Shown: in pieces, positions 1 through 64,000 of the stretch
How positions within the stretch are numbered: position 1 is the first letter of the stretch
How the letters are laid out: each line of letters starts with the position of its first letter
Assembly: GCA_046723735.1 (NCBI GenBank)
Contig: JBKOVB010000032.1
Span: 11,854-75,853 of the forward strand
Length of the DNA: 64,000 nucleotides
Source of the DNA: Actinomycetota bacterium
Lineage (GTDB): Bacteria > Actinomycetota > Actinomycetes > Mycobacteriales > SCTD01
Direction of reading: 5' to 3'
Notes under the pieces: generated by a model
What the model was told of the DNA's origin: nothing
The model's input: the letters and a program-made list of their open reading frames with translations, nothing else
The model's database searches: none
Translations under genes and position numbers: made by a program

Positions 1-2598
1 CTCGCGAACCGCAACGTCGTGACGACCCCGATGATCGGGCTCGGCTACCACGGCACCCACACGCCGCCGGTCGTGAAGCGGAACGTCCTGGAGAACCCCG
101 CCTGGTACACCGCGTACACGCCGTACCAGCCCGAGATCAGCCAGGGGCGGCTCGAGGCGCTGCTCACCTTCCAGACCATGGTCGGCGACCTCACCGGCCT
201 GCCCACCGCCAACGCCAGCCTGCTCGACGAGGGCACGGCGGCCGCCGAGGCGCTCACCCTGTGCCGTCGGCAGAGCAAGGCCGGGCCGGACGCCGCGTTC
301 GTCGTCGACGCCGACTGCCACCCGCAGACGATCGCCGTCGTGCAGACCCGTGCGCTGCCGCTCGGCCTGCCGGTCGTGGTTCACGACATGTCGACAGATC
401 TCCCTGACGACATCTTCGGCGTGCTGGTGCAGTACCCGGGTAGCTCCGGGGCGATCCGCGACCTGCGCCCGGTCGTCGAGGCCGCGCATGCCAAGGGGGC
501 GCTCGTCGCCGTCGCCGCGGACCTGCTCGCTCTCACCCTGCTGCAGAGCCCGGGGGAGGCCGGCGCCGACGTCGCGGTCGGCTCCTCGCAGCGCTTCGGC
601 GTGCCGCTCGGGTACGGCGGGCCGCACGCGGGCTACATGGCCGTACGGGCCGGGCTCGAGCGCGGCCTCCCGGGGCGCCTCGTGGGCGTCAGCGTCGACG
701 CGGAGGGGGCTCCGGCGTACCGGCTCGCGCTGCAGACCCGCGAGCAGCACATCAGGCGCGAGAAGGCGACCAGCAACATCTGCACCGCCCAGGTGCTGCT
801 GGCCGTGATGGCCGGGCTGTACGGCGTGTGGCACGGCCCCGAGGGGCTCACCGCCATCGCGCGCCGGACCCATCGCTACGCCGCGCTGCTCGCCGCGGCG
901 CTCGGCGTCGAGGGTGCGTTCTTCGACACCCTCACCGTCCCGGCCCCCGGTCGCGCGCGCCAGGTCGTCGACGTCGCCCTCGGGTTCGGCGTGGAGCTGC
1001 GCCTCGTCGACGAGGACACCGTCGGGATCAGCACCGACGAGACCACGACCCGGGCCCACCTCGACACCGTCGTCGCCGCGTTCGGGCTGCCCGCGCAGGA
1101 CTGGGACGCGCTCGACGCGCGGACGCCGGACGCGCTGCCGGCCGACCTGCTGCGCACCTCGCCCTTCCTCACGCACGAGGTCTTCCACGCGCACCGCAGC
1201 GAGACCGCGATGCTGCGCTACCTCCGCCGCCTCGCGGACAAGGACCTCGCGCTCGACCGCACGATGATCCCGCTCGGCTCCTGCACGATGAAGCTGAACG
1301 CCACGACCGAGATGGAGCCCGTGACCTGGGAGGGCTTCGGCGGGCTGCACCCGTTCACCGCCCCCGAGCACGCCCGGGGCTACCGGCAGCTGATCACCGA
1401 CCTCGAGCGCTGGCTGTGCGAGATCACCGGCTACGACGCCTGCTCACTGCAGCCGAACGCCGGCTCCCAGGGCGAGCTCGCCGGGCTCCTGGCCATCCGC
1501 GAGTACCACCTCGCGAACGGGCAGGGGGCCCGCGACGTCTGCCTCATCCCGGCCAGCGCGCACGGCACCAACGCCGCGAGCGCCGTGATGGCGGGCATGA
1601 AGGTGGTCGTGGTCGGCACCACCCCGGACGGCGACGTCGACGTGGACGACCTGCGGGCCAAGGTGGCGGAGCACGCCGACGACCTCGCCGCGCTCATGAT
1701 CACCTACCCCTCGACGCACGGGGTCTTCGAGGCCGCCGTGACCGAGATCTGCGCGCTGGTCCACGACGCCGGCGGTCAGGTGTACGTCGACGGCGCGAAC
1801 CTCAACGCGCTCGTGGGGCTGGCCAAGCCGGGCCGCTTCGGGGCCGACGTGAGCCACCTCAACCTGCACAAGACGTTCTGCATCCCGCACGGCGGCGGTG
1901 GTCCCGGGGTGGGCCCGGTGGCCGTGCGCGCCCACCTCGCGCCGTACCTGCCGAACCACCCCCTCAACGCGGAGTGCGGGCCGGCGACCGGGCCGGGCCC
2001 GATCAGCGCCGCGCCGTACGGCAGCGCGGGGATCTTGCCGATCTCGTGGGCGTACGTCCGGATGATGGGCGCCGAGGGGCTAACCCGGGCCACCCAGGTG
2101 GCGGTGCTGTCGGCGAACTACGTGGCCGTGCGGCTGAACCCGCACTACCCGGTGCTGTACACCGGCCGCGGGGGGCTGGTGGCGCACGAGTGCATCGTCG
2201 ACCTGCGGCCGCTCACCAAGGAGACCGGTATCACCGTCGACGACGTCGCGAAGCGCCTGATCGACTACGGCTTCCACGCCCCGACGATGAGCTTCCCGGT
2301 CGCCGGCACGCTCATGATCGAGCCGACGGAGAGCGAGGACCTCGCCGAGCTCGACCGGTTCTGCGAGGCGATGATCAGCATCCGCCGGGAGATCGACGAG
2401 ACCCCGGACCTGCTGCGCGGGGCGCCACACACGGCGGCGTCGGTGGTGGGGGAGCTGCCCTACGACAGGGCGCGGGCGGCGTTGCCGCCCGGGGTGGTCA
2501 AGGCCACCAAGTACTGGCCGCCGGTGCGGCGGATCGACGGGGCGTACGGCGACCGCAACCTCATGTGCAGCTGCCCGCCGGTGGAGGAGCTGACCTGA
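1..2598 (+). CDS. gcvP: Glycine dehydrogenase (decarboxylating), P protein; 5' end lies outside the window
   Basis: [29 protein letters not shown] and PLP-lysine SHLNLHKTF motifs; frame is open to base 1. Confidence 0.98.
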
Positions 2599-2604
2599 CC
2601 CGGC

Positions 2605-2668
2605 TCAGGGCGTGCCTCGAAGGCACGGCCATCGCAGCAGGCCGGCGGCTTTCAGAGACACGCCCTAG
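2605..2668. repeat. Imperfect inverted repeat between convergent genes (terminator or MITE-like remnant)
   Basis: TCAGGGCGTGCCTCGAAGG ... CTTTCAGAGACACGCCCTAG; internal hairpin GTGCC-TCGAA-GGCAC. Confidence 0.45.
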
Positions 2669-2859
2669 GCGACGTGGCGCACCGCGGGCCGGTGCGGCGC
2701 GATGACGGTGCGGTCGGGGAGGATCTCGCCCGTGTCGTCGAACAGCACGACGCCGTTGCACAGCAGCACCCAGCCCTGCTCCGGGTGGCGGCTGACCACC
2801 CGGGCCGCGTCGTGGTCAGGGGCGTCCGCTGGGGGGCAGTTGGGCTCGTGCGCGCACAT
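2665..2859 (-). CDS. Small conserved actinobacterial Cys/His protein (DUF5999-like)
   Basis: MCAHEPNCP...HPEQGWVLLCNGVVLFDDTGEILPD; C-terminal 64 aa of ORF 2665-3387; commonly found beside gcvP. Confidence 0.8.
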   Translation of the reverse strand: MCAHEPNCPPADAPDHDAARVVSRHPEQGWVLLCNGVVLFDDTGEILPDRTVIAPHRPAVRHVA

Positions 2860-2937
2860 CGTCGTGCTCCTGGGTCTCAGTCGCTCTCTCGTGACGGCGG
2901 GACGTTCGTCCCGTCCTGATGTGTCGGACATCACACC

Positions 2938-4086
2938 GTGGCACTGAAGACCAACGACCGTCATCACTTCGGGGGAACGGCTGTGGACGAGGTCCCTGGT
3001 CGCCCCCAGGCCTGGCGGCGGCCGCTGGTCGAGGTCGACCGCCTGGAGACGTCCGACCCGGCTGCGCTGTGGTCCTTCTTGTCCAGTATGGGGTTGGACG
3101 GCGAGGTCGGGCGTCAGAACGGCGACATCGGTGTGGCACTCCTGGTCGGAGCCGCGGGATGCGCCGAGATCGGCGGGCTGCCGGCGCCCGCCGTGAGCCC
3201 GGTGGCCGTGCCCGAGGTGGTGGCGGTGGCGCTGCGCGCGGGGGACGCCCGACCTCCGGACGTGCGCGACGCGGTGGTCGGGGAGTGGCGGTCGAGCTGG
3301 AACCCGGCTGAGCACGCCGCCGCGGTGCAGGCCGTCCGGGACGCGATCGCTCGTGGCGACGTCTACCAGGCCAACGTCGTCGGGCACCGGTCGGCGCCGT
3401 TCCGCGGTGACCCGCGCGGGCTGGCGCGGGCGGTGAGCGGGTTACCGGGAGCGGTGTACGGCGGGAGTCTGTCCGGCGACGGCTGGGCGGTGGCCTCGGC
3501 ATCGCCGGAGCAGCTGGTGCGGGTCGTGGGGGAGCGGGTCACCACGATGCCCATCAAGGGCACCAGCCGGGACCCGGAGGCGCTGCGGGCCAGCACGAAG
3601 GACCGCGCGGAGCACGTCATGATCGTGGACCTGGAGCGCAACGACCTGGCCCGCATCACGGTGCCGGGCAGCGTGGTGGTCGACGATCTCTACACCGTCG
3701 CGGCGTGGTCGGGGATCTGGCACGCGAGCTCCACCGTGGCCGGCCGGCTCGAGGCCGGGGTGACGGTCCGCGACGTGCTCACCGCGCTGCTGCCCGGCGG
3801 GTCGGTCACGGGTGCGCCGAAGCACGCCGCCTGTCGCCTGCTCGCAGACCTGGAACCGGTGGGCCGGGGCCCGGCGATGGGCGCGTTCGGCTTCCTGTGG
3901 CCGGGCGGGCTCGACTTCGGGCTGACCATCCGCACGGTGGCTGCGGCCGACGGCCAGGTGCACCTGTGGGCGGGCGGCGGCATCACGTGGGGCAGCGACC
4001 CGGCCGACGAGGTGGCCGAGGCGGACGCGAAGGCGGCGCCGGTGCAGCGGGCGCTCGCCGGTCAGGTGCGGCCTTCCTCCTCCTGA
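2938..4086 (+). CDS. Chorismate-binding enzyme (PabB/TrpE component I family)
   Basis: GDVYQAN, PIKGT, AEHVMIVDLERNDL, PGGSVTGAPK and AGGGITWGS motifs; start uncertain. Confidence 0.9.
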   Translation: MALKTNDRHHFGGTAVDEVPGRPQAWRRPLVEVDRLETSDPAALWSFLSSMGLDGEVGRQNGDIGVALLVGAAGCAEIGGLPAPAVSPVAVPEVVAVALRAGDARPPDVRDAVVGEWRSSWNPAEHAAAVQAVRDAIARGDVYQANVVGHRSAPFRGDPRGLARAVSGLPGAVYGGSLSGDGWAVASASPEQLVRVVGERVTTMPIKGTSRDPEALRASTKDRAEHVMIVDLERNDLARITVPGSVVVDDLYTVAAWSGIWHASSTVAGRLEAGVTVRDVLTALLPGGSVTGAPKHAACRLLADLEPVGRGPAMGAFGFLWPGGLDFGLTIRTVAAADGQVHLWAGGGITWGSDPADEVAEADAKAAPVQRALAGQVRPSSS

Positions 4087-4550
4087 GCCTGCTGCAGCGT
4101 GTCGGTGCGGACCGCCCAGGTGGCGCGCAGCACAGGCCAGCCGGCAGCCTCGTAGGCGTCGCACACCTCCAGGTCGTCGTCGACCACCACCGCCACCCGG
4201 CGGCCGTCGGCGACCCGGGCGAGCAGCTGCGGCTTGGCCAGCCGGGCCGGCCGCCGGTCGCGTCCGCCACGCATGGTGAGCGAGCCGTGCGGCAGCCCGT
4301 GGCGCCGCAGCCACTGCAGCGTGTCGCGGCGGCACACCTCGGGGCGGCCCGTGACGTAGGCGATCTCGCAGTCCCGGGCCGCCTCCTGCGCCAGCGTCAC
4401 GCCCTGGGCGAGCGGCGGGTCCTGCGGGGCGGCCCCGAAGAAGCCGCGCCAGTCCTTGGGTCGGCGGTCCAGGAAGTGCAACCGGTGCGTGACGTCGGCC
4501 AGCACGCCGTCGATGTCGAACACGGCGAGCGGCGGCAGGTCGCCCGTCAC
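4062..4550 (-). CDS. HAD-superfamily phosphatase (polynucleotide kinase-phosphatase/LNS2-like)
   Basis: FDIDGVLAD, VTGRPE and VDDD motifs; GAGGAG RBS. Confidence 0.8.
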   Translation of the reverse strand: MTGDLPPLAVFDIDGVLADVTHRLHFLDRRPKDWRGFFGAAPQDPPLAQGVTLAQEAARDCEIAYVTGRPEVCRRDTLQWLRRHGLPHGSLTMRGGRDRRPARLAKPQLLARVADGRRVAVVVDDDLEVCDAYEAAGWPVLRATWAVRTDTLQQAQEEEGRT

Positions 4551-4643
4551 GGTTCCTCCTCGGTACGGCGGCAGCGCGTCCCATCCTCACACCGGGCGCG
4601 GAGGGGAGTACTGCCGGGGCGGTCGCGGGTCGTCGAACCCGCG

Positions 4644-4671
4644 ATCTGACATAATGTTCATTATCGGTGTA
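4644..4671 (-). other. dif: dif site (XerCD chromosome dimer resolution site)
   Basis: Minus strand TACACCGATAA-TGAACA-TTATGTCAGAT: 11-6-11 layout with XerD-type arm TTATGT(C)A(G)AT; AT-rich, intergenic. Confidence 0.85.
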
Positions 4672-4687
4672 AGCCGAGAGGCGCGGG

Positions 4688-7078
<2,391 letters not shown>

Positions 7079-7230
7079 CGCGCCTCCCTCTGCGGGCGGG
7101 GGCGGCCCGCGGTCTTCGTCCGGGGCGCCTGGATCGATCCAACCAGAGCCGCGGACAGGGGCGATTCAGGCGGACCTGTACGGGCACGCTCCTGTCGTCC
7201 CCGCCGCGCCCCGGCGCCTCGGGGGTGCAG

Positions 7231-7256
7231 GGAATCCTCTCGGCGTGTCGCTCGTT
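7231..7256 (+). promoter_or_regulatory. SigR/SigH-type ECF promoter for rbpA
   Basis: GGAAT-N18-GTT ending 28 nt before the rbpA ATG. Confidence 0.75.
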
Positions 7257-7284
7257 GACACCCCTGAGACGTCCGGAGGCACTC

Positions 7285-7671
7285 ATGAGCGATCGCGTGC
7301 TGCGAGGCAGCAGGCTGGGCGCTGTCAGCTACGAGAGCGACAAGCACACCGAGTTCGCGCCACGTGTGGCGACCACCTACGACTGCCCGCGCGGGCACGC
7401 GACCACGGTGCCGTTCGCGGCCGAGGCGGAGATCCCGTCGACCTGGGAGTGCCGCATCTGCGGCGCCACCGCGCTGCGCCGGGACGTGGAGCAGCCGGAG
7501 GCGAAGGCCACCAAGCCGGCGCGTACCCACTGGGACATGCTCCTGGAGCGGCGCACGATCGAGGAGCTCGAGGAGGTCCTGGCCGAGCGGCTCGCGGCGC
7601 TGCACGCCGAGCAGGAGAAGGTCAAGGCCCAGATGAAGGCCGACGCGAAGGCGCGGCGCAAGAGCGCCTAA
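7285..7671 (+). CDS. rbpA: RNA polymerase-binding protein RbpA
   Basis: LRGSRLGAVSYE, CPRGH...WECRIC and RTHWDMLLERR motifs; GGAGG RBS before ATG 7285. Confidence 0.97.
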   Translation: MSDRVLRGSRLGAVSYESDKHTEFAPRVATTYDCPRGHATTVPFAAEAEIPSTWECRICGATALRRDVEQPEAKATKPARTHWDMLLERRTIEELEEVLAERLAALHAEQEKVKAQMKADAKARRKSA

Positions 7672-8051
7672 CGGACGAACCCCCGCACGACGCGCAGCCG
7701 GATCGCCGCCGCCAGTAGCCGGCGCAGCACCGCCCGCGTGGGCGGCAGCAGGCACAGCACCCCGATCACGTCGGTCACGAAGCCCGGCGTGAGCAGGAAC
7801 GCGCCGCCCACCAGCACCAGCCCGCCGTCCACGACCTCCTTGGCCGGCACGCGGCCGAGGGCGAGGGCGTCCCGGAACGCTGTCCAGGCCTTGCGTCCCT
7901 CGTGCTTGAACAGCCAGGCGCCCAGCAGCGCGTCGAGGAGCAGCAGCAGCACCGTCGGCCCCACGCCGATGACCTGCCCGACCTGCACGATCACCCAGAT
8001 CTCCACGATCGGGACCACGATGAACAGCAGGAACAGCAGCAGCGCGACCAT
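7668..8051 (-). CDS. fxsA: FxsA family membrane protein
   Basis: PIVEI and LLTPGFVTD motifs; hydrophobic; synteny with ppm1. Confidence 0.9.
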   Translation of the reverse strand: MVALLLFLLFIVVPIVEIWVIVQVGQVIGVGPTVLLLLLDALLGAWLFKHEGRKAWTAFRDALALGRVPAKEVVDGGLVLVGGAFLLTPGFVTDVIGVLCLLPPTRAVLRRLLAAAIRLRVVRGFVR

Positions 8052-8069
8052 CGGTGCCTCCTCGTCGGC

Positions 8070-8795
8070 CTAGCGGCGGGACCGCCGTGACCGCACGCCC
8101 CACACCGTGACCCGCCACAGGGCCTCGGCGACGATCGCGCGGCTCATCTTGGACTCTCCCCGTTCCCGCTCGACGAACGTGATCGGCACCTCCACGACCC
8201 GGTGGCCGGCGCGCCACACCTGCCAGGCCAGGTCCACCTGGAAGCAGTAGCCCTGCGAGGCGATGCCGATGTCCAGCAGCGGGTCCAGCACGGTGCGGCG
8301 GTAGGCGCGGTATCCCCCGGTGGCGTCCCTCAGCGGGAGCCCGAGGGCCAGCCGCGTGTAGGCGTTGCCGCCCCGGCTCAGGAGCTCCCGGCTCTTCGGC
8401 CAGTTCTTGACCTCTCCCCCGGGCACCCACCGGCTGCCCAGCACCAGGTCCGCCGACTCGAGCGCCGCCAGCAGCCGCGGCAGCTGCTCCGGGGCGTGCG
8501 ACCCGTCGGCGTCCATCTCGACGACGACGTCGTAGCCCTTTTCCCGCGCCCAGCGAAAGCCGGCGAGGTAGGCCGCCCCGAGCCCCTCCTTGCCGGTGCG
8601 GTGCAGCACGTGCACCCAGTCCTCGCGCTGTGCCAGCTCGTCAGCGAGCTGACCGGTGCCGTCCGGGCTGTTGTCGTCCACGACGAGCAGGTCCGCGTCG
8701 GGTACCGCCCGGTGCAGCCGCGCAGCGATCGGCCCGAGGTTGTCTTTCTCGTCGTACGTCGGGATGATCACCAGCACGGTGCCGAGGGTGCTCAT
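8070..8795 (-). CDS. ppm1: Polyprenol monophosphomannose synthase (GT2)
   Basis: IIPTY, VDDNSPDGTG, EMDADGSH and DATGGYR motifs; coupled to lnt. Confidence 0.93.
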   Translation of the reverse strand: MSTLGTVLVIIPTYDEKDNLGPIAARLHRAVPDADLLVVDDNSPDGTGQLADELAQREDWVHVLHRTGKEGLGAAYLAGFRWAREKGYDVVVEMDADGSHAPEQLPRLLAALESADLVLGSRWVPGGEVKNWPKSRELLSRGGNAYTRLALGLPLRDATGGYRAYRRTVLDPLLDIGIASQGYCFQVDLAWQVWRAGHRVVEVPITFVERERGESKMSRAIVAEALWRVTVWGVRSRRSRR

Positions 8796-10246
8796 CGGCG
8801 TACCGCCGCCACGACGGCGCCGGCGCCGAGCAGCGCCAGCAGCAGCTCGGGCAACGCTCCGAGCCGGGTCGCGACCGTCTGGGCATCACGCAGCGGCACC
8901 CGCTGCACGAGCAGGTCACGGGTGAACAGGCTCGAATGCTCCCGCACCCGACCGTCCGGGCCGATCACCGCGGACTGACCGCTGGTGGCGGCGACCAGCA
9001 CGGCCCGGCCGTGCTCGACGGCGCGCAGCCGTCCCATCGCCAGCTGTTGGCTCGTCTCCCCGCTCCGCCCGAAGGTCGCGTTGTTGGTCTGCACGACCAC
9101 CAGCCTGCCGCCTCCTCGTACGACGTCGCGCACCACCCCGTCGTACGCCACCTCGAAGCAGATCACGTCGCCCAGCCGGGCCGGCCCGACGGTGAGCACA
9201 CCGGGACGGCTGCCGCGGGCGAAGTCGCGGGGCACCAGGTCGACCTTGGTCGTCACCATGCGGGCCAGGGACCGGAACGGGATGTACTCCCCGAACGGGA
9301 CGGGGTGCCGCTTGACGTAGGACGCGCCGGCGCCGGCGGCCGGGTCCCAGACGATGCCGCGGTTGCTGACGTGCCGGCCCGGCCCGTCGGTGACCGCACC
9401 CACGAGCACCGGGACGCCGACGTCGCGGACGGCTGCGTCGATGACCTCGGCGGCTTCTCGATCGGTGTAGGGGTCGAGGTCGGAGGCGTTCTCCGGCCAG
9501 ATGACGAGGTCAGGGCGGGGCAGCCGGCCGGCGCGCACGGCCGCCGCCAGCTCGTGCGTGGCCTGCACGTGGTTGTCGAGCACGGCCGCGCGCTGCGCGA
9601 AGGCGTCGAGCCCGAGCCGTGGCACGTTGCCCTGCACCAGCGCCACCGTGACGTGCGGACCGTCAGTGGGGGTGGGCACCAGCAGCGCCAGGACGAGCAG
9701 GACCGGGCCGAGCACGGCGGTACGACGGGGCAGCGCCACCAAGGTCACGCCGACCGCGGCCACCGCGAAGGTGACCAACGGCGCTCCTCCGAGAGCCGCG
9801 AGCGGGGTGAGCGGGGAACCACCCTGGCTGAAGGCCAGCCGCCCCCAGGTGAAGCCGCCGAACGGGAACCGGTCGCGCAGCGCCTCCTCGAGCACCCACA
9901 GGCAGGCGACCCACAACGGCCAGGCCGGCAACCGGGTCACGAGGACCAGTCCCGCGCCCAGCAGCGCCGTGAAGCCCGCCTCGGCGACCCCGAGGGCCAG
10001 CCAGGCCGGCGCGCCGGCGATCGTGCCCGTCCACACCAGCAGCGGCAGGAAGAACGTGAGCCCGTGCAGGAAGCCGAGCAGGAGCCCGAAGCGCACGGTG
10101 GCGCCGCGGCAGGCCAACGTGAGCAGCGCGACCGCGACCGGTGCCAGCCACCACAGGTCGTGCGGCGGGAACGCGAGGTCGAGCAGCAGGCCCGAACAGG
10201 CCGCTGCGCCCACGCGCAGCAGCGCAGCGGGTCTCGGGCGCGTCAC
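8792..10246 (-). CDS. lnt: Apolipoprotein N-acyltransferase
   Basis: VQGN, WPEN, KRHPVPFGEY and ICFE motifs. Confidence 0.96.
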   Translation of the reverse strand: MTRPRPAALLRVGAAACSGLLLDLAFPPHDLWWLAPVAVALLTLACRGATVRFGLLLGFLHGLTFFLPLLVWTGTIAGAPAWLALGVAEAGFTALLGAGLVLVTRLPAWPLWVACLWVLEEALRDRFPFGGFTWGRLAFSQGGSPLTPLAALGGAPLVTFAVAAVGVTLVALPRRTAVLGPVLLVLALLVPTPTDGPHVTVALVQGNVPRLGLDAFAQRAAVLDNHVQATHELAAAVRAGRLPRPDLVIWPENASDLDPYTDREAAEVIDAAVRDVGVPVLVGAVTDGPGRHVSNRGIVWDPAAGAGASYVKRHPVPFGEYIPFRSLARMVTTKVDLVPRDFARGSRPGVLTVGPARLGDVICFEVAYDGVVRDVVRGGGRLVVVQTNNATFGRSGETSQQLAMGRLRAVEHGRAVLVAATSGQSAVIGPDGRVREHSSLFTRDLLVQRVPLRDAQTVATRLGALPELLLALLGAGAVVAAVRR

Positions 10247-10249
10247 CCC

Positions 10250-11848
10250 TCAATCCTGCCCGATGGCGGTGTGCACGGTGCGGCCGCGCACGACGGTCAA
10301 CAGGCACGTGGGGTCAGGGCTGTCCAGGTCCGGGAGCCCGGCCACGGCCGCCCGCGGGTCCGTCGACCACGCGGTGACCCGCTCGTCCGGAGTCTGGACG
10401 ACGAGCTCGTGCGGCACCCGCCAGACCGCGAAGGTGGCTGGGGTGCCCGGGGCGAGCTCGCCCTCGCCGTCGCGCCGGGCCGCACGCCACCCCCCGCGGG
10501 TGTGGGCGCTGAACGCGGCGCGCGCGCTCAGGCCGGACCCCGGGGTCCGATGCCGGACAGCCGCCCGGATCGTGCCCCACGGGTCGAGCGGCGTCACCGG
10601 GCTGTCGGAACCCAGCGCGAGCGGTACGCCCGCGGCCGCGAGCCCGGCGAAGGGGTTCATCGGACGGGCCCGCTCGATCCCGAGCCGCTGCACGTACATG
10701 CCGTCGGGCCCGCCCCAGCGCGCGTCGAACACCGGCTGCACGCTCGCAGTCACGCCGTAGCGCGCGAAGGCAGCGACGTGCCGCTCGGTCACCATCTCCG
10801 CGTGCTCGACGCGGTGCCGTGCTGCGCGCAGCGCGTCCTCCCCCACTCGCTGCGCGGCCAGGTCCAGGCCGTCGCACACGGCGCTGATCGCGGCGTCGCC
10901 GATGGCGTGGAAGCCCGCCTGCAGGCCGGCGTCGGTCGCGGCGACGACGTGCGCCGCGATCTGCTCGGCGTCGAGGTACGCGGTGCCGTGCTCGACGGGT
11001 GCATCCGCATACGGCGCGGACAGGCAGGCGGTGCGGCTGCCCAGCGAGCCGTCCACGAACAGGTCGCCGGCGACGCCTTGCGCGCCGAGCGCACGGGCGC
11101 GCTCGACACCCCCGGCCTCCCCCCAGTAGGCCACGACCTCGACGCCATGCCCCAGGGCGAGCAGCGCCCGCAGATCCTCCTCGCCGGCGATCTCCGGGCC
11201 TGCGCACTCGTGCACGCAGGCGATCCCCAGCGCAGCGGCCCGGTCCAGAGCGGCCTGCTGAGCAGCCCGGCGCTGGGCCGGCGTCACGGAGGCCTGGACC
11301 GCCCGTCGTACGGCGTGGTGGGCCTCCGATCGGACCAGCCCGTCCGTGAGGAACCCGGGGAGGCCGCGCGCCTCGGGACAGGCGGCGAGCAGGGCGCTGC
11401 TCGCGACCGCGGAGTGCACGTCGGTGCGGGCCAGGTAGACGACCCCGCCGTAGGACGCACGGTCGAGCTCGGCGGCCGTGGGCGGCCGCTGCTCGGGCCA
11501 CCGGGTGTCGTCCCAGCCTGTCCCGAGCACCACGCCGCCGCGCGCTCGGCGGGCATGCTCGGCGACGCGTTCCAGGGCCTCGGCAAGGGACGTGGTGCTC
11601 GTCAGGTCCAGGCCGGTGAGGGCGAGCCCGGTCGAGGTGGTGTGCACGTGCGCGTCGACGAAGGCCGGTGCCAGCCAGGCATCCTCGAGGTCCACGGTGC
11701 GGTCGACGTCGAGCGCGTCCGCCGCACCCTCCTGCCCAACCCAGGCGACCTCGCCGTCCACGACGAGCAGCGCCGTGGCGAACGGGTCCGCGGGCGTGCG
11801 GACCCGGCCGTTGCGGTAGAGCGTGCTGCGGCGGGTCGGGGCTGGCAC
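10250..11848 (-). CDS. Amidohydrolase family 3 protein
   Basis: PAFVDAHVH, FHAIGD, HRVEHAE and GSDSP motifs. Confidence 0.9.
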   Translation of the reverse strand: MPAPTRRSTLYRNGRVRTPADPFATALLVVDGEVAWVGQEGAADALDVDRTVDLEDAWLAPAFVDAHVHTTSTGLALTGLDLTSTTSLAEALERVAEHARRARGGVVLGTGWDDTRWPEQRPPTAAELDRASYGGVVYLARTDVHSAVASSALLAACPEARGLPGFLTDGLVRSEAHHAVRRAVQASVTPAQRRAAQQAALDRAAALGIACVHECAGPEIAGEEDLRALLALGHGVEVVAYWGEAGGVERARALGAQGVAGDLFVDGSLGSRTACLSAPYADAPVEHGTAYLDAEQIAAHVVAATDAGLQAGFHAIGDAAISAVCDGLDLAAQRVGEDALRAARHRVEHAEMVTERHVAAFARYGVTASVQPVFDARWGGPDGMYVQRLGIERARPMNPFAGLAAAGVPLALGSDSPVTPLDPWGTIRAAVRHRTPGSGLSARAAFSAHTRGGWRAARRDGEGELAPGTPATFAVWRVPHELVVQTPDERVTAWSTDPRAAVAGLPDLDSPDPTCLLTVVRGRTVHTAIGQD

Positions 11849-11959
11849 GGCTCGACCCTAGGTGACTGCCCCCCGCCGACGACGACATCTCGGACCGAAC
11901 AGGAAGATCGCCGTTTTGCGCAGTGTTCTGCCGGAGGATTGCCGTCTAGCCTTGAGGCC

Positions 11960-13306
11960 ATGACGACGATGTCTCCTGCCGTGCTCACCCCCGACGAGGT
12001 GCACGCCGCCCTGGCCGAGCATCTGCTGGTCGACGGCTTCGAGTTCGTGCTCGACCTGAAGGCGAGCACGGGCTCGTGCCTGGTCGACGCGCGGGACGGC
12101 ACCGGGTACCTGGACCTGTTCAGCTTCTTCGCGAGCAGCACCCTCGGCATGAACCACCCCGCGCTCGTCGAGGACCCCGAGTTCGCGGCCGACCTCCTGG
12201 AGGCAGCCGCCAACAAGCCCAGCAACTCCGACGTCTACTCCGTGGCGATGGCGCGGTTCGTCCAGACCTTCCACCGGGTGCTGGGCGACCCCGCGCTCCC
12301 CCACCTGTTCTTCATCGACGGGGGCACCCTGGCCGTCGAGAACGCCCTCAAGGTGGCCTTCGACTGGAAGAGCCGCTGGAACGAGGCGCACGGCATCGAC
12401 CCGGCCCTGGGGACCAAGGTGCTGCACCTGCGGGAGGCGTTCCACGGTCGCAGCGGCTACACGTTGTCCCTGACCAACACGGAGCCCGTCAAGATCGACC
12501 GGTTCCCGAAGTTCGCGTGGCCGCGGATCCCGGCGCCCTACCTGTCCGAGGACGCAGACGTCGAGGTTCGTGAGGCGGAGGCATTGGCTGCGGCGCGCGC
12601 TGCCTTCGCGCAGCACCCCCACGACATCGCCTGCTTCGTGATGGAACCGATCCAGGGCGAGGGCGGCGACCACCACTTCCGACCCGAGTTCCTGCAGGCG
12701 ATGCAGGCGCTCTGCCACCAGCACGACGCGCTGTTCGTCCTGGACGAGGTGCAGACCGGCGTCGGTCTCACAGGCACGGCCTGGGCCTACCAGCAGCTGG
12801 GGGTGCAGCCCGACGTGGTCGCGTTCGGCAAGAAGACGCAGGTCTGCGGGATCATGGCCGGCGGCCGCGTCGACGAGGTCCCGGACAACGTTTTCCACGT
12901 CTCCTCGCGTCTCAACTCCACGTGGGGAGGTTCGCTCGTGGACATGGTCCGGTGCCGTCGGGTGCTGGAGGTCGTCGAGTCCGAGGGCCTGTTCGAGCGT
13001 GCCACCGAGCTGGGCGACCACCTGCTGGGGCTGCTGCGCCGGCTGGCGGAGAAGCACGCCGTCGTGACGGGCGTCCGCGGACGTGGTCTGATGTGCGCGT
13101 TCTCCCTGCCGGACAAGGCGATGCGAGACGCCGTGCTCACCGTGCTGCGCGCCGACGAACGGGTCCTGCTGCTCGGGTGCGGCAACCGGAGCATCCGCTT
13201 CCGGCCCGCGCTCACGATCAGCGAGGCCGAGCTCGAAGCCGGGGTCGAGGCGGTGGACCGGGTTCTCACGCGCTTCGGCAGCACCGTCGTGGAGGCAGCA
13301 CCGTGA
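11960..13306 (+). CDS. lat: L-lysine 6-transaminase
   Basis: C-terminal 448 aa of ORF 8936-13306; NKPSNSD, ENALKVAFDWK, DEVQTG, FGKK and NSTWGG motifs. Confidence 0.93.
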   Translation: MTTMSPAVLTPDEVHAALAEHLLVDGFEFVLDLKASTGSCLVDARDGTGYLDLFSFFASSTLGMNHPALVEDPEFAADLLEAAANKPSNSDVYSVAMARFVQTFHRVLGDPALPHLFFIDGGTLAVENALKVAFDWKSRWNEAHGIDPALGTKVLHLREAFHGRSGYTLSLTNTEPVKIDRFPKFAWPRIPAPYLSEDADVEVREAEALAAARAAFAQHPHDIACFVMEPIQGEGGDHHFRPEFLQAMQALCHQHDALFVLDEVQTGVGLTGTAWAYQQLGVQPDVVAFGKKTQVCGIMAGGRVDEVPDNVFHVSSRLNSTWGGSLVDMVRCRRVLEVVESEGLFERATELGDHLLGLLRRLAEKHAVVTGVRGRGLMCAFSLPDKAMRDAVLTVLRADERVLLLGCGNRSIRFRPALTISEAELEAGVEAVDRVLTRFGSTVVEAAP

Positions 13307-14841
13307 TCACGTCGTACGTCGGGGGCCGAGCCCTCAAGGGCGAGGGACCCACCATCCGCTCCACCAACCCGGCCCGTCTGGACGACGTCGTCGCCGAGGT
13401 CTCGCTCGCGAGCGTCGACCAGGTGACCGACGCGTTCCGGGTTGCCAAGGAGGCGCAGCCTGCCTGGGCCGACACGCCGGCGCCGGTGCGCGGCCGCGTC
13501 ATCGCTCAGGTCGGGCGTCTCGTCGAGGCCAACAAGGAGGCGCTGGCGCAGCTCGTGACCCGTGAGGTCGGCAAGCCGCTGCCCGAGTCGCGGGGCGAGG
13601 TCCAGGAGATCGTCGACACCTGCGACTTCTTCCTCGGCGAGGGCCGGCGGCTCTACGGCCAGACCGTGCCGTCCGAGATGCGCGACAAGCAGCTGTTCAC
13701 CTTCCGGGTGCCCGTCGGGGTGGCTGGCGTGATCACGGCGGGCAACTTCCCCGTCGCCGTGCCGTCCTGGTACCTCGTGCCAGCCCTGCTCTGCGGCAAC
13801 AGCGTGGTCTGGAAGCCCGCTGACTACTCCCCGGTGCTCGGTGACGCCTTGACGCGGCTGTTCGTCGCGGGCGGTGTGCCCGCCGGAGTGCTCAACACGG
13901 TGCAGGCCGACGGGCCCACCACCTTCGACGGCCTGTCCGGGGCGCTGGAGCGCGGGCTCGTGCAGAAGGTCGGGTTCACCGGCTCCTCCGAGGTGGGCGC
14001 CCAGATCGGGGCGCTCTGCGGCCGGCACCTCCAGTCGCCCTGCCTCGAGCTGGGCGGCAAGAACCCGCTGGTGGTCATGCCGGACGCGGACGTCGACCTC
14101 GCCGTCGAGGGTGCGCTGTTCTCCGGGTTCGGCACGGCCGGGCAGCGCTGCACGTCGTTGGGCGTCGCGATCGTGCACGAGGACGTGTACGACGCGTTCC
14201 TGTCGCGTCTGGTGGAGCGGGTGTCCACCGCGGTCATCGGAGACCCCACGCAGGACGTGCTCTACGGCCCCATGCTGTCGGAGAAGTTCCTGACCGGGTT
14301 CGAGAAGTGGCTGGGCGAGATCCAGCCGCACCACCAGGTGCACGGTTCCACGGGCACGGGGCGGATCACGTCGGCGAACCCGCGGGCGGGGTTCCTCGGC
14401 GACCCGGACGCGGGGGTGTTCGCGCACCCGACGATCGTCACCGGTGTGCGTCCGGACGACGCGCTCTACCGCAACGAGACCTTCGGGCCGATCGTGCCGG
14501 TGATGCGTTTCTCGTCGTTCGACGAGGCGGTCGAGCTCGCCAACGGCCACGGCTACGGGCTCTCGTCCTCGATCTACACGACCAGCCCGACGCACGCCTT
14601 CCGCTTCCGGCAGCGGATCAGCGCCGGGATGCTCTCGGTCAACAACTCCACGTCGGGCGCCGAGGCGCACCTGCCTTTCGGCGGCAACGGCAAGAGCGGC
14701 AACGGGTCGCGGCAGAGCGGCCTGTGGGTGCTCGACCAGTTCACCCGCTGGCAGGCGATGAACTGGGACTACGCCGGCAAGCTGCAGAAGGCGCAGATGG
14801 ACGTCGAGGAGTCGACGCACGACCCCGACTTCCGGCTGTAG
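13303..14841 (+). CDS. Aldehyde dehydrogenase (possibly piperideine-6-carboxylate/aminoadipate semialdehyde dehydrogenase)
   Basis: FTGS, LELGGKNP, GQRCT, ETFGP and PFGG motifs; GTGA overlap with lat. Confidence 0.9.
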   Translation: MITSYVGGRALKGEGPTIRSTNPARLDDVVAEVSLASVDQVTDAFRVAKEAQPAWADTPAPVRGRVIAQVGRLVEANKEALAQLVTREVGKPLPESRGEVQEIVDTCDFFLGEGRRLYGQTVPSEMRDKQLFTFRVPVGVAGVITAGNFPVAVPSWYLVPALLCGNSVVWKPADYSPVLGDALTRLFVAGGVPAGVLNTVQADGPTTFDGLSGALERGLVQKVGFTGSSEVGAQIGALCGRHLQSPCLELGGKNPLVVMPDADVDLAVEGALFSGFGTAGQRCTSLGVAIVHEDVYDAFLSRLVERVSTAVIGDPTQDVLYGPMLSEKFLTGFEKWLGEIQPHHQVHGSTGTGRITSANPRAGFLGDPDAGVFAHPTIVTGVRPDDALYRNETFGPIVPVMRFSSFDEAVELANGHGYGLSSSIYTTSPTHAFRFRQRISAGMLSVNNSTSGAEAHLPFGGNGKSGNGSRQSGLWVLDQFTRWQAMNWDYAGKLQKAQMDVEESTHDPDFRL

Positions 14842-14849
14842 GGATCGCG

Positions 14850-15737
14850 GTGCGGGGACGGCTCGGCGCAGGCCTGGTCGCGCTGGTACTGGCCTCGGCC
14901 TGCGCCGCGGCGGGAAGTCACGCCAGGCCGCCGAGGGTTCCGTCGGAGGCGCCCTCCCCGTCGTACGGCACGGTGTCGCCCTCGCCGTCGCTGTCGTCGG
15001 TGCCGACGGCGTCGCCGAGCGCCACGACCGCTCCCGCGGTCTGGGTGGTGGGCGCGCACCCGCTGCCGCGACGGCCTGACGGCTTCGGCGAGGTGCTGCC
15101 GACGCCGAAGGTGCTGCGCAACCGCAGCCTGCCGACGGTCGACGTGCTGCCGCCTCCGGCGGACGGCAGGTTCCACGCGACGGTGGCGCCGATCAGCGAC
15201 GCGGTGCGAAAGCGGATGGGCGACACCTATCGGCCGGGCTGCCCGGTCCCCCTGCGGGACCTGCGTTACCTGACGCTCACCTTCCGCGGCTTCGACCGCA
15301 AGGTCCACACCGGGGAGCTCGTCGTGAACGCGTCGGTGGCACCGGGCGTCGTGCGGGCCTTCCGGGCGCTGTTCTCCCAGGGCTTCCCGCTCGAGCAGAT
15401 GCAGCTGCCCACGACCGCTGACGTGAACGCCCCGCCGACCGGCGACGGGAACGACACGGCCGGCTTCGTGTGCCGGGCGGTCCGTGGGCAGAAGGTGTTC
15501 TCGGCGCACGCGTACGGCCTCGCGATCGACCTGAACCCCTTCCAGAACCCTTACGTGAAAGGCGATCTGGTGCTGCCGGAGCTCGCCAGCGCGTACACCG
15601 ACCGGGGCTGGGTCCGGCGGGGCATGTTCGAGCCCGGCTCGTCCGCCGTACGGGCGTTCACCCGTGAGGGGTTCACCTGGGGCGGGACGTTCCGCAGCCT
15701 CAAGGACTACCAGCACATGTCGGCCACCGGCGGCTAA
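14850..15737 (+). CDS. Secreted/lipoprotein M15 family metallopeptidase (D-Ala-D-Ala carboxypeptidase-like)
   Basis: Signal peptide with LASAC, Pro/Ser linker, SAHAYGLAIDLNP and DYQH motifs. Confidence 0.85.
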   Translation: MRGRLGAGLVALVLASACAAAGSHARPPRVPSEAPSPSYGTVSPSPSLSSVPTASPSATTAPAVWVVGAHPLPRRPDGFGEVLPTPKVLRNRSLPTVDVLPPPADGRFHATVAPISDAVRKRMGDTYRPGCPVPLRDLRYLTLTFRGFDRKVHTGELVVNASVAPGVVRAFRALFSQGFPLEQMQLPTTADVNAPPTGDGNDTAGFVCRAVRGQKVFSAHAYGLAIDLNPFQNPYVKGDLVLPELASAYTDRGWVRRGMFEPGSSAVRAFTREGFTWGGTFRSLKDYQHMSATGG

Positions 15738-16092
15738 CACGCCCGGTGATCGGATAGCGCTTCCCCCGATTAGCTCGAGAAGCCCCCGGGGCGTTCTTCA
15801 TGGAGCTGGAGCGCACGTTCACCTGAGACCCCACGCTCATGTGGATGTCCTTTGTTCCCAGGGCCTCTGTGCACGGCCGGGCTTGATTCGGCGGGCTGTA
15901 TGAACCAGTGATCGAGGAAGTCGGCAGTCGAAGGAGGTGCGATGAGCGTCGAGCTGCTCCTCGGGCCGCCCTCCTAGCTGCTCGAAGACGACCTCGAGTC
16001 CCCTCCCCGAGATGCCGTGCTGTCGTGGATGCGCGAGCCGGCCCGCTGCCGGAGGACCGTCCTGCCACTGTGGCCGCTCGTGCGCTCCCCAG

Positions 16093-16269
16093 CGTGCCGA
16101 GGGCCAGGCGAATCGAGTCTCGCGTTGCTGCTCCCTTTGCCCTGTAGAGCTCGTCGGCTGTTAGGTCGTGGGTGTCCGTGACGAGGAAGCGGAGCTGGCC
16201 TGGCGGCCTGACCCGGGCGCGTTTGACTGTGTGCCCGAGCGCCGTCAGATGCGCTTCGTAGCGCATCAC
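16093..16269 (-). pseudogene. Fragment of a PD-(D/E)xK restriction-type nuclease
   Basis: GHTVKR..RPPG...TDTHDLTADELYRAKG..TRDSIRLALG resembles a TD-x-D...EAKG...IR-A-G nuclease core; catalytic E replaced by R; similarity lost after ALG; no N-terminus. Confidence 0.5.
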
Positions 16270-16275
16270 GAGTCC

Positions 16276-17193
16276 TCACGGGCGAACGCTGATGATCGTC
16301 TTCCCGTTGCGTCGCTCGGTCGGGTTCAGGGCGGCGATGGCGTCGTCGAGGGCCGCGACGTTGCCGATGTTCGTGCGTAGTCGTCCGGCCCGCACCCGCT
16401 GGACGATCTCAGTCAGTTGGCCACGACTGGACTCGACAACGAAGTCGATCGCCAGGCCGTCGGCGGGTCGCGCTTCGGGCGGACCGACGATGGTCACCAA
16501 TGTTCCTCCGGCCCGAATCAGACCTGCGGACCGCCTCTGGATGTCGCCGCCGATAGTGTCGAACACCAGGTCGACGTCGCCGACGTCTTCCAGGGCGTCG
16601 CTCTCGAGGTCGACAAACTCTTGCGCGCCGAAGTCGAGCGCCTTCTCACGGTCGGCAGCGCGGCCGGTGCCGACGACATACGCCCCAGCCTCACGCGCGA
16701 GCTGCGTCACCATCGTCCCGACTGCGCCCGCCGCGCCGTGGGCGAGGACGCTCTGGCCCGCGTGGAGGCGGCCGTGCTCGAACAGTCCCTGCCACGCGGT
16801 CAGGCCCGAGATCGGCAGGCTCGCGCCCACCGTGAAGTCGACGTCACCTGGCAGCGGCGCGAGGTTGCGCGCCTCGACGGCCACGTACTCGGCCAGCGTG
16901 CCGTCGCGATGCCAGTCGGTGAGTCCGAACACGCGCTGTCCCACCGACAGTCCCGTCGTGCCATAGCCGAGGGCGCTGACCACTCCAGCCAGCTCGTGCC
17001 CAGGGATCGACGGCGTTCGGTCACGGTCGGCGCGATCGGTCCAGGTCGAAGGCCACGCCAACTCGGTCGGGACGAATCCTGACGCGTGAACCTCAACGAT
17101 GACGTCGTTGATCGCTGCTAGCGGCTCGGGTCGCTCCCTCAGCGTCATCCCGGCCGTTCCCGCAGCCTGGTCCGTCACAACGATCCCTTTCAT
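16276..17193 (-). CDS. NADP-dependent oxidoreductase (MDR/quinone reductase family)
   Basis: PGHELAGVV, GLTAWQGL and HGAAGAVG motifs; GGAGG RBS before ATG 17193. Confidence 0.9.
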   Translation of the reverse strand: MKGIVVTDQAAGTAGMTLRERPEPLAAINDVIVEVHASGFVPTELAWPSTWTDRADRDRTPSIPGHELAGVVSALGYGTTGLSVGQRVFGLTDWHRDGTLAEYVAVEARNLAPLPGDVDFTVGASLPISGLTAWQGLFEHGRLHAGQSVLAHGAAGAVGTMVTQLAREAGAYVVGTGRAADREKALDFGAQEFVDLESDALEDVGDVDLVFDTIGGDIQRRSAGLIRAGGTLVTIVGPPEARPADGLAIDFVVESSRGQLTEIVQRVRAGRLRTNIGNVAALDDAIAALNPTERRNGKTIISVRP

Positions 17194-17538
17194 GCGGCAC
17201 CTCCCTGTGTCCAGTCTCTGACTACGCGGCATGCTCAACGAGCACCGAGACGACGTGCACCCGTGACGACGGCGGCTCGAACGTCGTGCAATCGACCTCG
17301 GGTTTGACGGCAAGATGCAGGTCCGGAGGGGCGCACCCGGATCGCCCCGGGTCGGCTCCGTGCGGGGACGAGAAGGCCGGCTGATCGAGGTCTCGCCCCG
17401 CCTGCTGCGGCTGGGTCCGCAGCCGAACGCTGCTGGGACCCGGCCGCGGCGCGCCTCTGGAGCTGCGGCGGCGGCTCAGGGGGGAGGAGCTGTCGCGCCG
17501 AACGAGGGCGTCCGCGGCCGGGCGTCTCTGGATCACCG

Positions 17539-19062
17539 TCAGGCCAGCTGCACTGCCGTGTCCGCAGTCAGCTCGGGAAAGGCGATCTCCGAGATGACAC
17601 CGGCCACGGTGCGCGAGTTCCAACGCGTGCCGGACGTGGTACGCCTGCCACGGGAGTTCAGCGCAGCGGCGATCGTGTGCAACGAGGCCCCGGTCTGCTG
17701 CAGGCCGAGGATCTCCGAGAGCGACGTATCGTCAGCGAGCGCAGCGCCCGTCACTGCGCGCTTCTGCCGCCCCCTCCGGACCTCGGCCAGCCGACGAAGG
17801 AGCTCGTCGAGGGGTTGAGCTGGGGAGTACAGGTGTCCCTGGGCATGGTCGCAGCCCAGCTTCCGCAGCGTCACGGCCTGCTCGCGGGTCTCCACACCCT
17901 CCGCTGTGGTCGTGCGCCCCAGGGTCGCGCCGAGGTTGACGACGCTCGCGACGATGGCAAGGTCGTCGGCATCGCGGGTGAGGTTGGTGACGAAACTCCT
18001 GTCGATCTTGACGGTGGTGACCGGAAGGCTCTTGAGCCGGAGCAACGACGAGTGCCCCGTGCCGAAGTCGTCCAACGCGACACGGACTCCGAGCTCGCTG
18101 AGCGCCTTGAGAGTGGCGACCGCTGTCGGCTGGTCCGCCACCACAGCCGTCTCGGTGATCTCGAGAGTGAGCTGCGCCGGTTTGATGCCTGCCCGTTCGA
18201 GCTCCTCTCGTACCAGCTCCACGATGCCGGTCTGCGACAGCTCCCGGGCGGACAGGTTCACGGAGACGAACGGCGGCCTGCCCGACGACGCCGCGGCCAG
18301 GGCCGCCGCCGCGCTGCAAGCTTCACCGACGATGCTCGGTGTCAGCTCCGAGACGAGCCCGCTGGACTCCAGCAGGTCCACGAATGTGCCAGCCGCGAGC
18401 AGTCCTTCGCGGGGGTGCTGCCAGCGCAGCAGCGACTCGTAGCCGACGGTGCGACCTGAGGTGAGCTTGACGATCGGCTGGTAGTGCAGGACCAGCTCAC
18501 CAGCGGCCACTGCCTGACGCAGCTCCGACATCCGACGCAGCGTGGCCATCGCGACGTCACGCATGCACTGGTCGAAGACCACTGTGCGATTCCCTCCTCG
18601 CTCCTTGGCGAGGTGCAGGCCGCCGTCGGCACTGGCCAGCACATCGATCGCGCTCCGGCTGGTGGCAACGGACACCTGGCCAAGACTCATCGTCAGGCGG
18701 TGCTCCTCACCCTCGACGAGGAGGGCACCGGAAACCGCCTCCCGCACGCTCCGCTCCAGCCCTGATATCGCCTCGGGGTCGGTGTGGAAGCAGAGCACCC
18801 CGAACTCGTCGCCATCGAGTCGCGCCGTGACGTCGCCGAGGTGCACCACCGCGGCCAGTCGTTCCCCCATGACCCGCAGCACCGTGTCTCCGCTGGCGTA
18901 GCCGAACGAGTCGTTGATCAGCCGGAAGTGATCGAGGTCGCCGAGGAAGAAGGTCGCGGGCCGCCCCGATGCCACGACCTCGTCCAGCACGGCCATCAGG
19001 GCCGCCCGATCCGTGAGACCGCGGACGCGTGGTTCTTCGGTGTCGTCGTCCATGCTTCTCAC
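17539..19062 (-). CDS. Degenerate GGDEF + EAL phosphodiesterase with C-terminal recombinase-like helical domain
   Basis: RLDGDEF; YQP..YESLLRW, DDFGTG, KIDRSF, AEGVET; tail GASLHTIAAALNSRGRRTTSGTRWNSRTV. Confidence 0.88.
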   Translation of the reverse strand: MRSMDDDTEEPRVRGLTDRAALMAVLDEVVASGRPATFFLGDLDHFRLINDSFGYASGDTVLRVMGERLAAVVHLGDVTARLDGDEFGVLCFHTDPEAISGLERSVREAVSGALLVEGEEHRLTMSLGQVSVATSRSAIDVLASADGGLHLAKERGGNRTVVFDQCMRDVAMATLRRMSELRQAVAAGELVLHYQPIVKLTSGRTVGYESLLRWQHPREGLLAAGTFVDLLESSGLVSELTPSIVGEACSAAAALAAASSGRPPFVSVNLSARELSQTGIVELVREELERAGIKPAQLTLEITETAVVADQPTAVATLKALSELGVRVALDDFGTGHSSLLRLKSLPVTTVKIDRSFVTNLTRDADDLAIVASVVNLGATLGRTTTAEGVETREQAVTLRKLGCDHAQGHLYSPAQPLDELLRRLAEVRRGRQKRAVTGAALADDTSLSEILGLQQTGASLHTIAAALNSRGRRTTSGTRWNSRTVAGVISEIAFPELTADTAVQLA

Positions 19063-19739
19063 GGTCCCTGCCGAACCCGTTTTGCGGCATAGACGTCCTG
19101 TACTGAGGAGCTAGACGCTCTGTCCTGAGTCTTGAACGGGTCGCCGCTGCGGCGAAGGAGCTCGACCAGCTCCTGCTGCCCGTGAACGTGCAGCTTCTTG
19201 AACACCGACGAGAGATGGTTGCGCACCGTGCTCTGGGTCAGGAACAGATCCCTGGCGATCGCCGGCACGCGGTCGCCGGTCATCAAGCGCGACACGATGT
19301 CAGCCTCGCGGGCGGTGAGGCGGGTCAGCGCGACGAGCACGGAGCCTCCACTGGTGTCGAGGTCGCGCATCGAGGTCTTTGCCGGGTCGTCCCGCGAGCC
19401 CCCAGCCCCGAGCCCTTCCACGCGGTCGCTTTGGACGTCCGGGTGGGCTGCAAGCGGGAGCAACGAGAAGGCGCTCCTGGCAGGTGGGTGCAACGGGCTG
19501 AGAAACATCCGCACGGGGAGCAGAGTCGTATCGCTGCGCTGAAGGTCGAGCTGAACCGTGACGACCCTGCCCAGCCTCACGGCCTCCGCGACCCCGCAGA
19601 GCAAGGGGGGAACGGACCGGGGGCTCACGAGGTGAACGAGGGATCGGCCGAGCAGCTGGGCCGTCGGAACCTTCAACAGCGCCGCTACCTGCTGATCGAC
19701 ACGGTCGATCAGCAGATCCGGCCCGGTCGAGCCCATCAC
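19059..19739 (-). CDS. PAS-LuxR family transcriptional regulator
   Basis: LTAREADIV...IARDLFLTQSTVRNHLSSVFKKL helix-turn-helix; PAS-like LLGRS segment. Confidence 0.85.
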   Translation of the reverse strand: MMGSTGPDLLIDRVDQQVAALLKVPTAQLLGRSLVHLVSPRSVPPLLCGVAEAVRLGRVVTVQLDLQRSDTTLLPVRMFLSPLHPPARSAFSLLPLAAHPDVQSDRVEGLGAGGSRDDPAKTSMRDLDTSGGSVLVALTRLTAREADIVSRLMTGDRVPAIARDLFLTQSTVRNHLSSVFKKLHVHGQQELVELLRRSGDPFKTQDRASSSSVQDVYAAKRVRQGP

Positions 19740-19955
19740 AGGTCGAAGAGCCGCGCTGCGCCCTGACGCGATCGGTGATCCCGAGCTGAAGGCGGTGACA
19801 AAGGGCTGGGCTGGTGACGGACCGGTGTCAACGCCCCGCCGTCTGCTGTCCCGTGACGGTCGACAAGACCGCGTCCGAACATCCTCGCCGAGCGACTCCG
19901 TGGTGCATGCCTCTCACCTTCGGCGACGGGATCGACATGACCTATAGACGCACTG

Positions 19956-20981
19956 TCACCTTGGGGTAGACGGTTTGCCCCTTCCTCGCAGGAGGTCCAG
20001 GAGCTCCTGCTGAGAGCCGACGTGCAGCTTCGCGAACACGGACGACAGGTGATTGCGCACGGTGCTCTGCGACAGGAACAGGTCCCTCGATATCGCAGGG
20101 ACCCGGTCCCCGGCGAGCAGCCGAGAGACGATGACCGACTCACGGCTCGAGAGCTTCGACAGCGAGTCGAGCTGCGCCTCGGCCACCTGCCCGCCCAACG
20201 CGTGCGAGGTCTTCAGGGCATCGATCCCATGGGCCAGGTGGGTGAGCAACTCGACGATCTCGTGGGGGGCCACGTCGTTGGACGAAGCGGCACCAGGGGC
20301 GACGGAGAACGCGCTGCCGTGCGGGTCCTGGAGCGGTGTCACGAGCAGCTGCACCGGTAGCGTTGAACCGTCCCCGCGCACCAGGTCGGCCTGCGTTGGA
20401 ACCCCTCGCCCGGTGATGCTGGCCTGCTGGAGTGCCGTCATGAGGGTGTTGACCGACGCCGGGGTGACCAGCTCGAGCATCGAGCGCCCCACCAGCTGCG
20501 CCGTCGGCAGCCCGAAAGCCGCTTCCGCGTCGGTGCAGATCCTGGTGATCACCAGATTGGGTCCCACCGCGCCCAGCGCACGCGGCTCGGACTCCTCCGT
20601 CTTGGACGGTAAGGTCAGTCGCGAGGCTGGCGAGGTGGACGCGATGATCGCCACCACGAAAGCCGGTGGTACCGCGTCGACGGCACGACGGACCCAGATC
20701 GTGATGGGCATGGGCTTGCCAGCGGCGTCGAGGACACGTGTCGTCTCCAGGCCCTGAAGCCGCCCGCTCATCAGCAGCGGCAGAGCACCTGGGCCCTCGT
20801 CAAGAGTGACCTCGTCCAACGTCTTCCCGAGGATCTCCCTGCCGCCTGCCGGTTCGAGAACCGTCATGGCTGCCGAGCTGCCCGCGACGATGCACGTCGA
20901 CGGCAGCTCGATGAGCAGAGCTGGGAGGGGGCTCTGCTCGACTGCGCTCGTGAGCCTCTCGAGGAGGCGATGAGACGACAT
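19956..20981 (-). CDS. PAS-PAS-LuxR family transcriptional regulator
   Basis: LSSRESVIV...ISRDLFLSQSTVRNHLSSVFAKL helix-turn-helix; start chosen at ATG 20981. Confidence 0.85.
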   Translation of the reverse strand: MSSHRLLERLTSAVEQSPLPALLIELPSTCIVAGSSAAMTVLEPAGGREILGKTLDEVTLDEGPGALPLLMSGRLQGLETTRVLDAAGKPMPITIWVRRAVDAVPPAFVVAIIASTSPASRLTLPSKTEESEPRALGAVGPNLVITRICTDAEAAFGLPTAQLVGRSMLELVTPASVNTLMTALQQASITGRGVPTQADLVRGDGSTLPVQLLVTPLQDPHGSAFSVAPGAASSNDVAPHEIVELLTHLAHGIDALKTSHALGGQVAEAQLDSLSKLSSRESVIVSRLLAGDRVPAISRDLFLSQSTVRNHLSSVFAKLHVGSQQELLDLLRGRGKPSTPR

Positions 20982-21192
20982 GGGCGCTCTTCGGACGCAA
21001 CGCGGGTTCATCAAGCCGTGCGGCCCAGACGCAGTATGCCATTTGCCCTGGGCGGCGACTCACGGCTGCCGGGGCCCGCTTGTAGCCCGGCCAGCAGGGG
21101 TGCCGGTCCGGGACCAGGACGTCGATCGGGCCCGTAGTTGGTGGCGGCAGCCGCGGGAATGGAGCACCCGGACGTCGTATGCCGTTAGCCCG

Positions 21193-21654
21193 TCATTCGC
21201 CGTACACGTGCGCGCGGCCCTCCCATGGGGTGCTGAGCACGACGGTCGTGCGGGTCGAGACCTGTGCCGCCGCTCGGATCGCCTGCAGCAGCACCTCGAG
21301 CTCACCCGGCCCGGGCACCCGCACCTTGAGGATGTAGCTCTCGTCGCCAGCCACGCTGTGGCACGCCTCGATCTGCGGGATGTGCTGCAACCGTTCGGGA
21401 GCGTCGTCGACGGCGGCCGGGTCGATGGGCTTGATGGACACGAACGCCGTCAGGGGGGCTCCCGCCGCGACCGGGTCCACCTGCGCGCCGTACCCGTGGA
21501 TCGCGCCGCGCTGCTCGAGTCGCCGCACCCGCTGGTGCACGGCGCTCGTCGACAGCCCGGTGTCCTTGGCGAGGTCGGTGTAAGAGCGGCGGCCGTCGGC
21601 CGCCAGCAGCCGCAGCAGGAGCCGGTCGACCGGGTCGAGCTCGGAGGTCGTCAT
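21193..21654 (-). CDS. Lrp/AsnC family regulator
   Basis: DGRRSYTDLA..TGLSTSAVHQRVRRLE and CHSVAG motifs. Confidence 0.95.
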   Translation of the reverse strand: MTTSELDPVDRLLLRLLAADGRRSYTDLAKDTGLSTSAVHQRVRRLEQRGAIHGYGAQVDPVAAGAPLTAFVSIKPIDPAAVDDAPERLQHIPQIEACHSVAGDESYILKVRVPGPGELEVLLQAIRAAAQVSTRTTVVLSTPWEGRAHVYGE

Positions 21655-22796
21655 GCGCGCGTGAGCGAGCGGCCGATGACGACCCTCTGCACCTGGTTGG
21701 TGCCCTCGAAGATCTGCATGATCTTGGCCTCTCGGAAGTAGCGCTCGGCGGGGAAGTCCTCGACGTAGCCGGCTCCCCCGAGCACCTGGACCGCATCGGT
21801 CGTCACGCGCATCGCCGTGTCGGTGGCGAACAGCTTGGCCATGCTGGCTTGCGGCCCGTAGGGCTTGCCCGCGTCCCGGCGGCGAGCGGCCTCGAGGTAG
21901 AGCGCCCGGGCCGCTGCGACCTGCGTGGCCATGTCGGCGAGCAGGAACGACAACCCCTGGAACTGTGCGATGGGGCGGCCGAACTGCTTGCGCTCCCCCG
22001 CGTACGACGTCGCCAGGTCGAGGGCGGCTTGCGCGAGTCCGACTGCGCAGGCGGCGATGCCGAGGCGGCCGCCGTCGAGCGCACTCATCGCGATGGCAAA
22101 ACCCTTGCCCTCGTCGGCGATCAGCCGGTCCGCGGGCACCCGGGCGCCGTCGAGGACCACGGTCGCGGTGTGCGACGACCGCATGCCCATCTTCTTCTCG
22201 GGCGGCTGCGGAAGCAGGCCTGGCGTGTCGGACGCGGCCAGCAGACAGGAGATGCCGGACGGGCCCTCCCCGCCGGTGCGGACCATGAGGTTGTAGAAGT
22301 CCGCATGCCCGCCGTGGGTCACCCAGGCCTTGGCGCCGTTGACGACGTAGGTCTCGCCGTCACGCACCGCCCGCGTGGACAGAGCCGCCGCGTCGGAGCC
22401 GCTGTGCGCCTCCGACAGGCAGTACGCGCCGAGCAGCTCACCCCCGAGCATCTCGGGCAGGAACCGCTCGCGCTGCTCCTCCGTGCCCCACGCGAAGACC
22501 GGGAAGCAGGACAGCGTGTGGACGCTCACGCCCACCGCGAACCCCGACCAGCCGCGGGCGATCTCCTCGAGGACCTGCAGGTAGACCTCGTACGGCTGCC
22601 CACCGCCGCCGTACTGCTCGGGGTAGGCGAGACCGAGCAGGCCCGCCCGGCCGAGCGTGCGGAAGAGCTCCCGGGGGAAGGATGCGGTCGCCTCGGCCTG
22701 CTCGACCTGCGTGAGGACCTCGCGTTCCACCAGCTCATGGGTGAGCTCCAACAGCGCCTCGGCCTCGGACGTGGGCAGGCTGCGCTCGACGGGCAC
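21651..22796 (-). CDS. Acyl-CoA dehydrogenase
   Basis: YCLSEAHSGSD, NGAKAWVT, RKQFG and IFEGTNQ motifs. Confidence 0.95.
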   Translation of the reverse strand: MPVERSLPTSEAEALLELTHELVEREVLTQVEQAEATASFPRELFRTLGRAGLLGLAYPEQYGGGGQPYEVYLQVLEEIARGWSGFAVGVSVHTLSCFPVFAWGTEEQRERFLPEMLGGELLGAYCLSEAHSGSDAAALSTRAVRDGETYVVNGAKAWVTHGGHADFYNLMVRTGGEGPSGISCLLAASDTPGLLPQPPEKKMGMRSSHTATVVLDGARVPADRLIADEGKGFAIAMSALDGGRLGIAACAVGLAQAALDLATSYAGERKQFGRPIAQFQGLSFLLADMATQVAAARALYLEAARRRDAGKPYGPQASMAKLFATDTAMRVTTDAVQVLGGAGYVEDFPAERYFREAKIMQIFEGTNQVQRVVIGRSLTRA

Positions 22797-22861
22797 TGGG
22801 TCTCCCTCCGCTGTGGTGTCGTGGCGAACCTATCGCTGCGGCCATCTGACAGGCTTCGGGT

Positions 22862-23773
22862 ATGGCCGGTCAGCTCCTGCTCCTCGACGCCCCCGCCCTG
22901 TGGTACCGCGCCTTCCACGGTGTCCCCGACTCGATCCGCTCGCCCCAGGGTGAGCCGGTCAACGCGGTCCGCGGCTTTCTCGACCTCGTCGCGCGGGTGG
23001 TCCGCGACACCCGTCCGGCCCGGATGGTGGCGGCCGTCGACCTGGCCTGGCGGCCCGCTTTCCGGGTAGCCGCGGTGCCGTCGTACAAGACCCATCGGGC
23101 GCTGCCCAACGGGGCCGAGAAGGAGCCGGAAGGCCTTGCGCCCCAGGTGAACGTGCTGCTCGAGGTGCTGCCGGCGCTCGGCGTGCCGGTCGCGGGCGCC
23201 GAGGGGTACGAGGCCGACGACGTGCTCGGCACGCTGGCCACCCGCGAGCCGGGGCCGGTGGACGTGGTGACGGGCGACCGGGACCTGCTGCAGCTGGTCG
23301 ACGACAGCAAGCCGGTGCGCGTGCTCTACGCCGTCGAGAAGATGAAGCCGTACGACGAGGCTGCCGTCACCGCCAAGCACGGCATTCCCGGGCGGGCGTA
23401 CGCGGAGTACGCGGTGCTGCGCGGCGACCCGAGCGACGGGCTGCCCGGCGTGAAGGGGGTGGGCGAGAAGACGGCCGCGGCGCTCGTCAGCCGGTTCGGG
23501 TCGGTGGAGGGCATCGTGGCCGCCCTCGACGCCGGAGGCGACGACGGCTTCCCCGCGGGCTCCCGGCTCAAGCTCGAGGCGGCCCGCGACTACCTCGCCG
23601 TCGCGCCGGCGGTCTCGCGGGTGGTCCGCGACCTGCCGCTGCCGGCCTACGACGACGCCCTCCCCCGCACGCCGCGGGACCCCGAGGCCGTCGTGGCGCT
23701 GGCCGACCGCTGGGGCCTCGACAGCTCGTTGGAGCGCTTCCTGCAGGCGGTGGAGACCGCCCTCGCCGGGTAG
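22862..23773 (+). CDS. 5'-3' exonuclease (flap endonuclease-like)
   Basis: YEADD, TGDRD and GDPSDGLPGVKGVGEKTA motifs. Confidence 0.93.
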   Translation: MAGQLLLLDAPALWYRAFHGVPDSIRSPQGEPVNAVRGFLDLVARVVRDTRPARMVAAVDLAWRPAFRVAAVPSYKTHRALPNGAEKEPEGLAPQVNVLLEVLPALGVPVAGAEGYEADDVLGTLATREPGPVDVVTGDRDLLQLVDDSKPVRVLYAVEKMKPYDEAAVTAKHGIPGRAYAEYAVLRGDPSDGLPGVKGVGEKTAAALVSRFGSVEGIVAALDAGGDDGFPAGSRLKLEAARDYLAVAPAVSRVVRDLPLPAYDDALPRTPRDPEAVVALADRWGLDSSLERFLQAVETALAG

Positions 23774-23784
23774 GGTGACTACTC

Positions 23785-25476
23785 GTGGGTAACCCCGCCT
23801 TCTCGCAGCGCAACCGCGCCACGGAGCTGGGTGCTGCCGCGTCGGAGGAGCTCGACGTCCTCGTCGTCGGCATGGGGGCCACCGGGGCCGGCGTCGCGCT
23901 CGACGCGGCCAGTCGCGGGCTGCGGGTCGCCGTCCTCGATCGCGGCGACATGGCGAGCGGCACGTCCTCGAAGAGCAGCAAGCTCGTGCACGGCGGCCTG
24001 CGGTATCTGGAGAACTACGAGTTCGGCCTGGTGCGCGAGGGCGTCGTCGAGCGGCAGATCCTCAACCGCATCGCCCCACACCTCGTGCGCCCGATGGACT
24101 TCCTCTACCCGGTCTGGCACGACACGGCACGGCGGCGGCTGCTCGGACTGGGCCTCACGACCTACGACGTGTTCGCCCTCGCGTCGCTCGCCGGCCGAGG
24201 CGGCAGCCCACGTCGGCACGAGCGCCTCAACGCCGAGGAGGCGGTCGCCAAGGCCCCTGCGCTCGCCGAGAGCGGGCTCGAGTACGCGTATCTCTACGGC
24301 GACTCCGCCACCGACGACGCCCGCCTGGTGCTCGCGGTGGTGCAGGCCGCTCGGCGGTTCGGAGCCCTCACCGTCACGCACGCCGAGGTCACCGGCCTGA
24401 CCATGCGCGACGGCCGGGTGGCGGGCGCCGAGGTCACCGACCGGCTGACCGGCGACGCGTTCGCAGTGCGGGCGCGGCACGTCGTCAACGCCACCGGTGT
24501 GTGGACCGACACGCTGCAGGCCTACGAGGAGCCGGGGCGGCCCGCGGTGGTGCAGCCCTCGAAGGGCGTCCATCTCGTCGTACCGCGTGAGCGCCTGCCC
24601 CTGCTGGACGCGTCCGTGCTGCTGCCGTCGAAGCAGGGCGACGAGCGCTCGATGTTCGCCATCCCGTGGGGCCGGCAGACCATCCTCGGCACCACCGACA
24701 CGCAGTACGACGGCGAGCTGGACGACCTGGCGCTGACCGCCGAGGACCTCGAGTACGTGCTCGCTGCAGGCAACGCAGTCTTCAAGCAGGGCCTGACCGA
24801 GGAGGACGTGCTGGGCGCGTGGGCAGGCGTGCGTCCGCTGCTGCGGCAGGCCGGCAGCGGGTCGATGAGCGACATGAGCCGGCGCCACGTGCTCGTCGAG
24901 GGCTCCGGCGGGCTGCTCACGATCACCGGGGGCAAGCTCACGACGTACCGGCGGATGGCCAAGGACGTCGTCGACCGCATCGTCGACCGGGACGGGCTGA
25001 AGGCGCGCTGCCGCACCGGGCAGATCCCGCTGTCGGGCACCCGGCCGGTGGCCGTGCTCGAGGGCGAGGTCGCGGCTGCCGCACGCGTGCTCGGGCTGCC
25101 CGACGACGTCGCCCCGAACCTCGTGCGGCAGTGCGGCGAGACCGCGCTGCACGTGCTGTCGCTGGTCGCGGCCGACCCGTCGCTCGGGCGGCAGCTGTCG
25201 CCGGCGGCACCGCACATCGCGGCCGAGGTCGTGCACGCGGCCCGGTCGGAGGGCGCCTGCTCGCTCGACGACGTCTTCAGCCGACGCACCCGTTTGTCGC
25301 TGCGGGCCAAGGATGCCGCGCTGCCGAGCGCGCCTCTGGCCGCACGGCTGCTGGCCGCGCACCTGGGCAAGGACCAGACCTGGGCCGACGAGCAGGTGTG
25401 GGCCTACGCGGCGGCCGTCCGGGCCGAGCGCGGGGTGCTCGGGCTGCCGGACGTGCGGCTGCCCGCCGCGGGCTGA
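23785..25476 (+). CDS. glpD: Glycerol-3-phosphate dehydrogenase/oxidase (FAD)
   Basis: GTSSKSSKLVHGGLRYL, DDARL and GGKLTTYR motifs. Confidence 0.9.
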   Translation: MGNPAFSQRNRATELGAAASEELDVLVVGMGATGAGVALDAASRGLRVAVLDRGDMASGTSSKSSKLVHGGLRYLENYEFGLVREGVVERQILNRIAPHLVRPMDFLYPVWHDTARRRLLGLGLTTYDVFALASLAGRGGSPRRHERLNAEEAVAKAPALAESGLEYAYLYGDSATDDARLVLAVVQAARRFGALTVTHAEVTGLTMRDGRVAGAEVTDRLTGDAFAVRARHVVNATGVWTDTLQAYEEPGRPAVVQPSKGVHLVVPRERLPLLDASVLLPSKQGDERSMFAIPWGRQTILGTTDTQYDGELDDLALTAEDLEYVLAAGNAVFKQGLTEEDVLGAWAGVRPLLRQAGSGSMSDMSRRHVLVEGSGGLLTITGGKLTTYRRMAKDVVDRIVDRDGLKARCRTGQIPLSGTRPVAVLEGEVAAAARVLGLPDDVAPNLVRQCGETALHVLSLVAADPSLGRQLSPAAPHIAAEVVHAARSEGACSLDDVFSRRTRLSLRAKDAALPSAPLAARLLAAHLGKDQTWADEQVWAYAAAVRAERGVLGLPDVRLPAAG

Positions 25477-25479
25477 AGG

Positions 25480-28155
25480 TCAGACGCTGGACCAGGCGAC
25501 CACGCCTCGCCGTACCGCGTCGAACGCCTCCTGGGCCGTTGCCCGGACCGGGGCCTCGGCGATGAGGACGATCTGGCTGAGCAGGTCGAGCAGCTGCTTG
25601 CACCAGCGCACGAAGTCGCCCGGCGCGAGGTCGGGGTCGTCGAGCAGCACCTGCTCCACGTCCGCGCCCGAGGCCCAGCGCCACACCGCCCACGCGAAGC
25701 CGGTGTCGGGCTCCTGCAGGAAGTCCAGGCCGTGCGCGGCTTCCACGTCGCGCAGCCGTGCCCACAGCCGGTGCTGCTCCTCGAGGGCGTGCCGGACGGC
25801 GCCGCCCGGGAGCTGGCCGACCTGCTCAGGGCGGCGTGACTCGTAGACCAGCGTCGACACCACGGCAGCGAGCTCGGCGGGGCTCAGGGGGTCCCACAGA
25901 CCCGCGCGCAACGACTCCACGACCAGCAGGTCGGCATCGTTGTAGACCCGGCCCAGTTGCCGACCGGCGTCGGTGACCCGCTCGCCCTCGAGGTAGTGCA
26001 GCTCCTCGAGCAGCGCGCAGACCTTGTCGAAGACGCGAGCGATGGAGTGCGTCTTGCTCTGCACCCGGCGTTCCAGCGCGTCGGTGTCGTGCCGCAGCCG
26101 CGCCCACCGCTCGGCCCATCGCAGGTGCTGCTCGCGCTCGTCGCACCCGTGCACGGGGTGCTGCCGCAGCCACTGGCGCAGCTCGGCAAGCTGCGCGTCG
26201 TCCGCGGCCGCCGACCGGCTGCGCCGGGGCCGCTCGGGCCGGACGCCGAGCGCGCGGATCGACGAGGCCAGGTCCCGGCGGGTCTGCGGGCTGCGGTGGT
26301 TGACGTTCTTCGGCACCCGGATCCGGCCCAGGGGCTCCACCGCAGTCGGGAAGTCGGCCTCGGACAGCCGGCCCGCCCAGCGGTCCTCGGTCACCACCAG
26401 GGGGTGCGCCTGGCCGCCCGGCCCGAGCCCGGGGTCGAGCACCACCGCGAGTCCGGCACGGCGGCCGTGCGGCACCGAGATGACGTCGCCCACCTTGAGC
26501 GCCTCCAGCGAGGCCGCGGCCTGGGCGCGCCGCTGTGCCGACCCCTGGCGGGCCAGCTCCGACTCGCGCCGCTTCACGGCCTGCCGGAGCTGGTCGTACT
26601 CGCGCACGTCCCCGAGGTGGCAGCTCATGCCTTCCTGGTAGCCCTCCAGCGCCTCCAGGTTGCGGCTGACCTGCCTGGCCAGCCCTACGACCGACCGGTC
26701 GGCCTGGAACTGCGCGAAGGAGCTCTCCAGCAGCGCCCGGGCGGTCTCACGCCCCACGCTGCCCACGAGGTTGACCGCCATGTTGTACGACGGCCGGAAG
26801 CTCGAGCGCAGCGGATAGGTGCGGGTCGAGGCGAGGCCCGCCAGCTGGCGCGGGTCGAAGCCGGGCTGCCACAGCACGACGGCGTGCCCCTCGACGTCGA
26901 TGCCCCGGCGGCCCGCCCGCCCGGTGAGCTGCGTGTACTCCCCCGGTGTCACGTCGACGTGCGCCTCGCCGTTCCACTTCACGAGCTTCTCGAGCACGAC
27001 CGAGCGGGCCGGCATGTTGATGCCGAGCGAGAGGGTCTCGGTGGCGAAGACCGCCTTGACGAGGCCCTCGGCGAACAGCTCCTCGACGACCTCCTTGAAC
27101 GTGGGCAGCAGCCCGGCGTGGTGCGCAGCCAGCCCCCGCTCCAGCCCCTCCAGCCACTCCCAGTAGCCCAGCACCCGCAGGTCCGCGCGCGGCAGGTCCG
27201 CGGTGCGTGTCTCGACCCGGCGGCGGATCTCCGTGCGCTCCTCGGGGGTGGTGAGCCGCAGCCCGGCGCGCAGGCACTGCTCGACGGCGGCCTCGCAGCC
27301 GGCGCGGCTGAAGATGAACGTGATCGCGGGCAGCAGCCCCTCGCGGTCAAGCCGCTCCAGCACGGCCGGGCGGCTGGGCACGGAGGGTCGCGGCGGGCGT
27401 CCGCGGTCGCGCGGGCGCGGCCGGTCCTCCTCCCGTGTCCTCCGCATGAGCTCGGGGTGCACGTCGCCGTGCGCCTCGCCGTGCGCCTCGAAGAGGTCGT
27501 ACAGCCGTCCCCCCAGCAGCACGTGCTGGAACAACGGCACCGGGCGGTGCTCCTCGACCACCACCTCGGTGTCGCCGCGCACCGTCACGAGCCAGTCGGC
27601 GAACTCCTCGGCGTTGCTCACGGTCGCCGACAGCGAGGTGAGCACCACGTCGTCCGGGAGGTGGATGATCACCTCCTCCCAGACGGCGCCGCGGGCCCGG
27701 TCGGCGAGGTAGTGGACCTCGTCCATGACCACGTGCCCCAGACCGCGCAGCGCCGGCGAGCCGCTGTAGAGCATGTTGCGCAGCACCTCGGTGGTCATCA
27801 CGACGACCTCGGCGTCGCCGTGGACCGAGACGTCACCGGTGAGCAGCCCGACGCGGTCCGTGCCGTAACGGGCAACGAGGTCGCCGTACTTCTGGTTCGA
27901 CAGGGCCTTGATCGGGGTGGTGTAGAAGCACTTGCGGCCCGCCTGGAGCGCCAGATGTACGGCGAACTCCCCCACCACGGTCTTGCCGGCGCCCGTGGGC
28001 GCTGCGACGAGCACTCCGCGGCCCTCTTCCAGGGCCCGGCAGGCGGTGCGCTGGAACGCGTCGAGCCCGAAGGGATAGCCGATCTCGAAGGACGCCAGGG
28101 CCGGCCCCGGCTGGGTGGACCGGAACGCGGCGTACCGCTCGGCCGGCGTGCTCAC
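25480..28155 (-). CDS. helY: Ski2-like RNA helicase HelY
   Basis: APTGAGKT, DEVH, SAT and QLTGRAGRRG motifs; synteny with tatC. Confidence 0.93.
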   Translation of the reverse strand: MSTPAERYAAFRSTQPGPALASFEIGYPFGLDAFQRTACRALEEGRGVLVAAPTGAGKTVVGEFAVHLALQAGRKCFYTTPIKALSNQKYGDLVARYGTDRVGLLTGDVSVHGDAEVVVMTTEVLRNMLYSGSPALRGLGHVVMDEVHYLADRARGAVWEEVIIHLPDDVVLTSLSATVSNAEEFADWLVTVRGDTEVVVEEHRPVPLFQHVLLGGRLYDLFEAHGEAHGDVHPELMRRTREEDRPRPRDRGRPPRPSVPSRPAVLERLDREGLLPAITFIFSRAGCEAAVEQCLRAGLRLTTPEERTEIRRRVETRTADLPRADLRVLGYWEWLEGLERGLAAHHAGLLPTFKEVVEELFAEGLVKAVFATETLSLGINMPARSVVLEKLVKWNGEAHVDVTPGEYTQLTGRAGRRGIDVEGHAVVLWQPGFDPRQLAGLASTRTYPLRSSFRPSYNMAVNLVGSVGRETARALLESSFAQFQADRSVVGLARQVSRNLEALEGYQEGMSCHLGDVREYDQLRQAVKRRESELARQGSAQRRAQAAASLEALKVGDVISVPHGRRAGLAVVLDPGLGPGGQAHPLVVTEDRWAGRLSEADFPTAVEPLGRIRVPKNVNHRSPQTRRDLASSIRALGVRPERPRRSRSAAADDAQLAELRQWLRQHPVHGCDEREQHLRWAERWARLRHDTDALERRVQSKTHSIARVFDKVCALLEELHYLEGERVTDAGRQLGRVYNDADLLVVESLRAGLWDPLSPAELAAVVSTLVYESRRPEQVGQLPGGAVRHALEEQHRLWARLRDVEAAHGLDFLQEPDTGFAWAVWRWASGADVEQVLLDDPDLAPGDFVRWCKQLLDLLSQIVLIAEAPVRATAQEAFDAVRRGVVAWSSV

Positions 28156-28180
28156 GACGTGAGGCTATGCCCCGTGTGGC

Positions 28181-29005
28181 TCAGAGGGGGGACGGGCGCG
28201 GGTCGACGTACGAGGTCTCGTCGTCGGCGTAGCCCTCGACGTCCGCGTCTGCAGTGCGGCGCTTGCGTCTGCCCCTGTCTGCAAGCCAGGCGATGCCGAC
28301 CGACAGGCCGTAGAGCATCGTGACGGGCAGTGCCATCGCGAGGAAGGTGATCGGGTCCGTGCTCGGGGTGAGGACGGCGGACATGAAGGCGATGCCTGCC
28401 ACCATGGGTCGCCACATGCCACCCATCCGGCGGGCGCTCAGGACCCCCAGCATGTTCAGGAACACGAGCACGACGGGGAACAGGAAGGCCGCGCCGAAGG
28501 CGACGAGCGTCAGGACGACGAACGACAGGTAGCTCGACAGGTCGGTGAGCGGCACGAGCTTGTCGCCACCCACGCTCAGCAGGAACTGCAGCCCCTTGTC
28601 GATGGTCAGGTACGCGAAGGTCACGCCGATCGCGAACAGCACCAGGGAGGCTCCGAGGAAGCCGGCGGCGTAGCGGCGTTCCTTGCGGTGCAGGCCGGGG
28701 GTGATGAAGGCCCCGAGCTCGTAGAGCCACACCGGGGCCGCGAGGACGACGCCGCCGATGCCAGCGATCCGCAGGCGCACCGAGAACTGGGTGAAGATGT
28801 CGTGCACGTACAGGTTGCAGTGCGGTCCCGCCACCTGCGTGCGGCAGTAGGGCTCGCGTAGGAAGTCGAACACCGGCTGGTAGATCACGAGTCCCACGAC
28901 CGCCATGCCGATGCCGATCGCGAGGAAGGAGATCAGCAGGCGCGTGCGGAGCTCGCGGATGTGCCCAGCGAGCGACATCCGCCCGTCGGGCGGACGGCGG
29001 GCCAA
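28181..29005 (-). CDS. tatC: Twin-arginine translocase subunit TatC
   Basis: MSLAGHIRELR, FITPGL and TPSTDP motifs. Confidence 0.96.
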   Translation of the reverse strand: MARRPPDGRMSLAGHIRELRTRLLISFLAIGIGMAVVGLVIYQPVFDFLREPYCRTQVAGPHCNLYVHDIFTQFSVRLRIAGIGGVVLAAPVWLYELGAFITPGLHRKERRYAAGFLGASLVLFAIGVTFAYLTIDKGLQFLLSVGGDKLVPLTDLSSYLSFVVLTLVAFGAAFLFPVVLVFLNMLGVLSARRMGGMWRPMVAGIAFMSAVLTPSTDPITFLAMALPVTMLYGLSVGIAWLADRGRRKRRTADADVEGYADDETSYVDPRPSPL

Positions 29006-29014
29006 CGAGCGGTC

Positions 29015-29263
29015 CTAGCGCTCGGTGTCGCCGCTCGAAGAGTCGAGCGGCTTGCCCGTGTAGGGGTCGAACTTGTACGCCGGTGGCTGCGCGGGCGGGA
29101 GCGCCTCGGGCTTGTCGTCCTCGCGCAGCCCGCGGGTCTCCGCCTTGAGGATGCGCAACGAGCGGCCGAGCGAGCGTGCCGAGTCGGGCAGCCGCTTGCT
29201 CCCGAAGACCAGCAGGACCACCAGCAGGACCAGGATCAGCTCCCAGCCACCGGGCAGGTTCAC
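29015..29263 (-). CDS. tatA: Twin-arginine translocase subunit TatA
   Basis: Transmembrane helix followed by [23 protein letters not shown]. Confidence 0.96.
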
Positions 29264-29291
29264 GACGTCTCCTCGCTCGCGACGGACACCG

Positions 29292-29489
29292 TCAGCGTAC
29301 GTCAGGAGCAGTCGGCGGGGTGGGGCGCGGTACGGCGTCGAGCGCGGCGCTCGCCTCCGCGAGCCGCACGTTGGCCTCAGCCATGCTGCGGGTGACCCGG
29401 CGGATGGTGCCGATCAGCCTGATGCCGACGACGGTCAGGAGCGCCAGCGCAACCAACGCGATGGCGATGTCGACGAGCAGCCAGGGCAC
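29292..29489 (-). CDS. Small single-pass membrane protein
   Basis: N-terminal hydrophobic helix plus amphipathic helix; TACGCT -10 six nt upstream of GTG. Confidence 0.7.
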
Positions 29490-29516
29490 GCGTCGAGCGT
29501 AGCCCCGACGTGGGGC

Positions 29517-29846
29517 TCAGGCAGCGGCGCGGGTGATCTGCTCCGCGAGCAGGTCGGTCGCGCCCAGACCGAGGGCGAAGTCGAGCAGGTCGTCGTACGA
29601 CAGCGCCGGCCCCTCGTGCACCTCGAGCGCCTCGCCCGGGATGTCCCAGACGGTGGCGGGGACGCCACCGGAGACCAGCAACGACACGACGTGGTCGTCG
29701 GCCGGCTTGCGGACCTCCTGGTCGCAGCGGTGGCACGTGAAGGCGTAGTACGACAGCGGCGCGTGGCTGCAGACCATGAGAGAGACGTCAGCCGGCGTCA
29801 GCTCCACCTCGCCACAGGCGGGGCAGGAGGCCTTGATCAGCGTCAT
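29517..29846 (-). CDS. Small Cys-rich (zinc-ribbon-like) hypothetical protein
   Basis: CPAC...C...CHRC; strong GC3 bias; GAGG RBS before ATG 29846. Confidence 0.8.
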   Translation of the reverse strand: MTLIKASCPACGEVELTPADVSLMVCSHAPLSYYAFTCHRCDQEVRKPADDHVVSLLVSGGVPATVWDIPGEALEVHEGPALSYDDLLDFALGLGATDLLAEQITRAAA

Positions 29847-29959
29847 GTCCGGCACCTCTCGGTCCACGGCCCCTGACTGGGGCGGTACCGGTGCTTTCGG
29901 CAGAGGCGTCTGAGCGCTTGACCCCTGCGGGCCCGGATGACTCCGGTGGGCTAGGTGCT

Positions 29960-30913
29960 CTAGTCACCCTCGTAGGCCAGCAGGGCCGCCGCAGCGTCCT
30001 TCTGGACCTCCTCGGCAAGGCCCGACGGCACGACCACGCGACCGGCCGGTCCGAGCGACAGCACCAGTCGCCGTACCCACGCCGTGTCGCGGGCCCGGAG
30101 GCTGACCAGCAGGCTGCCGTCGGGCTGGGTCTCCACCGACTCCGTCGGGTAGTAGTCGGCGACCCAGGCCGCACCCGGCGCGAGGGCGAGGGTGACGAGT
30201 GTGTCCTCCTCGGTCGGCTGGAACAGCGGTTGGGCCACGTCGCGGACCGGCAGGTCCTGCGGCGGCGCGGCAGCCACGTCGAGCACCTCGATCTCCTGGA
30301 CCCGTCCCAGGTGGAAGGTGCGGACGCTCTCGGCGAGCCGGCACCAGCCCTCGAGGTAGCTGCGCCCCCCGATGGTGAACAGCTGCCAGGGGTCAACGAC
30401 ACGTTCGGTGGTGGCGTCACGGCCCGCCGACCAGTACGTCATCCGCAGGGCGCGCCGGCTCTCGAGGGCGTGGCGCACCGCCTCGAGCACGGCGGGATCG
30501 CCCTCGAGGGCGACCTCCACCAGCTCCGCCGGCTCCGCGGCCGTTCCGGCGGCCGCCTCCACCTTGGACAGCGCCCGCAGGACCGGGTCGAGCTCGGCCA
30601 GACCGGGCGTCTCGGCCAGGGTGCGCAGCGCCACGATGAGCGCCACCGCCTCGTCCACCCCGAGCCGCAGCGGCCGGTCGACCAGCTGCGGGTCACGCAC
30701 CGTGATCGTGTCGCCCTCGAAGTCGATGTCGATGAGGTCCTCGGGGAAGCCGCCCGGCAGACCGCACACGAACAGCAGCTCGAGGTCCTTGCGCAGCCGC
30801 TCCTCGGTGATCCCGAAGTCGGCGGCTGCGGTGGCGAAGGAGACGCCTGGACGCTGGACGAGGTACGGGACGAGCGCCAGCAGCCGGGGCAGCTCGGGCA
30901 GCGGGGCCGTCAT
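29960..30913 (-). CDS. pafC: HTH-WYL transcriptional activator PafC
   Basis: RLLALVPY, CGLPG..P.DLID and RTFHLGRV motifs; follows pafB. Confidence 0.9.
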   Translation of the reverse strand: MTAPLPELPRLLALVPYLVQRPGVSFATAAADFGITEERLRKDLELLFVCGLPGGFPEDLIDIDFEGDTITVRDPQLVDRPLRLGVDEAVALIVALRTLAETPGLAELDPVLRALSKVEAAAGTAAEPAELVEVALEGDPAVLEAVRHALESRRALRMTYWSAGRDATTERVVDPWQLFTIGGRSYLEGWCRLAESVRTFHLGRVQEIEVLDVAAAPPQDLPVRDVAQPLFQPTEEDTLVTLALAPGAAWVADYYPTESVETQPDGSLLVSLRARDTAWVRRLVLSLGPAGRVVVPSGLAEEVQKDAAAALLAYEGD

Positions 30914-30966
30914 GCGGGGCCCCCGCGCAAGCGTGAGCGGAACGAGCGGATTCGTGGAGTGCTCAT
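30910..30966 (-). repeat. 53-bp MIRU-like intercistronic element with an 18-aa mini-ORF
   Basis: ATGA overlaps at both ends (pafB stop and pafC start); CGCATGA duplicated; encodes MSTPRIRSFRSRLRGGPA. Confidence 0.65.
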
Positions 30967-31916
30967 GCGTGCAGCCCGGCGATGGCTCGCAGCCGGGCGA
31001 CGACGGCGGTGCGCACCTCGGCCGGCTCGACGACGACGGCGTCGGCGCCGTAGCCCGTGACCCGCTCGGCCAGCCGCTCCGGGTCCGAGTAGCCCACCTC
31101 GAGGACCTCCCAGCCCTCCGGACCGGGGCTGACCTTCGTGGCGGCGCGCCGGAGCTCGCCGCCGCTTCCCCGCCGTACGCGCAGGGTCGCCGAAGCGGTC
31201 GGGGTCTCCGTGACGCTGCGCGCGACCATCTCGCGCAGGCTCACGCCGTGCGGGCGGGCGACGGTGCCGGGTTCGCCGTACGGCGTGACGGCACCCACCA
31301 CGCGGGACAGCCGGAACACCCGGGGGGCGTCGCGGCCGCGGTCGTGGCCGACGAGGTACCAGCGGCCGTGCCAGGACACGACCCCCCAGGGCTCCACGTC
31401 GCGCGACTCGGGGGCGGGACGGCCGGCGGCGCGGTAGTCGAAGCGGACAGGTCGGGCGTCGCGGACCGCCTGCCACACCTGCTCGAAGGCGGGCTCGGCC
31501 ACGCCCACCCTGGGCTCCAGTCCGACCGGGCCCTGCGCGTCCATGCCTGCGGCACGCAGCTTGGTCAAGGCGCTGCCGGTCGCGCCGGCCAACGGGGCCT
31601 GCTGCCAGAGTCGGCCGGCCAGGACGACCGCGGCAGCCTCGTCGGCGGTGAGGGAGATCTCGGGCAGCTGGTAGTCACGACGGGCGACGCGGTAGCCGTG
31701 CTCGTCGTCCCAGCCGGAGTTGGACCCGGTCTCGAGCGGGACGCCGATCTCGCGCAGCTCGGCCTTGTCGCGCTCGAACATGCGCCGGAACGCCTCCTCG
31801 TTGCCGTCCTGGTAGCCGGGGACCTTCTCCCGGATCTCCTGGACGGTGAGGAACCGCTTCGTGGACAGCAGGCACAGCACGAGGTTGAGCAGCCGTTCGG
31901 TCTTCTTCTGCGCCAC
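30963..31916 (-). CDS. pafB: HTH-WYL transcriptional activator PafB
   Basis: KTERLLNLV, RMFERDKAELR and GRWYLVGHD..R...RVFRLSR motifs. Confidence 0.93.
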   Translation of the reverse strand: MAQKKTERLLNLVLCLLSTKRFLTVQEIREKVPGYQDGNEEAFRRMFERDKAELREIGVPLETGSNSGWDDEHGYRVARRDYQLPEISLTADEAAAVVLAGRLWQQAPLAGATGSALTKLRAAGMDAQGPVGLEPRVGVAEPAFEQVWQAVRDARPVRFDYRAAGRPAPESRDVEPWGVVSWHGRWYLVGHDRGRDAPRVFRLSRVVGAVTPYGEPGTVARPHGVSLREMVARSVTETPTASATLRVRRGSGGELRRAATKVSPGPEGWEVLEVGYSDPERLAERVTGYGADAVVVEPAEVRTAVVARLRAIAGLHA

Positions 31917-31974
31917 GTTTTGTGACGCTAGCCCGAACCCGCCGTACGACGGACCACCGGGCGGCGCGTGTCGC

Positions 31975-32346
31975 TCAGCTGACGCCGAGCAGGTCGACCA
32001 CGAAGACGAGCGTTTCCCCGGGCTTGATCACGCCGCCCGCACCGCGTGCGCCGTAGCCCAGGTGCGGCGGGATGGTGAGGCGGCGCCGGCCACCGACCTT
32101 CATGCCCGCGACGCCCTGGTCCCAGCCCTGGATGACCATGCCGGCGCCGAGCGCGAACGTGAAGGGCTCCCCGCGGTCCCAGCTGGCGTCGAACTGCTTG
32201 CCGGTGGACCACGCGTGCCCGACGTACTGCATGGTGCAGCGGGTGCCGGGGACGGCCTCCTTGCCCTCCCCCACCGTGAGGTCCTCGACCAGGAGGTCGG
32301 CGGGTGGCGGGCCGTCGGGGATCGTGATCTCAGGCTTGCTGGTCAT
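31975..32346 (-). CDS. FKBP-type peptidyl-prolyl isomerase (cytoplasmic)
   Basis: FDASW, VIQGWD, GGRRRL.IPP..GYG and LVFVVDL motifs. Confidence 0.95.
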   Translation of the reverse strand: MTSKPEITIPDGPPPADLLVEDLTVGEGKEAVPGTRCTMQYVGHAWSTGKQFDASWDRGEPFTFALGAGMVIQGWDQGVAGMKVGGRRRLTIPPHLGYGARGAGGVIKPGETLVFVVDLLGVS

Positions 32347-32358
32347 GCGACCAGGCTG

Positions 32359-33717
32359 TCACATCGACGCGATCAGCTTGTCCACCCGGTCGTCGACGGC
32401 CCGGAAAGGGTCCTTGCACAGCACGGTGCGCTGGGCCTGGTCGTTGAGCTTGAGGTGCACCCAGTCGACGGTGAAGTCGCGGCGCTTCTCCTGCGCGCGG
32501 GCGATGAACTCGCCCCGCAGCCGCGCCCGGGTGGTCTGGGGCGGGACGGACTTGGCCTCGAAGACCGCGAGGTCGGTGGACGCGCGGTCGACCAGGCCTT
32601 TGCGCTCCAGCAGGTAGTAGAGCCCGCGGTTGCGGTTGATGTCGTGGTAGGCCAGGTCGAGCTGGGCCACCCGGGGCGAGGCGAGCGGCAGGTCGTGCTT
32701 GGTGCGGTAGCGCTCGATGAGCTGGTGCTTGATGACCCAGTCGACCTCGCGCTCGACCAGGGTGAGGTCCCCGGTCTCGATCGCGGTGAGGGTGCGGTCC
32801 CACAGGTCCATGACGCGCGCGGAGGTCTCGTCGGCGCCGCGCCGGTTGACGAACTCCTGGGCCCGGCTGAAGTACTCGCGCTGGATCTCCAGCGCGCTGG
32901 CCTCCCGGCCGTTGGCAAGCTTGACCTTGCGCTGTCCCGTGATGTCGTGGCTGATCTCGCGGATGGCTCGGATCGGGTTCTCGAGCGTGAGGTCGCGCAT
33001 GATCACGCCCGCCTCGATCATGCGCAGCACGATGTCGGTGCTGCCCACCTTGAGCAGCGTCGTCGTCTCGCTCATGTTGCTGTCGCCGACGATGACGTGC
33101 AGCCGTCGGAACCGCTCCGCGTCGGCGTGCGGCTCGTCGCGGGTGTTGATGATGGGGCGGCTGCGCGTCGTGGCGGACGACACGCCCTCCCAGATGTGCT
33201 CGGCCCGCTGGCTGACGCAGAAGACCGCGCCGCGCGGGGTCTGGAGCACCTTGCCGGCGCCGCAGATGAGTTGCCGGCTGACCAGGAACGGGATCAGCAC
33301 GTCGGCGAGCCGGGTGAACTCGCCGTGCCTGCCGACCAGGTAGTTCTCGTGGCAGCCGTAGGAGTTGCCGGCGGAGTCGGTGTTGTTCTTGAACAGGTAG
33401 ATGTCGCCGGCGATGCCCTCTTCGCGCAGACGCCTCTCGGCGTCGACGAGCAGGCCCTCCAGGATCCGCTCCCCCGCCTTGTCATGGGTGACGAGGTCGC
33501 GGACGTTGTCGCACTCGGGCGTGGCGTACTCGGGGTGACTGCCGACGTCGAGGTAGAGCCGCGCCCCGTTGCGGAGGAAGACGTTCGAGCTGCGGCCCCA
33601 GCTCACCACGCGGCGGAACAGGTAGCGGGCCACTTCGTCGGGGCTCAGCCGGCGCTGGCCCCGGAACGTGCACGTGACGCCGTACTCGTTCTCGATCCCG
33701 TAGATCCGGCGGTCCAT
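32359..33717 (-). CDS. pafA: Pup--protein ligase
   Basis: [24 protein letters not shown] and DWVHLKLND motifs. Confidence 0.98.
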
Positions 33718-33766
33718 GACCACACCCTGTCACCTGGGAGGCAGGTCCGTCGCCCCAACAGGGTGA

Positions 33767-33961
33767 TCAGACCCCGGCACGCCGCCAGCCGTGCTGCACC
33801 AGCGCCTCCTGCAGCGCCAGGCCTGCGGCCCGGCGCTCTTCGGTGAGGCGCTCCAGCTGGGCGAGGTCGTGGTTGCCGCGCTCCTGGAAGTTCTCCAGTC
33901 GGTTGGTCGCCGTGACGAACAGTCGCATCGAGTCGATGAGCCGGTCGTCGATCAGAAGCAC
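33767..33961 (-). CDS. Small helical hypothetical protein (64 aa)
   Basis: GAGGGGAG RBS before GTG 33961; GC3-biased; fills the FKBP-pafA gap. Confidence 0.6.
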   Translation of the reverse strand: MLLIDDRLIDSMRLFVTATNRLENFQERGNHDLAQLERLTEERRAAGLALQEALVQHGWRRAGV

Positions 33962-34057
33962 TGCGGGCTCCCCTCGTCGGTCCTTCCGAGTTCGGCCGCA
34001 CGGTCCTGCTGGCTTAAGCCGTTCGGGCGATGTCACCCGGGCGGCCTACTGGTCCGG

Positions 34058-34576
34058 TCAGCCCACCTTCACGAGGTCGACCACGAAGATCAGGGTCGCG
34101 TTGGGCGGGATCGGACCCGTGCCGCTCTCGCCGTAGCCGTCCTTCGCGGGGATGACGATCATTCGGCGGCCGCCCTCGCGCATGCCTTCGACGCCCTTGC
34201 TGAAGCCGGGGATCACGTTGCCCCCGATCTGGAACTTCAGCGTGTCCGTGGCCCCGCGGCTCCAGCTCGAGTCGAACTCGGTGCCGTTGGAGTGCAGCAC
34301 TCCGACGTACTTCACCTCGACGTCGTCGCCGCTCTTGGCCTCCTTGCCGGTGCCGCAGACGATGTCGTAGGTCGTCGTCTCGGTCGGTGCGGGGGGCCGT
34401 GGCGACGGGACCACCGGCTTCGTGGCCAGGTCCTTCGTGCCGGTGCCTGTCGGGGTGCAGGTGGCGCCCGGGGCGGTCGGCGACGGCGACGACCCGGCCT
34501 TGTTGCCCGTGCCGCCCCCGCACCCGGCGAGAAGCAGGACGAGAGGTACGGCGAGAAGCAGGCCGCGAGCCCTCAC
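34058..34576 (-). CDS. FKBP-type peptidyl-prolyl isomerase lipoprotein
   Basis: Lipobox LAGC; FDSSW, VIPGF and GYG motifs. Confidence 0.92.
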
Positions 34577-35274
34577 GTGCTGCCGCCCAGGATCGTGGTG
34601 AGGCGGTCGGTGGTGAGGCGCCGGAACGCGCGGCGGGGGCGGGTGCGGTCGAGGACGGCCGCCTCGAGGGCGGACGGCTCGATGGCGCGGGACTCCCCGC
34701 CCTCGGCCGGCGCGCCGAGGGCCTTGACCGCCAGGCGGAGCGCGTCCTCGAGGCCCGCCGAGCCGTCGTGCTCGTCGTTGAGCACCACGGCGATCGGGTC
34801 GGCGTTGCCGCCCATGACGACGAACGCGTGCTCCTCCGCCACCGAGCCGTCGTAGGTGAGGCGGTAGAGCTGGTCGTCACCCACGCCGTCGCCGACCTCG
34901 GCGACGGTGAGCTCGACCTCGTAGGGCTTGCCCGACTCGGTGAAGATCGTGCCGAGCGTCTGCGCGTAGGCGTTCGCGAGGCCGCGACTGGTGACGTCGG
35001 AGCGGTCGTACTGGTAGCCCCGCAGGTCGGCGTAGCGGACACCGGCCAGGCGGAGGTTCTCGAACTCGTTGTACTTGCCCACCGCGGCGAAGGCGATGCG
35101 GTCGTAGATCTCCGAGATCTTGTGCAGCGCCTTGGAGGGGTTCTCGCCGCAGAACAGGATCCCGTCGGCGTAGGTCATGACGAGCACGGAGCGACCGCGG
35201 GCGATGCCCTTGCGGGCGTAGTCGCTCTTGTCCCGCATGATCTGCTCGGGACTGACGTAGAACGGCGTGCTCAC
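34573..35274 (-). CDS. prcA: 20S proteasome alpha subunit
   Basis: [22 protein letters not shown] and KISEIYDRI motifs; GTG start at 35274. Confidence 0.97.
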
Positions 35275-35279
35275 GGTGC

Positions 35280-36101
35280 TCAGCCTCCGGGGTTGGTCAT
35301 GCGGGCGTCGACGACGCGCTGGACGACGGTGGCCATCTCGTCCTCGGAGAGCCGGTGCAGCCCGTCGGACGACACGGTCATCACCACGGGCCAGATCTTG
35401 CGGGTGAGGTCGGGGCCGCCCGTGGCGGAGTCGTCGTCCGCGGCGTCGTAGAGCGCGTCGACGACCAGCTCGACCGCCTCGTCCTGGGTGACGTCGTCCC
35501 GATAGCGCTTCTTCAGCGCGCCCCTGGCGAAGACCGAGCCGGAGCCGACCGCGTGGAAGCCGTGCTCCTCGTAGCGCCCGCCGGTCACGTCGTAGCTGAA
35601 GATGCGGCCCTTGCCGTCGTCGGGGTCCCAGCCGGCGAACATCGGTACGACGGCGAGGCCCTGCATCGCCAGACCGAGGTTGTTGCGGATCATGGTGGCG
35701 AGCCGGTTCGCCTTGCCCTCCAGGGACAGCGTGCTGCCCTCGAGCTTCTCGTAGTGCTCGAGCTCGACCTGGAACAACCGGACGATCTCGATCGCGATGC
35801 CGGCGGTGCCGGCGATGCCCACGCAGGACAGGTCGTCGGCCGGGAACACCTTCTCGATATCGCGCTGGGCGATGATGTTGCCCATCGTGGCGCGACGGTC
35901 GCCGGCCATCACCACCCCGCCGCTGTGCACCACCGCCACGATCGTCGTGCCGTGCGGGGCCTGCACGAGGCCGTCCGGCAGGGCGCGGCGCGACGGCAGC
36001 AGGTCCGGGGCCGCGAGGCTCAGGAAGTCGGTGAAGCTGCTGCTCCCCGGCGCGGTGAAATGAGCTGGTAGACGCCCGGTGAGACCAAGGTCCTCTGCCA
36101 C
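35280..36101 (-). CDS. prcB: 20S proteasome beta subunit (with propeptide)
   Basis: GSSSFTDFL propeptide, PHG|TT processing site, AGDRRAT and VGSGS; GAGAGGA RBS then GTG 36101, both inside the upstream endonuclease gene. Confidence 0.97.
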
Positions 36102-36640
36102 GTCGTCCTCTCGAGGTAGTCGATCGCCTTGCGGAAGATCGCGACGTCGTCCTTGAGCTGGCCCAGTGCGACGTTGCAGGTGAAGCAAAGCACTCCACGG
36201 ATCTTGCCACTCAGGTGGTCGTGATCGACGTGGTCGGCAGAGTTGCGCTCGCAGATGGCGCAGACGCCGCCTTGCCCAGACACCAGGTCCTGAAGGTCGG
36301 ATGCTGTAAGGCCGTAGGTGCGCCGGAGATAGCGGTCGGCCTCTTTTGTCTTGCGGCACTGCTTGCAATAGGTGTTGTAGCCGCCTGCCTGGGCCTTTTG
36401 CCTGTGAAACTCATCAATCGACTTGGTCTCGCGGCAGCACGAGCAACGCTTCAAGCCGTCAGGGCTGCGATCCTTCTCTCTCACGCTCAGCCCCAGTCGC
36501 TCCCGCTTTGCCTTGTAGTAGCTGCGATTCCTCATGCGATTGCAGGGCAAGCAGCAGCGCGACAGACCGTCAGGCAGCCCCTTGTTCCTACCGAAGGCCG
36601 AAGTAGGAAGTTCGGTCGAACAACCCGGGCATTTCTTCAA
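36020..36640 (-). CDS. Endonuclease VII-family (His-Me finger) nuclease with two N-terminal Cys4 zinc-finger-like repeats; putative free-standing homing endonuclease
   Basis: YGLT...QGGVCAIC...[22 protein letters not shown]; repeats KKCPGC..F...DG...CLPC and KRCSCC..F...GG...CKQC; lower GC; GGAG before TTG 36640 (alternative start 36652). Confidence 0.88.
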
Positions 36641-36678
36641 TATGTTCTCCAAAAGGAAAAGAAATGCGCCCGGAAAAG

Positions 36679-36885
36679 CTACTGCCCCCCCTTTTGCACG
36701 TATGAACGCACAAACTCCTCCGCGTTCGTCTCTAATACGTCGTCAATTTCGTCGAGCAGGTCGTCGACCTCGTCGGTCAGCTTCTCGACGCGGTCGTGGA
36801 CGTCGGTCTCGGTCTCCTCGACCTCGGCGACGTCCTCGCTCGTCCTGCCGACGCGCTCCTGGCCGCCGTTGTCCTTGCCTGCCAT
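36679..36885 (-). CDS. pup: Prokaryotic ubiquitin-like protein Pup (C-terminal GGQ)
   Basis: [37 protein letters not shown]. Confidence 0.98.
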
Positions 36886-36974
36886 CACCGTCTCCTCGAG
36901 AGTCGACCTCAGAGACGAACCTATCCCGTGGGTCCGTCACTCACCCATCGGCGCCAGCAACTGCTGTTGAACGG

Positions 36975-38507
36975 TTACCGACGCCCAGCGAGCCCCTCGA
37001 GCAGGTCGAGGGCGGTCTCGCTGCGGTCGAACAGGCCGCCCACGTGCGCCTTGGTCCCTCGCAGCGGCTCGAGCGTGGGCACGCGCTGGAGCGACTCGCG
37101 CCCCACGTCGAAGATGACGGAGTCCCAGGAGGCTGCAGCGACCTGGCCGGGGAACTGCCGCAGGCACCTGCCCCGGAAGTAGGCCCGGGTGTCCTCGGGC
37201 GGGTTGGTGACGGCGGCCTGGACCTCCTCCTCCGTGACCAGCGTCTGCATCGAGCCCCGGGCGACCAGCCGGTTGTAGAGGCCCTTGTCCCGTCGTACGT
37301 CTGCGTACTGCAGGTCGACGAGGTGCAGCTTCGGCGCGTCCCAGTCGAGCCCCTCGCGCTGCCGATAGCCCTCGAGGATCGAGAGCTTGGCGACCCAGTC
37401 CAGCTCCTGCGACAGCGACATCGGGTCGGCGGCGAGGCGGTCCAGAGTGGACTCCCAACGACGCAGGACATCGGCCGTGTCGGCGTCCACGTCGGGGCCG
37501 AGCCGGTCCTCGACGTGCTTGCGCGCCTGCTCGCAGTACTCCATCTGCAGCTGCAGGCCCGTCATCTTCCGCCCGTCGCGCAGCGTGACGAGGTGCTTGA
37601 GCGACGGGTCGTGCGAGATGGCCCGCAGCGCCCCGACGGGGTTCTCGAGCCCCAGCTCGATGCCGTTCTGCCGCAGCCAGCCGTCCTCGACCATGGCCAG
37701 CACGAGCGCGGTCGTGCCGACCTTGAGGTAGGTCGAGATCTCGCTCAGGTTGGCGTCACCGATGATGACGTGCAGCCGGCGGTACTTCTCCGGGTCGGCA
37801 TGCGGCTCGTCGCGGGTGTTGATGATGGGCCGCTTGAGCGTGGTCTCGAGTCCGACCTCGACCTCGAAGTAGTCGGCGCGCTGGCTGATCTGGAAGCCGT
37901 GCTCGCGCCCGTCCTGCCCGAGCCCGACCCGGCCGGCGCCGACGACCACCTGCCGCGAGACGAAGAAGGGCGTGAGGTGCCGGACGATCTCGGCGAACGG
38001 CGTCTGCCGCGCCATGAGGTAGTTCTCGTGGGCGCCGTACGACGCCCCCTTGTTGTCGGTGTTGTTCTTGTACAGCTGGATCGGCGCGGTGCCAGGCAGC
38101 TGCAGCGCCCGCTGCGCGGCGGTCTCCATGACCCGCTCCCCCGCCTTGTCCCAGATGACGAGGTCGCGGGGGTTGGTCACCTCGGGGGTGGAGTACTCGG
38201 GGTGCGCGTGGTCGACGTACAGCCGCGCGCCGTTGGTGAGGATGACGTTCGCCAGGCCGAGGTCGTCCTCCGGCTCGCCGGGCAGGTGGTCGGACAGCCC
38301 GACGCCCACCTCGAAGCCGCGCGCGTCGCGGAGCGGGTTCTCCTCCTCGAAGTCCCAGCGCGTACGGCGGTCCCGCGGGCCCTCGGCCAGCACACCGGCG
38401 TAGCCGTTGACGACCTGGCTCGACGCCACCATGTGGTTGACGCCGGCGTGACCGGGCGTGGAGACGCCGTACTCCGTCTCGGAGCCCATGACGCGGCGAA
38501 CGCTCAT
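36975..38507 (-). CDS. dop: Pup deamidase/depupylase
   Basis: [29 protein letters not shown] and AASWDS motifs. Confidence 0.97.
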
Positions 38508-38561
38508 GGGCTGAGGGTAGAACGCCCTGCCCCCGCGGGTGACCGTTCGGGGCCGTGGGTC

Positions 38562-40310
38562 CTACAGGTACTGGCCAGTGTTCGCGATCGTGTCGATGGA
38601 CTTGCCGGTCTCCGTGCCCTTGGCGCTGGTGACGAGCGTGCGGATGTACACGATCCGCTCGCCCTTCTTCCCGGAGATCCGGGCCCAGTCGTCGGGGTTG
38701 GTGGTGTTGGGCAGGTCCTCGTTCTCCTTGAACTCGTCGATACAGGCCGTGAACAGGTGCTGCATCCGCAGCCCCTTCTGACCCGACTCGAGGAAGTCCT
38801 TGATCGCCATCTTCTTGGCGCGGCCGACGATGTTCTCGATCATCGCGCCGGAGTTGAAGTCCTTGAAGTAAAGGATCTCCTTGTCTCCGCCGGCGTAGGT
38901 GACCTCGAGGAACCTGTTCTCCTCGGCCTCGGTGTAGATGCGCTCCACCACCCCCTGCACCATGGCCGCGACGGTGGCGGCCCGTGACCCGCCGTGCTCG
39001 GCGAGGTCCTCGGGGTGCAGGGGCAGGTCCTCCCGCAGGTACTTGCTGAAGATGTCACGCGCGGCCTCGGCGTCGGGGCGCTCGATCTTGATCTTCACGT
39101 CGAGACGGCCCGGTCGCAGGATGGCCGGGTCGATCATGTCCTCGCGGTTGGACGCGCCGATGACGACGACGTTCTCGAGCGTCTCGACGCCGTCGATCTC
39201 CGACAGCAGCTGCGGGACGATGGTCGTCTCCACATCGCTCGAGACGCCGCTGCCGCGGGTGCGGAAGATGGAGTCCATCTCGTCGAAGAACACGATGACG
39301 GGCGTGCCTTCGGTGGCCTTCTCCCGGGCCCGCTGGAAGATCAGCCGGATGTGGCGCTCGGTCTCCCCGACGTACTTGTTGAGGAGCTCAGGTCCCTTGA
39401 TGTTCAGGAAGAACGCGCGCCCCTCGGGCCTGCCGGTGACCTCGGCGACCTTCTTCGCGAGGCTGTTCGCGACGGCCTTGGCGATGAGCGTCTTGCCGCA
39501 GCCAGGTGGCCCGTAGAGCAGGACGCCCTTGGGCGGCCGGAGCTGGTGCTCCTTGAAGAGGTCCTTGTGCAGGAAGGGCAGCTCGACCGCGTCGCGGATC
39601 GCCTCGATCTGCGGGTTGAGCCCGCCGATGTCCGCGTAGTCGATGTCGGGGACCTCTTCGAGGACGAGCTCCTCGACCTCGCTCTTGGGGATGCGCTCGT
39701 ACACGTAGCTCGAGCGCGGCTCCAGCAGCAGCGCGTCGCCCGACTTCAGGGTCGTCCCGCTCAGACTGTCGGCGAGCTGCACGACCTTCTCGTCGTCGGT
39801 GTGTCCGATGACGAGGGCGCGGCCGCCGTCCAGCAGCTCCTTGAGGGTCACGACCTCGCCGTGCCGCTCGAAGTCCAGGGCCTTCACGACGTTGAGGGCC
39901 TCGTTGAGCATGACCTCCTGGCCCTTGCGCAGGGCGTCCACGTCGACGGCGGGTGACACGGTCACCCGAAGCTTGCGCCCCCCGGTGAAGACGTCGACGG
40001 TGTCCTCGTCGTGGATGCCCAGGAAGATGCCGAAACCGCTCGGCGGCTGGGCGAGTCGCTCGACCTCCTCCTTGAGGGCGACGATCTGGTCGCGGGCCTC
40101 CTTGAGCGTGCTGACGAGCCGCTCGTTCTGGCCGGTGGCCCCTGCCAGGGCGGCCTGCACGTCGGCGAGCCGCTCCTCGAGGGCTCGTACCTGACGTGGC
40201 GAGTCGGCGAGCTTGCGCCGGAGGACGGAGACCTCCTCCTCCAGGAAGCTCACCTGCGCACGGAGATCGGCAGCCTGCCCCTCCGAGCCGGCCCCGTGGG
40301 TGTCGGCCAC
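38562..40310 (-). CDS. arc: Proteasome AAA+ ATPase ARC/Mpa
   Basis: N-terminal coiled coil, [14 protein letters not shown] and C-terminal GQYL; GGAGG RBS before GTG 40310. Confidence 0.97.
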
Positions 40311-40442
40311 GTGCCCCACCTCCCCGTCCTGCGTCGGGTCGTGCTGCTGCTCGCATCCTATGTACGTCGAGCCTGCAACCGCTGGATTCTCCATCGGCAA
40401 CTCGCCCGCGATCCCAAGGGGTCGAAGTCGTAATGTGGTGAC

Positions 40443-40751
40443 GTGGCTGACGAGCTCCGCGTCCGGGTCGACCAGGACCTCTGCACCGGCGACGGGCTGT
40501 GCGTGCAGTACGCCCCCCAGGTGTTCGAGTTCGACGTCGACGGCCTGGCCTACGTCAAGGACACGGACGGCGACCTCCAGCTGGCGGCGGGGGCGACCGT
40601 CCCCGTGCCCCCCGACGTCGCCGCCGCGGTGGTCGACTCGGCCATTGAGTGCCCCGGCGAGTGCATCCACGTCACCGACGCCAGCGGCAAGGCCGTGGCC
40701 GGCCCGGAGTTCGTCGGGATGCCGCAGCTGCCGTCCCGGATCTCTGCCTGA
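40443..40751 (+). CDS. Single-cluster ferredoxin
   Basis: [11 protein letters not shown]...ECPGECI (CxxDxxC...CP). Confidence 0.9.
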
Positions 40752-40761
40752 CCTTTGCTCT

Positions 40762-41679
40762 TCAGCGAGCCGCGGGGGTGCGGCGCGCGCCGGTGCTCAT
40801 GAGGCCCGTGAGGATCTCCTCGGCCAGACCGAGCCCGCCGAGGTGGCTCTCCCCCTCCATCGTGATGAGCGTCGCCTCCGGCAGCCGCTCCACGACGTGC
40901 GCGCCGTGCCGCAGCGGCACGATGTGGTCCGCGTCGCCGTGCCACCACAGCACCGGCACCCTGACGTCCTCGAGGCGGAAGCCCCAGTCCCGGGTGAACA
41001 GGAGCAGGTCGGACAGCGGTGCCGTGAGCTGCTTGCGGCTGCCGTGGACGAGGTCGTCAAGGAACATGGCGCGGAACTCCGGGCGTCCGAGCAGGCGCTT
41101 GTCGCCCTCGGGCTGGAGCACGGCGTACAGGTCGATGGCCGGGCCGGCGAACGGGCGCAGCAGCCGGACGGTCGCGGTCAGCCCGAGGCCGAGCGGCACG
41201 CGCCCGACGGAGAGCAGCGGACGCAGCGCGCTGGCCAGCGCGATCGGGCCCCCACCGACCGCGTCCGGCCCGACGGTCGGCGCGACGCCGCCGATGACGG
41301 CGACGCTCCTGACCCGGTCCGGGAAGGCGGCACCGGCCGCGAGGGCGTAGGGCCCGCCGCCCGACAGGCCGATCACGTGCATCGAACCGATGCCGAGGAC
41401 GTCGGCGAGCAGCTCGAGGTCGGCGGTCCAGTCCATGAGGTCGGCGTAGACGTGCGGTGTGGAGGACCCGATGCCAGGGCGGTCGACGCCGATGATGCGC
41501 AGCCCCGCGCGGTCGGCGAGCGCTCGCGCCTCCACCGGGATCTGACGACGTGCGCCCGGCGTCCCGTGCATCCAGATCACCGGCTGGCCGTACGGCGAGC
41601 CGAACGCAGCGAACCCGAGGCGGCGGCCGCCGCGGACGGCCACGGAGCCCTCGAGCCGCGGGCGCGTGATGTCTGCCAT
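40762..41679 (-). CDS. Alpha/beta hydrolase
   Basis: HGTPG, DRPGIG, GLSGG nucleophile elbow and HGDAD; ATG at 41679. Confidence 0.9.
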
Positions 41680-41746
41680 ACCTCTACGTTGCCACGCGGT
41701 CGCCCAGCGTGACGACGAGGGCTTGCTTCGGGACCGTCGCGGCAGG

Positions 41747-42673
41747 TCAGGGCAGGGTGGGGCGGAACGGCTCCTTGGGGCGGTCCTCCGTGGCGGCCGG
41801 CTCGGTCGACTCGGCCAGGTTCTCGCCGTACGCGCCCTTGGAGGGACGACGTCGGCGCGGCGGCGGCTCGAACCCGTCCGCGAGCTTGCGTGTGGTGCAG
41901 AGAAAGCCGGTGTGGCCCACCATCCGGTGCTGGGGGCGCACCGCGAGCCCCTCCACGTGCCAGCCACGCGCCATGGTCTCCCAGGCCGCCGGCTCGGTGA
42001 ACGTCCCGTGGTCGCGCATGGCTTCCACGGTGGTGGACAGCTGCGTCGTGGTGGCGACGTAGCAGCACAGGACGCCGCCGGGACGCAGCGCCTTCGAGAC
42101 CGCGTCCAGGCACTCCCAGGGCGCGAGCATGTCGAGGACGACCCGGTCCACGTCGGTGTCGACGAGGCTGTCCTGCAGGGAGCCGACGGTGATGGTCCAG
42201 GCCGGGTGCGGCCCGCCGAAGAACCGCTCGACGTTGTTCCGTGCGATCTCGGCGAAGTCGGCGCGACGCTCGTACGACGACAGCCGGCCGCCCTCGCCCA
42301 CCGCGCGCAGCAGGGACATGGACAGGGCGCCCGACCCGACCCCGGCCTCGACGACGTGCGCGCCCGGGAAGATGTCTGCCATCCCGACGATGTTGGCGCT
42401 GTCCTTGGGGTAGACGACCGCCGCGCCGCGGGGCATCGAGAGCACGTAGTCGGGCAGCAGCGGGCGCAAGGCGAGGTACGTGGTGGCGCCGATCTGGACT
42501 GTGACGCCGTCGGGCCCGCCGAGGAGAGTGTCGTGGTCGAGGATCCCCTTGTGGGTGTGGAACTGCTTGCCCTGCTGGAGGGTGATGGTGTGCATCCGAC
42601 CCTTGGGGTCGGTCAGCTGCACCTGGTCGCCCTCCGCGAGGGGACCACGTCGTCGTACGGCCTCGTAGCTCAC
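41747..42673 (-). CDS. trmI: tRNA (adenine-58-N1)-methyltransferase
   Basis: MPRGAAVVYPKD, EAGVGSG, LDMLAPW and HTGFL motifs. Confidence 0.95.
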   Translation of the reverse strand: MSYEAVRRRGPLAEGDQVQLTDPKGRMHTITLQQGKQFHTHKGILDHDTLLGGPDGVTVQIGATTYLALRPLLPDYVLSMPRGAAVVYPKDSANIVGMADIFPGAHVVEAGVGSGALSMSLLRAVGEGGRLSSYERRADFAEIARNNVERFFGGPHPAWTITVGSLQDSLVDTDVDRVVLDMLAPWECLDAVSKALRPGGVLCCYVATTTQLSTTVEAMRDHGTFTEPAAWETMARGWHVEGLAVRPQHRMVGHTGFLCTTRKLADGFEPPPRRRRPSKGAYGENLAESTEPAATEDRPKEPFRPTLP

Positions 42674-42683
42674 CGGGACAAGG

Positions 42684-43808
42684 CTACGGAACCGCGCTCG
42701 GGTCGAGCGCCCGGGCGACGTCAGCGCTCGCGAGCACGCGCGGTGGCGTTCCGGTCACGACGTACTCGGACGCCGGCGTCTGCTCCAGCGCCTCGAGCAG
42801 CGCCTCGCCGGACAACTGGGGGTCGAGGAGGAGCCCCGGTTCGACGGTGCGCGCCCCCTCCCCCACCGTGACCCAGGGGCGGCGTTCGGTCGGGACCTGC
42901 TGGACCCAGGACTCGCTCACCACGCCCTGGACCCGACCGGCGCCGTCCACGACGACGAGCCCGCGCGCACCCGTCTCGTGCGCCTGCCGCACCGCCTCTG
43001 CCAAAGGCGTCGCGGCAGTGACCTCGACGGCCGGACGCGCCAGGGCGGCGACGGAGACGGCCGGCAGGCGCGCCAGCGCCTCCGAGCGTCGCAGCGCGGC
43101 CGCGGCGCCGGCGTAGATGAAGGCCCCGACGAGGGCAGACACGATGATCGTCACCGGGCCGTGGTCGCCGATCCCGTACGCCGGGAGCACGCCCAGCACG
43201 ACGACGGGCACCACGACGAGGGCGATCACCATGCCGGAACGGGCGCTGACCCGCGTGCTCCGATCGGCGTCCCCGAGCACCTGCCAGAGCACGCTGCGCA
43301 GCACCCGGCCGCCGTCGAGCGGGAGTCCGGGCAGCAGGTTGAGCACCCCGATGACGCCGTTGGCGACCGCGAGCCCGCCGAAGAGCAGGCGTTCGAGGCT
43401 CCCCGGGTCCGTGCTCAGCACTCCCGCCAGCCCTATGCCGCAGAGCAGCACCGAGACCATGGGTCCGCTCACGGCGACGGCGTACTCCCGCGCCGGCGTC
43501 TGCGGCGACTCGGTGATCTCCGTGAGCCCTGCGAGCAGCGTGATCGTGATGCTGCGGACGGGCAGGCCGAATGCCCGGGCCACGAGGCAGTGGCCGATCT
43601 CGTGGAGTACGACGCTCAGCAGCAGCACTCCGACCAGGGCCACGGCGGCCCAGAGGGCGGTCTGCCCGCCGTACCGGTCGCTGAGGATCGACTGGCCCGT
43701 GACGACGAGGTAAGCCGCGAACAGGAACCACGAGGGCATCAGCACGACTGGCACTCCCGCGACCTTCGCGACCTGCAGGCCGCGGCGGGTTCGGGGGGCG
43801 TCGCTCAC
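42684..43808 (-). CDS. Site-2 (M50) protease with CBS-like C-terminus
   Basis: HEIGH, SGPMVS and NLLPGLPLDGG motifs; GTG at 43808. Confidence 0.92.
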   Translation of the reverse strand: MSDAPRTRRGLQVAKVAGVPVVLMPSWFLFAAYLVVTGQSILSDRYGGQTALWAAVALVGVLLLSVVLHEIGHCLVARAFGLPVRSITITLLAGLTEITESPQTPAREYAVAVSGPMVSVLLCGIGLAGVLSTDPGSLERLLFGGLAVANGVIGVLNLLPGLPLDGGRVLRSVLWQVLGDADRSTRVSARSGMVIALVVVPVVVLGVLPAYGIGDHGPVTIIVSALVGAFIYAGAAAALRRSEALARLPAVSVAALARPAVEVTAATPLAEAVRQAHETGARGLVVVDGAGRVQGVVSESWVQQVPTERRPWVTVGEGARTVEPGLLLDPQLSGEALLEALEQTPASEYVVTGTPPRVLASADVARALDPSAVP

Positions 43809-43833
43809 CGGACACAATCTAGATCCCGGCTCT

Positions 43834-43855
43834 TGTCGCACTCCGTGACTACCTT
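43834..43855 (+). promoter_or_regulatory. PafBC-type (RecA-NDp-like) DNA-damage promoter
   Basis: TGTCGC-N10-TACCTT versus consensus TGTCGG-N10-TANNNT; ends 6 nt before ATG 43862. Confidence 0.6.
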
Positions 43856-43861
43856 CGTGGC

Positions 43862-44779
43862 ATGGCTTTGCTCGACGCCCCCGCGCCCGCCCCCGCGCCC
43901 GTGCCGCTCCCCGTGGTGGCGGCGCTGTCACCGTCGCGGGCGAGCGACTTCATGACGTGCCCGTTGCTGTTTCGCTACCGCAGCATCGACCGGCTCCCGC
44001 AGGCGCCCTCGTCGGCCGCGACGCGCGGGACGCTGGTCCACGCTGTGCTGGAGCGGCTGTTCGACCTGCCGGCGAGCGAGCGAACGCCGGAGGCCGCGGC
44101 AGCGCTGCTCGCGCCTGAGTGGGAGCGGCTGCAGGAGGCGGAGCCGGACGTCGCGGCGCTGTTCTCCTCTGAAGACGAGCTGGCGACCTGGCTGACGAGC
44201 GCACGGGGCCTGCTGGACGGGTACTTCGCGTTGGAGGACCCCCGCCGGCTCGACCCGGCGGAGAGGGAGTCGTACGTCGAGGTGCAGCTCCCCGGTGGGC
44301 TGCTGCTGCGCGGCATCGTGGACCGGCTCGACCAGGCGCCCACCGGGCAGCTCCGGGTCGTCGACTACAAGACCGGTCGGGCCCCTGGCGAGGCGTTCGA
44401 GGGCAAGGCGCTGTTCCAGATGAAGTTCTACGCGCTGGTGCTGTGGCGGACGCGCGGGGTGATCCCGACGCGGCTGCAGCTGATGTACCTCGGCGACCAG
44501 CAGGTGCTGGCCTACGCCCCTGAGGAGTCGGACCTGCTCGCCACCGAGCGCAAGCTGCTGGCGCTGTGGGAGGCGATCGAGCGGGCGGTGCAGGCGCGCG
44601 ACTTCCGCCCACGGGTCTCGAAGCTGTGCGACTGGTGCGACCACCACGCCTTCTGCCCCGAGCAGGGCGGCACGCTGCTTCCTTGGCCGTCCGTGATGCC
44701 GTCGCTGGAGGAGCCCGAGGCCCGCCACGTCGAGGCCGCGGCCCGCAAGGCGCTCGCCGAGGAGGTGCGGGAGCCCTGA
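43862..44779 (+). CDS. RecB-family (PD-(D/E)xK) exonuclease
   Basis: LSPSR....CP, GIVDRLD, VVDYKTG and CDWC.....CP motifs. Confidence 0.92.
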   Translation: MALLDAPAPAPAPVPLPVVAALSPSRASDFMTCPLLFRYRSIDRLPQAPSSAATRGTLVHAVLERLFDLPASERTPEAAAALLAPEWERLQEAEPDVAALFSSEDELATWLTSARGLLDGYFALEDPRRLDPAERESYVEVQLPGGLLLRGIVDRLDQAPTGQLRVVDYKTGRAPGEAFEGKALFQMKFYALVLWRTRGVIPTRLQLMYLGDQQVLAYAPEESDLLATERKLLALWEAIERAVQARDFRPRVSKLCDWCDHHAFCPEQGGTLLPWPSVMPSLEEPEARHVEAAARKALAEEVREP

Positions 44780-44867
44780 GGGCTCGGGGGCCCGAGCTGT
44801 CCTGGGTGTCCCCAAGGCGGCATGCCTGTCACACTCTGGCGAAACAGACGTCTTTCGGAGGCCCAGC

Positions 44868-45698
44868 GTGACTGCCACGGACACCACCGCCCCCGGCCTG
44901 ACCGGTCCCGTCGACGCCCTCGTCGCGTCCGCGCCCGGGCGGCAGCTCCAGATGCCGGTGCCGCCGACGTTCTCCTCCGTCGAGGAGGAGCGGATGCACC
45001 GCAAGGTGCAGCTGGCGGCGGCGTTCCGCATGTTCAGCAAGGCGGGCCTCGATGAGGGCGCCGCCGGTCACATCACGGCCCGGGACCCGGAGTTCACCGA
45101 CTCGTACTGGGTGAATCCCTTCGGGCGGCACTTCAGCCTCATCAGGCAGAGCGACCTGGTGCGCGTCAACCACGCCGGTGAGGTCGTCGAGGGCGACCAC
45201 GCCGTGAACGGGGCCGCGGTCGCGATCCACTGTGCCGTGCACGCCGCGCGCCCGGACGTCGTCGCGGCGGCGCACGCCCACGGGCCGTACGGCAAGACGT
45301 TGTCGGCGCTCCCCCAGCGGATCGAGCCCCTCACGCAAGATGCCTGCGCCTTCTACGACGACCACGGGGTGCACGAGAGCTTCAACGGCGTCGTGCTCGA
45401 CCCCGAAGAGGGCCGAGCCATCGGCGCGGCGCTCGGGCAGCACAAGGCCGTGATCTTGCGCAACCACGGGATGCTCACGGTCGGGCACTTCGTCGAGAGC
45501 GCCGCCTGGTGGTTCATCACGCTCGAGCGGACGGCCCAGTCGCAGCTGATGGCGTACGCCGCCGGCTCGCCGCTCCAGATCCCGCACGAGCACGCTCTCG
45601 GCACCCGAGAGCTGGTCGGCAACGAGTTCGCCGGCTGGTTCCAGTGGCAGCCCCTGTGGCAGCGGATCGCGAAGGACCATCCCGACATCTACGACTGA
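44868..45698 (+). CDS. Class II aldolase/adducin family protein
   Basis: GHITARDP, IH..VH..RPD...AAHAH and LRNHG motifs. Confidence 0.92.
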   Translation: MTATDTTAPGLTGPVDALVASAPGRQLQMPVPPTFSSVEEERMHRKVQLAAAFRMFSKAGLDEGAAGHITARDPEFTDSYWVNPFGRHFSLIRQSDLVRVNHAGEVVEGDHAVNGAAVAIHCAVHAARPDVVAAAHAHGPYGKTLSALPQRIEPLTQDACAFYDDHGVHESFNGVVLDPEEGRAIGAALGQHKAVILRNHGMLTVGHFVESAAWWFITLERTAQSQLMAYAAGSPLQIPHEHALGTRELVGNEFAGWFQWQPLWQRIAKDHPDIYD

Positions 45699-45866
45699 GC
45701 GATCAGTCACTGCCGAGAAGTGGCGGTCCGAGAGGTCGCTGTTACGGGTGGAGGGGCGCAAGGCGTGCCCCTTCAGCAGTCCCAAATTTGGACCTTTGCC
45801 TCTAGGCATGCCTCGAACCCGCCTTGACACTGGAGTTCTGAGGAGTGTGGCGAAAGGGGGTGCGCC

Positions 45867-46505
45867 ATGGTCCGAAGTCAGGAGATGACCGCAATCGAGA
45901 AGGCGACCGGGCAGGCGGTCCTTGACGTTCACACTCAGTCGGATCGTGTAGGTACGGAGCGTCCCTCGAGCGCTCGTGCAAGGAATCGCAAGGGCGCCGC
46001 GATCGGGGCGTGGTTGGGAACGAGCACGTGGCCGGCGTACTGCGCGGCAGGGATCACCGCTGCGTACGGACTGCTCAAGGCCTACTGGGTGTTCGGCGGC
46101 ACTGCCCTTTGGTCCATTGCTCCGCTCTCACAAGAGATGATCGACAAGGTGCGATCGAACACCGCCCCCACGTGGTTCCTCGTCGCAGATGCCTTCAGTG
46201 TGGTGCTGGCCGTGGCGGGCGTCTTGTTCGCCCTGGCGACTGCGCGTCCACGGCGGTGGCTGCCAGGATGGCTGGTCCGTTGGTCGCTGTGGCCGCTCGC
46301 CACGCTCATGGCGCTGCGCGCGATGCTGGGGATCATCGGTGACATCCAACAGATCGCTTCTGGTGATTCTGGTGCGCTCACCCACACGGCCCTGTGGGAT
46401 CTGGTCTTGTGGGCGCCGTTGTTCCTGATCTGGGGTCTGCTGTGGGCAGCGACTGCACTGACATATGCCAGGCGCGTGCGCACGACCCAAGAACGAGTCG
46501 CATAG
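45867..46505 (+). CDS. Four-TM membrane protein (DUF3995-like)
   Basis: YWVFGG...W.PLF..WG; atypical codon usage; start uncertain. Confidence 0.65.
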   Translation: MVRSQEMTAIEKATGQAVLDVHTQSDRVGTERPSSARARNRKGAAIGAWLGTSTWPAYCAAGITAAYGLLKAYWVFGGTALWSIAPLSQEMIDKVRSNTAPTWFLVADAFSVVLAVAGVLFALATARPRRWLPGWLVRWSLWPLATLMALRAMLGIIGDIQQIASGDSGALTHTALWDLVLWAPLFLIWGLLWAATALTYARRVRTTQERVA

Positions 46506-46576
46506 GCGGTGCGCCGCATCCCTGCCCGCATCGCCCCGATGATGGCGCTGGCCATGGGACGTGCTGCAGGAGCGGG

Positions 46577-47247
46577 TCAGGCGGACAGGCGGACGAGGTC
46601 GGAGAGGTGCTGCACCTCCACGCCGACGAGCGACGGCACCACCATGCGACGCGGCGCCGGGTCGAACACGATCCCTGGGACGCTCGGCACGGCGACCACC
46701 GCGCACCCCGCCGCCTCGGCGCTCGCAACCCCCGAAGGCGAATCCTCCAGCACCACGCACCGCGAGGGCGGGACAGCGAGGCTTGACATCGCGTCCAGGT
46801 AGGGCTGCGGATGCGGCTTCCCGTGCGCGACCTCGTCGCCGGCCACCGTCACCTCGAACGGCCCGATGCCATGGGCCAGCACGGCATCCACGAGCACGCG
46901 GTACGACGAAGACACCAGCCCCACAGGCACGCCGGCCGATCGCAGGGACCCCAGCAGCTCCAGCACCCCGGGCAGTACCGGGGGTCTCGAGCCGAACAGG
47001 GAGACCATGCGCCCCAGCAGCCAGGCCGACGTGCGTGCGACGTCCTCCGGGCCGGCAGCCGCGCCGTACCAGCGCAGGATCGTGGGTACGGCGACGTCCA
47101 GCCGGGTCCCGACGATCGCCGCCTTCAGCTCAGGCGTGAACTCACCGCCGAGCTCACGGGCGAGCTCCACCTCCGCGACCGTCCAGGCCGGCTCGGTGTC
47201 GACGAGCAGCCCGTCCATGTCGAAGAGGACGGCAGCCGGCAGCGTGC

Positions 47248-47251
<4 letters not shown>
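46577..47251 (-). CDS. HAD family phosphatase
   Basis: FDMDGLLVDTE, KPHP.PY and EDS..G motifs; GTGA overlap with metH. Confidence 0.92.
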
Positions 47252-50775
<3,524 letters not shown>

Positions 50776-50863
50776 ACCGGGAGTCTACCGGCGGCCGCTC
50801 CGCCTCTTGACCCAGCGCGGGGGTAGGTTGCCGCTGACGAGAGATCCTCGGTGAGGAGGGCGC

Positions 50864-51337
50864 GTGAGCGACGGTTACACGACGGTGATGGTCGGCACGG
50901 ACGGCTCTGAGACGTCCTTCCGTGCCGTGGACCGGGCGGCTGCGGTTGCCCGCGACGCGGGCGCCACCCTGCTGCTGCTCACGGCGTACCACCCGATGCG
51001 CCCCCGCGAGGCCGAGGACGCGCGTCGAGCGCTGGGCGACGAGTCCTACAAGGTCACCGGCTCCTCCCCCGCCGAGTCGGTGCTCGGCGAGGCCCGCGAC
51101 CGCGCCCTCGCGCTGGGCGCCGAGAAGGTCGAGACCGTGGCCGTGGAGGGCGACCCGGTGGACGCCCTCGTGGACGAGGCCGTCCGCCGTGGCGTCGACC
51201 TGCTCGTGGTCGGAAACCGCGGTCTCAACAGCCTCGCCGGCCGCCTGCTCGGCTCGGTGCCGGCCAACATCACGCACAAGGCGAGCTGCGACGTGCTCGT
51301 CGTCCACACCACCGGCAAGGGAGCCGCCCGCACGTGA
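50864..51337 (+). CDS. Universal stress protein
   Basis: VGTDGS and VVGNRG...LLGSV motifs. Confidence 0.93.
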   Translation: MSDGYTTVMVGTDGSETSFRAVDRAAAVARDAGATLLLLTAYHPMRPREAEDARRALGDESYKVTGSSPAESVLGEARDRALALGAEKVETVAVEGDPVDALVDEAVRRGVDLLVVGNRGLNSLAGRLLGSVPANITHKASCDVLVVHTTGKGAART

Positions 51338-52185
51338 CCTCGCCGCTCGTCGTCCCCCCGCTCCGCGCGCCCGTGATGGTGGCGGCGTTCGAGGGCTGGA
51401 ACGACGCGGGTGACGCCGCCACCGACGCGGTGGCGCACCTGGCAGAGGTGTGGGAGGCCACCGAGGTGGCGGCGCTCGACCCGGACGACTTCTACGACTT
51501 CCAGGTCAACCGGCCCACTGTCTCGCTCGTCGACGGCATCACGCGCCGCATCACCTGGCCCACCACCCGCTTCTTCGTGGCGCGGCTCCCGGCCGGCCCG
51601 CGGGACCTGGTGCTGGTGCACGGTGTCGAGCCCAACATGCGCTGGCGGGGCTTCTGCGAGCAGCTGCTCGGCGTCGCCTCCGAGCTGCAGGTGGCCGAGG
51701 TGGTGACGCTCGGGGCCCTGCTCGCCGACACCCCGCACACTCGCCCGGTGCCGGTGAGCGGCGCCTCGTCCCACCCCGGCCTGGCCGCCCAGCTCGGGCT
51801 GGAGCACAGCCGGTACGAGGGGCCGACCGGGATCGTCGGGGTGCTGCAGGACGCCTGCGAGCGCGGCAACGTGCCTGCGGTCTCGTTCTGGGCAGCGGTC
51901 CCGCACTACGTGCACCAGCCGCCCTGCCCGAAGGCCACCATCGCGCTGCTCCGCCGGGTCGAGGACCTGCTCGACGTGCCCGTGCCGCTGTCCGACCTCC
52001 CGGAGCGGGCGCGTGAGTGGGAGCGGCAGGTCGACGAGCTGGCCGCCGAGGACTCGGACGTCGCGGAGTACGTCGCGTCGCTCGAGGAGCGCGAGCCCGA
52101 GGAGGAGCTGCCCGAGGCGAGCGGCGAGGCGATCGCGAAGGAGTTCGAGCGCTTCCTGCGCCGGCAGGACCCGCCCGAGCGTTAG
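51334..52185 (+). CDS. PAC2 (proteasome assembly chaperone-like) family protein
   Basis: FEGWNDAG, DFQVNRP, DTPHTRP and VPHY motifs. Confidence 0.9.
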   Translation: MTSPLVVPPLRAPVMVAAFEGWNDAGDAATDAVAHLAEVWEATEVAALDPDDFYDFQVNRPTVSLVDGITRRITWPTTRFFVARLPAGPRDLVLVHGVEPNMRWRGFCEQLLGVASELQVAEVVTLGALLADTPHTRPVPVSGASSHPGLAAQLGLEHSRYEGPTGIVGVLQDACERGNVPAVSFWAAVPHYVHQPPCPKATIALLRRVEDLLDVPVPLSDLPERAREWERQVDELAAEDSDVAEYVASLEEREPEEELPEASGEAIAKEFERFLRRQDPPER

Positions 52186-52282
52186 CGGGGACGCCGGTTG
52201 CAGGGTGGGTCCTTCGCCCCTGGCGACCGCCGTGGTCCCGCTCCTACCGTCGGCGGTGACAGTCCTTCAGGAGGTGATGAGG

Positions 52283-52819
52283 ATGCCTCCCCACTGCGAT
52301 GCGCTGGACGGGCCCGTCGTACGCGCCGCGCGTGAGGCGTTGGCCGCCCACGACGTGGAGCTGGTCCTGCCCTACGTGCACGCCGACGGCGAGGACGAGG
52401 TGCGGGCCGCGTTCGACATGACCGTCAAGGCCTCCACGCTCGGAGCTGAGGCACGAGAGGTGGCCGAGCGCTGGTACTTCGAGACCGTGGTTCGGGTCCA
52501 CCGGGCCGGCGAGGGGGCACCGTTCACGGGCCTCAAGCCCGCTGGGCTCGATGTGGGTCCCGTGATACCGGCGGCCGAGCGCGCCCTCGACAGCGGCTCG
52601 CCCGACGAACTGGTCTCCGTGATGTGCCGCGAGCTGAGCGAGCAGGTCGAGCGGCGACTGCACCACGCGCTCGAGCTGAGGAGCAGGGCTGGCGGCGGTG
52701 TCACGGAGTCCCGCGCCTACGTCGAGGCGATGCTCGGGCTCCAGGTCTGGGCGAACAGCGTCCACCGCCAAGTCACCGCGGAGCCGCACGCGCACCTCGG
52801 GGCCCACGCCCACGGCTGA
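52283..52819 (+). CDS. DUF6448-like helical protein
   Basis: MPPHCDALDGPVV, FETVVRVHRAGEGAPFTGLKP; His-rich tail; GGAGG RBS. Confidence 0.75.
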   Translation: MPPHCDALDGPVVRAAREALAAHDVELVLPYVHADGEDEVRAAFDMTVKASTLGAEAREVAERWYFETVVRVHRAGEGAPFTGLKPAGLDVGPVIPAAERALDSGSPDELVSVMCRELSEQVERRLHHALELRSRAGGGVTESRAYVEAMLGLQVWANSVHRQVTAEPHAHLGAHAHG

Positions 52820-52829
52820 CCCGGACGGG

Positions 52830-54053
52830 TCAGAGCTCGACGCCGAGCAGGGCGTCGACCGTGTCGCGCACGAGCGCCGGCGCCGAGGTGTCGTCCCCGT
52901 CGGCCGCGCACCAGGCGTCCACGGCTGCCAGCGCGGCTGGCGTGTCGAGGTCGTCGCCCAGTGCCCGTCGTACGGCGGAGAGCAGGGCCGCGCCGTCCGG
53001 CCCGCTCGTACGAGCCACGCCGACCCGCCACCGGGCGAGGCGCTCCACGCCGCCCTCGAGCGTGGCGGCGGTCCACATCCGGTCCACGCGGTAGTGATCC
53101 GCGAGCAGGGCGAGCCGAAGTGCCGCCGGCTCCGTGCCCTCGTCGAGCAGGGGGCGGACGAACACGAGGTTGCCCAGCGACTTGCTCATCTTCTCGCCGT
53201 CCAGCCCGAGCATGCCGGCGTGCACGTAGGCGCGTGCGAACGGCGCCACCCCGGTGGCCACCTCCGCCTCCGCCGCAGACAGCTCGTGGTGCGGGAAGAC
53301 CAGGTCGTTGCCGCCGCCCTGGACGTCGAGCTGGGGGCCGAGGCGCTTCATCGCCATGGCCGTGCACTCGACGTGCCAGCCGGGCCGACCGGGACCGAGC
53401 GGTGACGGCCAGGCCGGCTCCCCCGGCCGCTGCTGCAGCCACAGCAGCGCGTCGAGCGGGTCCTTCTTGCCCGGCCGGTCCGGGTCGCCACCGCGCTGGT
53501 GCGACAGGTCGATCATGGTCGCGACGTCCAGGTTCGACACCTCGCCGAAGTGCTGCGCCGCCGCGACGGAGAAGTACACGTCACCGTCGACGGTGTAGGT
53601 GACCCCGAGCTCCTGCAGGCGCAGCACGAGCTCGACGATCTCGTCCATGGCCTCGACCGCCCCGACGTACCAGGTGGGCGGCAGCACCCGCAGCGCGGCC
53701 ATGTCGCCGCGGAACAGCTCCGTCTCGCGGGCCGCGACCTCTTCCCACGCGATCCCGTCGCGCTGCGCGCGCTCCAGCAGCGGGTCGTCGATGTCCGTGA
53801 CGTTCTGGACGTAACGGACCTCGTGTCCCTGGTCACGCCAGAACCTGACAAGGGTGTCGAACGCGACGAACGTCGCGGCGTGCCCGAGGTGGGTGGCGTC
53901 GTACGGCGTGATCCCGCAGACGTAGAGCCGGGCGACGGCGTCGGCGGGCTCGAGCAGGACGCGGCCGCGGCTCGCCGTGTCATGCACGTGCAGCGGCTGC
54001 GGTGAGGGCGGCGTCGGGAGCACGGGCACGTCGGCGGCCGACCAGGACAGCAT
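52830..54053 (-). CDS. mshC: Mycothiol biosynthesis ligase (Cys:GlcN-Ins ligase)
   Basis: [22 protein letters not shown] and [10 protein letters not shown] motifs; ATG at 54053. Confidence 0.95.
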
Positions 54054-54130
54054 GCCCGGCAGCGTAGCCGCGGGCACCTGACACACTTCCGGGTGAACCT
54101 CGGATGTCACGGTTGTCCGAGTACCGCAGC

Positions 54131-54934
54131 ATGTCTTCCCCGACTCCGGACAGCCGCCCGGTCGCGCTGCGCGTCCACGCCCCGCGTTCCCTCGCCCTCG
54201 TCGTCGCGGCCCTCGCCGTTCTCGCCGCCGGAAGCACGAGCGGGGTGACGGTCCCCTCCCGTCACCCGCTCGTCCCCGTCGTCGGCCTCAGCGAACCGGA
54301 GCCCGTGGGCGCGGGAACGGCCGGCACCTCCACGACGCAGCTCTACAAGTTCTCGGCGTACGTCGGGGGCAAGCCGGTTCGCTGGAACCCGTGCGCCGCC
54401 ATCCACTGGCGGTTCAGGACGACGGCAGCGCCAAGGGGCGGGCTCACGATCGCGAAGGCCGCCGTTGCCAAGGTCGCGCTGGCGACGGGCATCCGCTTCG
54501 TGTACGACGGCACCACCACCGCCGTCCCGAACAGCAAGTGGCTGCCCACGTCGACGAGCAACGTCCGGCCGCTGCTCATCGGCTGGACCGACGCGTCGCA
54601 CAGCGACCTGCTCGCGGGTCGTCCGCGCAACGTGCTCGGCGTGACACGCACGGCCTACTTCGCCGCCACCGTCGACGGCCGGTCGCTCGCGGCCACCAAG
54701 GCTGCCGTCGTCGCGCTGGACCGCACGGATCGGCTGCCCCTCACTGGATCGGTGTCGTGGAGCTCGGTGCTGCAGCACGAGCTCGGCCATGCGATGGGCC
54801 TCGACCACGTCGGGAACACCCGGGAGCTCATGTACCCGGTGCTGCAGCGCACTCTGAGCGGTCTGCAGCCCGGTGACCGCACCGGCCTCTACCGCCTCGG
54901 CCGCGCGGCGGGTTGCATCTCCCTCCCCTACTGA
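54131..54934 (+). CDS. Secreted matrixin-family (metzincin) metalloprotease
   Basis: [11 protein letters not shown] plus Met-turn LMYP; RWNPC; hydrophobic N-terminus. Confidence 0.88.
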
Positions 54935-54941
54935 GCCGAGG

Positions 54942-55637
54942 TCAGAAGGGCGGCCACGGGATCGCCGGCCAGTCCGCCGGCGGGAACGGGTAGGTGCCAT
55001 CCGCCAGCAGCTGCGCGACCCGCTGCTGCGTACGCCGTACCTCCCGACCCGTGAGGTGCTCCGCCAGCTGTCCGCCCAGCTCGGCCTCGAGCGCCCGAGC
55101 CAGCCGCTGGAGCCCGTCCACGGCCTCGTCGCTGAGCGCACAGCCCGTCCACTGCCACAGCACGGTGCGCAGCTTGTCGTCGACCGCGAAGCAGACGCCG
55201 TGGTCCACGCCCAGCACCCGACCCTCGGGGGTGGGGAGCAGGTGGCCGCCCTTGCGGTCGGCGTTGTTGACGACCGCGTCGAGCAGGACCATCCGTTGCA
55301 GGTCGGGGTGCTCGCTCGTGACGAGCCGCCGCAGGTCGACGCCCTCGTCCACCTCGATCCAGAGCTGACACATGCCGGGCCCGAACGGGCCGTCACGCAG
55401 CACGGTGGGCGGGACGAGCCCCCAACCCAGGGCCTCGCTCACGAGGTAGGTCGCCACTTCCCGGCCGGCGAGCGTGCCGTGCGGGAAGTCCCACAGCGGG
55501 CGCTCGCCGCGCACCGGCTTGTGCACGCAGGTCGCGGTGACGCCGTCGAGGGTCACGGTGCAATAGAGCGTGGCGTTGCTCGCGTCGACGAGCCGTCCCT
55601 CGACGGCGAGGTCGCCGCGCGCGAGCAGCGCGTGCAC
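54942..55637 (-). CDS. SCO1664-family PI3/4-kinase-like protein
   Basis: KPVRGERPLWDFP and NNADRKGGH...DHG motifs; start may be CTG 55649. Confidence 0.88.
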   Translation of the reverse strand: MHALLARGDLAVEGRLVDASNATLYCTVTLDGVTATCVHKPVRGERPLWDFPHGTLAGREVATYLVSEALGWGLVPPTVLRDGPFGPGMCQLWIEVDEGVDLRRLVTSEHPDLQRMVLLDAVVNNADRKGGHLLPTPEGRVLGVDHGVCFAVDDKLRTVLWQWTGCALSDEAVDGLQRLARALEAELGGQLAEHLTGREVRRTQQRVAQLLADGTYPFPPADWPAIPWPPF

Positions 55638-55645
55638 GTCCGGGG

Positions 55646-56182
55646 TCAGCGGCGGTGCCCGTTCTGTCGGGGGCAGACGTGCCCGGCCGGGTCCAGGGGC
55701 AGCCCGCACAGCGGGCACGGCGGCCGCCCGGCCGCCACGACGCGCAGGGCCCGACGTACGAATCCCCGTGCCATGGGCGCGGTCATCCGGACGCGGAGCG
55801 TGTCCGGGCCGTCCTCGGCATCGCTGAGCGGCTCGACCTCCGGGTCCTCCTCGTCGGTCTGCGCCAGTGCCTCGACGACGCACAGGCTCGCGTCGGCGTC
55901 CCAGGCAAGACCCATGCTGCCGACGCGGAACTCCTCCTCCACCGGGGTGTCGAGCGGGGCGGTGTCCTCGACGTCCTCGCCGCCGTGCGCGACCGGCCCC
56001 ACGGCGTCCAGCAAGTCGTCGAGGCGCTCGGCCAGGACGCGCACCTGCACCTTCTCGAGGGCCACGCTGACGGTCCTGCCCCCGCCAGATGCCTGCAGGT
56101 AGAACGTCCGCTCCCCGGGTTGCCCCACGGTCCCGGCGACGAAGCGCTCGGGCGGGTCGAAGTAGTAGACCTGACGGGGCAC
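55646..56182 (-). CDS. DUF3090 family protein
   Basis: FVAGTVGQPG.RTFYLQ and GRPPCPLC..PLDP.GH.CPR.NG motifs. Confidence 0.9.
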   Translation of the reverse strand: MPRQVYYFDPPERFVAGTVGQPGERTFYLQASGGGRTVSVALEKVQVRVLAERLDDLLDAVGPVAHGGEDVEDTAPLDTPVEEEFRVGSMGLAWDADASLCVVEALAQTDEEDPEVEPLSDAEDGPDTLRVRMTAPMARGFVRRALRVVAAGRPPCPLCGLPLDPAGHVCPRQNGHRR

Positions 56183-56204
56183 CTTTCCACCCTAAGGGTG
56201 GCCT

Positions 56205-56888
56205 CTAGGCTCCGCTGCCGCCGCCGACCGGGGCGTCGCTGCTGCGGCGACGGCGACGGCGTGCCGGTGTCGGGGTGAGCAGCTCGGCCAGGGAGGTGCC
56301 CGCGTCGTTGAGGCGGACGAGGAACGGCCGGGTCTCGGTGTAGCGGACGACCGTCACCGAGCAAGGGTCGACCACGATCCGCTGGAACAGGTCGAGGTGC
56401 ACGCCCAGCGCGTCCGCGACGACTGCCTTGATGACGTCCCCGTGCGAGCAGGCGAGCCACGTCGCGTCGAGGCCGAGCCGGCTGTTCCAGTCACGGACGG
56501 CGGCCACCGCCCGGTGCTGCGCGTCGCGCAGCGCTTCGCCGTCCTGTCCCGGGAACACCGCCGCGCTCGGGTGCTGCTGCACGACCTTCCACAGCGGGTC
56601 CTTGGAGAGCTCCTTGAGCGATCGGCCCGTCCAGTCGCCGTACCGGCACTCCCCCAGCCGGTCGTCGACCTCCACCGGCCGGTCCCCTGCGATCGCGGCG
56701 GCCGTCTCGCGGCAGCGGTCGAGGGGGCTGGTCACGATCGCCGCCAGGGGCACGCCGGCCAGCCGCTCGGCGAGGCCGGCTGCCTGCGCACGCCCGCGGT
56801 CGTCGAGGTGCACGTCGGGGGTCCAGCCGGCCAGCACCGGGCCCGTCATGGCCGTCAGTCCGTGCCTGACGAGCACCAGCGTGCTCAC
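56205..56888 (-). CDS. Histidine phosphatase (MSMEG_4193-like phosphomutase)
   Basis: LVRHG, SPL.RC and SHGD motifs; GTGA overlap with corA. Confidence 0.9.
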   Translation of the reverse strand: MSTLVLVRHGLTAMTGPVLAGWTPDVHLDDRGRAQAAGLAERLAGVPLAAIVTSPLDRCRETAAAIAGDRPVEVDDRLGECRYGDWTGRSLKELSKDPLWKVVQQHPSAAVFPGQDGEALRDAQHRAVAAVRDWNSRLGLDATWLACSHGDVIKAVVADALGVHLDLFQRIVVDPCSVTVVRYTETRPFLVRLNDAGTSLAELLTPTPARRRRRRSSDAPVGGGSGA

Positions 56889-57916
56889 AGCCAGCCGCGC
56901 CGCTTGAAGTAGACCCACAGGCCGACGCTCAGGACGACGAGCAGCAGCGTGGAGGTCACGAAGCCGCTGTGCTTGGCGAAGCCGGGGTACGGGACGTTCT
57001 GGCCGTAGAAGCCGGTGATGCCGGTGATCACGGCCAGGATGGCCGCCCACGCCGTGAGGCTGCGCATGACGATGTTGAGGCGGTTTCCCTGCAGCGTCAG
57101 GTTGGTTTCGAGGATGGTCGACACGAGGTCCCGCAAGGACTCGGTCCACTCGGTGACCCGTAGGACGTGGTCGTAGACGTCCTGGAAGTAGGGCTGCGTC
57201 TCCTCGTCCACGACCTGCAGGTCGCGTCGCAGCAAGGTGTTGACGACCTCGCGCATCGGCAGCACGACCCGCCGCAGGAGCACCAGGGACTTGCGCACCT
57301 CGAAGCTGCGGCGCTGCAGCTCGCGCGTCCGCGGGCGCGTGTCGAACAGCACCTCCTCGAGCCGGTCGATCTGCTCGTCGAGGACCTGCACCGCCTCGAA
57401 GTGGCCGTCCACGACGAGGTCGAGCACGCCGTGCAGCAGGTGGGCGACGCTGGTGACCGGCAGCCGTGAGCCGTCCCAGCGCGCGACCAGGCTCTCCACC
57501 GGTACGGCGGGGCTGCGGCGCACCGTGACGAGCGCCCGCTCGGTGACGAAGGCGTCCAGCTCGTAGGTCGTGAGCTCGGCCGTCGTCGGGTCGATCTCGG
57601 CGAAGTACACCGAGAGGAACAGGTGGTCGGCGTAGCGGTCCAGCTTCGGGCGCTGGTGCTCGTGCACCGCGTCCTCCACCGCGAGCGGGTGCAGCCCGAG
57701 CTCCTCGACCAGCACCGCGAGGTCGTCTCCGGTGGGCGCCTCGAGGTCGAGCCAGACGATCGTGCCGGGCACCTCGAGCTGGTCGCTGACCAGGTCGACG
57801 TCGAAGCCCTCGTCGACGACGGCGCCGTCCCGATAGGCGCGGGTGTGCGCCGGGCACTGCGTGCCGTTGTGCGCACGGCACGGCAGCGCGGCGTCAGCGG
57901 TCACAGCGGAAGTCAA
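56885..57916 (-). CDS. CorA-family Mg/Co transporter
   Basis: LHPLAVED, QRPK and YFQDVYDH motifs; GFYGQN (GMN variant); two C-terminal TM helices. Confidence 0.92.
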   Translation of the reverse strand: MTSAVTADAALPCRAHNGTQCPAHTRAYRDGAVVDEGFDVDLVSDQLEVPGTIVWLDLEAPTGDDLAVLVEELGLHPLAVEDAVHEHQRPKLDRYADHLFLSVYFAEIDPTTAELTTYELDAFVTERALVTVRRSPAVPVESLVARWDGSRLPVTSVAHLLHGVLDLVVDGHFEAVQVLDEQIDRLEEVLFDTRPRTRELQRRSFEVRKSLVLLRRVVLPMREVVNTLLRRDLQVVDEETQPYFQDVYDHVLRVTEWTESLRDLVSTILETNLTLQGNRLNIVMRSLTAWAAILAVITGITGFYGQNVPYPGFAKHSGFVTSTLLLVVLSVGLWVYFKRRGWL

Positions 57917-57920
57917 GCAC

Positions 57921-58748
57921 TCACCCGTTCACGGCAACGGCGACCAGGACCGCGAGCCCCAGCGCGAGCCGGTAGGGCACGAACGTCGTGATGCGGTGGC
58001 TCGCGACGAAGCGCAGCAGGAACCAGATGGTGGCGTAGGCGACCACGAAGGCGACGAGCGTCGCGACCAGGGTTGCGCTGCCGCCGGCGGCACTGCTGGT
58101 GGCGTCCTTGAGGCCGTAGAGCCCGGCGGCGAGCAGGGCCGGGATGCCGAGCAGGAAGGACAGCCGCGTCGCGGAGACCCGGTCCAGGCCGCGGAGCAGA
58201 CCCGCGGAGATGGTCGCGCCCGAGCGCGACACGCCGGGCACCAGCGCGAGGCACTGGGCCAGCCCGATGACGAGGGCGTCGCGCAACGTCAGCGACCGTT
58301 CGCCCCTGTCCTGCCGCGCCTGGCGCTCGGCCCAGACGAACACGGCGCAGAAGGTCGTCAGGCCGATCGCCACCGTGATGAGCTGCGTGTCGATGGTGGT
58401 GATCACGTGGCGGAGAGCGAAGCCCACGATCCCGATCGGGATCGACCCCACGAGCACGGCGAGCGCGAACCGGAAGTCCGCGCGGGCCCGCCCCTCCTTG
58501 GTCGTGACGCCGCCGACGAAGCTCCCCACGAGCCGCACGATGTCTTGCAGGAAGAAGAGCACCGCCGCGGCGATGGCGCCGGTCTGGATCACGGCCGTGA
58601 AGCCGATGATGGCGTCCTTCTGGTCCTGCGTCTGGTTCGGCAGGCCCAGCAGGTGCTCGGTGATGAGCAGGTGCGCGGTGCTGGACACAGGGAGGAACTC
58701 GGTCAGCCCCTCGACGACGCCGAGCAGCACGGCCTGGCCGGTGTTCAC
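57921..58748 (-). CDS. uppP: Undecaprenyl-diphosphate phosphatase (BacA)
   Basis: GVVEGLTEFLPVSSTAH and PGVSRSGAT motifs. Confidence 0.95.
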   Translation of the reverse strand: MNTGQAVLLGVVEGLTEFLPVSSTAHLLITEHLLGLPNQTQDQKDAIIGFTAVIQTGAIAAAVLFFLQDIVRLVGSFVGGVTTKEGRARADFRFALAVLVGSIPIGIVGFALRHVITTIDTQLITVAIGLTTFCAVFVWAERQARQDRGERSLTLRDALVIGLAQCLALVPGVSRSGATISAGLLRGLDRVSATRLSFLLGIPALLAAGLYGLKDATSSAAGGSATLVATLVAFVVAYATIWFLLRFVASHRITTFVPYRLALGLAVLVAVAVNG

Positions 58749-59500
58749 GCGCGCTCCCTCCGCAACCGGCCTGCCACGGCCGCACCGATGCCGAGACGGT
58801 AGAGGACGCTGGCCACCACCGACGCCCGTGAGCGCCGTCCTCGGCGCGTCGCGGCGTACGCGGTCCCGGCCGCGAGGGCGCTCGGCAGGAGGGGCGGGAC
58901 CTGACGCGCGCGTACGGCGGTGAGGGCCGCCGCCCCGGCGCTGATGGGCAGGGACATGAGCAACGACACCCGCACCGCCTGCTCCCTCTCGACGTCGCGG
59001 GCGCGCAGCGCGGTCAGCGTGGCGCCGGACCGGGACACGCCCGGCACCAGCGCGGCGACCTGCGCGAGCGATGCCGCCAGCAGGTCCCCGTCCTCCTCCC
59101 CACGATCACGGGAGGTGCGGCGGTCGCGGTCGGCGGCGAGCAGCAGCAGCCCGGATCCCACCAGCAGCGCCGCGGTCGGGCCGGGGCGGCCGAGCCGCTT
59201 CTCCACGGCGCCGTGCGCCAGGGCACCGGCGGCAGCCGCCGGCAGCGAGGTGGCCAGCAGCCGCAAGGCGGTTGGGCGGTCGAGCGCCCGCAGGTCCTCG
59301 CGCAGCGCGAGCGCGACCCCGGCGGTGGAGCCCAGGTGCAGGCCGGCGGCGAAGCCGGTGCGGTCGTCAGGCGCGGGCCACCGCAGCAGCCACGGCAGCA
59401 GGGTCAGCTGCGCCGAGGACGAGACGGGGTAGACCTCCGCAACGCCCTGGACCAGCCCGAGAACCGCCTGCTGCCAGCGCGAAAGACCGCGGTGTCTCAG
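58745..59500 (-). CDS. Divergent UppP/BacA paralogue; probable CTG start
   Basis: In-frame GLVQGVAEVYPVSSSAQ lies upstream of the first canonical start (59266); PGVSRSGAT retained; CTGA overlap with the upstream stop. Confidence 0.7.
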   Translation of the reverse strand: MRHRGLSRWQQAVLGLVQGVAEVYPVSSSAQLTLLPWLLRWPAPDDRTGFAAGLHLGSTAGVALALREDLRALDRPTALRLLATSLPAAAAGALAHGAVEKRLGRPGPTAALLVGSGLLLLAADRDRRTSRDRGEEDGDLLAASLAQVAALVPGVSRSGATLTALRARDVEREQAVRVSLLMSLPISAGAAALTAVRARQVPPLLPSALAAGTAYAATRRGRRSRASVVASVLYRLGIGAAVAGRLRRERA

Positions 59501-60546
59501 GTGCCGACCCCGGCGAGCTCCAGCGCCTCGACCGCCGTCCGGAGGGCGGCCTTGCGTGCGTCCAGGGTGGGCGCCGCCGGCGTGAGGATCAGCGTGGTCA
59601 CGCCGGCCGCGGCGAGCTCCTGCATCCGCTCGGCGACGCGCTCCTTCGTCCCCAGCAGGGCCGTGCGCTCGACGAACTCGTGCGGCACGGCGGCAGCAGC
59701 CTCGTCGTACTTCTTGGCGAGGTAGAGGTCCTGGACCTCCGCCGCCTCCTTCTCGTAGCCCATGCGGCAGGCGAGCTGGTTGTAGAAGTTCTTCTCGCGG
59801 CTTCCCATGCCGCCGACGTAAAGGGCGGCGTACCAGCGGATCTCGTCGGCGCAGGCGCGCACGTCGTCGCCGAGGACGAGCGGCATGCTCGGCGCGACGT
59901 CGAAGCCCTCCAGGCTCTTGCCGACCTTCGCGCGACCCTTCTCGACGGACGTCAGCTGCTCCTTGCCGAACTCCGGGCTGAAGAAGATGCCGAGCCAGCC
60001 GTCGAACAGCTCCCCGGCAAGCTCGAGGTTCTTGGGGCCGACGGCCGCGAGGTACATCGGGATGTGCTCACGCACCGGGTGCACCGTCAGCTGCAACGCC
60101 TTGCCGGGGCCGTCCGGGAGCGGCAGCACGTAGTGCTCCCCCTCGTAGGACACGCGCTCGCGCCGCAGCGCCTTCTTCACGATGTCGGAGTACTCGCGGG
60201 TGCGGGCGAGCGGCTTGTCGAAACGCGCGCCGTACCAGCCCTCGGAGACCTGGGGGCCGGAGACGCCCAGGCCGAGGCGGAAGCGCCCGCCGGACAGGGC
60301 GTCGAGGGTCGCTGCCGTCATGGCGCACGACGCCGGGGTGCGCGCGGGGATCTGGAAGATCGCCGAGCCGACGTCGATCTGCTTCGTCTGGGCGGCGACC
60401 CAGGAGAGCACCGTGGGGGCGTCGGAGCCGTAGGCCTCGGCCACCCAGCAGGAGTCGTAGCCGAGGGCGTCGGCCTCTTGCGCGAGTGCCAGGTTGTCGG
60501 CGTCGTTGCCGGCGCCCCAGTAGCCCATGTTGAGTCCCAGTCGCAT
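59497..60546 (-). CDS. LLM-class F420-dependent oxidoreductase
   Basis: MRLGLNMGYWG, WVAEAYGSD, GLGVSGPQV.EGW and LYVGGMG motifs. Confidence 0.92.
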   Translation of the reverse strand: MRLGLNMGYWGAGNDADNLALAQEADALGYDSCWVAEAYGSDAPTVLSWVAAQTKQIDVGSAIFQIPARTPASCAMTAATLDALSGGRFRLGLGVSGPQVSEGWYGARFDKPLARTREYSDIVKKALRRERVSYEGEHYVLPLPDGPGKALQLTVHPVREHIPMYLAAVGPKNLELAGELFDGWLGIFFSPEFGKEQLTSVEKGRAKVGKSLEGFDVAPSMPLVLGDDVRACADEIRWYAALYVGGMGSREKNFYNQLACRMGYEKEAAEVQDLYLAKKYDEAAAAVPHEFVERTALLGTKERVAERMQELAAAGVTTLILTPAAPTLDARKAALRTAVEALELAGVGT

Positions 60547-60569
60547 GCGCGAACGGTAGCCTCCGCCGC
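60547..60569. promoter_or_regulatory. Bidirectional leaderless promoter with overlapping -10 hexamers
   Basis: + strand TAGCCT 60557-60562; - strand TACCGT 60558-60553; 7 and 6 nt from the two start codons. Confidence 0.7.
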
Positions 60570-61571
60570 GTGAAGCAGCGCCACCTGGGCCGCAGCGGCC
60601 TCGTCGTCTCCCGCCTGGCCCTCGGCACGATGACGTGGGGTGGCGACACCGACGAGGACGACGCAGCGGCACAGCTCATCGCCTTCCACGAGGTGGGCGG
60701 CACGCTGGTCGACACTGCCGACACGTACGTGCAGGGCGAGAGCGAGCGGGTGCTCGGGCGCCTCCTCAAGGACGTCGTGCCGCGCGACGAGATCCTCGTG
60801 GCCACCAAGGCGTACGGCGTGACGGGGCCCGGTCCGATGAACCGCGGCTGCTCGCGCGGCCACCTGCTCGGGGCGCTCGACACCTCGCTGGCGCGGCTGC
60901 AGACCGACTACGTCGACCTGTGGCAGCTGCACGCCTGGGACCTCATGACGCCGTGGGAGGAGACCCTCGCGGCGGTCGACACCGCAGTCGCGTCGGGGCG
61001 GGTCCGCTACGCCGGGGTCTCGAACTTCTGCGGCTGGCAGCAGGGCGCCTGCGTGGCGTGGCAGCGGGCCGTCCCCGGTCGGGCCCCGCTCGTGTCCAAC
61101 CAGGTGGAGTACTCGCTGCTGCAGCGCGGCGTGGAGCGCGAGGTCGTGCCGGGCGCCCTGGCGCAGGGCGTCGGACTGCTGCCCTGGTCGCCGCTCGGCC
61201 GGGGGGTGCTCACCGGCAAGTACCGACACGGGTCGCCCGCGGACAGCCGCGCCAGCTCGGAGCGCTTCAAGGCCTTCGTGCAGCCCTACCTGGACGAGCG
61301 CAGCGCCTCGGTGGTGGACGCGGTCGTCACCGCGGCCGACGGGCTGGGCGTCTCCCCCGTCGCGGTGGCGCTCGCCTGGGTCCGCGACCGGCCCGGGGTC
61401 GTGGCGCCGATCGTGGGCGCACGGACGGCGGCGCAGCTGCAGGCCGCGCTCGCGGCGGAGGACGTGGTGCTGCCCGAGGTGGTCCGGCAGGCCCTCGACG
61501 ACGTGAGCGCGCCGCTTCTGGGGTATCCAGAAGACGTGCCACGCTGGACGTCGGACGACGTCGAGACCTAG
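60570..61571 (+). CDS. Aldo/keto reductase
   Basis: LALGTMTWG, DTAD.Y, ATK, DLWQLH and PWSPLG motifs. Confidence 0.94.
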   Translation: MKQRHLGRSGLVVSRLALGTMTWGGDTDEDDAAAQLIAFHEVGGTLVDTADTYVQGESERVLGRLLKDVVPRDEILVATKAYGVTGPGPMNRGCSRGHLLGALDTSLARLQTDYVDLWQLHAWDLMTPWEETLAAVDTAVASGRVRYAGVSNFCGWQQGACVAWQRAVPGRAPLVSNQVEYSLLQRGVEREVVPGALAQGVGLLPWSPLGRGVLTGKYRHGSPADSRASSERFKAFVQPYLDERSASVVDAVVTAADGLGVSPVAVALAWVRDRPGVVAPIVGARTAAQLQAALAAEDVVLPEVVRQALDDVSAPLLGYPEDVPRWTSDDVET

Positions 61572-61591
61572 CCACCGGTGAGGGGGCGCTG

Positions 61592-61783
61592 ATGGCCGAA
61601 TGGGAGTACCGGGCGGTGCAGCTGCCGCTGGGGGCGACCGCCCGTCACACCCGCGAGATCCTGGGCATCCACGCCGAGTTCGGTGGCTGGGAGCTCGCCC
61701 ACCATGCCGTCTGGCCCGACGGGAGGCGCAAGGTCACGATCCGTCGTCGCCTTCGGCCGGAGGCGCCCCCTCTGCCGACCTGA
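61592..61783 (+). CDS. DUF5703-like small protein
   Basis: WEY...HAEFGGWEL......DG.RKV..RRR; GAGGGGG RBS. Confidence 0.8.
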   Translation: MAEWEYRAVQLPLGATARHTREILGIHAEFGGWELAHHAVWPDGRRKVTIRRRLRPEAPPLPT

Positions 61784-64000
61784 GCGGCCCGGTCCGCAGC
61801 CGGGAGCGGGTGAGCAGCACGGTTGCCTGCTCCACGCTGAGCGGGGGTGAGTAGAGGTAGCCCTGGGCCTCCGCGCAGCCCATCCGCTGGAGGTACTTCT
61901 CCTGCCGTGCGGTTTCCACCGCCTCCGCCACGGTGCGCAACCCCAGCGTCTCGGCCACCTCCAGCAGGGCCCGGACCAGGCGGCGCTGCCGCAGGCCCGA
62001 CTCGATCCCGCCCACGAACGACGGCGCCAGCTTCAGGCCGTCGAGCGGCACGCCCTGCAGCGTGGCCAGCGAAGCCTGGTCGCTGCCGAAGTCGTCGAGC
62101 CAGACCCGCACGCCGAGGCTGCGCAGGCCGCTCAGGGTGCGGATCACGTCCGTGTCGCCAGGGCGGACCGAGGACTCGCTCACCTCGACGACCAGATCGG
62201 CGGCGGGCAGCCCGGTCTCGTCGAGGACGTCCTCCACCTCGTCGACGAGCTCGGCGTGGTGGAGGTCGGCCGCGGCGAGGTTCACGTGCGCGTGGATGCC
62301 CACGTCGGTCGGGTAGAGCTGCTGCCAAGCCCGGACCTGCCTGCAGGCCTCGCGCAGGACCCACGCGTCGAAGGCGTGCACAAGCCCGCGCCGCTCGGCC
62401 AGCGGCAGGAAGTCGTCGGGCAGGACCTCCTCACCTGGCCGCGGATGCCAGCGCAGCAAGGCCTCGAGCCCGGTGACCCTGCCGGATCCCAGGTCGACGA
62501 CAGGCTGGTAGAGGACCTCCAGCCGCTCCTCCTCCAACGCCTTGCGCAGCCGGCTCTCCAGCTCGCGCTGCTCCTGCAGCTCCGTGTTCATGCCGGGCTC
62601 GAAGACCTCGACCCGGGCCCGGCCCGCAGCCTTCGCGCGGTACATCGCCGTGTCCGCGTCACGCACGAGGTCGGGTTGCTCGGCGTCGCCAGGCGTGGAC
62701 GTCACGCCCACTGAGGCGGTCACGTGCAGCCGACCCACCGAGAGGTCGTACGGCGGGCCCAGCGCCGTCACGACGCGTTCGGCAACCTCCTCGGCCTGGG
62801 CGGCCGTGGTGCCCTCCAGCAGGATGGCGAACTCGTCGCCGCCGAGCCGGGCGGCGGTGTCGGCGGGACGCAGGACCGTTCTGAGCCGGTTGGCGACCTC
62901 TCTGAGCACCTCGTCGCCGGCGGCGTGCCCGACCGTGTCGTTGACGTCCTTGAACCGGTCCAGGTCGATGAACAGGACGGACACGTGCTCGTGCGGTCGC
63001 CTCGCCCGGTCCAGCGCGTGCCTCACCCGGTCGTCGAAGACGCGGCGGTTCGCAAGCGACGTCAAAGGGTCCACGAACGCCTGCTGCCGCAGCTGCTCCT
63101 GTTCCGCTGCCCGTTCGCTGATGTCGCGGATGTTGAGCACGTGACCGCGTCCGAGCTGTTCGTCGTTGATCGCCGAGCAGGTCGCCTCGACCTCGCACCA
63201 CTGGTCGTACCGGCACAGCAGCCGGAAGGCCGCGGTCGCCGTGCCCGGCGGGCGCAGCGACGCCAGCGTGGCCTGCGTCGTGGCGCGGTCGTCGGGGTGG
63301 ACGAAGTCGAGCAGGTGGCGGCCCAACAGCTCGTTGGCCGGCAGCCCCAGCAGCTGCCAGCTCGCGGGGCTCGCGTAGCTGAAGCGGCCGTCCTCGCCGA
63401 TCATGGCGATCACGTCGGAGGAGTCCCGGAGCAGCGCGCGCACCTGCGACTCGTAGCGGCGCACCTCCGCCGTACGGTTCTCCACCCGCCGTTCCAGCTG
63501 CATGGTGATCGTGCTGTGCTCGATCAGCGTGACGCCCTGCCGTGCCAGGACGAGAAGCACAAGCAGCGCACCCATCACCAGCAGCGGGTGGTCGACGTCG
63601 CGGTGCTCGGCTATGAGCGCGAAGGTGGTGCCCAAGACGATGACGATCGCGGCGGACGGTACGGCGAGCGCCACCACCCAGCGGCGCCGGATGCTGTTCT
63701 CCGCGCGTCCGTCCCGGGGCCGGAGAGCGGCCAGCGCGAGCAGCAGGAAGGGGCCGACGTGGCCCAGGTCGAGCACCGGGTCACCCAGCTCGTAGGTGTC
63801 GCGGAACAGCTCGACGCCCAGGGCCACCTGGCTGGCGCTCAGCCAGACGCCGGCGAGCGCAACCAGCAACGTGGCTCGGTCGCCCGGCCACCGGGTCGCG
63901 AGCATGACGGCCATCGACGCGACGAGCAGGGCGCCGACCTCGAAGACCACCAGCGTGGCCTGTTCCGACGCCCCGGCCTTGGTGTCTTGGAGGGCGGGGC
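61734..64000 (-). CDS. Membrane-anchored PAS-GGDEF-EAL diguanylate cyclase/phosphodiesterase; 5' end probably outside the window
   Basis: TM helices, PAS (VHPDD), RLGGDEF, EALLRW and DDFG motifs; frame is open to the window end. Confidence 0.93.
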   Translation of the reverse strand, partial: PALQDTKAGASEQATLVVFEVGALLVASMAVMLATRWPGDRATLLVALAGVWLSASQVALGVELFRDTYELGDPVLDLGHVGPFLLLALAALRPRDGRAENSIRRRWVVALAVPSAAIVIVLGTTFALIAEHRDVDHPLLVMGALLVLLVLARQGVTLIEHSTITMQLERRVENRTAEVRRYESQVRALLRDSSDVIAMIGEDGRFSYASPASWQLLGLPANELLGRHLLDFVHPDDRATTQATLASLRPPGTATAAFRLLCRYDQWCEVEATCSAINDEQLGRGHVLNIRDISERAAEQEQLRQQAFVDPLTSLANRRVFDDRVRHALDRARRPHEHVSVLFIDLDRFKDVNDTVGHAAGDEVLREVANRLRTVLRPADTAARLGGDEFAILLEGTTAAQAEEVAERVVTALGPPYDLSVGRLHVTASVGVTSTPGDAEQPDLVRDADTAMYRAKAAGRARVEVFEPGMNTELQEQRELESRLRKALEEERLEVLYQPVVDLGSGRVTGLEALLRWHPRPGEEVLPDDFLPLAERRGLVHAFDAWVLREACRQVRAWQQLYPTDVGIHAHVNLAAADLHHAELVDEVEDVLDETGLPAADLVVEVSESSVRPGDTDVIRTLSGLRSLGVRVWLDDFGSDQASLATLQGVPLDGLKLAPSFVGGIESGLRQRRLVRALLEVAETLGLRTVAEAVETARQEKYLQRMGCAEAQGYLYSPPLSVEQATVLLTRSRLRTGPLRSAEGAPPAEGDDGS

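Follow-up and report, generated by a model that had tools for sequence, protein, structure and literature searches.

A candidate homing-type nuclease gene between pup and prcB in actinomycetes and its association with a recoded pup 3′ end

The ORF at 36020..36652 on the minus strand of the window (the whole 64,000-nucleotide stretch of DNA analyzed here) is, judged by its sequence, an intact Endonuclease VII-motif (His-Me) nuclease gene situated between pup and prcB. On balance, we favor reading this nuclease as a site-specific selfish element of the homing type, with the A/T-shifted end of pup as its co-converted flank. The A/T3 shift of the pup end tracks present or past presence of the nuclease, and in relatives the front half of the nuclease gene, the spacer and the last 12–17 pup codons are likely exchanged between lineages as one block. 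The recoding of pup is in addition predicted to protect the locus from cleavage.

The nuclease gene and its place in the locus

The genes of the locus are all read from the minus strand. The pup gene (Pup-GGQ; 36679..36888), identified by its Pfam match (PF05639, E = 4e-25) and codon table, may start at GTG 36888 or ATG 36885 and stops with TAG at 36679–36681. Its final 23 sense codons (36682..36750, minus strand), 8 of which end in A or T, include the final 12–17 that form part of a hypervariable block in relatives. A pyrimidine-rich spacer of 26 nt (36653..36678, minus strand; G+C ~0.49) separates the pup stop from the earliest possible start of the 210-residue nuclease, which is either TTG 36652 or TTG 36640, the latter preceded by GGAG. 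The 3′ tail of the nuclease gene overlaps the 5′ end of prcB by 82 nt (36020..36101, minus strand), and the prcB Shine-Dalgarno sequence GAGAGGA (36106–36112) is embedded in the nuclease codons L-E-R-T. The gene for the proteasome beta subunit, prcB (35280..36101, GTG start at 36101), is followed by prcA for the alpha subunit (34573..35286, start approximate), and dop, encoding the Pup deamidase/depupylase of the Pup_ligase family, occupies 36975..38507; FKBP genes complete the neighborhood. The window's own genome holds one copy of the nuclease. About half of the sequence words sampled from the locus occur in one soil metagenome, with no RNA dataset among the matches listed; contigs from four sequencing runs gave short pieces only, with 36305–36640 uncovered in the main soil metagenome and one unreliable joint.

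The predicted protein has two parts. The N-terminal half (residues 1 to ~125; 36278..36652, minus strand), the predicted DNA-recognition part that is hypervariable in relatives, carries two zinc-ribbon CxxC...CxxC repeats (Cys 8, 11, 34 and 37; Cys 70, 73, 96 and 99) that are related to each other (BLASTP E = 2e-4), residues 1–60 resembling 61–121. The catalytic beta-beta-alpha-Me domain (residues 109–181; 36110..36328, minus strand) matches Pfam PF02945, Endonuclease_7, at E = 1.1e-22 and 80.2 bits against a cut-off of 23.6. It has Cys 131, 134, 156 and 159 together with D143, H144, H146, R152 and N160; these five non-cysteine residues are invariant across 30 sequences, and D143, H144, N160 and the four cysteines are invariant in both homologue alignments and align to Hpy99I and T4 endonuclease VII, the catalytic and zinc-binding roles being those given in PMC2699513. 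The nuclease ORF has a GC of 0.60 and a GC3 of 0.76, compared with a GC3 of 0.94–0.97 for dop, prcB, prcA, pafA and arc. The sequence-only reading of a lower-GC His-Me nuclease with two zinc-finger-like repeats is thus confirmed by the Pfam match, the GC3 and the related CxxC repeats.

The best solved relative is Hpy99I (E = 1.5e-14, residues 62–178), followed by T4 endonuclease VII (E = 1.3e-10), and the same two proteins were among the top PDB matches of a Foldseek search with the AlphaFold model (pLDDT 87.1), Hpy99I ranking first at E = 1.9e-5. As described in PMC2699513, Hpy99I, a Type II restriction enzyme from Helicobacter pylori (PDB: 3FC3/3GOX), has a Cys4 zinc repeat ahead of a Cys4 beta-beta-alpha-Me repeat with a catalytic Asp-His...Asn, an arrangement common to both proteins. 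The N-terminal beta-barrel of Hpy99I (residues 1–73) is unmatched, the alignment beginning at residue 74 with ~27% identity, and is replaced here by a further zinc ribbon. The model superimposes on T4 endonuclease VII (gp49, a Holliday-junction resolvase; PDB: 1EN7) with an rmsd of 2.2 Å over 87 columns, and both share the catalytic core and the zinc site. In gp49, however, the motif is N-terminal and precedes a dimerization domain (~90–157) that has no counterpart here, the alignment being limited to gp49 residues 9–87 of 157; the N-terminal motif, C-terminal dimerization domain and whole-length gp49 alignment of a T4-type resolvase are all missing from the nuclease. Its motif lies in the C-terminal half, which is the order of the "endonuclease clade" (F-CphI, Hpy99I) rather than of the resolvase clade, as these are distinguished in PMC6083498. 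Free-standing phage genes have the same layout at 29–37% identity (89 records with a query coverage of 80% or more), and phrog_2633 matches the nuclease at E = 5e-42.

The gene order pup–nuclease–prcB was found in 80/80 of the best relatives and an identical 82-nt overlap in 71/80. More than 180 nuclease loci, drawn from at least five families, agree in this position and carry no other defense cargo there; the only other inserts at pup–prcB among these loci were two small ORFs, both unrelated. What has been published so far is the nuclease position only. Jablonska et al. 2017 (NAR 45:11479, PMC5714182) list uncharacterized actinobacterial Endonuclease_7 genes of His-Me finger group 13 beside pup/prcB, which belong to the same family and occupy the same place, downstream of pup/dop and upstream of prcB. 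The text of that paper on this group gives the neighborhood and a suggested Pup-proteasome role only; decay, block exchange, tree discordance and a recoded pup end do not feature in it. A literature search yielded no paper uniting prcB, pup, endonuclease and Streptomyces, and none of the best-ranked matches linked a homing endonuclease meaningfully to pup or prcB; Iyer et al. 2008 mention no endonuclease.

The pup-end codon shift and the distribution of the nuclease

The claim, made from the sequence, of a shift to A/T-ending codons at the pup end holds up with a minor correction: the first part of the gene comprises 46 codons and not 45, as the GTG had been omitted. Only one of these 46 codons ends in A or T (GCA), against 8 of the last 23 (GAA, ATT, GTA, TTA, TTT, CGT, TCA and CAA, at 36682–36750; Fisher exact p = 4.1e-4), and the probability of at least 8 such codons in 23 at the neighbors' 4% A/T3 is 1.9e-6. 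G+C over 36600–36749 is 0.49 compared with 0.715 for the whole window.

Across 146 loci of the window's order, the share of A/T-ending codons among the last 17 of pup was 35.7% where the nuclease is full-length (n = 40), 33.7% where it is decayed (n = 26) and 14.9% where there is none (n = 80). The 80 loci of Streptomycetaceae form a series of 40.9% with a full-length nuclease (n = 23), 21.3% with a decayed one (n = 29), 21.8% with trace remnants (n = 20) and 2.2% with no trace (n = 8), the nuclease classes here and above following our own thresholds of at least 170 aa, 18–169 aa and fewer than 18 aa. The mean of each of the three nuclease-bearing families exceeds that of every one of the 12 nuclease-free families. 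Every full-length locus, in sets of 40, 80 and 23, had at least two A/T-ending codons in the last 17, against at most one in 34/80 nuclease-free loci. These counts take related genomes and are not independent, and the order sample and the 80-relative loci partly share species. The shift is therefore not equally common without the nuclease (15% vs. 36%; 2% vs. 41% in Streptomycetaceae). The pup end is hypervariable and does not correspond to one recoded allele.

PrcB is present in 299/301 genomes of the order and the nuclease in 102/301, concentrated in a few families (f1, 16/23; f17, 33/38; f18, 36/38; f2, 6/39; f15, 6/38; others, 0–2). The f15 matches have E-values of 9e-8 to 3e-20, and none was at pup–prcB in the three f15 loci compared. 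All 31 Micromonospora genomes (g19) have nuclease matches, of which 13 are truncated or fragmented, and 4/10 full-length copies in the window's genus show a frame break or a lost Cys ligand. In Streptomycetaceae the nuclease is found in 105/201 genomes (~57 full-length, ~30 C-terminal fragments, some at other loci) and PrcB in 199/201. Across Actinomycetes the nuclease does not co-occur with the proteasome genes in the way of a core component of the Pup-proteasome system. Its GC3 is 0.60–0.89 across relatives, against 0.89–1.0 for prcB. A recent foreign insertion was considered and rejected in view of the age and wide distribution of the gene, even though it is atypical in composition everywhere.

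Alternatively, the nuclease may serve the host in the Pup-proteasome or DNA-damage response. It would then have been inherited vertically within the operon for a long time, and the A/T-rich pup end and spacer would contain the signals for its expression, such as a Shine-Dalgarno sequence, unstructured mRNA and perhaps a promoter. We consider this unlikely, even though part of the evidence agrees with it. The whole-protein nuclease tree clusters by host family, with Micromonosporaceae as one clade (support 99) and five host-family label changes, the minimum possible, and intact copies are under purifying selection (dN/dS ~0.2 in both halves). The 82-nt overlap is conserved with the prcB ribosome site inside the nuclease gene, the locus also contains the pafBC genes for DNA-damage regulators, and a function in the Pup-proteasome system is what Jablonska et al. 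2017 (PMC5714182) propose in noting the position, in their text on this group. In one allele type, the use of AAA for K and GGG for G near the end of pup creates a AAAGGGGG string 8–10 nt 5′ of the ATG, so that part of the A/T shift may be a ribosome-binding signal. Pup codons −6 to −17 are, however, too distant upstream for a ribosome site. Likewise, family f5 (n = 14), whose prcB starts 8 nt past pup, has an unshifted pup-end A/T3 of 11%, which indicates that translational coupling as such is not the cause. No sigma-70-like promoter or terminator consensus was found in a scan of 35900–37100, and no RecA-independent DNA-damage promoter motif near the locus at up to two mismatches or in the window at up to one. 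A host role also has to contend with 199/301 genomes missing the nuclease though nearly all have PrcB, with the 13 dead Micromonospora copies and with a 2021 review of the locus that makes no mention of the nuclease, and it leaves the hyperdivergent, tree-discordant front half described below unexplained.

What a homing gene is expected to leave behind in evolution, namely a constant site, a scattered occurrence, degenerate copies and a phylogeny that departs from that of the host, is seen at this locus except for the deep clustering by host family. This clustering suggests that transfer is mostly among relatives and that long vertical residence is partly in the history of the gene; a constant position does not by itself prove that the site was specifically invaded.

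A hyperdivergent block spanning the pup end and the nuclease front half

Six close Micromonospora pairs differ by 0–5% in the flanks and by 30–70% in a block from about −45/−15 nt to about +400/+450. The block takes in the pup end from codon −12/−17 or so, the spacer and the front half of the nuclease with its two zinc ribbons, while the catalytic domain and both flanks are conserved. Accordingly, dS is 1.27 in the N-half compared with 0.27 in the catalytic half and 0.32 in dop and prcB. At a flank pS of ~0.05 the N-half pS spans 0.00 to 0.65, which points to discrete replacement, and in one pair (L073/L099) the N-half pS of 0.06 is lower than the flank pS of 0.21. The right-hand boundary is sharp and falls exactly at the catalytic motif; excess divergence fades over ~35 codons (~100 nt) into the catalytic domain. 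In approximately unbiased (AU) tests, each data set rejected the tree of the other (flank data against the block tree, delta lnL 3506, p-AU 4e-7; block data against the flank tree, delta lnL 3754, p-AU 0.008), and the two trees have a Robinson-Foulds distance of 110, the calculated maximum being 122. The patchy and discordant nuclease that the earlier reading would require is supported as regards its patchiness, its frequent decay and the departure of the variable half from the flank tree, but not at the family level, where the nuclease tree clusters by host family.

A four-genome case in Streptomycetaceae shows direct recombination. By their flanks, L291 pairs with L296 (0.009) and L305 with L310 (0.026); over a segment of the last 11 pup codons, the spacer and the first 25 nuclease codons, L296 pairs with L310 (0.050) and L291 with L305 (0.124), all other pairings being at 0.21–0.23. 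Close pairs of this family show a graded block divergence of 0.08–0.26 at flank values of 0.01–0.08. The window itself differs from its relative L028 by 0.44–0.62 in the block and 0.12–0.27 in the flanks, L028 alone being usable for boundaries since in sliding windows the own-genus relatives are too diverged and partly misaligned upstream.

The close pairs and the quartet place the pup end physically within the exchanged block, which amounts to the co-conversion proposed from the sequence. Synonymous pup-end codon differences average 0.27 in pairs with the same N-allele and 0.49 in pairs with different alleles. As divergence also decays into the catalytic domain, linkage to the hypervariable nuclease half suffices to account for the pup recoding; the pup-end variation needs no selection of its own, and immunity is not required for it.

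A diversified front half might also be expected of a restriction-like or competition nuclease related to Hpy99I, under diversifying selection for new specificities, as in defense against phages or incoming DNA, with the pup end hitch-hiking on balanced alleles. The closest solved protein is indeed a Type II restriction enzyme, and the sole PADLOC match, a weak one, is REase_II (E = 1.2e-9). The DNA-binding half exists as highly diverged alleles, old and functional (dN/dS 0.2) and shuffled among species, which fits such a role, as do the patchy presence, frequent loss and low GC3 of the gene, and the diversity fades roughly symmetrically on either side of the variable half. Against this, no methyltransferase or other partner gene adjoins the nuclease at the locus, where the neighbors are dop, pup, prcB and prcA. 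Defense islands are normally variable in content, whereas this position is constant in all of the >180 loci and has no other defense cargo, and we regard a restriction-like function as improbable. Very unlikely, finally, is an absence of exchange-driven biology, with a weakly constrained relic whose front half and pup end mutate fast locally (e.g. by self-nicking and error-prone repair) and a GC-to-AT bias giving the A/T3 shift: the graded Streptomycetaceae pairs, a dN/dS equal in both halves despite a 4–5 fold difference in dS and a pup end that differs even among pairs with a common N-allele are compatible with it, but the N-half pS is not clock-like at equal flank distance, the four-genome discordance involves alleles common to different lineages, the L073/L099 block is more alike than its flanks and the right-hand boundary is sharp.

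The homing-type reading and the Pup C-terminus

As a homing-type element, the nuclease would recognize and cleave a specific sequence at the pup|prcB junction, or close to it, in alleles without the gene or with another block type, its specificity presumably being set by the zinc-ribbon half. A nuclease-bearing donor copy could arrive by conjugation or other DNA transfer, and repair from it would copy the gene plus some 40–50 nt of pup.

Free-standing Seg and Mob endonucleases of phage T4 perform intronless homing with co-conversion of flanking markers. The gene studied here resembles them in lying between two conserved genes, in the tens of bases of flank inherited with it and in its patchy occurrence among relatives. 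Seg and Mob are, however, GIY-YIG or HNH phage enzymes with demonstrated cleavage, whereas here the gene is part of a cellular operon, exchange needs DNA transfer from cell to cell, and the DNA-binding half of the enzyme itself belongs to the unit that varies. Closer in sequence motif is F-CphI of cyanophage S-PM2, of the DHHRN homing endonuclease family (Fang et al. 2018, Mob DNA 9:27, PMC6083498). According to the description of the enzyme there, it is likewise free-standing, with the Endo VII motif C-terminal behind a separate N-terminal region and with D, H, H, R and N conserved (F-CphI was compared by description only, and our residues were mapped onto the DHHRN names through the T4 Endo VII alignment). 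The phage-encoded F-CphI is directed at the intron-insertion site of psbA, and its cleavage was demonstrated in vitro, whereas the nuclease considered here is predicted from the sequence of a bacterial chromosome and has two zinc ribbons as its N-terminal part.

A more far-reaching version of the homing-type reading, which we put forward tentatively and regard as rather doubtful, is that of an ancient chromosomal free-standing homing endonuclease at the pup|prcB junction of several actinomycete families, engaged in an arms race in cis. The zinc-ribbon half that sets specificity and, as putative target, the synonymous sites of the invariant Pup C-terminus would constitute a tightly linked specificity and immunity cassette; new types would invade loci that resist old ones, and such invasions could switch Pup between GGQ, which needs deamidation by Dop, and the ligation-ready GGE.

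Homing endonucleases are mainly known from introns, inteins and phage genomes. If the homing-type reading is true, it would be unusual to find a free-standing one residing in a core operon of cellular organisms such as Streptomyces, Micromonospora and their relatives, and the sole published suggestion, which places the nuclease in the Pup-proteasome system, would need correcting. The block structure offers a natural experiment on the joint diversification of a DNA-binding specificity and the linked target region, and the block alleles represent a set of natural zinc-ribbon/His-Me nucleases that may recognize different long sites.

The block also reaches the protein sequence of Pup. Across 64 loci of Micromonospora, whether Pup ends in Q or E matches the nuclease block allele without exception, with agreement in 27/27 same-allele pairs versus 10/34 close relatives with different alleles. 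The difference between GGQ and GGE species, which was noted long ago, may therefore be, in part, a by-product of cassette exchange and not of selection on pupylation.

The nuclease in its proteasome locus

The genes of the locus all lie on the minus strand of the window, in the order arc/mpa (38562 to about 40370), dop (36975–38507), pup (36679–36888), the nuclease as a 210-codon ORF (36020–36652), prcB (35280–36101) and prcA (34573 to about 35286), and beyond prcA an FKBP gene, pafA, a second FKBP gene, pafB and pafC. The two FKBP-type peptidyl-prolyl isomerase genes (31975–32346 and 34058–34576, minus strand), interleaved with prcA, pafA and pafB, both match Pfam FKBP_C (E 1e-32 and 1e-26). 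The nuclease ORF overlaps prcB by 82 nt, where the first 27 prcB codons (36020–36101, minus strand) are also coded in another frame, and it contains the prcB ribosome site (Shine–Dalgarno GAGAGGA, 36106–36112, minus strand). Short nuclease remnants in nuclease-free relatives correspond exactly to this prcB upstream region.

Residues 109–181 of the nuclease match Pfam Endonuclease_7 (E 1.1e-22), and the two zinc-finger-like repeats described from sequence alone are a pair of related CxxC...CxxC zinc ribbons ahead of this domain. All twelve Cys ligands are kept, as are D143, H144, H146, R152 and N160; the roles of the Asp, His and Asn follow the Hpy99I paper (PMC2699513). In a profile of six homologues the best solved relative was Hpy99I (E 1.5e-14, over the second ribbon and the catalytic repeat), followed by T4 endonuclease VII (E 1.3e-10, matched only over its residues 9–87 of 157), and both were also retrieved with an AlphaFold model (30 sequences, pLDDT 87). 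The layout is shared by free-standing phage genes (phrog_2633, E 5e-42). Fang et al. (2018; PMC6083498) divide Endo VII-motif proteins by the position of the motif, which is N-terminal in a resolvase clade and C-terminal in an endonuclease clade to which the homing enzyme F-CphI and Hpy99I belong; the nuclease has the domain order of the endonuclease clade.

Distribution, decay and the pup codon shift

The window's genome holds a single nuclease copy. Among the best 80 of 245 relatives, drawn from contigs at one genome per species (64 Micromonospora, other Micromonosporaceae, 2 Streptomyces and 7 “Frankiales”/Actinomycetota MAGs), the order pup–nuclease–prcB was found in 80 of 80 and the identical 82-nt overlap in 71. 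Of an even set of 301 genomes from the window's order, 299 contained PrcB and 102 the nuclease, the latter distributed by family as 16/23 in f1 (the window's own), 33/38 in f17, 36/38 in f18 and 6/39 in f2. Family f15 gave weak to moderate matches in 6 of 38 genomes (E 9e-8 to 3e-20), with none at pup–prcB in the three loci fetched, and the remaining families gave 0–2 matches each. Tallies by genome include the unpublished G030, G146, G220 and G306, and the window-genus search includes G023; locus-level counts exclude all of these.

Many copies are dead. All 31 Micromonospora genomes have a match, 13 of them truncated or split, and decayed fetched loci show either a broken frame or a pup–prcB gap of 177–498 nt in place of 591–628 nt. 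Half of the species in the window's genus retain only C-terminal remnants of 18–52 residues upstream of prcB, and 4 of 10 full-length copies there have a frame break or a lost Cys ligand; identity to the window's protein within the genus is 74–82% for PrcB but only 37–58% for the nuclease. Streptomycetaceae gave matches in 105 of 201 genomes (about 57 full-length, about 30 C-terminal fragments, the rest paralogues elsewhere), and the frame is interrupted in 3 of 23 fetched full-length copies.

The codon counts and lower GC reported by the sequence-only reading hold. Codons ending in A or T (A/T3) make up 1 of the first 46 in the window's pup and 8 of the last 23, TTA among them (Fisher p 4.1e-4; binomial chance 1.9e-6 against the neighbours' 4% A/T3). 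G+C falls to 0.49 over 36600–36749, and the nuclease gene has GC 0.60 and GC3 0.76 where its neighbours have GC3 0.94–0.97; its composition is atypical everywhere (GC3 0.60–0.89).

The shift is tied to the nuclease. After L040 was dropped, 149 order-sample loci less 3 without a pup hit left 146, classed by the nuclease-like residues upstream of prcB. A/T3 in the last 17 pup codons was 35.7% in full-length loci (170 aa or more, n = 40; rest of pup 7.4%), 33.7% in decayed loci (18–169 aa, n = 26; rest 9.4%) and 14.9% in loci with none (n = 80; rest 11.7%). The shift is not equally common in nuclease-free loci. Micromonosporaceae alone gave 38%, 38.5% and 12% (n = 3) for the same classes, and each of the three nuclease-bearing families has a higher mean than any of the twelve nuclease-free ones (chance 1/455). 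An independent, graded replicate of 80 Streptomycetaceae loci ran from 40.9% (full-length, n = 23) through 21.3% (18–169 residues, n = 29) and 21.8% (trace remnants of 1–17 residues, n = 20) to 2.2% (no trace, n = 8). At most one A/T3 codon among the last 17 was found in none of the full-length loci in sets of 40, 80 and 23, the first two partly sharing species, vs 34 of 80 nuclease-free loci. In family f5, where prcB starts 8 nt after pup (n = 14), the value is 11%, so coupling to a downstream gene is not itself the cause.

Unrelated high-GC small ORFs occupy the intergenic site between pup and prcB in place of the nuclease in L134 (f1) and L200 (f2), one signal-peptide-like (about 167 aa), the other membrane-like (about 268 aa), and the pup ends there are un- or weakly shifted (0 and 4 A/T3 of the last 17 codons). 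The nuclease-free f1 spacers of L131, L133 and L134 share a CTCTGTAGGGT motif upstream of prcB, a candidate −10 region for a promoter of prcBA.

A hypervariable block that is exchanged

Apart from a final Q/E, the last 17 Pup residues do not vary across 64 intact Micromonospora loci, while synonymous difference per codon is 0.48 in these codons vs 0.13 in the preceding 28. The nuclease has dS 0.75 and dN 0.18 (dop and prcB, 0.32 and 0.03), split into dS 1.27 for the zinc-ribbon half and 0.27 for the catalytic half, with dN/dS about 0.2 in both. Sliding windows over six close pairs gave 0–5% mismatch in the flanks and 30–70% in a sharply bounded block that begins 15–45 nt inside the end of pup and continues up to about +400/+450, at the start of the catalytic domain. 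Across 34 close pairs with differing front halves, the difference is 0.44–0.82 for pup codons −1 to −12 (except the K at −4, 0.18) and no more than 0.09 for those beyond −18 (except −26, 0.18, and −43, 0.15); on the nuclease side, the excess fades across alignment columns 116–150, leaking into the catalytic domain for about 100 nt. Streptomycetaceae blocks diverge 5–20 times more than their flanks, with differences beginning at about pup codon −11 and ending exactly before the catalytic motif.

The block has been replaced, and is not merely fast-evolving. Two pairs with a flank pS of about 0.05 have front-half pS values of 0.00 and 0.65, and in one pair the front half is closer (0.06) than the flanks (0.21). 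The block tree is rejected by the flank data (delta lnL 3506, p-AU 4e-7) and the flank tree by the block data (delta lnL 3754, p-AU 0.008), with a Robinson–Foulds distance of 110 against a calculated maximum of 122. Pup ends differ by 0.27 between loci with the same front-half allele vs 0.49 with different ones (flank-matched, 0.29 vs 0.47). A Streptomycetaceae quartet makes the discordance explicit: flanks pair L291 with L296 (0.009) and L305 with L310 (0.026), whereas the last 11 pup codons, spacer and first 25 nuclease codons pair L296 with L310 (0.050) and L291 with L305 (0.124), other pairings lying at 0.21–0.23.

The window's Pup ends in GGQ (codon 69, 36682–36684; stop TAG). A Pup ending in Q needs deamidation by Dop, the alternative end being E. 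In the 64 Micromonospora loci (L054–L130) the final residue tracks the block allele: same-allele pairs always share it (27 of 27), different-allele pairs do so in 895 of 1840 cases, and close relatives carrying different alleles in 10 of 34, and the pup stop codon likewise co-segregates with the front-half allele. Since the residue follows the allele, block exchange would toggle Pup between GGQ and GGE ends. Two nuclease start types occur in these loci: an ATG about 33 nt after the pup stop behind a conserved GGCATA...AATCGGAC, and a gene opening with ATGTCCGATTTG (MSDL) 5–8 nt past the stop, the latter found too in Streptomycetaceae and in one window-genus genome (L045).

A candidate homing-type cassette

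We lean slightly towards the nuclease being a homing-type selfish cassette, with the recoded pup end as its co-converted flank. Under this reading the zinc ribbons may set the specificity, and the enzyme may cut pup DNA. Its support comes from a free-standing nuclease family of phage type, a single constant location between two highly conserved genes, atypical composition throughout, a patchy and repeatedly decaying gene that has nonetheless persisted in several families, and a recombining, tree-discordant cassette. In the pairs and the quartet the recoded pup end is shown to belong to the exchanged unit, and it is in that sense a co-converted flank, as proposed by the sequence-only reading. 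Its expectation of a patchy nuclease with a tree unlike the species tree stands in part: patchiness and discordant block and flank trees agree with it, but the whole-protein tree clusters deeply by host family, so exchange appears to occur mainly among relatives, atop long residence. Recoding for self-immunity is not needed for the pup-end pattern, as the divergence leaking into the catalytic domain means that linkage alone can explain it; part of the signal, AAA GGG, may serve ribosome binding in one type of allele.

Given how often it is lost, the gene would hardly be expected to persist unless it re-invades or brings a benefit. A host function is improbable in our judgement; a Pup-proteasome role was proposed by Jablonska et al. 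(2017; PMC5714182), who noted such genes beside pup and prcB. We consider a restriction-like nuclease under diversifying selection similarly improbable; Hpy99I, the best solved relative, is a sequence-specific restriction enzyme, which speaks for it, and the lack of a methyltransferase among the neighbours in the window's proteasome locus speaks against it. Local hypermutation, which would make the block fast-evolving in place, is less probable still given its replacement. Neither Iyer et al. (2008) nor a review of the locus from 2021 mentions a nuclease, and the literature searched described neither homing nor exchange of the block nor recoding of pup; the link to the pup 3′ codons, the gradient across Streptomycetaceae and the switch between Q and E come from the present analysis.

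Many Streptomyces genomes have shorter nuclease paralogues at other loci (model positions about 53–180, lacking the prcB-overlap tail), which may be prophage copies; Streptomycetaceae genomes carrying them include G361, G442, G493, G505, G484, G444 and G511.
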